Shown: in pieces, positions 1-64,000 of the stretch
Layout of the letters: each line of letters starts with the position of its first letter
Position numbering within the stretch: the first letter of the stretch is position 1
From: Eledone cirrhosa
Lineage: Eukaryota
Reading direction: 5' to 3'
Assembly (NCBI GenBank): GCA_964016885.1
Contig: OZ024742.1
Location: 175,460,001-175,524,000 of the forward strand
Length of the DNA: 64,000 nucleotides
The notes under the pieces: generated by a model
Databases searched by the model: none
What the model saw: only the letters and a program-made list of their open reading frames with translations
What the model was told of the DNA's origin: nothing
Translations under genes and position numbers: made by a program

Positions 1-133
1 CGATTTAAATTAAATTTAAACCAAAGGTAAATGACAAGATATGATGTCTATTCATAAAATTTCAGCAAATTTCAATAATATTAAGACACCATAATGGGAG
101 TTAAACCCCCTATAGTGAAAATGTTGGCCAATA

Positions 134-493
134 AATGGAACAAGATGTGTTGTAACAAGATTGCATGAGAACTTGATTGAAGCAACCAATATATTCGGGG
201 CTTACAAAGGTCAAGCTCTTCTCATTCCGAGGATTCCACTTATACCAAGTGATAGCGAGTTGCCTTTTACTTTTAAGAGGCTGCAGTTCCCAGTGAGGCC
301 AAGCTTTGTCATGACCATCAATAAGAGTCAAGGTCAAACTTTCAAAACTATTGGTATAGATCTGACAAACCCATGTTTCAGTCATGACATGTTTTATGTG
401 GCTGTTTCAAGGACTGGAACTACAAAAAATCTCTACATTTTCGCCAATCAAAGAAAGACAAGAAATGTTGTTTACCCTGATGTTCTTCATTAG
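134..493 (+). mobile_element. Helitron Rep/helicase C-terminal fragment (PIF1-family SF1 helicase)
   Basis: Translation NGTRCVVTRLHENLIEA...PRIPLIPSD...FKRLQFPVRPSFVMTINKSQGQT...FSHDMFYVAVSR...TRNVVYPDVL matches the C-terminal PIF1-like helicase motifs typical of Helitrons. The upstream part is absent. Confidence 0.9.
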
Positions 494-617
494 GACAAAG
501 TATGAAATATATTTTCATGTATTTATTATGTTAAAAAACAAATAATTAAACTTTGAATTTCTACTTTGAAAATAATGCTTCACACAAATATTTCCAAATT
601 CTGCTTCTAGGGATAAG

Positions 618-765
618 GATGTATCTGAAGAACTTGCGATTTCAGAGTCAGTTTCGATACTCACATCAATCGTACCTCAAGCTGGTCGAAAGCAAAACGA
701 TTGTTATATGTTTAAAAAGTTCTAATTCGTTGCACCACTGATTCTCCGTTTCTTGTGTGTGTGTG

Positions 766-809
<44 letters not shown>

Positions 810-810
810 C

Positions 811-842
<32 letters not shown>

Positions 843-1010
843 GCATATATATTGATATATAGAATCGAGACGTATCTGAGGACCTTGCGATTTCAGAGTC
901 ACGTTCGATCATTACATCGACTGTGCCATGAGCTGGTCGCCAGAGAAATGATTGTAATATGTCTAATAAATGTTATTCATTGCAACATTGATTCTCTGTT
1001 TCTTATGTGA
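618..1010. repeat. Diverged tandem duplication (~250-bp period) downstream of the Helitron ORF
   Basis: gtatctga.gaacttgcgatttcagagtca...agctggtcg...gattgt.atatg...tgattctc.gtttctt occurs at ~620-755 and again at ~872-1008, each followed by a (TA)n/(TG)n run. Confidence 0.75.
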
Positions 1011-1444
1011 TGTATATATATATATATATACATGTATGTGTGTATGTATATATATATATATATATATATCCAAAATTAAATTAAGGGTGCCATGTCTGAG
1101 AGACATGCACCATATCGACTGTAGAATATGCTCAAAGATTCCAATGAATAGATCCGAGCATTTTATATCAACTAGAAATTGATTGACATATATATATATC
1201 TAAAAGAATCATATGAAACAATCACATGGAATAATTCGTAAAAGTGTGTAAGCACACACAGCTAGGTAGGTAACTAATTAAAGTTTAACTAGAACTTTAA
1301 ATATAGACACCTTTTAAAATTATTAATCTTCCTTGTTATATATGTCAATCAATTTCTAGTTGATATATATATATACATATGTGTGTATATATATATATAT
1401 ATATGTATACATACATGTGTGTAAATATATATATATACACATAC

Positions 1445-1477
<33 letters not shown>

Positions 1478-1746
1478 CATACATGTGTGTACATAAATAT
1501 ATATATATATTAACAAATGGAAACTATATTTATAAAACCATATCTATTTTATTATACATATTTCAAGGATACCATTTTAAATTATGGTATGCTTTCATCA
1601 GATAAAATACAATATATACCAGTTTTATAAATAAACATTGACGTACCCTTTCAAAATGCAACCGTTCCAAATACTTGTCGAGTGATTTGTATCAGTTATA
1701 AAAATATTTGCTTGTTGTATCCCAACAATTTAAATAGAACTTTTGC

Positions 1747-1807
<61 letters not shown>

Positions 1808-1959
1808 CATGTGTGTGTGTATATATATACGTGTGTATATATATATATGTGTGTATATATATGTATATATATATATGCATATATATATGTATATATACAA
1901 TATATGTACATGCATATATATATGTATATATATATATATGTATATATATAAGTTTACAT

Positions 1960-4159
<2,200 letters not shown>

Positions 4160-4244
4160 TATACATATACATATATATATATATATATATACATATATAT
4201 ACATATACATATATATACATATATATACATATACATATATATAC

Positions 4245-4315
<71 letters not shown>

Positions 4316-4358
4316 CATATACATACATATACATATATATACATATATATACATATAT

Positions 4359-4427
<69 letters not shown>

Positions 4428-4432
4428 ATATA

Positions 4433-5082
4433 CTAGCAGGAAAACCACCCTTCGTGTGGTTTTTGCAAGCATGTGTAGTGTGTATATTGATATTATACGC
4501 AAGTATATATACATGTTGATATGATACATCAAAGACAATCGTAATTGACAATATAAACAGAAATTGAATGAAGGCTGTGTTACACTGTCTTATGTAATCA
4601 GTAACGTAATCCATGATACATTAAAAAAGACGATATTATATATAAACTGCATTAGGAGAAAATTAGTGACAGAAATATATGAATATTTATTTAAGCGCCC
4701 ACTAACGGGAAGTGTGAACGTGTGAACATTTGAACACTTTAAAGAAGTGAATCTTTAAATAAGTAATAATATATATTTAATGAACAGCCACGAAATGTAA
4801 TAGATAAATTATGTAATAGTCATTCATTAGTATCGGTAGAGAGTCAGACACCATGCTTTGAAGCATAGGTTTACGTCCCTTTATGATATGAGTTCCAATC
4901 CCGCCGGGCTTAACTTTGCCTTTCATCCTTACGGGGTTGGTAAAATAAAGTACCAGTAATACACTGGGTAATTGCTGGCCTTGTGCCATAAGTAGAAACA
5001 ATTATTTATTCAAAGTACTCCAACTTATACAAACGTTATGAAAAAAACGTATGCAATCCCGCAGACCTTCCTTTATTATAGT
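4433..5082 (-). mobile_element. Non-autonomous Helitron with nested SINE
   Basis: Minus-strand 3' end has the hairpin aaaaccac/gtggtttt (4441-4463) just before terminal CTAG followed by T (4433-4436). A ctataataaagg start at ~5081 resembles a Helitron 5' end. A second copy lies at 8780-9500. Confidence 0.65.
4828..5005 (+). mobile_element. tRNA-derived SINE family A (5'-deleted copy)
   Basis: B-box-like gagttccaatc, body aactttgcctttcatccttacggggtt.g.taaaataaagtaccagta, and 3' end ttgtgcc..aagtagaaacaattatt. Confidence 0.85.
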
Positions 5083-5433
5083 TTATATATATATATATAC
5101 ACATATAACATATACATATATATATACATATAACATATACATATACATACATATACATACATACATATATATACATATACATATATGTACATACATATAT
5201 ACATATATATACATACACATACACATATATTTACATCCAAACCACCTGCATAGACACATACATATATACCTATATATATATATAGTTTGGTTGACAATTA
5301 TACTAATGTGCATAGACACACAGATACATTGTCCTTGGAATGACAGTGTGGTTTTAGCTCAATGTAGGATAACTAGTATACTACAGACCTGTTATAAGTT
5401 AGGAATAACCAAAGAGTTCTTAGAAACACATTG

Positions 5434-5493
5434 TTTTATTTGCTAACAGTGTTTCATCCATACTCTAGGACAGGAATCATCAGAGCCTATAAA
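5434..5493 (-). ncRNA. Minimal type I hammerhead ribozyme (family B)
   Basis: Minus strand reads GCU-CUGAUGA-UUCC...GGAU-GAAAC-ACU-GUU-AGC. Stem I can extend with UUUAU/AUAAA. Confidence 0.6.
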
Positions 5494-6300
5494 CAAAAGT
5501 ATATCAAAGGTTGCAGGTTCCATCGAGCCTAGTCACCAGAACAATGAAGAAGGACAAGTATTGGGGGCACACAATACATGATACATATAATTTCATAAAA
5601 AATTACATTATAAAAAATTACGTCAAAGGTTTATCACATAAATGGCACAATAGATCATAAGGAGGTTGAGAGAGGAGAGCAAGAAATGAATGAGGGTGTT
5701 ACTCAGCATGATCAAAAAACAAACGAAGAATAGATACATCAATTGACAAGCAGTGCAAGAACATGATTTACAGGCAGAGTATGAAAGCTTCTAAGCAGGA
5801 GTCAGTAAACAGAAAAGTTGGTTAGCTGTGGTGCAGCTTTACAGGCAGGATTGTTTATAGTAAAAATGGTGCACTCCAGTAGAATCGCCTTGTAACAGGT
5901 TGATTTCTCCATATCCGGCCATGACCCTCTATCCATTAATTCTAGTTCCAAGTGTTAGGCGACATAAAACCAGGTTTCCAAATACACGCATAGAGGATCC
6001 TTCCACAGAGGCAGTCTGCAACGAACACGTTAAACCCAAAACATTACAATGAAATGAGGTAAAGCAGAGCACATGCACTGCCGGCACTCCAATGAAGGAA
6101 GAGGAATCATTTCTTTCTCTCCTCTCCCAACCTCCTTATGATCTATTGTACCCTTTATGTGATAAACTTTTGACGTAATATTTTACGATGTAATTTTTTG
6201 TGACCTTATATGTATCATGTATTTTGTGCCCCCTACTTGTCCTTCTTCCTTGTTCTGATGTCTAGGCCCAATGGAGCCGGCAACCTTTGATATACTTTTG

Positions 6301-6360
6301 TTTATAGGCTCTGATGATTCCTGCCCTAGGGTATGGATGAAACACTGTTAGCAAATAAAA
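6301..6360 (+). ncRNA. Minimal type I hammerhead ribozyme (family B)
   Basis: UUUAUAG-GCU-CUGAUGA-U-UCC-UGCCCUAGGGUAU-GGA-U-GAAAC-ACU-GUU-AGC-AAAUAAAA, with a 2-bp stem III and a GUU cleavage triplet. Confidence 0.65.
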
Positions 6361-6411
6361 CAATGTATTTCTAAGCACTCTTTGGTTATTCCTAAACTTA
6401 TATATATATAT

Positions 6412-6700
6412 AATCATCACTATCATCATCATCACCGTTTTACGTCCGTTATTCCATGCTAGCATGGGTTAGACGGGTTGTTCTATTGTGAGCAGTGTCT
6501 GGTCGGCTGACCATGACTTGCTCATATAGGAACTGATTTTGGCTTGATTTCTACAGCTGGATGCTCTTCCTAACACCAACCTCATTTACAGTGAGTGCTG
6601 AGTGCTTTTTCCGTGGCGCCTACACGTCCACTTTACAGTGTGGCTGTGTGCGTTTTTGCCATGGCACCTCCACGACCACCTTGCAGTGGGAGTGTGTGGG
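6412..6700 (-). mobile_element. RTE-type 3' tail / SINE family B-related 3' portion
   Basis: Reverse complement has ttaggaagagcatccagctgtagaaatcaagcc...catgctagcatggaataacggacgtaaaacggtgatgatgat. Confidence 0.7.
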
Positions 6701-6825
6701 GCATATTGTTTATATGCTTCAGCTTGTACCCATGGGAGGTCGGGTACTCTGTATTACTGCATGACGCCAGAGTTATATATTCATATCTATATATTTTTTG
6801 TGGTGGTTTGCATGTAAATATGTGT

Positions 6826-6860
<35 letters not shown>

Positions 6861-6939
6861 TGTGAGTGTGTATGTATATATGTATATATACATATATATA
6901 TGTGTGTGCATATATATATATATATATATATAGGAAAAA

Positions 6940-7530
6940 AGTCAGAGGGTTGTGGGAGCAGCGAGTCAGAAGCAAACATCTCTAACTGATCCAACTGGAT
7001 CCCAAAGTGTGACCAGCCAAGCTCATGGATGTTATCCAACCATCTTGCTCAGGATCTACATCTAGGTCTCATGCTGGTTGGTTTTCCCTGTAAAATCTGT
7101 CAAGTGCATCTTTCCTGAGACATTCTAACCACATGCCTATAGTATCGTAGCTGTGAACTCTCAATCCAAAGAATTAGTGACTCTACCAGGAGTGACTCTC
7201 TGAACTCCAAGTTATGCACTTTATCGAGTAACATTACTCCAAACCCCTTCAGAGGAACCCTAATTTGGCCGCTTATATTTACAATTGTATTCTTTCGGTC
7301 ATTACCCAAAATTCCTGATCCTCGGTAAGATTTGGCAGGAATACCAGGAAGACAGCAAGTTTGGCTTTTACACCTACCTCCCTTCTTCTGATTACTGAAT
7401 GCTGAAGCTGGTGCATTACTGCATCAGCTTTTACAATTCTTGCACTTAATTCAGCCTCCTGCTTCCATCACTCATGAACATGGCTCCGAGATACTTGAAC
7501 TTCCCTACCTGCTTCAGTGGAACTCCACTC
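6940..7530 (-). pseudogene. Degenerate RTE-clade LINE 3' fragment
   Basis: IESSQLRYYRHVVRMSQER and RWLDNIHELGW-type RTE C-terminal motifs, with stops and frameshifts. Same family as ~52660-52790. Confidence 0.7.
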
Positions 7531-7727
7531 ACATGTATATAAATTTGAGTGACTTCTGTCCATCAGTCTGTCACACAACGTGTATAGGTGTTTGTTTGAA
7601 TATATGTATGTGTAAAAGGAAGGAAGGGGGATACACATATGTATGTCTCTAACTGAAAAACAGTGACACACACACACGTCTCTAATTTAAGAATGCCAAC
7701 AAACTCACGCACACACACATATACACA

Positions 7728-8418
7728 TTGTCCTATTACCACTTAAGAGCTCTGCTCCGGGCAAACATACCCTTAATTTTAGAACCGTCTAGGTTGTCCA
7801 GAATTGATGGCAAAAGACCTGATTGCCTTACCCTGTGGCCCTGGTCAAGAGGCAAGTGTCTTGTCTGGGACGCCACAGTTAGCGACTCTTTTGTTTCTTT
7901 CCACATCCTGGATGCAGTAGTTAGGGCAAGAGCTACAGGATCCATAGGGCACAAAATCCTAAAATACCATGATCTGTTGGCTAACTACATTTTCCAACCT
8001 GTGGCAGGCTACTGACACGAGGTTCTTATCTTCACTGGCGGCTCACCTAACCGAGGTATCTGGTGATGCTTGTGAGGGTGCTTAGTTGTTCCAGCATCTC
8101 AGCCTCGCCATCAACCCTGGTAAAACTGTCAGCATTGTTGGCTTGCCTCAAAAATTATTAGAGAAGTTTCCCAGTGCCCCTCGTGATATATTGTTGTCTT
8201 TTGCTCTATTAATGGCTCGTTTCTCCACCCCGTTTACCTGCTTTTGTTGTATGTGGTCCTAGATGTGTGTATTACCTGCTTGTGTGTTTTTTCTCTTTCT
8301 TTTTATCCTTTCCCTTCCCTTTGTATATATTATATTTGTTTGTGTTTTCGTTCTGTAGGCATTATATTATATTTTTTATACAACTGTGAATAAAACAACA
8401 AATGAGTTAAAAAAAAAG
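7728..8418 (+). pseudogene. CRE-like non-LTR retrotransposon 3' end (restriction-like endonuclease domain)
   Basis: LEPSRLSRIDGKRPDCLTLWPWSRGKCLVWDATVSD...KYHDL...FQPVA matches the RLE motif RPD...WD.T..D. Followed by a 3' UTR, AATAAA (~8389) and an A-run (~8410). Confidence 0.75.
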
Positions 8419-8913
8419 TTAAACTTTGTTTGACTGTATGTGTAAGTTTGTGTAAATGTAGGTGTGTGTGTGTTTGTGTGAATGTATGTTTGTGTGAAAG
8501 TATGTCCATTAGTGTGTATTTTTGTCTGTTTGTGTTTGCACAATTATTGTTATATTCTCATCCATATAAATGTATGTATATGCACATAAACACACACACA
8601 CACAGACATGTCAGCATGTTGAAAAAATCCTAATCTCTTCGTCTTTCTCTTACACTCTTTCTATTATATATATAAATGTCTGTCACATAGTCTCTCTATC
8701 TGTATCTCTCTTTCTTTCTCGCTCTGTCTATATATATATATATATATATATGGTAGTTGAAGTGGTAGTGGTGGTGATATACTGGAAGTGTTGAAATTTC
8801 AAACTTTTAAAGGAAGTGAATCTTGAAATAAGCAATAAAATTATATATGTTTAATGATGTGTTACGAAATTTAGTGCATGAATTATATAATATTCATTCA
8901 TTATTTATTCAAA

Positions 8914-9105
8914 GGGCGGTGGATTGGCAGTATCAGTAGAGGGTCGGACGCCATGCTTTGAAGCATAGAGTTACCTCCTTTATGATCTGAGTTCAAATCC
9001 CGCCGTGGTTAACTTTGCCTTTCATCCTTACAGGGTTGATAAAATAAAGTACCAGTAATACACTGGGATAATTGCTGGCGTTGTGCCAAAAGTAGAAACA
9101 ATTAT
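8914..9105 (+). mobile_element. Full-length SINE family A with 15-bp TSD
   Basis: A-box-like tggcagtatcagt and B-box gagttcaaatcc. attatttattcaaag occurs at 8900-8914 and 9101-9115. Confidence 0.9.
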
Positions 9106-9120
9106 TTATTCAAAGCCAAA

Positions 9121-9428
9121 CAAGCATGGCTTAGTGGTTAGAGCATTGGCCTTCCAATCGAAAGGTTGTGAGTTCAATTCTCAGACTGGATGATGTGTTT
9201 TTTCCTTGAGCAAGACACTTTATTTCACATTGCTCCAGTTTACTCAGCTGTAGAAATGAGATGATAGGACTGGGTCCCTATCATTCCACTGCTAAGCACC
9301 CAGAACGCACTGTAAATGAGGTTGGTGTTAGGAAGGGCATCCAGCTGTAGAAATCAAGCCAAAACCACTTCCCGTCCCATTCTTGCAAGCAGGGAAAAGA
9401 GGACGTAAAATGATGATGATTATGATGA
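9121..9428 (+). mobile_element. tRNA-derived SINE family B with RTE-like tail
   Basis: tggcttagtggttagagc (A box), gagttcaattc (B box), central ccttgagcaagacactttatttcacattgctccagt, and tail ggacgtaaaatgatgatgat. Confidence 0.9.
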
Positions 9429-10229
9429 ATCAAACTTATTTTACTAACTGGATATAAAAATATAGTCAAGACACAGTCCCACACTCCTCCCTTTATTATA
9501 TATATATATACATGCACACAATTACACACACACACGCATATTACACCTTCATGGATTTTTATTATTATTCAGTCTAAAGCATTACAACATTTTAAATGTA
9601 ATGTTAATCTCACTGGTCTGCAAATGCCATCATCTTTGTCTCTCCTTCAAGACTTACACTTGGGTCCCAAATAATAGAGGGGCGGTATATAAGCTGAAGG
9701 GGGAGTGGGGGTCGGTAATTCTTCTAGGTTGTCTCTTTTGGTCTTTTAAAAACCAAAGTTAGTTGTTTATTTTATTTATTGAGACCCTAACCCAGCCTCT
9801 TTATTTTATAATATATGGAATTTCTAGTAAGGTTTTTTTTTTTGTCATATATAATTTTTTCAATGTATAAGGAAAATTAAAATTGAAGTTTTTAACCAAA
9901 TTTAATTAGTGATGGTGATGATCGTGGTGGTGAAGGGGCGATCTGAAAGATTAATGAGATAAGCGGTGTGTTTGTGTGTGTGTGTAGGGGGGGGGGGGGG
10001 GATTTGAGCCCTGAGAGTAGATAATAATAAATAAAAGTAAATAGCGTTGAAGAGGCATATTAGAGTGAAATTATGTTTGTTCTTCAGGTAAATGCGTCAT
10101 TATTTAAAAAGCAATCTTTTATTATAAGGAAATGCTAATTGTTATTAAACTTAGAGCCAATATTTGTGAAAAATTAACATCATCATTATCATCATCATGT
10201 AATATCCATTTTCCTTACATTATCATTTT

Positions 10230-10487
10230 CCTTTCATGACCATATTTTTACTGAAAAATACAGCCATTGGTTTTCAAATAATTTTGAAAATATTATAGAA
10301 ATTGGATGGATTAAGTAATATAACTTGCTGTCTCACCGAATCTAATATTTGTAACCCAATTTAACAAAGATTCATATATAAAATTATGATGAACTGTTTT
10401 TAGATATGCGTAAACACTTTAAAATAAAAAGATTAGTATTGTAGAACCAGCAGCAATTTTAGGCAGGTTGGTATCAAAAGCATTAAA
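10230..10487. mobile_element. Degenerate MITE (piggyBac-like)
   Basis: Decayed terminal repeats cctttcatgacca / tggtatcaaaagca followed by TTAA. Confidence 0.35.
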
Positions 10488-11639
10488 TGATGATGATGAG
10501 GGTGATAATATGGTGGAGTTTTGACAGATATCAGGTGCAAATTTAATAAAGCTTTCATTTAATATCTTTCTCTGTCATGTGTGCAACTTGAATTTTCAAT
10601 CTTACTAAGCACCAAGGAAATATATTTATAAGAAGATGTAGGAAGCACAAAAGCAAAAAATAACTTTCATTACTGTCAGTTGTTATAAAATAGCTTATAA
10701 AAATTATAAAAAGTACCTTAATGTTGGAAAAATGTTGCCAGAGGGCTCCACTTTTAACTGTTGTTTTTTAATGATTTATTTTTACTTATTAGGTCTAGTG
10801 GAAGGGAAAGTTTGATGGAAAGTTTTGGAGGAAAATTGCTTTACATTAATTAAGTCTAAATTTTTACAGTGATCTGGTCAGAAGTAAAGATACTATAAAC
10901 ATTTGAATTAACAAGCCTGATATTTTCTGCAAAATCATTACAGAGTTAACAACATAAACACACACACTAAAACAAAAATCATAAGCCCCTGGAGTTTCAA
11001 AAATATCTCTGAAAACATTCACAAGACAGACAAAAATAGTAAAGAAAGTAGAATGACGACCAACCATATAGAGAGCAGCCATAGATACCGTGTCTGGTGA
11101 ATTATAGAGAAACAACTACAATGATGTACAAAAATACTGAGGGCAATCACAGATAGATCATTTTGCCAATTATAAACTTATAGAAACATACTGAAAGTAC
11201 CATATTTGGTCAACATGAAGAAACAATTATAAATATACACAAGCATTCTGAGAGTAGTGGCAGATACAATGATGTAGAAACATATTGAGAGGAATCACAG
11301 GTCCCACATTTAGCCAACATAAAGTTGCAACTACATGTTATATAAATACTACATTAAATCCATCCTGAATGAAACCAGCCATACGTAGCTCTACCACCAC
11401 ATCTTGATTTATCTTTGCATGCATATAAAATTATACACATATATCAATGTCTACATAATACGATAATGATTATTTCTCTATTGGTTTCATTAATGAGCAT
11501 ACAGTTGTTCGATCAGCTGAATGCCTAAATCATCAATTAACACAGATACATACACATTTAACATATTTCTCAAGAGCCAAATCACCATGACGCAATATGT
11601 GACAAGGCTGGAAATTTGAATTACTGGGCATAAGAGGAA

Positions 11640-11920
11640 TAAGATGCAATGCGAAAAAGAGAAGATTGCATTGCTATGAGCATGTGATTGGTATGAATGC
11701 AGATCGTTAGGTGAAGAATTGCTAAGAGATCCCAGTAGAAGAAAGCTGTAGAAAAGGAAGACTGAGAAAAATGCATGCAGAAATGGTGAGAACTAATTAC
11801 AGAACACTGAACCACACAGAGATGATGATAAAGGAATGCATGCATGGAGTGTATCAAAGCTATGTTAGTGAAAATCTATGCAAGCATCTAAAACTGAATG
11901 TAAAATGGTGGTGATGAAGA
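11640..11920 (+). pseudogene. RTE LINE 3' fragment
   Basis: RRLHCYEHVIGMN and RKGRLRK-like remnants, ending in an (ATG/GTG)-type tail. Confidence 0.5.
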
Positions 11921-12166
11921 TATTCTACATAAAAGAAATATGATGCTAAATCACTGCTTCTAATAAATCTTCTGCTATATGTAACCCTAATTTTTTTCTT
12001 CACTTCAGTAATGCAATGTAGTAATGAATATGAAAAGAATTAAAACAGTTTGCTACAGGAAGATTTCATGTGAAATATTCTCAGATACATCATAATATCT
12101 ATATTATCAAGACTTTTTTTTAATTTGTCCCTCTCAAGTCTGCAATACATCAATTGATACACACAG

Positions 12167-12209
<43 letters not shown>

Positions 12210-12224
12210 GTTTTAATACAGATG

Positions 12225-12275
12225 AGATTCTACAGCACTAGAACTGTTTCATTCTTTAGAAATCATCAGGAATCT
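12225..12275 (-). ncRNA. Type I hammerhead ribozyme (family A)
   Basis: Minus strand reads AGAUUC-CUGAUGA-UUUCUAAAGAAU-GAAACAG-UUCUAGUG-CUGUA-GAAUCU, in sense with the Penelope ORF. Confidence 0.85.
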
Positions 12276-12767
12276 GGGTATCAACAAATAAGTATGGTAT
12301 TTATAGGTCTCTTCAAGTGGTAGGAGAGGGTAGGGAGTGGGATGGGTGTAGGTCATTGGTTGATAGAAAAGGGAATTCATTAAAAGCTAATTCTTCAAAG
12401 CTATAGTTTATTTTTAAATTAACAAAGGCAGAAAGAATTCTATAAACAATTTCAAGATGGGGTGCCACTCCTTATTTTTAGGTTTCTCTTAAGCTAACAG
12501 GTGTCTATAGGATCAGTGGGGGTCGGCCATGGTTGATGGATTTAAAGGAAAGGGAGATTCTTTAAAAGCTAAATTCTTTAATGTTCTACTAAATGAAAAA
12601 GGCCTAGAGAATTCTGTAGACAAATTCAAAATATTGAGTGAATATCATAAGATTATCTTCAAATTTCTCTTAAGCTATTCAACTATATGCCAAAAATCAA
12701 CGGACACATTCACAAACACACTCACTCACACACTCGTGCACACCCACAAACACCCACACATACATAT

Positions 12768-12812
<45 letters not shown>

Positions 12813-12827
12813 TATATACATATATAT

Positions 12828-12872
<45 letters not shown>

Positions 12873-12944
12873 TATATATACATATTTACACACACATATA
12901 CACATATATACACACATACACACATATATATACACACATACACC

Positions 12945-12981
<37 letters not shown>

Positions 12982-13116
12982 GATATATGTATGTATGTAT
13001 ATACACAAACATACACACACATATATATATACACATACATATATTCACACACATATACATATATATATATATACATACATATATATATATATATACAAAC
13101 ATACATATACACACAT

Positions 13117-13150
<34 letters not shown>

Positions 13151-13336
13151 ACACAAATATGCAAACACATACGTACACATATACACACATACATATACAT
13201 AAATAAATATATATACATATATATATATATACACATATATATATATATATATACATATATATATACACACATATATATATACACACACACACACACACAT
13301 ACACACATACACCTACATATACACATATACACACAT

Positions 13337-13381
<45 letters not shown>

Positions 13382-13389
13382 TATATATA

Positions 13390-13717
13390 TATCTATCAAG
13401 AAATAAATATATAGACAGACTGAATAAAAGATGGCGTAGACATACAACACAACAGGAGGAAAAAATATAACACCACTGACGATGTTGCAGATGTGCAACG
13501 AAAGATTTATGTAAATTATGTAAACTATATATATGTGTTTGTGTCTATATTGTATCTGTATTATTTTTGACCGTCGGTCAGTGAATGGCAACATTGAGGA
13601 CCGATTAAGTTAGATCGCAGATATAAAAGACAGCGAGAAGCGAAAACCAACCAAACAGTGAGTGTGTTCTGTTATTAATTCTGGCAATATTACTCAAATA
13701 TGACCCTCCCCAAGTAA

Positions 13718-13721
<4 letters not shown>
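13390..13721 (+). mobile_element. Solo pseudo-LTR of a second PLE family (related to 58290-58540)
   Basis: Shares aagatggcgtag, a CTGANGA...CGAAAGA motif and terminal atgaccctccc.aagta with the 3' end of the 57421-58540 element. Embedded in (TA)n. Confidence 0.65.
13471..13512 (+). ncRNA. Hammerhead-like motif (family D, extra nucleotide after core)
   Basis: CUGACGA-U-GUUGCA-GAUG-UGCAAC-GAAA with a perfect 6-bp stem II. Stems I and III are weak. Confidence 0.4.
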
Positions 13722-13762
<41 letters not shown>

Positions 13763-13877
13763 AATGTGAACACATACATACATACACATACACATATACA
13801 CACATATATATACACACACATATATATACACACATATACACACACATACACACACATACACACACATACACACACAT

Positions 13878-13934
<57 letters not shown>

Positions 13935-13989
13935 CACAAATATATACATATATATATACATACACATATATATACATACATATATAGAC

Positions 13990-14024
<35 letters not shown>

Positions 14025-14214
14025 TATACATATACATACATACACATATACACATATATATACATATACACACATACACATACATATATATACACATATA
14101 CACACACATATACATATACACATACATGTATATATATAAATATATACATATACACATACACATATACATAGATATACATACACATACATAATATATAGAT
14201 ATATATACATATAT

Positions 14215-14245
<31 letters not shown>

Positions 14246-14494
14246 CATACACACATATACTCATATATATATATATATATATATACATATATATATACAT
14301 ATATATATATATATACATACACACACACACACACACATATATACACACATATATATAAATAAATAAATAAATAAATACACACACAGAGAGAACCACACAA
14401 ACACATACACACAAATATATATACACACACACACCCACACACAGACACACACACATATATACACACACATATATTCACACATACACACACACAC

Positions 14495-14527
<33 letters not shown>

Positions 14528-14532
14528 CATAT

Positions 14533-14613
<81 letters not shown>

Positions 14614-14819
14614 TACATACATATACATACACACATACATACACATATACATATATACACAAATATATACACATACAAATAAATACTCAATAAATATACG
14701 CATATACACAGGCACATAAACACAGCTCTACAGGCAGAAAATGCAGATAGGTATTTCAGGTTGAGGAGAGGTGTGTGGGGTGGGAACGAGGTATAGGAGC
14801 TAATAGGAGGAGGTCGTTT

Positions 14820-16130
14820 TTAGCCATCGGGCTTTAACACTGGCTTAAAGTATTTGAAAGTTGCAAAGTTCTTGTGCATGCAGTTCGGGCAGTGTTCAGA
14901 GAGTTTGTTCAGTAGCGGGTCCTTGGCGAATACCATTTCGTAGCTCTCTGAGATACAAAGGTCGCAGCCCTTTGTCCTCCGTTGTAAGAGCGCGCTTTCT
15001 GGAGTATTTTCCATTTAAGCGTGAAGGGGCTGGAGTTCCTTTTGAGGTCCCAAACATAGGAGGCGAGTGTTGTCTGGTTTGATTTGTCCGGTCTTCTGAA
15101 GGAGTGGGTATGGGCATACCAATGGGTCTTAAAGTTATTGGAGGTCATGCCGATGTAAGTTTTTTTGTTATTGCGATCATCGGTGCCTGAGATGACATCG
15201 CATTTGTATACGATATGATTTGTGAGGCATTTGTTTTCAAGTGGGCATACTTTCTTATTTAGGCAATTACTCAAAGCCCCAGTCCGGGGATTGTGTTCGG
15301 AGGTTGTTGGCTTATTTAATTTTTTAGAATTGTGGTTGGCTATATTCCCAGCTAGGTTAGGTGTGGTGGAGTAGGAGAGTCTTATTGTGTTCTTATTAAA
15401 GATGGTGTGGTACCTATGTTGTACGGGGAAGTGTAATTTCAGCAAAGTGAAGAAAATCCTAGCTATCTGTGTAGAGACCTCTCTATTGAAGGGAGGGTTG
15501 TACCAGCTAATCTGCCTATGCCTATTCCTCCTCTGCAACTTGCGGTGGTTTCTAGGTTGGTTATCTTTTCTTTAAATCCGCTGCGGGCGAGGGCGTCATT
15601 GTAGTACGAGGCAGAGGCGTTAAAAATATCTTTGTTGGCGGAGAGGCCAGATATTCTAATAGAGACGCTTTTTACTAGGTTATCAGTGATGTTTTGGGGG
15701 TCGTTTGAATTAACAATAATATATCTAAGGGACTCGTTAGGTTTGTGGTACGGGTAATAGAGGGAAGTATCTAGGTCGAGAGTGACATCCAAGAAGTTGG
15801 TCCTAGTTAAATTAGATTCTATAGTTATACTAAATCCTAGATTAGAGAAGAACGAGCTTAAGTTTTTCCGAAATCCATCGGTGGTTCTGGGGTTAACCTT
15901 ATGCAGGGCGAAGAGGACGTCGTCTCGGTATAAACCTCCGGTTAGGCCGGTAAAGAGGTTCTTCGGGTGATGTAGGATGTACAAGCCCACAAGGTCGCTA
16001 ATTTCAGCCGAGTCACTCGCTCCCATGCTAACGTCAAATGGGGTCTGAGATTTCTTGTTGATCCAGTAAGATCCATCGTGGTATAGAAAGGTCTTACGGG
16101 CGTGGAGGATAACAACTTGCTCAGCATCGG
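14820..16130 (-). pseudogene. Penelope-like reverse transcriptase plus GIY-YIG endonuclease (frameshifted)
   Basis: [23 protein letters not shown] (RT catalytic motif), FLDVTLDL, WYNPPF, CPLENKC, IVYKCDV...TYIGMTSNNFK (GIY-YIG), spread over several frames. Confidence 0.92.
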
Positions 16131-16133
16131 TAC

Positions 16134-16209
<76 letters not shown>

Positions 16210-16384
16210 ATATATATGTATACATATCTATATATGTGTGTATGTATGTATGTGTATGTATATCTATGTATATGGGTATGTGTATATGTATATATATATA
16301 TATATATGTATGTGTATGTGTATATGTGTGTATATGTGTATATGTGTATATATATCTATGTGTATGTGTGTATGTGTGTATATG

Positions 16385-16415
<31 letters not shown>

Positions 16416-16473
16416 GTATATGTGTGTGTATATATGTATGTGTATATATATATGTGTGTGTATGTTTGCGTAT

Positions 16474-16523
<50 letters not shown>

Positions 16524-16643
16524 GGTGTATGTGTGTATATATATGTGTGTATGTGTGTATATATGTGTATATGTGTGTGTAAATATGTATATATATGTAT
16601 GTGTATGTGTGTGTGTGTATGTGTATGTATATATATGTATATA

Positions 16644-16702
<59 letters not shown>

Positions 16703-17202
16703 ATATGTATATATGTATGTGTGGGTGTTTGTGGGTGTGCATGAGTGTGTGAGTGAGTGTGTTTGTGAATGTGTCTGTTGATTTTTGGCATATAGTTGAA
16801 TAGTTTAAGAGAAATTTGAAGATAATCTTATGATATGCATTCAATATTTTGAATTTGTCTACAGAATTCTCTAGGCCTTTTTCATTTAGTAGAACATTAA
16901 AGAATTTAGCTTTTAAAGAATCTCCCTTTCCTTTAAATCCATCAACCATGACTGACCCCCATTGATGCTATAGACACCTGTTAGCTTAAGAGAAACCTAA
17001 AAATAAGGAGTGGCACCCCATCTTGAACTTGTTTATAGAATTCTTTCTGCCTTTGTTACTCTAAAAATAAACTATAGCTTTGAAGAATTAGCTTTTAATG
17101 AATTCCCTTTTCTATCAACCAATGACCTACACCCATCCCACTCCCTACCCTCTCCTACCACTTGAAGAGACCTATAAATACCATACTTATTTTTTGATAC
17201 CC

Positions 17203-17253
17203 AGATTCCTGATGATTTCTAAAGAATGAAACAGTTCTAGTCCTGTAGAATCT
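17203..17253 (+). ncRNA. Type I hammerhead ribozyme (family A)
   Basis: AGAUUC(17203-08) CUGAUGA(17209-15) U-UUC-UAAA-GAA-U GAAAC AG-UUCUAGUC-CU GUA(17245-47) GAAUCU. Predicted cleavage after 17247. Confidence 0.88.
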
Positions 17254-17335
17254 CATCTATATTAAAACTTTTATACTCTGCAATGTATTGAGCACCTTAC
17301 TTACTGTGGTTACATCCGATTCAACCCGGAATAAC

Positions 17336-17382
<47 letters not shown>

Positions 17383-18099
17383 GTGTGTGTGTGTACATGT
17401 GTGCATGAGAGTGTGTGCATAGCATTTCTTATAATAAATATATATATATAAATGCTATGCACACAAATAGAAAAAAGAAAACTAAAAGTAGCAAGCTAGA
17501 AAACGAAGAATAACACTGTGATAATCTCCATAAAATGAAAAATAAAATGGTTTGTGAAATTTATGAGAAATATCTGTAATTCTATTGAGTATCTATGGTA
17601 ACCTTGTAGCAAGCAATTACTGGGAAGATACGATTGTAATAAAGGAAAAATGGCTGCGTTTCTTACGGTAATTAGGGTTAAAAAGAAATTCTGAATTGGA
17701 AATAGTATTATTAAAGAAAATAGTTACTTATGATATCTCCACATTACAAAGGGCACAAAAGTATGCTCGAGTGTGTTTATATATATGTCTGCATGTCCAT
17801 GTGTATATGTGCATGTGTATGGTTTACTATTTATATGCAAACCTATAAGTAGTCTTTACGTCATAGCTTCATCATTGAGTAGTGACTGACATAACAGGCA
17901 GCTAATCATCATCATTTCAAATCCATTTTCCCTGCTAGTAAGGTTTAGATATTTATGAACAAACATCCCTCAACATATTGCATAATGAAGATCAAAATAT
18001 GTTAACTATACTACTGCCATATTTCATTCTACAGTATAAAATATATTGGTACGGTTTCTATGGCTAGATGGACTTACTAATGCAAGTCAATTTACATAG

Positions 18100-18640
18100 C
18101 ATACTCTGGGCATTATATTGTCGCACCAGTACTACCACTTTACAGAGTGTACTGGGTTCCTTTTGTAACAGCACCAGTATTAGCACTTCCCAGGTTGTAC
18201 TGGGTTCATTTTATCGTGGCACCTGTACTATAACTTTATATAATTTATTAGGTACATTTTATAGTGACACAAGTACTACCACTTTACAGAGTGTACTGGG
18301 CGTGTTTTAGATTGGAACCAGTCAATATACTTTACAGCATGTACTGAATGGATTTTATCATGGTACAAATACTACTTTATACAGTGTCCTGGTATGTTTT
18401 ATCATGACACCAGTACTCTCTTTATTGTAACACCAACACTACCACTTTACAGATTGTACTAGGGGCATTTTATTGTGGAACTGGCACTGCCATTTTGCAG
18501 AGTGTACTGAGTGCATTTTATTGTGGCATAAGTGCGAACACTTTACAAAGTATACTGGGTACATTTTATCATAGCATTAGTAACACCATTTTGCAAAGTT
18601 TAGTGGGTGCATTTTATTGTGGCAGTTGTACAGGAGAGGT
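18100..18640. repeat. Degenerate ~48-bp tandem array derived from a SINE/RTE-tail segment
   Basis: Unit approximately gtactaccactttacagagtgtactgggt.cattttatcgtggcacca, starting at 18129, 18177, 18225, 18272 and onward. Confidence 0.75.
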
Positions 18641-18894
18641 TGTACAGTATGCAGCAAGATTGAATAGTCCTCTCTACCTATGCATTTATAGCAGTTTAAA
18701 TGGATTCTTTATATAATAAGCAATATTGAAGAATGTCATTCTAATAGAGAAGAAAATCTATCAACTAAGTATTGATAGCAGATTCAGACAAAGAGATGAT
18801 TGCCATGTAATTTCACAATTTCTTCCACAATCCCAATTCCCCAGTAACCATAGAAGCTAAAAGAATTAGACATTTCTTACTAGTTATTCATTTC

Positions 18895-18965
<71 letters not shown>

Positions 18966-19028
18966 TTATATATATATATAAATATATACCTGAGAATATA
19001 TTTATTATTAGTATATGTATGAAGATGG

Positions 19029-19059
<31 letters not shown>

Positions 19060-19654
19060 TCACCTACATACATATACTATTATACTAATAATAAATATAT
19101 TCTAAGGTATATATTTAACTTGAGAGACTGCAATGATGATCATGATGATGGTGGTGGTGATGATGATGACAATTATTATAGTGGTGGTTATCATAGTACT
19201 GACACTGAATGCTGTTGATGCTGATGATTATTCACGAAGTGTGCAGTGTTGATGGTGATGATGAATATGGTGATAGTGGTGATGCTGCTGGTGATGGTCG
19301 GAGTGGTGGTGTTGATAATGTTGATGGTGGTGATGATAAATGCTGATGCTGATGAATAATGCAGTGCTTCTGGTCACAGTGTTCTATAAACTAAAATCAC
19401 ATTTAAATCATGATAAAAAGAAATTAAAATGTTTTAGATTTATTAAACTGGCAGTTCAGTAATTCTTCTTGGGAATATGATTAGAATTCTAATATTATAA
19501 ATAAACACTGCAGGATTAAAGTAGAATATCTTTTGGTTCCATATAATCATTTAGCTTGTTCATAGAAGTTCGGTAAGCACTCCAAGAACAATTTCGGTAA
19601 TTGCTTAATGCACTTGGTTTTCTTAGAAGTTGAATTGGAATTACAAAGACAAAG

Positions 19655-19905
19655 GAAGACCAGGGTGGAGGTGGTGACATCTGATCTCAAATTACTGAGG
19701 CTCAAAATCTCAGTGGAGGTGGTGAGAGCTGATCACATATTACTGAGGCTCAAAGAAGACCAGGGTGGAGGTGGTGAGAGCTGATCACATATTACTGAGG
19801 CTCAAAGAAGACCAGGGTGTAGGTGGTAAGAGCTGATCTGAAATCACTGAGACTAAAAAAACCAGGGCAGTGGTGGTGAGAGGTGATCTTAAAATCACTG
19901 AGACC
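19655..19905 (+). repeat. ~52-bp tandem repeat x5 derived from RTE coding 3' end
   Basis: gaagaccagggtggaggtggtgagagctgatcacatattactgaggctcaaa repeated. It encodes KTRVEVVRADHILLRL and is followed by an RTE-type tail at ~19960-20005. Confidence 0.8.
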
Positions 19906-22794
19906 CATAGGAGAGCTTACAAAGGAATATGATGTTTGAAGAGATACTGTGCCTGCCCAACCCATGCAAACATAGAAGAGCGGACATAGAATGGTGATGA
20001 TGACGATGGTGGTACATAGATGGACAGCAAAGATGAATGATAAATTGAGACTGGTTAAATATGTGATACATGGTAGGTATGTGTCAGGTGTGTATGTGTG
20101 AGAGGTGATGTGTGTGTCAGGTTAGTGTGTTTGGTATGTGTGTGTGCAAGTGTGTGTCTGTTGTGGCAGAGTAAGAGGCCTGAAGGAGGCCAGATGAGGT
20201 AAAAATATGATGTGACAGATTCACAGCTAACTTCTCTTGAGAATCATAAATAAGCAGATAAGAAAAGTAGCTTTTTCACATTTTATTTCACTGATAAAAA
20301 TTAAGAAAAGAATTATGATTACTTTCAGAAATAGAGAGAGAATTTAACTAAATCAGACAAGTACGTTAGAAGTGGAGTTTCTGACCTTGCTTCTCTAACT
20401 CAAGAGCACCAATACTATTATTGATAATGTAAATCTACACATCACAATCATCATCATTTACTTAATACATTTTGTTTTGGTATGGTTTCTACAGCTAGAT
20501 GCTTCCTATTACAAACCATCTGACAGAGTGTACTGGGTGTATTTCATCATAGTAGCAGCATGAGTAATGTTGTTCGTTGCTTGAAAAAGCTGAAGAATCG
20601 TCTTAACCCTTTCTTTGGCATGGTTTCTATAGCTGGATGCCCTTCCTATTATCAATCGTCTTACAGAGTGTACTGGGTGTATTTTATCATAGCAGCAACA
20701 TTAGGGTGCTTGTCATGTACTGGAAACAACTGAAGTGTTCTTTCAACTCTTACTTTGCCAAGTTTCTACAGCTAGATGCCTTTCCTAATGCCAACCATAT
20801 ATCAGAGTGTACTGGGTGTAGTTTATTGTGAAACCAGCACTAGAGAGGTTGTCATATGCTTGACACAAATGAAGACGCATTCCTTTTATATATACATTTT
20901 ATGAAAGTTCTGTCAATCTGTCAATGAAGTTTTGTCAGAAGCATGTATTGTGTTACAATACTTACATTTTATGAAACTGGGTGAATAAGTGCAATATATC
21001 AAACAATAGTACTTAATTGTGATGCTATTACAGGCTCTGCCATTCTATTGTCAGAACAAATAAATATTATCACACATTCATTCAACTTTATCTGTTAATT
21101 ATATTTTTCAGCTAATTGCTTTTTAAACCATTGGTGCTTATAGTCCTCTAAAAGAAACTAATGTATCTAGTATTAGTTAAATGCCTTTATAACTATATTC
21201 AATGAGACAGTGTCTTTTTAATTGTTCCATTAATAAGATAGTAACTTAACATATGGTTCATCATCATAATTATCATCTTTTAAAATCTGTTTTTTCCTAT
21301 TAACAAGCTTTGGGCAGGTTGTCATCAGTCAATCTGTACTTAATAGGTAGGTGCTACAGACATATCTGATGGGGAGGGGAGGCTAGATCTCATATTTTCT
21401 TGCAGTCTACAAAATGCCCTGGGTGAATTTCATCATGATACCAGTACCAGGGAAGGTATCATATATTTGACAGAACTGAAGAGGTAGGTTTTCCATAGCT
21501 GCATTCCCTTCCTTTCACCAACTAATTTATAGAGTGTACTGGCTGTGTTTATCAGTACAAAATCAACACTACCGAGGGAGATGTGGTCTTGTTTGAAAAT
21601 TTTTAATTAAATTTGAACCCTTTAAAATAGATGGTTTTGTTTCATAGAATCAGAGTCAGTTGTAGATGGGCTGGTATCATAAGGGCTAAAACTTTTATTG
21701 GGAAAATTATGGAAATTAGGAAAAGGGAGGCAACACATGGCTTCATGAACGAATCTTACTACTAGTGTTCTCCTTGTTTCTACTAATTTTCTTCACCCAG
21801 TTTATCACTACCAACTGGCCCTTGTCTATCCTATAGCAGAGGTTCACCTTTTTTGCAACCATTTAAGACAGGTCTCCAGTTTGAAGATATCTTCCTCCTT
21901 TCATCACACCAGTTTTGGAGCCCCTGAAAAGGGGTATTGTTATTCCCCACGTAATTAAACAACATATATAAAAAACAAAGATTTAATCAGATGTTTTCAA
22001 CTTTTGGTTTATAACTGATTATTGTGTGAATGACAAAACTTTACTATTTTCACTGATTGCAAGTGAAGGTGGTTAGGGTGTTGGACTGATAATTGCAAGG
22101 TAGTAAGTTCAAATCTGAGACCAAATGGTATGTTGTGTCATTGAGCAAGACACATCATTCCCCATTGGACACATCCATTCAGCTTCAAAGAAGAATGAAT
22201 ACCACCAGCAGCTGGAGGTTAACTCTGTGAAGGGTTGGGGGCCTATCCAGGAAAGAGTGTTATACTCTAATTCACTGAAACTTTTTATTACTATATTTAT
22301 ATGCCCATGATTTTGAAATTACTTTGAAAATAAATAAGAATTTGGAGGAATTTAATAACATAAATGACTTCATTATGCATTTGGTGTTTGGAACATGAAG
22401 GTTCTTACAAAAATTCTAAAAGTGTGACAACTTTTCTAAGGCTGATGTCATGATAAAATACACTCAGTATATTCTGTAAAGAGGGCTGATGACATCCAGC
22501 TGTAGAAATCATACCACATGACATATTAAGTATGCGACAACCATTTTAAAGCTGGTACCATGAAACAAATGCACTGAGTACAGTTTGTAATGTGGTTGGC
22601 ATAAGGAAAGGTACCCAGTTGTAGAAACCATACCAAAATAGAAAGTAGCTCCAAATAAGTACTGATTTGATCTATAACAACCCATGCAATTCATGGCAGC
22701 ATGGAAGAGCAGATAGAAAATGAAGATAATGATGATGATGATGACAATGATACCACAAATGCATTAATTTTATTATATTTAGTACCACAATTCT

Positions 22795-23120
22795 CAGATC
22801 GGGTGAGTTCAAATTCTCAGACCGGGTGATGTGTTGTTTCCTTGAACAAGACACTTTATTTCACATTGCTCCAGTTTACTCAGCTGTAGAAATGAGATGA
22901 TAGGGACTGGGGTCCCTATCATTCCACTGCAAAATGGTCGTGGAGGTGCCACGGCAAAAAAGCACCCAGCCCACACTGTAAAGTGGACATGTAGGTGTCA
23001 TGGAAAACAACCACCAGCACTTACTGTAAAAAAGGTTGCTGTAGAAATCAAGCCAGAATCAATTCTCATCCTACCCTTGCAAGCAGGGAAAAGCGGACGT
23101 AAAATGAAGATGATGATGAA
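22795..23120 (+). mobile_element. SINE family B (5'-truncated)
   Basis: B box, central domain, 11-bp hairpin at 22897-22922 and an (ATG)n tail. Confidence 0.9.
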
Positions 23121-23649
23121 TGTGAAAATCATTCAAAAGAAATTCTTCTAAACCATCATAGATAGAAGACATAATAACTGTCCATATATAAATGGTGCCT
23201 TTGTTCTTAGAGTTCAATTTAATTGTTTATATAAGAGAAAACATTTCTGAATATTTTTGACCTTTGCTTGAATGAAGAAATCAGTGGAAAAATTGGTATT
23301 GTGTGTGCTAATATATTAATATGTCATTTATCTGGTACATTTTGTCAGTAACATCTGTAAACAGTGAAGTTGTCTTGTGGTCTTGATCAAAATATTTTAT
23401 TTCACATTGTTCATTTTGCCAGGAATTATGACCATGCAGATAGTATCAGCATGGTATGACCAATGAAAGCATTATTTCCCTGGTCCAATTTGATAATTGG
23501 CTTCTTTCACCCCCCACCTCTCTCTCTCTCTCACTTTCTGTGTATATATATATATATGTATCGATAGATAGAGAGATAGAGAATTAATATTGATGAGATG
23601 TAATTTCGCTTTGTGTCTATAGTCAGCTAAGAATAGGCTCCTACATCTA

Positions 23650-23980
23650 CCATCTGTCGACCTGGAAAAAACATAGGACAGAATCCTACTCTCTGTACTT
23701 TAGTGGTGACTTAGGAAGTTAGTGATATAGTAACAGCTTACTAAGGCTATACAGGTTATGTACGGATGTATGACTAGTAAGGTAAGTACTTGAAGCAAGT
23801 ACAGTAATGTATCTAGTATGCAGGTGGGGGATACAACAAAGCTCAGTCCTCAGCCCCTTTCAATTCATTCTCATCTAGACCATAGTTGAGGAATACAAGA
23901 CTGGTTATCCATGGGAGCTCCTATATGTTGAGGATCTATCCCTCATAGCCAAAATGATAGAAGAACTAGAAAAGAAAATA
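23650..23980 (+). pseudogene. RTE LINE RT fragment
   Basis: VDLEK, SVLSP and TGYPWELLYVEDLSLIA...EELEKK remnants. Confidence 0.7.
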
Positions 23981-24034
23981 CCATATCAAAATTGGTAGAA
24001 CACATGTGATGTTGAATGTGCTTTGCAGCAAAGA

Positions 24035-24160
24035 GTTGCGGCCCTTTATGGTCTGAGTTCAAATCCCACCGAGGTTAACTTTGCATTTCATCCTTACGGG
24101 GTCGATAAAATAAATACACTGGGATAATTGCTGGCCTTGTGCCAAAAGTAGAAACAATTA
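24035..24160 (+). mobile_element. SINE family A (partial)
   Basis: gagttcaaatcccaccgaggttaactttgc...aagtagaaacaattatt. Confidence 0.85.
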
Positions 24161-24344
24161 TTACAGCATGGATTTGCTGATTGGAGTGACATAATCACAG
24201 CTCCAACTAACACTTAGAAAACACCCTATAACACAAATATACATATATGTGCATGACATTGCATTGAGGTGTCTGATCATCATCATCATCATTATCATAG
24301 TCGTTTTCACGTTTGCTTTCCCAAGATACTCTCATGACCAAGAT

Positions 24345-25655
24345 ATTTTGATCGGTGTTGCAGTGCTTCTATCCCATTGGTGAAGAAGCTTTCATCCTGT
24401 TGGTCAACAAAGTCATTAACAGCAGGTATGACATCCTCATCACTGCAATACTGGTTCCCAGCCAAGTGTTTTTTTTTATATTTATATCGAAGAACATGAT
24501 AGTCAGATGGGGCCAAATCAGGAGAATAGGGAGGGGTGATCAACCAATTGAAAGTCACAGTCATACACAACAACCATTAAAACCAAGGATTTGTGAGCTG
24601 GAGCATATTCCTGATAAAATAAAACCACTTTTGTCAGTTTTCCTGGTTGTTTGGTCTTGATAGCATTTTGTAACTGCCTCAGCCAGTTGGTATAGTACTT
24701 TCTATTGATGGTTTGACCCTTTTGAAGATAGTCAATAAACACAATTTTTTTGCATCCCCAAAACCTCAGGCCATCACCTTCCTTGCAGATGAAACGACTT
24801 TGGCCTTCTTTGGAGCAGGTGAGGGGGGGGGGGGAGTCATGAATTTTCTCTTTGTCTCTGGCTCAGAGGGATGAAACCAACACTCATCCTGGGCAACATT
24901 CAAGGAAACCAGCTGGATTTGACAAAAATGTTAGATTTTACTGTGATGTGATCAGCTTTGTGTGCTTTTGATCAGGTGTCAGACGATGTGGCACACACTG
25001 AGCAAAAACCTTCATCATGCCAAGTTCATTGTGCAAAATATTCTCAAGTCTCTCATGGTATATGCTAATGGGATTGACTCTTTGAGTTATAGTCACTTGT
25101 CTGTCATCCATTACCGTGTGATGAACACGATGAATGTTTTCCTTAGTAGTGGCAGGTGCAGGATATCCAGATCTTGGGTCATATTCAAAACTGTCTATTC
25201 CCCTCTTAAATTCAGCTGCCCACTTTTGCACTGTTGATAAATATGGAATGTTATCCCCTAATATATCAACTGTCAGCATGAATGTCCTTGGGGGCTAAAC
25301 TCTAAACCCTTTTTCTGCAGGTACTTGATAAAATAATTGTTTCTACTTTAGGCACAAGGCCAGCAATTACCCAGTACATTACTGGTACTTTATTTTATCG
25401 ACCCCGTAAGGATGAAAGGCAAAGTTAACCTCAACCTCGGTACTTGATAAAATAATGATGCCAAATATTGTCCATTTCAAGAGAAGTTGCTACCAGTTAC
25501 TTCTGAAGTCTTCTTTGAACAGTAAGATGTCAGGTTACCGGGACAGAAACAATGCAGGCATTAATAAGAAGAGTTAAAATTAATGTATGCAAGATTTCAC
25601 AGCTCAGCATCACAATTTCATAGTTAGTCTATGAACTTTTCAGCCCACCCTCATA
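24345..25655 (-). mobile_element. Mariner (Tc1/mariner) transposon, decayed transposase, one TIR retained
   Basis: STVQKWAAEFKRG, DPRSG, CVPHRLT (WVPHEL-like), IDYLQKGQTIN and PPYSPDLAPSDYH motifs. TIR-like TA-TGAGGGTGGGCTGAAAAGTT on the minus strand at ~25634-25655. Confidence 0.93.
25338..25438 (-). mobile_element. 5'-truncated SINE A inserted in the mariner, 18-bp TSD
   Basis: ggtacttgataaaataat at 25320-25337 and 25439-25456. Confidence 0.9.
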
Positions 25656-26818
25656 TATGAACATCTGTAGACAGAAGTTGTTACGAGTTATAAAACAAAG
25701 TGATTAACCAAATGACAAATGTTGATATAATTTCTTTATGAGACATTTAAAGGTTGATGCTAGTTTATAAGATTAAATAAATTATAGGAATAAACATATT
25801 GTCACAGCAGTAGCAGAGTTAACATCTCTGTTTGCTCACCATGCTTAGAGTAAATAATATTTTAAAGACTAACTGACATGAGAACATTTATTTTTCACTT
25901 AATATCACTTCTATTGATTTCTCATAAATCCAATTGTATGAATCATATTCTGAAGTGAGTGTTTTATGTACAGTCATTCGTTTCTGCTTTTTTGTTTCAT
26001 GTTTTACTAGTTTTATTCATTAGACTGTGGACATACTGGTGCACTCTCTTGAAAGGGATCTAATTGATCATATCGGCCCCACTACTTTTTCTTTTATACT
26101 CTTATTATTTTATTGGTTTCTATCATCAGACTGCAGCCATGCTATGAAACCATCTTCATTAGTCAATAATATTGATCCAAGTACAGGTACTTATTTTACA
26201 AATCCCTTATGTATCAAACAGCTTATTTGTTGCTTTTTTTTTTCAAATCTGGTTCTTATTTTATCGAACTGTTATATTATACAGTATATACAAATATAGA
26301 CACACACATGGCACATACAGATAAATAAATATGTATGTGACAGACATCCACACAGTTTCTGCCTACCAAATTCTTCACGCACGTCTATTGTATAAGACGC
26401 TTGCAGAAAATGCCACTTAGTGAAACAGAACTTAAAAAATGTGGTATCTGACTGAACACCTCAACCACACAGCCATGTCTGCTCCGAGTCAATACTACAG
26501 GTATAAATATATATATATATATTTCACTTAATATATAACTATCACAATGGAACACCTTTATATCTCATAACTGATTCAGCTGAGAATAAACTAATGCCTC
26601 ATCTCTCATCATTGATCTATTGTATTTGTGAAAGAGATTTTATTTGGTTTTTCTCTCATAATATTATTTTAATTCCATGGAGGAAAAATTACAATATATA
26701 GATATATATGTCCGATCTATTTGACTAGCATTGTCTCCTAATTATATGTGTGTGTGTGTGAGTGAGTGTGTACACACATACATATATGTATATATATGTG
26801 TGTGTGTGTGTGTGTATG

Positions 26819-26858
<40 letters not shown>

Positions 26859-27291
26859 TATATAAATATATATCATCATCACCATCATCATATATAAATA
26901 TAAATATATATGTGTGTGTATGTGTTTGTGTGTGTGTGTATATATATATATAATTTCACTTTTTTTTTCAGTGGCTCATATTTTAATTTTAAATCATGAA
27001 ATACTGCTGTTGTATTTGCTAGTTCTGGATGTTTTTATTGTCATTTGTTTGCCAAAATCTTTATTCATGAAACATGATCTATTGAAATAAATCAGTACAA
27101 TACAATCAACTAAGCCAGAACTAGTTTCCAGTCAAATCTAAATTCTTCTCTATATTAATAATTAATATCGCACACATAATATGCACACACACACACACAT
27201 TTATGTCTATATAAATACACACACGCACTCACACACGCACATATATATATTTTTATATATATATACTTATATATATGCATAAATATTTGTG

Positions 27292-27338
<47 letters not shown>

Positions 27339-27719
27339 TAAATATTTGTGTATTATATATATATATATATATATATATAAACATGTGTGTACATGTTTGT
27401 GTATTCATATGTGTGTGTGTGTTTGAGTATGCAAATGTGTGTGTGTGTGTGAATATATATACATATATATACACACACATATATGTAAGTTTTTGTCTTT
27501 TATGCAGTATGTTAATATAGTAAACTCAACTAATGCTATGCTGACTAGAGCGAGTGCATTATTTTTGTACATATTCAACTCTGTGGAGATTTTATTGTAA
27601 AAGTTGTTTTGCATATTTATAGTGGTGCAAATGGTTGCATTTGACACGGAACCTGCTGAAATGAAAATAAGTGGGACAGAATAATTGTATTTCTTCAATT
27701 TATAATTATAATTTTCATA

Positions 27720-28110
27720 TGAGGTAGTGCTGGAGCCATGATAGAATACACCCAGCTGACTCTGTGAGGTGATTATAGTGATGCCCCAATAAAATCTCTT
27801 TAGTTCACCTTGTTAAGTATTAGTGTTGGTGCCACAATAGAACATTCCAAACTCACTCTGTAAATTGCTAGTACTAGTGCAACAGTAAAAACATCCAGTC
27901 CACCCTGTAAGCTTGTATTGCTGATTCTATAATAAAATACTCCCAGTCCATACTCTAAACTGTTAGTGCTGGTGCCCTGATAAGTGCTCTCAGCCTACTA
28001 TGCAAAATGTTAGAGCTGGTGCTATAATATAAAACACCCAGTCCATCTTGCAAAATGGTAGAGCTAGCACCATGGCAAAATACTCCTAGTAGATGCTGCA
28101 ATAGTTTTGG
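27720..28110. repeat. Degenerate ~48-bp array, opposite orientation to 18100-18640
   Basis: Units approximately agtgctggtgccacaataaaa.cacccagtcca.tctgtaaa, ending in ggcattagggaaggcatctagctg. Similar arrays at ~35215-35350 and ~40650-40920. Confidence 0.65.
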
Positions 28111-28364
28111 CATTAGGGAAGGCATCTAGCTGGAGAATACAAGACAATAATGCAACATATGAGCAAGACATAGGTGGCCTAGATGGTCAAGCTTCAGAAC
28201 ATAACAACTCATCTAACCCATACACACGTGGAAATTAGACATTAAACAGTGAGAAGGATATAACTGAATTCTGTTAATGATGTAATATAGAAAATTGCAG
28301 TTAGTTGAACATTTAATATTCCTTCAAAGTCATAAATTATTATTATTATTATTATTATTATTAT

Positions 28365-28555
28365 AGGGCGGTGGATTGGCAGTATCGGTAGAGGGTCGGA
28401 CGTCATGCTTTCCAGCATAGTTACGTCCCTTTACGATCTGAGTTCAAATCTCGCCGAGGTTGACTTTGCCTTTCATCCTTAGGGGTTCGATAAAATAAAG
28501 TACCAGTAATGCACTGGGTAATTGCTGGCCTTGTGCCTAAAGTAGAAACAATTAT
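28365..28555 (+). mobile_element. Full-length SINE family A within (ATT)n
   Basis: gggcggtggattggcagtatcggtag...gagttcaaatc...aagtagaaaca(att)n. Confidence 0.9.
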
Positions 28556-28580
28556 TATTATTATTATTATTATTATTATT

Positions 28581-30223
28581 GGCGACCTACGTAGTAAATC
28601 GTATCATCGTGAGCACCGCAAAGTTTGTTATTTCCGTTTGTTAAAAATTGCCATTTATGGAAAATTTTTATTGTTAACTATATATAAGCGCACATACATT
28701 GTTTTCTGAAAAGGACACCCAAAAAGATTGGGGCCTTGTGCCCAATATTTAAACTTTTATGATTATCAAAAAATTTATTTGAAAAAAAAATGGCTAATTC
28801 ACCTCTGCACCAAGCAGCTGAAAGCCTTGCTCACAAATTAACACCTCACACCAACACCACCATTGTAAATGTTACTACGTTTGCCAACACTAAAAAAATA
28901 TAAGCAGTAGCAATATTTGAAATTTGTCTCAGGCAGACATTCATTTCCCGCCATTACCAATGACTGCAGGTGTTAAAGCCGCCACCACCACTACCACCAC
29001 CGCGACAACAGAATCAAAATGAAAAAATAAATCAACTCGTGCTGTCGAAATAATTTCAACCAAAATGGACTCTTCCACACCGAACACCACTGACTAAACC
29101 ACACCTGAAACTAAAATTAATAATAACAAAAATAACGATAGCAACAACAACAACAATGACATTAAAAAAACCACCCTGAGTTTTGCCAGAGTAGCAAAAC
29201 AGTGCGAAGCATTTACTGTAACTCAGGAGGAATTAGAAAATGCCAAAAAAATGGTAAAGAAAGATGGGTACAGAGTCATCCCCCCCCCACCCACACACCT
29301 AATAAAATGGAGCATCGGCGCCTATGCACCGTGTCGTATAGAACAATTAATGTAAAATCGCGCCGAGTGGAAGGGGCATCCGAGTCCCAAATCCAAAAAG
29401 CTTTGGGACATGTGTGGATAAGAAAAACCCACATCAGACGTGGGCAGAAATATGGAACCGTGGACGTGTTCTTTGAAATACCAGAGGAGGCTAGAGAAAA
29501 CTCCATGGCCCCATTAAGAAGTGAGGTGCTGTTTCGCCATGGAGGTGCCGTCAGCCGGGCATGTCCAAGAGGCGCGCAGGGCGACGAAGCCGTCCTGCAT
29601 GCACTCGTCCAGTGTCCGAGCATTGCTGACTTGTGGGTTTATGTCGAACACCTGCTGTCACGTGTAGGATGGATCCGGCTATCAGCTGAGTCCATCGTGA
29701 GAATTGCCCCGCCCTCTCCTTTAGCCCGGAAGGGCAGGCAGTTTTTATCTGTCTGGTGGCCATGGCGAAAGAGATAGTATGGTGGACACGTTTGAAAGGG
29801 CTGAAGACGAGCACTTACCTCTTCGGTGATGCCCTGATTAACTTTTTCAAATTTCATTTGAAAAGGAAAATCAGGGTAGAGAGGGAAGTGCTCTCTTCCC
29901 AGCATTTTGTTGAAAGATGGGTGAGAGAAGCAAGTGTGGCCCGAGTGAATGGGCCTACTCTGGGTATGTGTCTGTAAATTAAAGGTGGAAAACTGGGAGA
30001 GGGCACTTGCCCTGGTGGTCAGGGTCACTGTGGTCTTTTAATGGGCTTTCTCCACAAATGTCCCTCGGAAGTCTCCCCCCTATTGGGGAATTTTTCTTTG
30101 TTATTTTATTACATCGTCTGTTTTTTTTACATGCACAAATGCCCATTTGTACCGTCCTGTATTGTCCTGTACTGTCCTTAATGTCTACTTTATGTAAACC
30201 CTTGTGGTTAATAAAGAAAACAT
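28581..30223 (+). mobile_element. Internally deleted Tx1/L1-clade LINE (ORF1-like N-part joined to ORF2 C-terminal zinc knuckle)
   Basis: CPRGAQGDEAVLHALVQC (degenerate CCHC), KEIVWWTR...FVERW C-terminus, and AATAAA at ~30210. (ATT)n lies on both sides. No endonuclease or RT domain is present. Confidence 0.75.
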
Positions 30224-30798
30224 TATTATTATTATTATTATTATTATGTAAATTTAAGAATCATAGAGGCAATTCTAATTAATAAATTAAGAATTGCCTC
30301 TAATTGAATTTCTATTAACAACATACAAGATTTGTATGAAGCTGATTTGCAGATTATAACTACACAAGTTTGAAAATATCACCAGCTGCCTCCAACCCCA
30401 TATATCTTTATAAAGAAGCCCACTCCACCACTGCCATCACACACTATTTTCTTTAATATCCTAGAATATCAGGTAAATGTGTAAACTGAAGTTTTCTTAG
30501 TGTTACCTTATTCCTGTTTTCAATCCTTTATATCTAACATGCATTGTACTGATTTTCCTATATCAATTATAACGACATTTCTAAAAATACTTCATACAAA
30601 CTATTCAAACTAACCCCAAACAATTTATTGTACAGATGGAATAAGTAATAACTGTTTTCTTCACAAAACTTTAATGAAGCTATGATTGTGAATCATATAT
30701 ATATATATATAAATTAAAAAGAAAAAACAAAAACAATAACGAAGAGTGCAGTACAAACAGTGTTAGTATTAGGTTTATGCTTGAGAGTGGGGGTGGGT

Positions 30799-30854
<56 letters not shown>

Positions 30855-31900
30855 GAGTCAGGACCTGACTCTTTTCCTATTATCCACTCTACTAGCCTAA
30901 GTATCAAGTACTCTGGTGCATTATGGTCCACCTGGTTCCTTACCACACTTTCTTTGTTATGTGTGTGTGTGTGTATATAACGTGCAGCTAGTGAAAATCA
31001 GTTACTCCTGTGAACCTTCCATGAAGGTAAAGATAACAAGCAAGAAAGAACCTGAAGTAAGCCCAGAATGCTCATGCAGGGTAAAGGAGGAATGTCCTCT
31101 GCCACAAAAATGCAGTATCAGGTCAATTATGCACAACATCACCATTACACCAGTTACAAACAAAACCAGACAGTGAGGAATGAACGATATGTGGGTATAA
31201 TACAAGACCATTTTAAACAATAGACGCTATTCACATGTTGCATCATTCAGACACCCAGAAATGAAGATGACCATGGTACTGTCAAACTAAAGGATAAAGG
31301 GATACCATACAGGATTAAATGGAATATCCTAGATAGGTCAGGTTCTTATATTAATGGAACTAAGAGGGGGTCACTTTGTCTACATAAAAGGTTTGGGATA
31401 CTTTTGGGTTTGAAATCCTCAAAATAAAATATTTAGAGTAAGTCCACATATAGGATCATAGCTCCAATCATCATGGAAGTTTATAAGCCCAGAAACACAA
31501 AACAATACTTATTTATATCTGCCTTAATCCACTAAATTGGTATCAGGTGCATACACATACCACACTGCCCCTTAATATAGTTTAAATGCAATAAGCTATG
31601 TAAATAATACAAACACACGGTCAAAAATACACAACACATCCATACTTAATGAAAAACACAATTTCACTTCAATCATTGATATAAGTATACACACATACAT
31701 TCTAACAATTATAATTACATTCAAAATTATATAAAACAGATACATGAATAACGAAAAGTCCAACTTTATTATTACCTCCCTTGGACCTGACAAGATCTCA
31801 TATAAAGTAATGTTGGCCATCATATTTATTGTCAAAATGACAAGCGATAACTAGCATGGATAGTGTCTCCAGGACCTATGAAACTTTAGGTAGCAATCAC
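30855..31900 (+). mobile_element. Degenerate Penelope-like 3' fragment (GIY-YIG region and terminal repeat)
   Basis: KISYSCEP, CSCRVKEECPLPQKC, YVG...SFRHPE and IPYRIKWNILDR...NGTKR remnants. Confidence 0.75.
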
Positions 31901-32181
31901 TTGTGTTGAGAAATTACATACACACATATATATATATATATAGATGTATATGACATGAGTATCCCAGCTTTCAGGATAGGAATATTGTATACCTATGTGT
32001 TGTAAGAGACAATAAACGTGTTGGTGTCAAAACAACCTGTCCAATCCATGACTATATGGAATAGTGAAGGTTAAAATGATGAGAATGAAGATGCTGATGA
32101 TATACATACACATATATAGACATACATACTATATACACATACACATATATATGGACATAAATGCTAAACAGTTATAATAAT

Positions 32182-32320
32182 TGTTTCTACTTTAGGCACA
32201 AGGCCAGAAATTACCCAGTGCATTACTGGTACTTTATTATATCGACCCCGTAAGGATGAAAGGCAAAGTCAACCTCGGCGGGATTTGAACTCAGATCGTA
32301 ACGTGACGTAACTATGCTGG
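32182..32320 (-). mobile_element. 5'-truncated SINE A with 15-bp TSD
   Basis: aacagttataataat at 32167-32181 and 32321-32335. Confidence 0.88.
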
Positions 32321-32340
32321 AACAGTTATAATAATGTATT

Positions 32341-32540
32341 AGGGACAGTGGATTGGCAGTATCGGACACCTTGCTTTGCAAGATAGAGTTACGGCCCTTT
32401 GTGTTCTGAGTTCAAATACAGCTGAGGATAGCTTTGCCTTCCATCCTTACAGGGTTGATGATAAAATAAAGCACTGGGGTCGATTTAATCGACTTTCCTA
32501 TCCCCTTCAAATTGCTGGCCATGTGCCTAAAGTATAAACC
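32341..32540 (+). mobile_element. Older SINE A-related copy
   Basis: gtggattggcagtatcgg...gagttcaaat...tttgccttccatccttacagggttgat...gtgcctaaagta. Confidence 0.8.
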
Positions 32541-35500
32541 TTTATTTCTATTATCTGTAGAAACAAAATTATGGATGAGGGGGACTCTTCAATTGTGTCA
32601 ACAGCATGGCAGCCTCTCTAGAGTTGGTGCCATGATAAAACACATGCATACAATGTAAAATAGCTGATAGAAAACTGCCAAACAAAGAGTTGAAAGAAAT
32701 ATTTAGTTGTACAAAGGACATGACAGCCTCTTTAGTGTTAGTACCACAATAAAATGTGACCAGTAGGCTCTGTAGAGTGCAGAACCATATGTGAGCTAGA
32801 TGCAGGCTCCAACTATTCTGACAGGTGAAAAGCTCCAATTAATTACTGCCTTAGTGTGAAGTAACCCATCCAAGCCTTGCTAGGAAGAAAAATAGATGCT
32901 AAATGCTGCTGCTGTTGATGTTTTTTCAACATTCTAATTATCCTAATGAACTGTTATAGTAATGAAATTTTGAAACTATAAGATTTATTAATGTCCATAA
33001 AATTATATTAACCCCTTACCACCACCACCTTTATTACATAAGATATGGTTAATGAAAATCATGTGAGTTTTGTCTTATCTCCAAGAACGCACCTGCTTCA
33101 CTGACTTTTACCTATCAGTTACATAGCATTACCAAGTCATTAGACACATTTTATCATGTTCTTACAGACTATCTAATTAGAAACTGTTAATAATACTTTC
33201 CTTCTCCTTACCACTCCTCACACCACCATAGTCAACAGCATTATTATCACTAAACCCCTCATCATCACCACCAACACAATCAGCATCAATACCAAAGTCA
33301 TCATTACCATCATCGTCAACACTACCAAAATCACCATCACTACCAAAGTCATCACCATCGAATCTGACATAGCCACACTTTCACAATGTGTATAGTATAT
33401 CAGGTAGGGCTTGATAAGTGGTTTTATCATGATATCTTTACAATATGTTGTCAGCAGTTCTTTGAAAAGCAGTATTAGATTACTGAGGACATTGTATTCT
33501 TTATCAAATGAAAAGAATGTTGCTCTCTGTCATAGTTCATAGTTGGAATAATGGCTATGATGAATATCTTTGTTCTTATGAAGAAAAGAAAAGATCATGC
33601 AAGAAATAATACTTGAAATATATCTCCGCTCTCTCACATGAATGATTATCTATTCACAAGTTTGTTCTGAAAAATTTTCACTGATTTATCTGAATAATGT
33701 ACCATTTCTTAATGAAAGATGTTTGTGTCTTCATAAAAACTAATCATATTGTAAGCATAATTATTTAAGCTGATTAGCAATTATACATTGTGTAATGAGG
33801 TGAAGTTCAAATCAATCAAAGAACTTGTTTATTATTCTGCCATAAATGACAAAATAGTTCCATATGTTAGCATATTAATCAATATGAGCAGACATTTATG
33901 ACGGCCAAAGGAATTAGTGACACACCATATAAGTTAATGAGTTTTTGCTAATTAAAGCTATTTTATTACTTCTTTCTTTACAGTTTACTATCTAGACTTA
34001 ATTTTCATAAATCTCACTAATTTAAACAAATTTATTTCAACATTACAATATTTGTGCTAGTCTGCACAGATAAAGCAGCAAGAGGAATTTTCAAAATGAA
34101 ATTACATTTTAGTTGAAAAAGCACAGTTGTTGAGCAAGAAGTGTATTTTTTTAAATAATAAATTTTACTGTAGAAGCCATCATAAATTGGTCAAGCCAGG
34201 CTGGTGGAGTGAACAGCCACTTAACTAACTAACATTAGTAGTAGACACATGTATGATAGGATCTCAGGCCTCTAATAGCAGAAACAGCAGGTATCAAATC
34301 ATAATACAGGACAACATATTCAAATATGTGTATTTAATTGAAAGCGTAATTAATTTAGATTGTAATTTATTCTATCTCACCATAGAGAGACCTTATTTTA
34401 GAAGTACCTATTCCTTTATTATAGTGATGTATTGTATGATTTTAGAGACTGGAGGCCTGTATCTTTAAAATGCCTGCTATCAATATTAAGGAATTGAGAG
34501 GCTGTTAGCAGCTGTTCACACATCGTTTCTGCCTTCAGCCCAGCACAATTTATTATTTGTTGAACAAAAGACATTCCAGCATCAAGTCCCGTATTGCTTA
34601 TGTTCATCAGTCTTAACTGTCCCTTAAATGGTAAATCAACCAAAAGGATAGACAGAGAATAAGGTGTAATTTCCACCTGAAGTTAGAAATACACTTACAG
34701 AAAGGGAACACAAGTCCAAGAATGGTAAAATAACCCCATGAATGTATTAACTTTTATAATAAATTGAGGATGACATCCTAATACTATGTGTAGGAATGTG
34801 GCTCAGTGGTTAGTATATTTGGCTCATGATCATATGGTTGTGTTCAATTCTTGGACAAAATTGTAAGTCATGTCCTTAAGTATGACATTTTATTTTACAT
34901 TGTTCCTGTCAACGCAGCTGAATGAAATGAGCTGCAACAGCATTGGTGCCAATGTTGGTCAATATCTTTACTTTCAAACTATCTACTACCCAACAACAGG
35001 TCACTGTACATTCATTTAGCAGTAGCCTTTAATGGAGGAGGAAAGACCTAATCTGTATTATATATGATTTGATATAAATCACTGTTGTATATATTGGTAG
35101 CTAAGTCATACCACAGTTGTACATGCAACATTTACAATACACCATATCTATTGAATTGTGGTTTAGTAGGGTAGGTTCAGTAGAAAAGTTGCAATTTTTA
35201 CATGACTACAATCAAATACACTCAATACAGTCTGTAAAGTGGTAGTGCTGGTTCTACAATAAAATGTACTCCATACACTTTACAAGTGGTACTACTGGTG
35301 CTATGATAAAAGTTACTTAGTATACTATAAAGTGGTTTATATTAGGAAAGGTATTCGGCCAGTAAAAATCATGCCAAAATATGAGCATTTGAGCAAGATA
35401 TGGCTCTTTGACCCATCTAGTCTCAGACAAGGAGAGCCTATCAAGGCCATACCAGGATGGAAGCAAACAAAAAATGATGAAAATTATTTAAGAAAGAACA

Positions 35501-36995
35501 AATGAAAGATTTTAAAGAGATTCAAGTGCTTTTGAAATAGATTTGCAACCGAGACAGAGATATCCTTAAAATTGAAACTCATTACAAAAAAATAAAAAAA
35601 TGATAATTACTTTATTAGATAACTTCCATGATGTATTGAACTAATTAGTCAATAGTTTCATGTTACCTACTTACAAAACTTTAAATAATTATTAAGGTTA
35701 ATTCTATCAGAAAACACTCTCACATTCAAACATTTCCAATATGGAAATAGTTCTGGAAACTGTATTTTGTATTCAGTAAATTCCCTTGCTTTAAAAACCA
35801 CAAATTGGTATATATGACTTAATTGCTGTGTTGGCAACAATTAAATTACAATCTATTCTGAAAGCAATTCTACATTTCGGCATGTAATGAAAAACTGTGT
35901 ACACTGATGAATAAACTTTAAAGGAACTGTCTGCACCTTGTGCTTCTTAATTGTAGCCAAGTCCTCAAGGAAAACAAGAAACATTCAGTAATAGGTTAGC
36001 AGGACTATTTTAGACTGTTAAACAGAACTAACTTTTGATTAAATATTATGTCTAAAATACACTGCAGGGATTGCTATCTCATTCATAAGAAACAAATCAA
36101 GGGCAGTAGGTTATTAATAGTAATTAGAAACTACAGACTATTTCTTTGCAGACTACTACTGAAATACAGAGATACTGGATAGATAAAAACACCAAATACA
36201 TCTCCTAATATAGAAAACACAGTAAAATACTACTCAGCATAAATAATTATATGATGTCATTTAGTAAGAAGCAATTAAATGTGATAAAGTAGGGTTTACT
36301 ATTACCATTAGACAATCATGTGATGTTATGTTTCTTTTCTGTTATCGAATGTGATGGCTCACATACATACACACATACATAGACGTTGTAAGGGGTTGTA
36401 TAGAAATAGAGGTGCTACCAAATATGACCGTTGCCTTTATATTTCAATTTGTGGTATGGCCATGAGAGAAACTACTTACCTTCTGGTACAAAGATATGGT
36501 GGTACATGTGTGGAGGTGGATAGAGCCAGGAAGTAGTGGGGGCAAAATAAATGTTGGGAAACATTCAACATTGTGGCACCACAACTGCAGCACTGGATGC
36601 CACACAAACATAGATGCACATGCAAGAGGTACAAGCACACATACGCCCTACAGCATGAGCCCTGGGATGTGTGTGTCAGTGATGTGTGCAGGCTTGTACA
36701 CATATGCATGTATGCATCAGACAGTGTAGGATTTTGAGGGTTATGTGTGTGCAGAGGTATATGTGTGTTGGGTAGTATGCATGGGTGTTGTAAATGTGGG
36801 TGTGTATTGTTTGGTTGCTGGAGATGTATATGCATCTGTGAGAGGGAAAAAGTAAAAGATTATAAACACTGGGAGGGCGTTTGGTCGATTTAGAAAGATG
36901 TTTAGATCAAGTGATGCCTATCTGTGAAGCAGTTTTATGGGAAAAAAGGCCTTGCACTATATGTATGTATATAAATATATATATATATATATATA

Positions 36996-37075
36996 TAGGG
37001 CGTCTCAAACAAATGTATACATACTTTGATTAGGATGCTGTTGACGTGTGTATATATATTTTGGGGACACCCTTT
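36996..37075. mobile_element. Tiny Tc1/mariner-type MITE
   Basis: Imperfect TIRs agggcgtctcaaa...tgtataca / tgtatata...ttggggacaccct in a TA context. Confidence 0.55.
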
Positions 37076-37966
37076 ATATATAATGAATGGAATCAGCATA
37101 GGATAGATAGGACACTATCGGTCTTGTTGAGGACATGACAACCATTCTGGTGTGCACCATTATATAATTCACACAGTACACTCTGTAAAGTGGTTGACAT
37201 TAGGAAGGGCATCTGAACATAGAAACCATGTCAAAAATGGAAACTCTGACTGAGTTGTGTTCCTCTCAGGTGTCTAGTCTCAGACAATAATAACATATCG
37301 AGCCTATGATAGTGCAGAAAACAGATGTAAAACTATTAGCAAGATAAATAAACCAAATATATCCTCAAAACAACATATTTTGGTCAAAGAGGTATATTAT
37401 GTTATTTAATAAAAAGCAATTAAATGTGATGAAGTAGGGTTTATTATTATCATCATTAAACAGATAGACTGGGGAGGCTTTTAATTCCTTCATTTAAACA
37501 ATAAGTAATGCTTCATGCGAAATTACCAGCTCTTAACTTGTCACTTAATAATCTGAAAAAATAGTGTTACCTGCAATCATCTAACTATGTCTTCCAATAT
37601 ATCAAGTGTGAGTTTATTTCAGTTTCCATTATACTTTATATGGCATATATGGCTGCTCTGTTCAAATCATTGACATATGGCTCATGTTTACTCCACACTA
37701 ATGCAATCTGGAAACTTTAGCAAACACTAGTTAAATTTACTTTATCTAATACAGTGGTAGGATATATCAGTTGTATATTAGTAGTTTATATCAGTAAATT
37801 AACACAGAGGTATGACAAAAAATAGGTGTTCTCTGTGAGATTTAGCATACATTAATAAAGATTAACTGGGTGGTACACTTCATCTGTCACCCTGAAAAAT
37901 TTGGACTCAGGAATAATAAATGTGAATAATGAATAATGAATTGTCAGATTGGACCATGGAAACAAC

Positions 37967-39418
37967 AATGGTTTGGTTTGCTTTTGATCAATTTTTATTT
38001 TTGTTCTCAGGTAATCAATAAACCTCTATTTGTCTCTGAGCCAGCAGGAAGATCTTCAAAAGGGATAATTTCCATGTCAGTTTGGAGGAGGGTCATTGTT
38101 ATGCCTCCTCATTCAAAGCAAAGATTTTGGTATCCTCTTGAGATGTTGTTAGTAGTATAACATATATTACTGCCCCATGTCAACCACACTTACTTTTTCC
38201 CTTCACAATAAGAACCTGCTATCACAGAATCTAAAGGTGTCAATCATCAGATTGGACCAAAGAAACAATGTTTTTATTGTTTCTTCCCTTCCAGATACCG
38301 GCTGCCAGTCACAACACGTGCCAGAAGGAACAACACGTTCAAACATATTATGTACTACCTGGTCCAGGAATGGAACTCACAAATTTATGATGAGTCCAAT
38401 ACTCAATCTACTATGCCAAGATCCTATATTATCTAGTAATTTACCAAATCAGCCAGCCAATGCTATTAGTTTTTATAAGATAATTAATCATAATCAATTA
38501 TAGAAATGATATTTGAGTATCATGAGAGCAGCGATTTGGCAGTGATTAAAGAATCCGATTAAAATACATCAATATGTTTCTCGCTCTCTGTACTTTGAAT
38601 TCAAATCCTGCTGAGGTGAACTTTACCTTTCATCATTTTGCAGTTGATAAACAAATTCCAAGGGGAGTGAATCAGTGGAATCGTTGAAGTGACAAATAGG
38701 GTGCTTTGTGGTTTTAGTTTCATCTGGGTTCTGTGTGCAAACCTTGCTTCCCTCCTACTGGAAAAGTGGTGATGCTCTTGTTGGGAGTCATGACCACCAG
38801 TTAGAACCAGAAAGACCAATAGAAATATAGTTTCCTTGTTCTGATCTGATGATCAAATACTTTTACTTCCTTTTATGTGAATGTATCAGTGATGATTTGT
38901 GTTAATGAGCCAGTTCATTAAATTAAACTATCTGTTAAACTAATATATAACAAGACCTTTCTAAAATACATTACATTATAATTCTAGAATATAGTTAATT
39001 ACTGGGATTGCATATAAAAAAAATGATGATAGATTGAGCTGTTGCAACTGAAAGTTGATTCGTTTTTGCTTCTTTATAGATATTTATATTGTACATTTTA
39101 CATGAAACATTTTTTTTTCTTTTGTTAAAAATACAGAAAGAAACACATACACATAGACAAATAAAATTAATCTCAATAAAAAAAAATTGTTTTTGTGAAG
39201 GGAAAAATTAAGTGTGGTTGACACAGGGCAACATCTCAAGAGGATACCAAAATTCAGCTTTGAATGAAGAGGCATGACAATGACCGTCCTCCAAACTGAC
39301 ATGAAAATTCTTCCTTTTGAGGATGTCCCTCCTGGCTCAGAAGAACTGTGGAGAGAAATGGACATTTATTGATTACCTGAGAACAAGAAAGGTTTGATCA
39401 AAAGTAAACCAAACCATT
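37967..39418. repeat. Diverged inverted repeat pair (37967-38211 / ~39190-39418)
   Basis: Shared gttctcaggtaatcaataaa...catgtcagtttggagga.ggtcattgt.atgcctc.tcattcaaagc...tggtatcctcttgagatgttg...tgtcaaccacactta in opposite orientations. Confidence 0.8.
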
Positions 39419-42230
39419 TAGTAGCATTATTTTGTCTGTGCTCTTCTACCTAACCCATGCAGCCCCAAATGACTTTGCAGACTTCAAGGAAAATGCGAAG
39501 AGTTGTGTAGAAAGGTAAAAAACTATTAAATGACCAACATGCTTTCTTTGAACAAAGGACAAGAAGAAGTAATATAAGTAAGGGTTGTACAGCATTATGT
39601 TGCTTGTAGTGATGTATGAAATGTACATATGCCTGATTAACATGTCAGTAGCATATATGATAAGAAGATAAGCAGAGACATCTGTGTAGAAAGAACTGCC
39701 GGAGGCAAATAGATTTATAGCCAGAAGGCAACCTTGCTGAATAAGACATGATATAAAAATAAATTTTATTTCATACGCAGAAAGCAATTTGATTTTTCTG
39801 TATATTTTATCAGACATATTTTGTGAATTGATGAACCCCTGAATCCCTCCGTGTATTGATGGTGTTTCAGCATAGGAGGTAAATTGAAAAATACCCAGGC
39901 TAGTTCACCATCCCTTAAAGGAGTTTTCTCTATCTTCAATGTCAAAGGGGAGTAATGCCAAGCAAAATAGAAACAGATATCTATTTTTGAGGTTTGTTAA
40001 TTAGAAATCTTTCAAATACATTTTCCTTATCAAAAATGTAAGTAAGAGCTGTAGATGAGGAATTTGTTAGTATAGAGAAGATAATGATTGAAAATGTAAC
40101 AGAATAGAAACTGGGAAAAGAACTATTTCTGTCAAAAAAGCATTCATTCCTTTTGCTAGACATAAACAAGGAGGAGCCCAGTTGGAATATTATATGTTTA
40201 TAGTCATCACTGCTTTATTCTGCTTTTTCGTCTACATCCTCCCTCAACAACATAGCTATACAACTAGAGTCCTCATCACCATTTATTTTCTATTCCTAGA
40301 TGCCCTACCTATCACTAACATTAGAGAGAGTGTATGTCCTTCAACATTAGATTATAATTATTTCTGTGGATTTAATGACATGTCTGAACGACTAGTGTAT
40401 ATTTTATATAAAGTTTGATATTTAGCGGCTAGATGACGTATTGAAACATTTGCATCAGTAAAACTGAAAGATAATTGCATAGAAATGGTGAATCCAAAGA
40501 TGAGTCTACTGCATTGAAAGAAAGAAACATTTATCTAGAAAGCATTCATAGAATCTAATCAATTTGTAACAATATAACAAAGCTGATTAGTAAGCAAACA
40601 TATGATTAAGATAATACCCACTGAGAAACAAGAAATGTTGTTGAATATTAGTGCTGGTACCACAATAAAAAGCACCTAGTACGGCCTATACTGGGTACCA
40701 CAATAACATGTTCCAAGTCAACTCTATATGATGGTTGTGCTGGTGCCATCTCAAAAACATCCAGCCCATCCTCTAAGGAGATCATACTTGTGTCACAATA
40801 AAAACCACCTAGTACACCCTGTATGTTGGTAGTGCCTCAAAAAGCACCCAGCCCATCCTGCTAGGTGATAGGGGTGGTGCCACAATAAAATACTCCCAGT
40901 ACAAAGTAGGAAGGGCACCCGGTTATATAATTCAAACTATAAGTGGAATGCAAGAGCAAAATAACGTCACCAGATCTGTCTAACCTCAGAATATTACAAT
41001 GCAGTCTATCTCATGCAAGTATGGAAAATAGATGTAAAACAAAGATGATGTTGATAATGAGAATATCACATGTTTGAGATACTTCTCTCAGAATGTTAAT
41101 TATTATGATGCCAATCTACATAAAACTACCTTTAGTTCAATAATGCACAACTGACAATTTTAAAATGTTCTTATTTAGATTAAAACCTAATTTATTGTAA
41201 GAACCTTCAGTGAAGTTATGTTACAAAACACAGCCTAGAAATGTTTTTTAAATAGTTATTTTACTTTGTTTTGTGTTAGTTTTGTGAGATGGTGACTTGA
41301 AACAAATATTGGTCTACTTTGAGAGGATCATACTCCCACTATGTCACATGCATCAGTTGAGTTTCAGTTTGGTTTTATTATTAGTCCAGTAACTAATCAA
41401 TTCATTGGTTATTTTACAAAATTTTTCCAAATTCCTGTCATTAAGAGGAGCCTAGACAAGGATGGTTACCCACGACATGGAGTTTGTTGGTTTTAACTGC
41501 AGTGATGCTAAATATCCATTCTTTGTTCATGGTAAATGTATATATGTGTGTGTGTGCATACATATAGATAGCATCGGAACACATTCCAGAAAAAGATGAT
41601 TTCCATCTCATCCAGTCATGGAAAAATGCACATAAAAGTGATCATGATTTTGATGATGATGATGGCAATATATGTGAGTGTATATAACAGAGCTACTGAT
41701 ATTGATATTTAACATTATTAAGATGGAATTACTAAATGAAGTTATAATTAAAATAGCTTGACACCTAAGACCTATTTTCCATTAATCAGTTGCATATCTA
41801 TCTTATCTCACCTTCCATATTTGATATATTGTACTATGGCTGATTCATAATTAAGAATTGAGAAGAGTTCATTTTGAATAAACAGCTTTATTAAAGTTGA
41901 CCACAGTTAGGTCGATGTGGGATAAGTTATTATTTGTTTCTTATAAATGAAGATGATAAAATGCAGACAATATAGACACAAGCGTGGCAACCACATAGAT
42001 TTGGGTTGAATCCCACTATGCAGCGTCTTTGACAAGAGTTTTCTACAATATTCTAAGTTTGACCAATGCATTCAGAAGTGCAACCAAGCACTCGATAAAG
42101 TATAAAACCTTAGAGTATTAACATACAGTTTAAAGGGCTTTGCAAATTGAAGATAGCGACCAGTAATTCAGCCGTGGGGGCCGTAGCAACGAAAGTACTG
42201 ACTCGCGAGAAAAAATACATACATATACAC

Positions 42231-42289
<59 letters not shown>

Positions 42290-43799
42290 TATACAAACCT
42301 AGATATCTACATATGTATGAGTACATGTATGAGTGCCTATGCTTATGTTTGTATCTGTGTTTGCCCCATAAATTAGAGGTTTGACATAAAGGGACCAATG
42401 AAATAAGTAACAGAGGAAATGAAAACATAGGAAATCTGTGCTGGAGAAGACCCAGCCAACCCATGCTACTATGGAAAGGTGGGTGTATGATGATGCTGAT
42501 GATGATATCAAATATCATTTCAATGTTTATGATGATCCCATAAACATGTTGGTAAATTATCCAATATACCTGTACAATTTTTTTATCATATTTATCTAGA
42601 GAAGTACTTATATATATATATATATATATAAAAGTACTTCTCTTTATATATATATTATAAGAACAGATTAAAGTTTAAGCAAAGAATCATTGCTTTCACC
42701 CTTAACAGGATCTTCTGATAAAAGAGTCGAAGTCGGTGTTGCAACATATGTACAAACGTTATTTGCATATAACGATTGCTTCGATATTAATCAGCTCAGG
42801 GTACAATCAAGGTGAAAGGGCCTGACTCTTTTTTTTATCTCGTCATATATGAGATCTTATATGGGCAAAGATACATCTAAACTGTTTACAGAGGTCCTGA
42901 GATCTGTTTATATACACTTATTGGTGGGTTTGTAACTGTTGTTACACACATAACCTACACACGTGTGTGTTTATATATATATATATATATACACTAAAGA
43001 CAGGCTTTCACACAGTTTCCATCAACAAAATTTAACTCACATGGAATTGATCAACTGAAGAATATATTTGCCTAAATTTCCAAGCTGTAGGAGTGGATTT
43101 AAAATGATATGTTTGTGAAGTGAACTTATAAATCACACAACCATGACTATACCAAGTTATGAATTATTCCTGAACCATTGTTGGTGTGCTGTATTTCTAC
43201 AGTTGAATCAGTGCAAGCGTAGAAATCTTAATCCAGACATGGAATAAAGCAATTTCCCATAATAAAATTGTTCATTCCACAAAAAAAAAAAAAAAAAAAA
43301 GAATCCTACATTTCCAGAAAGAAAATGATTTTAAATGCTATTAGAATGAAGGATTTTGTCAATCACTTAAGGGATAGTGTTAGAAATATCAAAAAAAGTG
43401 GGTATTATATTTGATTCTATTAATATAACTTCTGCAGTAAGCAGTTAATTTACAAAATAGATTTTCAATATAATCAATATTATTTTGAAATGTTTTATTG
43501 AAACTCTACTGGATAGAATTAACTTTTAACATCCTGTAATGATTTTGCAGAAAATATCTAAAAACAGGTTTCTTACTCAAATCTTTGCAGAAAACTAAAT
43601 ATTTTAAATTTCATTTTGATGCAGCCATAGCACTATTTTCTACTTTTCAAGGAGGTTTTGAATTACAGTGGACGATAATGGGGCTAAGGTACTTTCATAG
43701 CTAAGCACTCTCATGAGCCTTACTTGATATTGTAATTCATTTCTGAACCTATATACACTTTTATATTAAATATGTATATATTTACATATAAATGTATGG

Positions 43800-44131
43800 A
43801 GGCACATGACTTAGTGGTTAGAGCATTGGCCTTGCAATCGAAAGGTTGTGAGTTCAATTCTCAGACCGGGTGATGTGTTGTTTCCTTGAGCAAGACACTT
43901 TATTTCACATTGCTCCAGTTTACTCAGCTGTAGAAATGAGATGATAGGGACTGGGGTCCATACCATTCCACTGTAAAGTGGTCGTGGAGGTGCCACGGGA
44001 AAAAAAGCACCCAGCACTCACTGTAAGTGAAGTTGGTGTTAGGAAGGGCATCCAGCTGTAGAAATCGAGCCAGAATCAGTTCCCGTCCCACCCTTGCAAG
44101 CAGGGAAAAGCGGACGTAAAATGATGATGAT
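43800..44131 (+). mobile_element. Full-length SINE family B
   Basis: A box, B box, central domain and RTE-like tail ggacgtaaaatgatgatgat. Confidence 0.92.
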
Positions 44132-44269
44132 AAATACAATTTATATGATAAATATGATTGTAAAAATTTTACTCAGAGACAAATAGCATGAAATAAAATA
44201 CAAGAAAATACATGCACATTCAATTATTCATTACAATAGGGAATATTGGTGTTTCCATCTAAATCTTTC

Positions 44270-44450
44270 TGAGGCAACCCAAGACACTCATGGTAAGTAT
44301 TGAGGATGTGAATAACATTAAGCTGCTGGAATAGCCAAGCACCCTCAACAGAAGTATTTACCACTGCTTCAATAAGGTGAACTACCAACAATGGCAAAAG
44401 CCTCTTTGTCAGTAGCTCAGCTTCCTCTGAATGTTTCAAATACAAGAGGT
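44270..44450 (-). pseudogene. Second CRE-like C-terminal fragment
   Basis: VFETF and EGAWLFQQLNV resemble EGA*LFQHLSL at ~8074-8106. Confidence 0.45.
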
Positions 44451-44739
44451 AGATAAATATAGTTTACCAATAAAGCATGGCATTTCTGAATGATTGTTTG
44501 CTAAACGACTGTCATTAAACATCCTGCTTCAATAATACAACATCCTGCTATATGATATTTTACATCTATGAAGTTGTATTGTATATAATACTATTTGTAG
44601 ATTCCCTGAATGACAGTTATTAAACTGTAAACAAAAATATTGGCTAAAAATTGGTAAGTTATGGCAAAATTAAATATAATAAGATTTTAAATTACAGTTA
44701 CAATTCACCATTATACTTCTTTTGGTCATATTCTACATA

Positions 44740-44808
44740 TGATGATGATAATAATGATACTACTACTATTACTACTACTACTACTACGACTACTACTACT
44801 ACTACTAC

Positions 44809-44862
<54 letters not shown>

Positions 44863-44920
44863 TAACAATAATGAGACAATTACAGCAAAATAATAATAAT
44901 AATGATGATAATAATAATTT
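44740..44920. repeat. Compound trinucleotide microsatellite (GAT)/(ACT)n/(AAT)n
   Basis: Direct reading. Confidence 0.95.
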
Positions 44921-46619
44921 ACTACTACAATTTTATTGTTACATATTAAATAGCTGGCTTATGCTTGTTTTTGATCAAATCCTTGACTAAGTCTAATATC
45001 TGCTATTCAGCATCTTCAGATTACTCTAATAATTCCCATTCTTTTGTAGATATTTGAAATATTTGATTTACAGAAGAATGAAGAAAACTGTATTACATTT
45101 TTGATGTCTGTTAATATTATTTCCGTTCATATTATGCTAGCAACAAAAAGAAAATACAACTGTGCCAAGTCAGGTGTATTGAAAATGAGACTATGTTCTT
45201 CTTATGGATTTTAAAGGAGAAAAAAATATCTTTAAATAAATCATATATTCAATAATTTTTGTTGCCATTTTTTTTATTCAAATTCATTTTTCTGTCCTTC
45301 CTGGAGAAAATAATACTACTGGGAATTCTAGAGAAACTATCCATTTGTTGATCATTTCATGAAGACAGAAGAATACATCTACTTCCTTCATTTTATTCTC
45401 AACCACTTTAGTCTTTTGTAATAGTATGTATTTATTATCGCTACCTAATACGCATAATGTGTAATTCTAGGGAAAAAAACAAATTACTAAATGCACATAT
45501 ATACAATTACGCGCATACACAAATATACACACACACAACCCATGCCAGCACAGAATAATGGATGTTAAATGATGAGAATGATGATGATATATGTGTATAT
45601 GTAATTCATAGGTATACAAAAATACACACACAAACACATTCATAGATGTATGTGTGTGTCTAATTTAAAGTTATACAAAAGCACACACACACACGTGTGT
45701 ATATAAGTTGCAATTTAAAGTTATACAAAAATACACATATACACAAACATGTATGTGTATATATGTATGTGTGTGTGTTTGTAATTTAAAGTTAGACACA
45801 CACACACATATATATAGGTTCTCATTTTGTCCTATTTACTGAACATTTTTCTTGCTCCTCCTGATACTCCCATTAAATATCATTTAACTATATATAATGT
45901 ATCAAATTAACAACTATTAAATTATTCTGAGAATACCGCCAATGTTATATTCTATTATTTCAGAAGATTAGCTATTCATGAAGAGCAGAAAACATTTCTA
46001 TAGTGATTCCTAAATGAGACAAAGGGAAGATTCTTTCTTTCTAAGTTAAATAATCTCAACCAATAAATAAAAGTAAAATCAAAAATGCCGTTAAACATCT
46101 ATTAATGCTGGCTGAAAGAAAGCTGCAGTTTTATCTTCTTCATGAATATATAATGGCTAAGATAGAAGAAAGAATAGATAGAGAGTGAAGGAGATGTAAA
46201 CGTGAAAGAGCCTAGATGAAGGAAAGTAAAACTCCACTGACAATAGAAACATTAAATCAACTATTTACAATTAAAATGTTGGGATGGCAGAAAGAATATT
46301 GTCAATAGGCTCCACATTTCTATATAAATTCTAATGAAGGCTGACTGCAGTTGAGAAGGTTTTTCAATAAATGTACTTAGGTTAGCTGTATAGTAAAAGT
46401 CCTGGCCAAGCAAACAGCATGACAATTGCTATTAACTGACACAAACCAACTGGCAAATATGGCTAACTAACAATTTAATATCTAAGTTGGTTTAAGCCAA
46501 GAGCAGAAATAATACAAAGCTGTATGTAATAAGATATCCATAGAAAAGCATTGCCTGTTAATGATTTATATAAAGTAAAACTTCTGCTTATACACATAAA
46601 TATATATATATCAAAACTT

Positions 46620-47530
46620 ATTCTCTAATTCTTTTATGGATTCAGCTATAAGGACCAGATCATCTGCATAGAGATGTTCCCATGGACAGCCAGTCTAAAA
46701 TTCCTCGGTTATGGCCTGGAGAACTATAATGAAGAGTAGTGCACTGAAAACTGAATACTAATGAACTCCTACCTGCACCTTGAACTCCTCACTAAACTCC
46801 ATTCTTATTCTGACATTACTGACAGGTCCTCTGCTCTTACAAGCCATTCTTCTGCACCTATTTTTTAAGGACCACAAGATAACAGAACAAGGTACTCTGT
46901 CAAATGCCTTTTCTAGATCAACAAAAGCTAAATACAGCTGTTTATTCTTGTCAAATAGTACTATTCCCAGACACAAAACTGAACAGCATCTCATCAAATC
47001 TTAGTCTTATCCGAATTAGCTGTACTAGAACTCTTTCTGTCAATTTCATAACTTGGTCTATTAGTTTTATCCCTCTGTAGTTGCTCCTTTCCTTTCTAGA
47101 GCATCACCTTTAACCTTGTAGCAAGTAACAAATATATTGCTTCATCAGTCCTTGGATGGGACACCCTCCTGTATCACCTGATTGACTAAGCAGGTGACTA
47201 ATTAACTCCTACTTCTCCCAATGCTTTTAGTATCTCAGCAACGCTCTCTGATGGTCCTGTGATTTTACCATTCTTCATCTCTTTGTCCCTACAACTGTTG
47301 ATTTCAATAGTTGGTTCCTCTGTCAGGTCAAATGAGGGTAGTCTCTCCTATTCCCATTCATTCTCCATGTTCATCAGACTCTCGTAGTAACATTTACAGA
47401 CCTCTTTCTTTTGAGCACCAGTGGAATCATTTCAAGTATACTTTTCCCCAACAACATTCCAATTCACACCTCACATCTCTGATTCACATGTCACAAGACA
47501 TTGTTGGCAAACCTTCATCTTTCAGCCTCT
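46620..47530 (-). pseudogene. RTE (BovB-like) LINE RT fragment
   Basis: NYRGIKL, LYLAFVDLEKAFDRVP, EEFKVQVGVH and LYADDLVLIAES motifs with frameshifts. Confidence 0.88.
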
Positions 47531-49846
47531 TTCCAAGCTATGTATTGTGGTATTTATGATATACCAATCCTGGACTCCAAAATTTTAATACATTCATCAC
47601 TGATGGCACTGGTCCATCTGTAAAGTTCTGGTGCTAGTCCCACAAAAACACACATAGTACAGTGGTTGTTGTTAGGAAAGACATCCAAATGTAGAAACCA
47701 TACAAAATATGGAAGATATAAGCAAGGCATGATCACCTGACTGATCTAATCTCAGAATGTGACAACCCATCCAAACGATGCCAGGATTGATGATATACAT
47801 ATATGACTATGAATTGCCTCAGTTTAGACCAAAAACAAATTAACATCACACCAATGCTATCCAAGAACTGTAAACTATAAGCCTACATTTGATCATACCC
47901 TCCAGATACATAGCATACTAGACATAAAGTAAAATCTATCAGACATTTCAAATCTATAATCAAACACTCTCAGCATAACGACAACCGGCCTTCACCAATT
48001 ACTGGTACAGCATCAATAGGCATCATTTGGTTGGAGCTGCCACATTACATGGTTCCTTAAATAAGATGGTTAGAAAGTGTTCTAAATGTTTGCTACTGAA
48101 TTTAAAGAAGGTCTCAAACACTTGTCCAACAAACCGGCTTTCTATGGTCCATGGCAGAACAATTTTCGTGACTAATATTTTCCTAAAACTTGGTAATAAC
48201 ATTTATAGTACAATTTATTGCAATTTATCCAGGAAATACAATAAAATGGATAAACCAAAGTAAAAGTGGTAGTAAGGAACATCTAAAAAAAGGGGTCACC
48301 CTAGATTTTGTACTTATTCCTATATCCCACTTACTGTTATAAAGTGTTCATTTTGTTAAGAAAAAAACAATAAATATCAACCTATCTGTTATATTATAGA
48401 TTAGCATCATAATTGATGGAGATCCATACCACCTCCTCTCATTTCACTTTTGTCCAGCTTTGTCATTCTCTCAAGTATCTAATTACATTTTTGAGTCCTT
48501 GAGTTTGAGACCCCTGATTTTAAGATCTTTGTTGTAGAAATAACCTTCAATTCATCAGACGTTTTTTTTTTATCAATATACCAGATGTACGAGAAATATT
48601 AAAATATAGTTTAAGAAAGCTTTTAGTCATAATTTGATATTATTCAAAGAATTATTGACTGATTCATAACTTTGAATGTTTAATCTTAAAGAAAAAGATT
48701 GACTATTTAGATTTTTCTGCCATTGCAAGCCAGGGAAAATATTTGAATAAATTTGAGAAAATGAATTATGGTATTATTTTCTAAATTATTGTTTGTAATG
48801 GTCAGATATGTAAATTTAGAATTCAGCTCTAGTGCTTCTGACTTTTCTTATTTTCATTTTTATTTTATTATATTGATATTTTATGTTTTATGTTATTTTT
48901 ATGTTATTACTGATGCGTCAGTTTGAGAATCATTAATTCAGTTTTGAAACACTTTTGATATGCCATCCATTACACTATTCTCTAAGGTTTTCATACTTTG
49001 TTAGATGAAATAAGAATAATGCAATTTTGATTTTCAAGCTTGAGCTAGTTTTTGTTTTATTTTGTTCATTGCTTCGAATATTTTTTTGCTTTATTTTGCT
49101 TTTGTTTTTCCGTTTTGTTTAAAATATTCATCAAATTAGTAATAATTTAGCAACAAATTGCTCAGAGTAAAAATTTCAACAAAACTGAAGTTGGGAATTA
49201 ATCTCTTCAAACCAATAAAAATTTAAAGAGGATTCATTGAATTAACAGGAAAACAGATAAATGGACAGGGTGTGTGTGTGATTGGGGGGGGGGGGGTATT
49301 AACTAATATAGAACAATGATTTCCTAGAACTTCAATTATGAAATTCATTAGTCTCAAGTGACATTATACTGCATTCTTTTATGCCCTGTTTTATTCTCGT
49401 TTGAAAATACATAATTCCAGCCTCATTGCTAGAGCTGCGTAAGTTTTACTATTATTATAGTCAGTAAAAATTGTTTGGAGAATTTTCCCCAAGGTAATCG
49501 AAACCCTCTGTTGGCTGTTATTTCAGTTATTCTCAAAATTCCCACTTAAACTTAAGTTATCCTCTGCTTCCACTAAATATTTTATTACGGTTTACTTAAA
49601 ATAGAAAGTATGAAATTTTTATATAAAAATGAAAATACAAATGACCATCAATATTTCTACAAGTAGATCACTATTGATTTCTAATTTAGGCACAAGACCA
49701 GAAAATTTCAGAGAAGGACAGCATAGATTAAATCAACCCTTGTACTTAAATGGTATTTTGTATTATCAACACCATTATTTAACTAGTACTTTGTTTTATC
49801 AAAACCTAGAATGATGATAGTTAAAATTGACCCCAGCATTTATTGA

Positions 49847-50067
49847 CCCTTTAGCATTTACATTATTCAGTATTTACTATTGTATTTTCATAGTAAAAGC
49901 TTTATCTTACGTAATTATCTCACATAATATCGCATCTACAAGATTTTGATGTTATCTATTTTGAGAATAATACCTTAATGTAGATATGAGCAGCCAATTA
50001 CAGCCGATTTGAAAAGAAAGAAGTGAGAGAGTTCTGGCTGAATACAGCCGGTTCAAATACTAAAGGG
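49847..50067. mobile_element. piggyBac-like MITE
   Basis: TIRs ccctttagcattt / aaatactaaaggg flanked by TTGA and TTAA. Confidence 0.7.
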
Positions 50068-51199
50068 TTAAAATCAACCCAGTATTTAACTTGTACGTAA
50101 TTTTATCAAAGGGCAGTTTAAATTAATTCCCCAGTGGTACCTTATTTTATCAACCCTGGAATGATGAAAGGTGAATTGTTCCCAGTAGGATTTGAACTTA
50201 GAATTCAAAGAACCAGAACAAATGCTGCAATGATATTATCTGACGCTCTACCAATTCTACCAATCCACCACCCTACAACTAGATCAGTATTAGTAGTTTT
50301 ACATCAATACTAAATACAGCATGGCTGTATGGTTAAGTAGTCCACTTGACAATTATTATGTTCTGGGTTTGATCCCACTGGGTGGCATCTTTGAAAGTGT
50401 CATTTACCATATCCGTAGTCAAACCCAGATCTTGTGAGTGAAATTGTGTAGACAGAATCTGTTTGAAGCTTGGGAGATGGACACTACTTATAATCATCAC
50501 ACCTTGTGTCATGCTGAATCTCCCTGAGAAATATGTTAAGTGTATATGTGCCTGTGGAATGTTTAACCAGTTACATTTTAATTTGCCAAACAGCCTGAAG
50601 AATTGACCGAACAACTGGAGCACTTAGCACTGAAACTGATGGAGGTCCATTCAAAAATATGAAATCATATTCATATAAAATGAAAATACAAGTAACCACC
50701 AACTAATCAATATTAGGAGTTTCTTCTACATCAAGTGCAAATAAAAATCAGCAGTGCTCCAGTATGGCCTCAGCCTATTAACTGGAATGAATAAAAGAGA
50801 AATTGTTCAATTTGCGCAACATTCTACTGAGTTTAGATAGAAATGACAGATTTACACCCAAAAGAAAGCCTTATCGACATTGGTGCAATCATGGTTTGAG
50901 GTTAAGGAGTTTACGTTGCAACCACATGGCTTTGGGTTTAGTGTGATTGCATGGCTCCTTGGGTAAGTTGCTTCTACTATAGATTTATGTTGACCATTGC
51001 CTTCATCATCATTTAATGTTCATTTTCCAGGCTCGCAAAGTGTACTATAGTGGTATGGGGTATTAGACGAGTAAGGTGTATTGCAGTAGTACAGTTGGAG
51101 ATATATAGTTTATTACAGTGCTGTGGTATATTGTAGTTGTATGGTGGGAGATATTTAGTGTATTATAGTGGTATGGTGTAAAACTCAGTCATATAATAG

Positions 51200-51870
51200 A
51201 CATGTGTGTATTAGAGTATATACCTGTGTCATAAGCTAGATACTTGTGTCATAAGCTAGATACATGTGTCATAAGGTAGACATGTGTGTCATAAGATAGA
51301 TATCTGTGTCCTATGGTAGATATCAGTAACATATGATAAACATCTGTGTTATAAGGTAGATATCAGTGTTATAAGATAGACATCTGTGTCAAAGTGTAGA
51401 TATCTATGTCATAATGTAGATATCTGTGTCATAAAGTAGATATATATATGTCATAAAGTAGATATATATATATGTCGTAATGTAGATATCTGAGTCATAA
51501 CATAGATATTAGTGTCATATGGTATACATCTGTATAGTAAAGTAAACATCTGTGTCATAGTGTAGATATCTGTGTCATATGGTAGGTATTTGTGTTAAAG
51601 TAGATATCTGTCATAAACTAGATATCTATGTTATAAAATAGATATATTTGACATAAAGTATATATATGTGTCATAAAGTAGATATCTATGTCACAAAGTA
51701 AATATTTGGGTATTGAACTAGATATCTGTGTGATAAGATAGATATCTATGTCATAAGGTCGATATATGTCATGAGGTATGTATCTGTGTCATAAGGTTGA
51801 TATCTGTGTCATAAAATAGACATCTGTATCCTTATGTTGGCATCTGATATCTGTGTAATAAGGTAGACAT
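51200..51870. repeat. ~20-bp minisatellite, about 30 degenerate units
   Basis: Consensus approximately atctgtgtcataaggtagat. Confidence 0.92.
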
Positions 51871-52659
51871 ATCTGATATATAGTATCATATAGTGATATC
51901 CTTGTCATTCAAACATTGATAGCTGTGACATATGACACAGTGCACTGAATTTCTAGTTCAAAATAAAATTCTTTGTAAACAGGATAGCTTCTACGTGTTT
52001 ACAACTTTCTCACATTCTACCTGTTTTTAATGATGTCTAATGAGATTGAAGGATGAAGCTACAGGTGAAGACATTACTTCTTTAATGGCTGCTAGCTGCA
52101 ATCTGGTTTTATCCAATTAATTACTATTGTAGCTAATCTTATTTTGGAAAAGATTTCTAATTTCCTGGAAGCATTTATAATAAAATGGGTGTCTATCACC
52201 CAGCTTATTCATAAAAAGGAAACTATTCTAGAATTAGAGCAAGATTGAATATTCTGTATTCGGAGATGATTTTCAATATTAAAAGTATCCTTATTGTCTT
52301 CTTCTTCATTTTGTATAGCACCACTGAGATATAATTTGATTATCTGCAGGGAAATATGGACCCTTTTCTTAAATAGTCTTCAGTAAAGAGAAAAATAGCC
52401 ATACACTTTAAATTCCATTACTTTCTTTATTTAATGTGGCAATAAATGAAATCCTACATTCGAATTTATTTTCAAAATGTATGCTGTATTTTTAGTGATG
52501 AAAATGGTGTTCTTGAGAAGGATGTTTGGAGTAATGCACTTCAACAAGGTGCATTGTTTGAAGATCAGAGAGGTGCTCTAAACAGAGCCACTAATTCCCC
52601 TCATCAAGAGAACACAACTCTAGTACTCTGGAAATTTGGTTAGGAAGTCCACTTTACAA

Positions 52660-52875
52660 GCAAATCCACCTGGCAGGAGGCCCACAAGTAGACCACAACA
52701 AGATGGTTTGGTAACATCCATGAGCTAGGTTGGTCCCACTTGGGCATCCAGCCAGATCATTTGGCAATGGCTGCTTTTGATAGGACACTCAGGAGGAGGA
52801 GGAGAAGAAGAAGAAGAAGGAGAAGAAGAAGAAGAAGAAGAAGAAGAAGAAGAAGAAGAAGAAGAAGAAGAAGAG
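52660..52875 (+). pseudogene. RTE 3' fragment followed by (GGA)/(GAA)n tract
   Basis: agatggtttggtaacatccatgagctaggttggtc matches the 6960-7050 (-) fragment. Purine triplet run at 52791-52875. Confidence 0.65.
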
Positions 52876-54824
52876 TTGTATATTATACAGAAAGAAAAAT
52901 GACAAATAAAATTAACTGTGTAAATGTGTGAAGGAGAGTGGTCTGTTTCTTTACTTGTCATTGGTTGACCATTCACCCTGTCTCAGAATGTTAGAGTAAG
53001 ACACATTTCCTGCACAGTCTAAACTTGAACATCCAAGGGTGAACCGTCCAATCAGTACACACCAGCATAGAGTGGAGACTTCTGGTGTCCTTGGCCCTAG
53101 AGATACCTCCCTACTCACCAACATAAGCGGTGAGCTGGCCAGCTGCAGGTGTGAGCCTCGCGAGTTGGAATGGCTTTTCTAGCGCATCTCTCTTACCATC
53201 CTCTAGGGAAATACCTTCTTCATTATGTCCGCCGGGGCTGTGGGAAGGCCAGCACGTGGGACCCCATTTGCTCACCATACAGAGAGATGGGGAGGCCAAG
53301 AGACATGCAGGCAATGACAGTGGGAGTTCGGCTCTTCCACATTCGGACCATATCCTTGTGGTTGTGTTCATTATCCATAGCGAGAAGTTATACTGTTAAC
53401 ACTATCATGTATTTTGGTTTCGATGAAAAAATATCATAATGATGATGGCAATGGTAATGGTGATGATGATGATGATAGAGGTGGTGATGAAGATGGGGAT
53501 GATGACAATGGTGGGTTGGTGATGATAATGATGGTGTTGATGATGATGATAATGATTATGGTGATAGTGAATGTGATGAGGATGATCTACAATAAAAACT
53601 CTTTTACCACTGAGCTAGCATCTCATTTCTCACATGGGAATCTCTATTTTTGAATTCCATATGAAGTTTTAAACATCTCCTGTGAGAAAAAATATTGGAT
53701 GTCTGTGCAATGTGGAAACCAACATGTTAAACAACCATTTATTGTGCAACTGTTATTATGCAGCAACATGCCTGGAAACTTGCAGCCCAATGAATAACAG
53801 TTATATAAATAATGATGGAAGACTGGTTAAGTGGAGTGAGAAACCCATTAGACAAGGTTAATGGAAAGACACAGGGGATGATGGATAATGAAGGGAGAAA
53901 TAGCTAGACACTGAATTGGGCAAGTGAGAAGAAATAAAAGAAAATATGATAAAAATGGGAATCAAATTGATGAGAAAGCTAAGCTTTGTTAATTTCTTAA
54001 CGAAAATCCTATTCTTATATTTCTTGTTAACATCATCATCCTTTTACATCCCCTTTCCATGCTGACATGGGTTGGATACATCACAGTCTAAGACCAGAAA
54101 AATCGGAGCAATCCTTCATACTAATTACATTCCATATTTGGCATGGTTTCTATGGCTGGATGCTTTTCCTAATGACACCCACCTTACTGGGTTTACTGTG
54201 TATCAGGTGCATTATATTGTGTCACCAACACTAACATTTTAAAGGGTGTACTGGGTACATGTTATCATAGCACCAACACTAGAGGGGTTACCATATGCTT
54301 ATCCAGATTGAAGAGTCCTCTCAAAACCTACATGTCTCTATTTGATTGCCATATACTGTAGTCTCTGGTCTCTTATCCTGATAGCTTTTAGTGATGCAGC
54401 ACTTGTACTGGTGGATGGGACTTTGTAATATGGCATATTGCCAGTCAGCTCAGTCCTATGTCATCACTTCAGTGAATAACACATTTTGTTAATGAAAGAA
54501 CATACAAGGTCAACTTCCAGATGTTTAATAAAATATGGGTAGTTAGCAACAGTTGCAGGAGGAGTCACAGACCAAGGCAGTAATTAATCGGAGCTAGTGA
54601 ACTCTCAAACAGGCACAAAGACCATTTCTTTCTCATGCTCTCAAAATCTACATAGTGAACCAAGTGCATCTTAATTGGTGTACCAGCGCTGGGAAGATTT
54701 GTGTTTAACAGCTCCAGCCACTTTACAGAGTGTACTGGGTGCAATTATCACGTAGATCACTAGTGTTAGTGAGTTTGTCATATCTTGACACAACTGAAGA
54801 GTCTTCTTGACCTATTTTGGAATG

Positions 54825-54861
<37 letters not shown>

Positions 54862-54871
<10 letters not shown>

Positions 54872-55243
54872 TAAACGGAATAGAAAATGCTGACAAATTG
54901 TTCACAGTGAAAAATAGTTTAATTAGGAATAAGTGAGAATTAGTAATTGTATTGGTTAGTATTCAGTTTTCGTTTTAAGTTTTACCGGTTGCGCATTTCT
55001 AATGCTTTTCTAAAATAATTTTGAGATAGAGCGTCCGTGATGTTTGCTCAGATCAGAGAAAACATCACGGACGCTCTATCTCAAAATTATTTTAGAAAAG
55101 CATTAGAAATGCGCAACTGGTAAAACTTAAAACGAAAACTGAATACTAACCAATACAATTACTAATTCTCACTTATTCCTAATTAAACTATTTTTCACTG
55201 CGAACAATTTGTCAGCATTTTCTATTCTGTTTACCAATATATA
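54862..55243. repeat. Near-perfect long palindrome (~184-bp arms, 14-bp spacer)
   Basis: 54862-55045 versus 55060-55243, three mismatches seen, flanked by (TA)n. Confidence 0.95.
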
Positions 55244-55272
55244 ATAACTTGTGTGTTACACCTCTATTCTTT

Positions 55273-55337
<65 letters not shown>

Positions 55338-55519
55338 TACAGCATTAACAAAGAACACTGATTTCTCATATGAATGAAAGCATTATAGAACGTTTCAAAA
55401 GATTGTAGACTTGTTGTGTGACAGAGAGACAAAAAGGTTTTGCAGTTATTATAATATAGATTTTTTTGTCTGTTACAATACTTTTCCCTAGTACTTACTA
55501 CTGGCTATTATTAGAGTGT

Positions 55520-55645
55520 TCTGATCTGAGTTCAAATCCTGCCAAGGTTAACTTTGCCTTTCATCCTTCTGGGGTCGATAAAATAAAGTACCAGTAATGC
55601 ACTGAGATAATTGCTGGCCTTGTGCCAACAGTAGAAACAATTATT
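55520..55645 (+). mobile_element. SINE family A (5'-truncated)
   Basis: gagttcaaatcctgccaaggttaactttgcc...agtagaaacaattatt. Confidence 0.85.
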
Positions 55646-55820
55646 TAAGTGTTGAACAGTAAGGAGGAACAGTAGTAACAGCAGTAAGATAGGGGGGGAG
55701 GGTGCACCACAATCAGTTCAAGATGTTAACTCTAGAGAAGTGACATGCCTGGCAGCTAGAAGCTCTCCTGACTAAGATGACTGCAAACTATCTTTCATTT
55801 ACGAGAAGTACAGAGAGAGA

Positions 55821-55924
<104 letters not shown>

Positions 55925-55945
55925 TATATATATACATATATACAC

Positions 55946-56006
<61 letters not shown>

Positions 56007-56011
56007 TATAT

Positions 56012-56066
<55 letters not shown>

Positions 56067-56282
56067 TATATACACACATATATATATATATATACATAAA
56101 TATATATATACACATATACCCTTGTAAGCAGGGAAAAAGCGGGCGTAAAATGAAATGGTGATGGTGATCATATATACACATATATATATACACATATATA
56201 CACATATATATATATACATATATATACATATACATATATATATATATACATATATATAAATATATATATATACACACACATG

Positions 56283-56412
<130 letters not shown>

Positions 56413-56491
56413 TATATATATACATATATATATATACATATATATATATATACACACACATATATATATACATATGTATATATATATACAG

Positions 56492-56541
<50 letters not shown>

Positions 56542-56582
56542 ATACACACACACATATATATATATGTGTGTGTGTGGTTAGA

Positions 56583-56695
56583 GAATTGGCTGAGTGGTTA
56601 GAGAATTGGAATCGCAATCATAAGGTTGTGGGTTCGATTCCTGGACAGGGCGATGCGTTATGTCCTTGAGCAAGACACTTTATTTGACGTTGCTC
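56583..56695 (+). mobile_element. SINE family B-related 5' portion
   Basis: tggctgagtggttagag (A box), ggttcgattcc (B box) and gtccttgagcaagacacttt. Confidence 0.8.
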
Positions 56696-56806
56696 CTTCT
56701 ATCTGGGGTTAGTATTAGCAATTGGAAAGACCAATGGACACATTGTTTGCTCGGTCCAATTTGACGAAAGTCGATCGTTCCTATACATATACATATATAT
56801 ATATAC

Positions 56807-57130
56807 AATAAAATAACAGGAGGCTGGATTTGTGTAAATCCTTGAAAGGTTTATTATACTATAATCATTTCAATGACCTGGTTCCGTATGACTCCGGTGA
56901 TATCACCAGGTATTCGAAATATAATAAATGAATGTAATAGATAAAATGGGGCTGAAATTCATAGACCCGAGGACGACCGACCATCCAGCATCTTTCACTT
57001 TAGCCGGTCGCACTATATATCGAATACCTGATAATATCACTGGATTCATACGGAACCCGGTCATTGAAATGATCATAGTATAATAAACCTTTCAAGGATT
57101 TACACAAGTCCAGCATCCTGTTATTTTATT
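56807..57130. repeat. Inverted repeat (111-bp arms, ~100-bp spacer), PLE-terminus-like
   Basis: 56807-56917 versus 57020-57130. Contains a decayed CTGATGA...GAAACCGGTC-like motif. Confidence 0.85.
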
Positions 57131-57260
57131 ATAATAATTAACTCCGTACTCGCACCACCAACTACACAAATGAAGACGGTTGAGCTGCTTTACGTTGAGT
57201 ACTCTCCATAGTATTACCATACAGAATAACCAGCTCTATCCAGTGGTGAAGCTTCAAACC

Positions 57261-57339
<79 letters not shown>

Positions 57340-57620
57340 TAATATACATATATATATATCGTTTCTGAATTTGTTTAGCAAGATTCTTTATCTGAAAACG
57401 TATGTTGAAACCGATATTGTTATACTTTGGGAGGGTCATGTTGCCAATAAGAAACAGAGTATATAGAGGAGCCAGAACCAAATGGGAAAAAATGGTAAAT
57501 AATGACACAAATTGGACCTGCCCTTTGTATAGGAGCAAATTTTGGAATAGAATAGAAAGAACTAGGAATAAGTCTAATAGAATAAACTCATAGTATGATA
57601 GCAATAAATACCAGAGTGTA

Positions 57621-58154
57621 ATGTTCATCGATACAACCCCTAGAGGTGAATTAGCTTACAAATTTAGAAGGGCCCTAGATAAACATAAACTCAATATTAA
57701 GATAGTAGAAAGTCCAGGTACCTCCATAAAAACACTTATTAGCAATACATACCCTTTTCAAAGACCTCCCTGTATAGATAAGAAATGTATAATCTCTAAA
57801 TTAAGCCCCTATATTAACTGTAAAACTAGAAATGTAGTATATAGCATAAGATGTACTGAAGGACAATGTAGAGATAAGAATATAGTGTACATAGGTGAGA
57901 CAGCTCGTAGTATAGGGGAACGGATAAATGAACACTGGCGAGACCTTCAAGATAGTAAAGAATCATCTGTACTCTACCAACATGCTAAAATAGAATATAA
58001 GGGTAAATTACAGAACGTAGAAATAAAAATAGAATATACACACAGAAAAGACGCAATGCTTAGACAAATCACAGAGGCAATAAACATAAATGCACTCCAA
58101 CCAAAATTAAATAGAAAACATGAATGGAACAGCAACATCACAACTTACAATTAA
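57621..58154 (+). CDS. Penelope-like C-terminal GIY-YIG endonuclease (open fragment, 177 aa)
   Basis: NCKTRNVVYSIRC...IVYIGETARSIGERINEH...RQITEAINI...LNRKHEW. Confidence 0.85.
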   Translation: MFIDTTPRGELAYKFRRALDKHKLNIKIVESPGTSIKTLISNTYPFQRPPCIDKKCIISKLSPYINCKTRNVVYSIRCTEGQCRDKNIVYIGETARSIGERINEHWRDLQDSKESSVLYQHAKIEYKGKLQNVEIKIEYTHRKDAMLRQITEAININALQPKLNRKHEWNSNITTYN

Positions 58155-58354
58155 GGACAAAATGAAAACACACACGCACATAGAACAAACAACCAGCCAG
58201 TAACATATAAATAAACAAATAAATAAACACATATAAACACACACAGACACCCGGATGTAACACATGCACAAACTAAGCACACAACACACACAAAAACAAG
58301 ATGGCGTAGGACAGAACAAAGGAGAGGCACAAAAACAAAGAAAATAATCCCCAG

Positions 58355-58395
58355 TCACTGAAGAGGTCACATAGTGTGTGGCGAAAGAACTTTGA
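58355..58395 (+). ncRNA. Hammerhead-like motif (family D)
   Basis: UCA-CUGAAGA-G-GUCACAU-AGU-GUGUGGC-GAAAG-AA-CUU-UGA in the 3' terminal repeat of the PLE. Confidence 0.5.
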
Positions 58396-58535
58396 AAATA
58401 TATAAACAATCATCTGGTTGTGGAACCATCCGGAAATTTATAAATTCCTAAATTTATAAATTTATTATAATAAATTGAAGTGAAACAACTGGTGCGTGTG
58501 TTTCTTATTGGCAACATGACCCTCCCAAAGTATAT

Positions 58536-58587
<52 letters not shown>

Positions 58588-58589
58588 CT

Positions 58590-60410
58590 TTGATAGGTTT
58601 CGGCCAGTAATGGCCCAGGCCATGTCTAACTGAATAGGACCACCTGGCGAAGTTTTACAAATCAGTGTTTGGGCACCATGGCCCAATCGAGCAGAGAGTT
58701 ATTGTTTACGGAGGCATATATTCGGGATTTCTTGAAGAATTTTATGCAGTCTTCTTGAACTTGATGGGGTCTGTCTCTGCTTTGATGTGTCTTGGTGTAA
58801 TGTTAAAGAGTGCAGGGCCAATTGAGGTGAAATAATTGTGATGTATTGTTGATATGTGATGCGATTGAGATTTTTGTCGTGGGCGGATAGCAAGGGGCCC
58901 AAGCCTTGGGTGTACGCTAAAGGTGATTCCAACATCATTTGGGCAAACTGATGGAATATTTTCCACATCATACAGATAATGTAGCGCTCACGGTGACGTT
59001 GGAGAGAATAAAGTTTGAGCTTTTCTAATCGACTCCAATAGTCAAGGCTTGTCATGCCATCTATCTTTTTTGTAATTGACTTTTGGGGTGCTTCAACTTT
59101 CTTAATACTTTGTTTAGTGTGGGGTGACCACAGTGGACAACAGTATTCAAGGTGGGGTCGGGCAAAAGTCGAGAAGAGAAGGATAACAGTGTGGATATCT
59201 CTTGACTGGAAAGTTCTAAGAATCCAGCAACACATTCTGCGGGCCATATCAACTTTGCTGTTTATATGAGTGGCCTAGCTTATGTTGTTGTCCACAATTA
59301 CTACCACGTCTCTGATGTTATAGAGTTTCACCCGAAGGAAGAGAGTATGGTAGTTTCAGGGCATCCTTTATTCCAAAGTGGATTAATTCAAATGCATCCT
59401 CATTCAACAGCATATTATTCATTTCTGCCCATTGGATAACAGCCATTAGGTCAAACTGAAGGCAAGTCAGGTCACCTACCTCATTGATGACCCTTTGGAG
59501 CTTGGAATCATCTGATGTTGCTGTGCTTGATGATGTCAGTAATGTCATTAATGTAGATGATTAAATGAAATTTTCCCAACACAGTGCTTTGTGGGACGCC
59601 ACTGCTGACTTTGGCAAGGCTTGATTTTACTCCTTCGACTATAACATGCTGGGTTATAACATGCTTCGACTATAACATGCTGGAAACATTTGATCCACTG
59701 TAGTAACCTTCCAGAGACACCAACATTGGATAGCTTTTTCAGTAGAATCTTATGATCGACCCTGTCGAAGGCCTTGCTGAAATCAAGGTAGATGACATCA
59801 GTGTTGGAGCCCTCTCCCAAGGTTCTCAAAACATTGTCAAAGTGATGCAGGAGCTGCGTTAGGCAGTCCCTTCCATTACGGAACCCATGTTGGTTGGAGT
59901 TCAGCAGACCGTTGCTTTCAAGAAAGTGGGTTATTTGTGATCTCACCAGCCTCTCAAATACCTTGATAATATGAGAGGTGAGTGAGATCGGACGGTAGTT
60001 CACTGCAAGGGACTTATTTCCCATTTTTAAGACTGGGACAGAAATTTTTCAGGAATACAACCAGTGTCCAGTGGGTTCCTCCACAGATTAGCAAGAGGAG
60101 ATGCAAGTTGGTGTCGACACACCTTCAGGACATAAGCAGTGAACCTATCAGGGCCTACTGCTGAATTGTGTTTAATTTTGTTTATTGCCGCTAAGACATC
60201 AAGGGCGCTAATGTTATGTCTGATATAGTGTGTTGGAGGTTAATATCACTGATACAGCCCAGATCAGCCATATAAGGATTGCTGAAAACAGACCAGTATT
60301 GTTTCTGCAGTATCTCACCCATGGCTTTGGCATTGTCCTGGAGTGTGCCATTTTCATCAATTAGGGAGCCAGCAGTGGAGACGGTGACCTTGTGTTTTTT
60401 AGCAAATGAA
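58590..60410 (-). pseudogene. CR1/L2-group LINE, 5'-truncated and frameshifted RT
   Basis: NYRPISLTS, NQHGFRNGRDC, DVIYLDFSKAFDRVDH, DDSKL, RPHLEYCCPLWSPH and LKLYSLQRHRER. Confidence 0.92.
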
Positions 60411-60424
60411 AAGAATATATATAT

Positions 60425-60455
<31 letters not shown>

Positions 60456-60584
60456 AACGGAAAATATGAAACGAAATTTCATTTCCCACTCTTAGTACGG
60501 CTGTTACTTAAATATAAGTATGTACACGTACATACATATATGTATACAGACGTACAGTAGTACGTATATATATATACATACATG

Positions 60585-60627
<43 letters not shown>

Positions 60628-60747
60628 GTACGCATGGATTCACCAAACATTTATTATAATGCTCAGTGTGTTTGTAAACAAACATCCCATATTAAGCCGT
60701 AGTGCCAGCAACAATCGTTGCTCGTTTGTTCAACACTGACAAAATAA

Positions 60748-60788
60748 CGCTGTACTAGTTTCAAGCTTATTAGCTATCGTCAGCAACG
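60748..60788 (-). ncRNA. Minimal type I hammerhead ribozyme (family C)
   Basis: CGUUG-CUGACGA-U-AGCU-AAUA-AGCU-U-GAAAC-UA-GUA-CAGCG. Confidence 0.85.
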
Positions 60789-61171
60789 TATACTTTCCTG
60801 CCAGATTGTTGATCGTATATACTTACCTTATGCATATTAACGGCTGAGTAGCCCAATTTGCATATCGAGTGGGTTAATCGGCCGGGTGCACCGAAAACGA
60901 TAAACGGAAAAAATGAAACGAAATTTCATTTCCCACTCTTAGTACGGCTGTTACTTACATATAAGTATGTACACGTACATACATATATGTATATAGACGT
61001 ACAGTAGTATGTATATATATATACATACATGCAAACATATATATATATGTACGTATGGATTCACCGAACATTTATTATAATGCTCGGTGTGTTTGTAAAC
61101 AAACATCCCGTACTAAGCGTAGTGTCCAGCAACCATCGTTGCTCGTTTGTTCAACACTGCTGACAAAGGAA

Positions 61172-61212
61172 CGCTGTACTAATTTCAAGCTTATTAGCTA
61201 TCGTCAGCAACG
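61172..61212 (-). ncRNA. Minimal type I hammerhead ribozyme (family C; GAAAU variant)
   Basis: Same motif with GAAAC changed to GAAAU, leaving a G-U pair in stem III. Confidence 0.7.
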
Positions 61213-61594
61213 TATACCTTCCTGCCAGATTGTTGAACGTATATACTTATCTTATGCATAATAACGGCTGAGTAGCCCAGTTTGCATATCGAGTGGGTTA
61301 ATCGGCCGGGTGCACCGAAAACGATAAACGGAAAAAATGAAACGAAATTTCATTTCCCACTCTTAGTACGGCTGTTACTTACATATAAGTATGTACACGT
61401 ACATACATATATGTATATAGACGTACAGTAGTATGTATATATATATACATACATGCAAACATATATATATGTACGTATGGATTCACCGAACATTTATTAT
61501 AATGCTCGGTGTGTTTGTAAACAAACATCCCGTACTAAGCCGTAGTGTCCAGCAACCATCGTTGCTCGTTTGTTCAACACTGCTGACAAAGGAA

Positions 61595-61635
61595 CGCTGT
61601 ACTAGTTTCAAGCTTATTAGCTATCGTCAGCAACG
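61595..61635 (-). ncRNA. Minimal type I hammerhead ribozyme (family C)
   Basis: Identical to the 60748-60788 motif. Confidence 0.85.
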
Positions 61636-62176
61636 TATACCTTCCTGCCAGATTGTTGAACGTATATACTTATCTTATGCATAATAACGGCTGAGTAGCC
61701 CAATTTGCATATCGAGTGGGTTAATTGGCCGGGTGCACCGAAAACGATAAACGGAAAAAATGAAACGAAATTTCATTTGCCACTCTTAGTACGGCTGTTA
61801 CTTAAATATAAGTATGTACACGTACATACATATATGTATACAGACGTACAGTAGTATGTATATATATATATACATACATGCACACATATATATATATGTA
61901 CGTATGGATTCACCGAACATTTATTCTAATGCTGGGTGTGTTTGTAAACAAACATCCCGTATTAAGCCGTAGTGTCCAGCAACCATCGTTGCTCGTTTGT
62001 TCAACACTGACAAAGGAACGTACTAAGAGTGGGAAATGAAATTTTGTTTTATTTTTTCCGTTTATCGTTTTCGGTGCACCCGGCCGATTAACCCACTCGA
62101 TATGCAAATTGGGCTACTCAGCCGTTAATATACATAAGGTAAATATATACGTTCAACAATCTGGTAGGAAACTATA

Positions 62177-62217
62177 CGTTGCTGACGATAGCTAATAAGC
62201 TTGAAACTAGTACAGCG
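62177..62217 (+). ncRNA. Minimal type I hammerhead ribozyme (family C)
   Basis: cgttg ctgacga tagctaataagctt gaaac ta gta cagcg read directly on the + strand. Confidence 0.87.
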
Positions 62218-62594
62218 TTCCTTTGTCAGTGTTGAACAAACGAGAAACGATGGTTGCTGGACACTACGGCTTAATACGGGATGTTTGTTTACAAACACAC
62301 CGAGCATTATCATAAATGTTCGGTGAATCCATAAGTACATATATATATGTGTGCATGTATGTATATATATATATACATACTACTGTACGTCTGTATACAT
62401 ATATGTATGTACGTGTACATACTTATATTTAAGTAACAGCCGTACTAAGAGTGGGAAATGAAAGTTCGTTTCATTTTTTCCGTTTATTGTTTTCGGTGCA
62501 CCCGGCCGACTAACCCACTCGATATGCAAATTGGGCTACTCAGCCGTTAATATGCATAAGGTATATACGTTCAACAGTCTGGCAGGAAGGTATA

Positions 62595-62635
62595 CGTTGC
62601 TGACGATATCTAATAAGCTTGAAACTAGTACAGCG
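62595..62635 (+). ncRNA. Minimal type I hammerhead ribozyme (family C; stem II mismatch)
   Basis: cgttg ctgacga tatctaataagctt gaaac ta gta cagcg. Confidence 0.7.
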
Positions 62636-62876
62636 TTCCTTTGTCAGTGTTGAACAAACGAGCAACGATGGTTGCTGGACACTACGGCTTAATACGGGAT
62701 GTTTGTTTACAAACACACCGAGCATTATAATAAATGTTCGGTGAATCCATACGTACATATATATATGTGTGCATGTATGTATATATATATATATATACAT
62801 ACTACTGTACGTGTCTGTACGTGTGTATACATATATGTATGTTCGTGTACATACTTATATTTATATATATATATAC

Positions 62877-62929
<53 letters not shown>

Positions 62930-63035
62930 CATATACACATATATATATATACACATATATATATACATATACACATACATATACACATATATATACACAT
63001 ATATATACACATATATACACATTTATATATATTGC

Positions 63036-63365
63036 CCGCGTGATGTGTTGTTTCCTTGAGCAAGACACTTTATTTCACATTGCTCCAGTTTACTCAGCTG
63101 TAGAAATGAGATGATAGGGCCTGGGCTCCTTATCATTCCAATGTAAAGTGGTCGTGGAGGTGCCACGGCAAAAAATAAACCCTGCCCACACTGCAAAGTG
63201 GACGTGTAGGCACCACGTAAAAAAAAGCACCCAGCACTCAATGTAAATGAGGTTGGTGTTAGGAAGGGCATCCAGCTGTAGGAATCAAGCCAGAATCAGT
63301 TCCCGTCCCACCCTTGCAAGCAGGGAAAAGTGGACGTAAAATGAAATGATGATGATGATGATGAT
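63036..63365 (+). mobile_element. SINE family B (5'-truncated)
   Basis: Central domain, hairpin region, two ~48-bp internal units and an (ATG)n tail. Confidence 0.9.
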
Positions 63366-63371
63366 ATATAT

Positions 63372-63403
<32 letters not shown>

Positions 63404-63479
63404 ATACACATATATATATATACATATATATATATACACACAAATATATACACATATATAAATATACATATATATATAC

Positions 63480-63510
<31 letters not shown>

Positions 63511-64000
63511 CACATATATACATATACATATATATATATTTAAAAGTTAAACAAGGTTCAATGAATACATCAAAGAATGAGTTTTACAATAGATTGGAAG
63601 CACTCAACAGAGAGGTTTCCAGAGTTATTAATATTAATTCAAAATATTAACAAATTAGATATTCTTGTGATCAAGTATATTTTATACATATTTCAGAGGA
63701 ACTGAATTAAGTTCAACAGTACGTTCTCATCAGAAAAATAAGATGATGCATGACATACCCTGACATAGTAGATGGTTAAGATTCAGTCATGGTAGTGATT
63801 AACATATGACAAAACCCAATATTTATACCCTAATATTGAGAACATGTGAAAAATATATAATACAAACAATAGAGAGGCTGCGTGTAATACAGCTTAAAAA
63901 ATACATGGCATCAATACAACAGTTAATAAAAAAATGTTTAATCTACTGAAGAAAGAGGAAAGAAAGGAAAGCATAGAGGAAGAAAACAAATGAGAGATGA

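What the first reader, a model, noticed from the sequence alone, without database searches (positions are those of the whole stretch)
62005..62035. Array inversion junction falls 3 nt from the predicted ribozyme cleavage site
Seen: the fourth left-hand unit stops at ...caaaggaacg (62020), whereas intact units continue ...ggaacgCTG|TAC, the minus-strand GUA^CAGCG site. The sequence then switches to the inverted unit, sharing only CG at the junction. Inference: reverse transcription ran to the 5' end of a ribozyme-cleaved multimeric RNA and then switched template, producing the 5' inversion. That would be a DNA footprint of in vivo self-cleavage and RNA-mediated insertion, rather than unequal crossing-over.
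Basis: partly seen in the sequence, partly recalled or inferred. Interest (0 to 1): 0.75.

Follow-up and report, generated by a model that had tools for sequence, protein, structure and literature searches.

The report
Seam of two-armed Penelope-type retrozyme insertion
This junction is the middle seam of a back-to-back insertion of a small repeat that carries a predicted self-cutting RNA motif and was likely copied in from both ends of a DNA cut by a Penelope-type enzyme; such seams do not cluster at the predicted cut site in other copies, so its closeness to that site here is most likely chance.

Summary
In detail: the left arm's 5' end lies 3-5 nt from the predicted hammerhead cut site, with a 2-nt CG overlap. 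In 182 independent head-to-head junctions of this 422-nt family, 11 have an end within about 5 nt of the site, against 8.8 expected (p=0.27); 309 of 318 passes run through it. A genome-wide count gives 1.2 times a control site (CI 0.7-2.0). What is fixed is the outer (3') ends: one arm at unit position ~219, the other at 275, both in (TA)n. An intact Penelope-like element in this genome also has two ends about 53 nt apart. So this is a non-LTR retrozyme likely inserted by two-ended, Penelope-type reverse transcription of an uncut or circular RNA, joined by microhomology. RNA-mediated insertion is supported; in vivo self-cleavage is not shown. One lead: arms starting at 275 stop preferentially after one unit length (replicated, p=0.02). 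The junction could not be confirmed in reads. The scan already reported this architecture on other DNA of this genome.

The parts
60453..62020 (-). Left arm: 3.65 units, 5' end at u4 (junction), 3' end at fixed site B (u275)
62019..62863 (+). Right arm: about 2 units, 5' end at u229 (junction), 3' end at fixed site A (about u219)
62019..62020 (.). Head-to-head seam with 2-nt microhomology (CG), 3-5 nt from the predicted cut site of the left arm
   Evidence: typical of the family
62176..62217 (+). Type I hammerhead motif, predicted cut between 62212 and 62213; U-U at base of helix II, palindromic 1-2 bp helix III
   Evidence: activity untested; no Rfam hit at gathering score
62594..62635 (+). 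Type I hammerhead motif, one change in helix II; predicted cut between 62630 and 62631
61595..61636 (-). Type I hammerhead motif crossed by the left arm; predicted cut between 61600 and 61599
61172..61213 (-). Type I hammerhead motif crossed by the left arm; predicted cut between 61177 and 61176
60748..60789 (-). Type I hammerhead motif crossed by the left arm; predicted cut between 60753 and 60752
60950..61790 (-). Two near-identical consecutive unit-length blocks (approximate limits), likely a later tandem duplication
   Evidence: shared 3-nt insertion and SNPs in L2/L3 and L3/L4; 98% pair 61118-61417 / 61541-61840
60413..60452 (.). (TA)n target, left flank
62864..63032 (.). (TA)n target, right flank; a target-site duplication cannot be read inside the microsatellite

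Best explanation
The junction is the seam where two oppositely oriented, 5'-truncated arms of a 422-nt hammerhead repeat meet in a (TA)n tract, likely made when a Penelope-type enzyme primed reverse transcription from both cut DNA ends at two fixed RNA sites 56 nt apart, and its position next to the predicted cut site is likely chance. Shown: arm geometry, two fixed 3' ends, scattered 5' ends, microhomology, arms running through the cut site. Inferred: the enzyme is a Penelope-like RT/GIY-YIG protein; both arms come from one RNA or source locus; the template was not cut at the hammerhead when copied (an uncut multimer or a re-ligated circle); the two cDNAs were joined by microhomology-mediated end joining.
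For: No excess of 5' ends at the site: 11 vs 8.8 in 182 junctions (352 ends), 13 vs 11.5 with solo arms; 318 passes enter the window and 309 leave it; 301 of 495 arms run more than 10 nt past the site. Strict A+B set, 112 junctions: 6 vs 5.4, 95% upper excess 4% of passes, uniformity p=0.15. Genome-wide: 69 vs 35 raw matches, 20 of 30 vs 23 of 30 inspected were true ends, normalised ratio 1.22 (CI 0.74-2.03). Fixed ends: of 128 inversions anchored at B the partner ends at A in 90, B in 6, elsewhere in 32; of 54 anchored at A the partner ends at B in 41, A in 0, elsewhere in 13. Microhomology: mean 3.7 nt in 70 flush junctions vs 0.75 for random joins; 37 more carry inserted bases. Arms of one insertion differ by 3.6% vs 5.5% between insertions, 41 pairs. 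An RT + GIY-YIG element with mostly 775-aa open frames is abundant here, has a minimal hammerhead and two 3' ends into (TA)n: 6 of 18 at +127-129, 11 of 18 at about +182, 1 other; L468 has one arm of each. Two internal RT starts cutting both strands were shown in vitro for an anole Penelope-like element (PMC11167929); inverted 5'-truncated copies, a tail at one end and (TA)n bias are described Penelope-like features (PMC8557442).
Against: The one autonomous family examined shares no sequence with the repeat beyond a 19-nt match at E=0.38, so the partner is not identified. The tail here is 56 nt against 30-40 nt in the papers. 45 of 182 partners end at neither fixed site. A small cleavage-derived excess (up to about twofold) is not excluded. 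No significant A>G strand bias as independent proof of an RNA stage (160 vs 137, p=0.07). The junction itself lacks read confirmation.
Confidence: 0.8

Rival explanations
1. One reading: reverse transcriptase ran to the 5' end of a hammerhead-cleaved RNA at this locus, and the seam records that end.
For: The end is 3-5 nt from the site. Point estimates are slightly above 1 (1.25; 1.22), which would make about one in five ends in this window cleavage-derived.
Against: None of four tests is significant. This insertion's own arms cross five predicted cut sites. The inverted arm ends at fixed site A in its own flank. For the anole element, unprocessed RNA was the dominant template and ribozyme mutants did not change insertion (PMC11167929).
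Confidence: 0.12
2. The inversion arose at the DNA level (fold-back, replication template switch or recombination between two neighbouring insertions).
For: Inverted repeats and microsatellites are recombinogenic (general knowledge); part of the left arm does look duplicated at the DNA level.
Against: It does not explain why arms pair A with B in 131 of 182 cases and A with A in none, or why 5' ends of the two arms are unrelated (7 of 107 within 12 nt, 6.3 expected).
Confidence: 0.04
3. This seam is an assembly artefact.
For: No listed contig or read piece spans it.
Against: The arms carry distinct variants, the outer ends are the canonical A and B, and 182 of 350 sampled loci show the same kind of seam, each at a different place. 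The runs are probably other individuals (at most 0.49 of words shared).
Confidence: 0.04

Closest known systems
Metazoan non-LTR retrozymes (PMC7229834, passages and Discussion read; preprint 10.64898/2026.07.22.740005, parts 1-2 of 5 read)
   Same: Non-coding tandem unit with one type I hammerhead per unit, thousands of copies (5150 exact 36-nt cores), co-occurring Penelope-like elements; U-U at the base of helix II as in axolotl HHR_Amex2.
   Different: Unit 422 nt, slightly above the 170-400 nt reported in PMC7229834; expression, cleavage and circles untested here; the parts I read do not describe two fixed ends or head-to-head arms for retrozymes.
Penelope-like element insertions with inverted pLTR and tail (PMC8557442 and PMC3846280, passages; PMC11167929, parts 1-2 of 4)
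   Same: Head-to-head inverted 5'-truncated copy, extension present at one end only, AT-rich or (TA)n targets, microhomology at 5' junctions, two internal RT starts.
   Different: No ORF; tail of 56 nt; no sequence shared with the one autonomous family examined.
L1 twin priming (PMC2837659, search listing only; mechanism recalled)
   Same: Two primers on one RNA give a head-to-head seam closed by microhomology.
   Different: Here the second start is a fixed site 56 nt from the first and both arms can run several units; L1 uses a poly(A) start and a variable internal one.
R2 elements, whose full-length 5' end is set by a self-cleaving ribozyme (recalled; listing only)
   Different: Not seen here: no pile of 5' ends at the cut site.

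Membership tests
Non-LTR retrozyme | Head-to-tail non-coding unit of a few hundred nt | tested here: met
   Period 423; 143 real units, commonest lengths 420-430
Non-LTR retrozyme | One type I hammerhead motif per unit with conserved core | tested here: met
   Five motifs in the window; core intact in 467 of 512 occurrences, overlapping loci counted more than once. No Rfam hit at gathering score; folding recovers helices I and II only
Non-LTR retrozyme | Dispersed high copy number | tested here: met
   5150 exact cores, 7654 exact 23-mers
Non-LTR retrozyme | Self-cleavage of the RNA | not testable with these tools
   Needs in vitro transcription; genomic ends show no trace of it
Non-LTR retrozyme | Expression as linear and circular monomers | not testable with these tools
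   No RNA holder listed
Penelope-type insertion | Inverted 5'-truncated copy, head to head | tested here: met
   182 of 350 loci
Penelope-type insertion | Two fixed 3' ends (tail at one end) | tested here: met
   u219 and u275; same pattern in the autonomous element
Penelope-type insertion | AT-rich or (TA)n target | tested here: met
   3' flanks, loci not selected on flank
Penelope-type insertion | Identified autonomous partner sharing the start signal | tested here: inconclusive
   One family (20 loci) compared, no shared sequence; at least two further families not compared
Ribozyme-defined 5' end (R2-like footprint) | 5' ends of genomic copies pile up at the cleavage site | tested here: not met

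The most novel reading that the evidence does not exclude
The template is a hammerhead-cut and re-ligated monomeric circle, and the genome records it: arms started at site B stop preferentially after one lap (length 385-455 nt: 37 vs 12 in discovery, 9 vs 4.0 in the validation set, 46 vs 20.6 from flanking lengths), when the enzyme returns to its own start, while the ligated cut site is invisible to it. This would be a direct genomic footprint of rolling-circle reverse transcription of a retrozyme circRNA by a two-headed Penelope enzyme. A structured RNA or protein roadblock at u240-330 on an uncut multimer would look similar, and A arms did not replicate the effect.
Probability: 0.35. Interest if true: 0.6.

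Novelty: new member of a known kind. Interest (0 to 1): 0.3.

Why it matters
The specific claim, a DNA footprint of in vivo self-cleavage, does not hold. The negative result still constrains the mechanism: at most a few percent of passes end at the cut site, so linear cleaved RNA is not the usual template, matching the in vitro result for the anole Penelope element. The paired fixed ends, mirrored by an intact Penelope-like element in the same genome, support the long-proposed mobilisation of animal retrozymes by Penelope machinery, and this family is a large natural dataset for it.

Tried and rejected
Rfam scan: no hammerhead at gathering score. Run search: no RNA holder listed. Laying reads on the junction: no listed spanning piece, uninformative. 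The first reference unit (window 62213-62630) caused false piles at u124 and u355 and was replaced by a real medoid copy from L197; piles at u127 and u354-361 in solo arms next to (TA)n remain unreliable. Of four predictions written before validation: no excess at the cut site held; the B one-lap excess held (p=0.021); B arms stopping at site A on first pass (8 vs 2.2 in discovery) did not replicate (2 vs 1.2, p=0.35); A arms stopping at u240-350 (21 vs 13.7) did not replicate (14 vs 14.2). A>G editing bias not significant. A stretch shared with Penelope locus L461 turned out to be a separate repeat fragment in its (TA)n flank, not in the other copies at that place. Rows dropped before counting: L170, L201 (duplicates of L169, L200), L388 (same as L179); 16 loci without a detectable arm and 21 with a direct-orientation neighbour were left out of end counts; 6 arms were censored by locus edges. 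L001-L090 and L264-L270 were not used for statistics because of biased anchors. Search by sequence in earlier findings returned nothing. Supplements of the papers were not opened; those of PMC11167929 (Fig. S2) and the preprint may hold end maps.

Full report
What is there. The region 60453-62863 is one insertion of a 422-nt repeat in a (TA)n tract. Each unit has a type I hammerhead motif with a U-U at the base of helix II and a palindromic 1-2 bp helix III, the form described as needing dimers (PMC4209133, passages). Rfam gave no hit, and cleavage is only predicted. With u1 as the first base after the predicted cut, the left arm reads u4 to u275 on the minus strand over 3.65 units, the right arm u229 to u219 on the plus strand over about 2 units. 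The 5' ends meet head to head and share CG.

The family. The 3.0-Gb genome holds 5150 exact copies of the 36-nt ribozyme core. In the first loci, chosen without regard to ends, 3' ends piled at about u219 (site A) and u275 (site B) and ran into (TA)n.

Test of the claim. I sampled insertions by their 3' end, which does not select on the 5' end. Discovery: all 79 and 95 places, and the first 30 of 143 and of 208, gave 233 loci: 109 inversions, 91 solo, 17 direct, 13 without arm, 3 censored; two duplicates were dropped. Ends in u-4..u6: 6 observed, 5.2-5.9 expected from passes at risk. Predictions were then written down. Validation: all 81 site-A places plus the next 39 regions, one duplicate dropped, 75 inversions: 5 vs 3.6. 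Combined: 11 of 182 junctions, 8.8 expected, p=0.27; 318 passes enter the window and 309 leave it. A strict set of 112 A+B junctions with overlap-extended ends gave 6 vs 5.4, upper 95% excess 4% of passes. A genome-wide pattern for ends at u1-u4 found 69 matches against 35 at a control site; 20 of 30 and 23 of 30 inspected were true ends, and after normalising for core conservation and pass probability the ratio was 1.22, p=0.48, CI 0.74-2.03. So about 6% of seams fall this close by chance, and a modest excess is neither shown nor excluded.

What the data do show. Arms pair A with B: 131 of 182 junctions, B with B 6, A with A 0, other 45. The two 5' ends of a seam are unrelated. Flush seams have 3.7 nt mean microhomology against 0.75 for random joins. 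The arms of one insertion are more alike than arms of different insertions (3.6% vs 5.5%, 41 pairs); in L268 two rare variants occur in every lap that covers them, in both arms, while L264 and L266 alternate with a two-unit period and older arrays are heterogeneous. 301 of 495 arms run past the cut site; the arms here cross five.

The likely enzyme. An ORF beside one locus has RT (below Pfam cut-off) and GIY-YIG (above); 79 scored matches are 98-100% identical, mostly 775-aa open frames. This element has a minimal hammerhead and two 3' ends about 53 nt apart, both into (TA)n (6 and 11 of 18 ends; the later end coincides with where I cut the reference, after which all copies show TA repeats), and L468 has one arm of each. 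It shares no sequence with the repeat, so it is a model, not a proven partner. In vitro, an anole Penelope-like protein cuts and extends both strands, starts at two internal RNA sites that match genomic ends, and uses unprocessed RNA regardless of ribozyme activity (PMC11167929). Inverted 5'-truncated copies, a one-sided tail and (TA)n bias are described for these elements (PMC8557442; PMC3846280). Circular templates and Penelope-like helpers are proposed for retrozymes (PMC7229834 Discussion; PMC4209133; preprint 10.64898/2026.07.22.740005).

Mechanism. Inferred: the enzyme cuts both strands of (TA)n, each DNA end primes cDNA on the same uncut or circular RNA, one at B and one at A, both stop at largely random points, and microhomology joins them. 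Later a unit of the left arm was probably duplicated in DNA.

A remaining lead. B arms stop in excess at 385-455 nt, one unit length: 37 vs 12.1 (window chosen after seeing the data), 9 vs 4.0 in validation, 46 vs 20.6 against flanking lengths. This fits a return to the start on a circle, but also a roadblock at the structured u234-345 region. Two related predictions did not replicate, and no significant editing bias was found.

Limits. The seam was not confirmed in reads. Ends inside the unit's own microsatellite (u120-225) are imprecise. In five paper searches and the parts read I saw no map of retrozyme breakpoints against the cut site; this is not an exhaustive check. Earlier notes of this scan report the same two-armed architecture for this or sister families in this genome; I read them only after my own tests.

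Verdict. Real observation, chance coincidence, ordinary seam of a new member of a known kind. Interest 0.3.

Noticed in passing
window 5393-6402: Another head-to-head pair (298 nt, 91%) with hammerhead-like motifs at 5445-5483 (-) and 6311-6349 (+): a different family with the same two-armed shape.
   Followed up: no
window 12209-17269: Inverted repeats of about 1.2 kb (90%) with hammerhead-like motifs flank a Penelope-like RT remnant at 14945-15870 (similar to the L306 ORF, E=4e-58); a diverged related piece lies at 1904-2321.
   Followed up: partly
window 57450-58118: Penelope-like RT and GIY-YIG fragments (tblastn to the L094 and L247 ORFs), with a hammerhead-like motif at 58358-58392.
   Followed up: no
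L451-L470: Young autonomous Penelope-like family, 775-aa frames, tandem spacing about 4.2 kb and inverted pairs, two fixed 3' ends about 53 nt apart.
   Followed up: partly
L264 1015-5344; L266 1837-3773; L422: Arrays with a two-unit (about 842 nt) higher-order period of variants: a dimeric template or later duplication.
   Followed up: partly
L268, L197, L253, L436: Long, nearly homogeneous young arrays (9-10 laps); L268 shares two rare variants across both arms. Best loci for testing a monomeric circular template.
   Followed up: partly
window 61812 (runs X21, X22): About 19,000 reads per run diverge here into one other sequence, pointing to an abundant sister family that shares u229-275.
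   Followed up: no
window 9125-9188: tRNA-like match just above the Rfam gathering score, probably the head of a SINE (SINE reading is inference).
   Followed up: no
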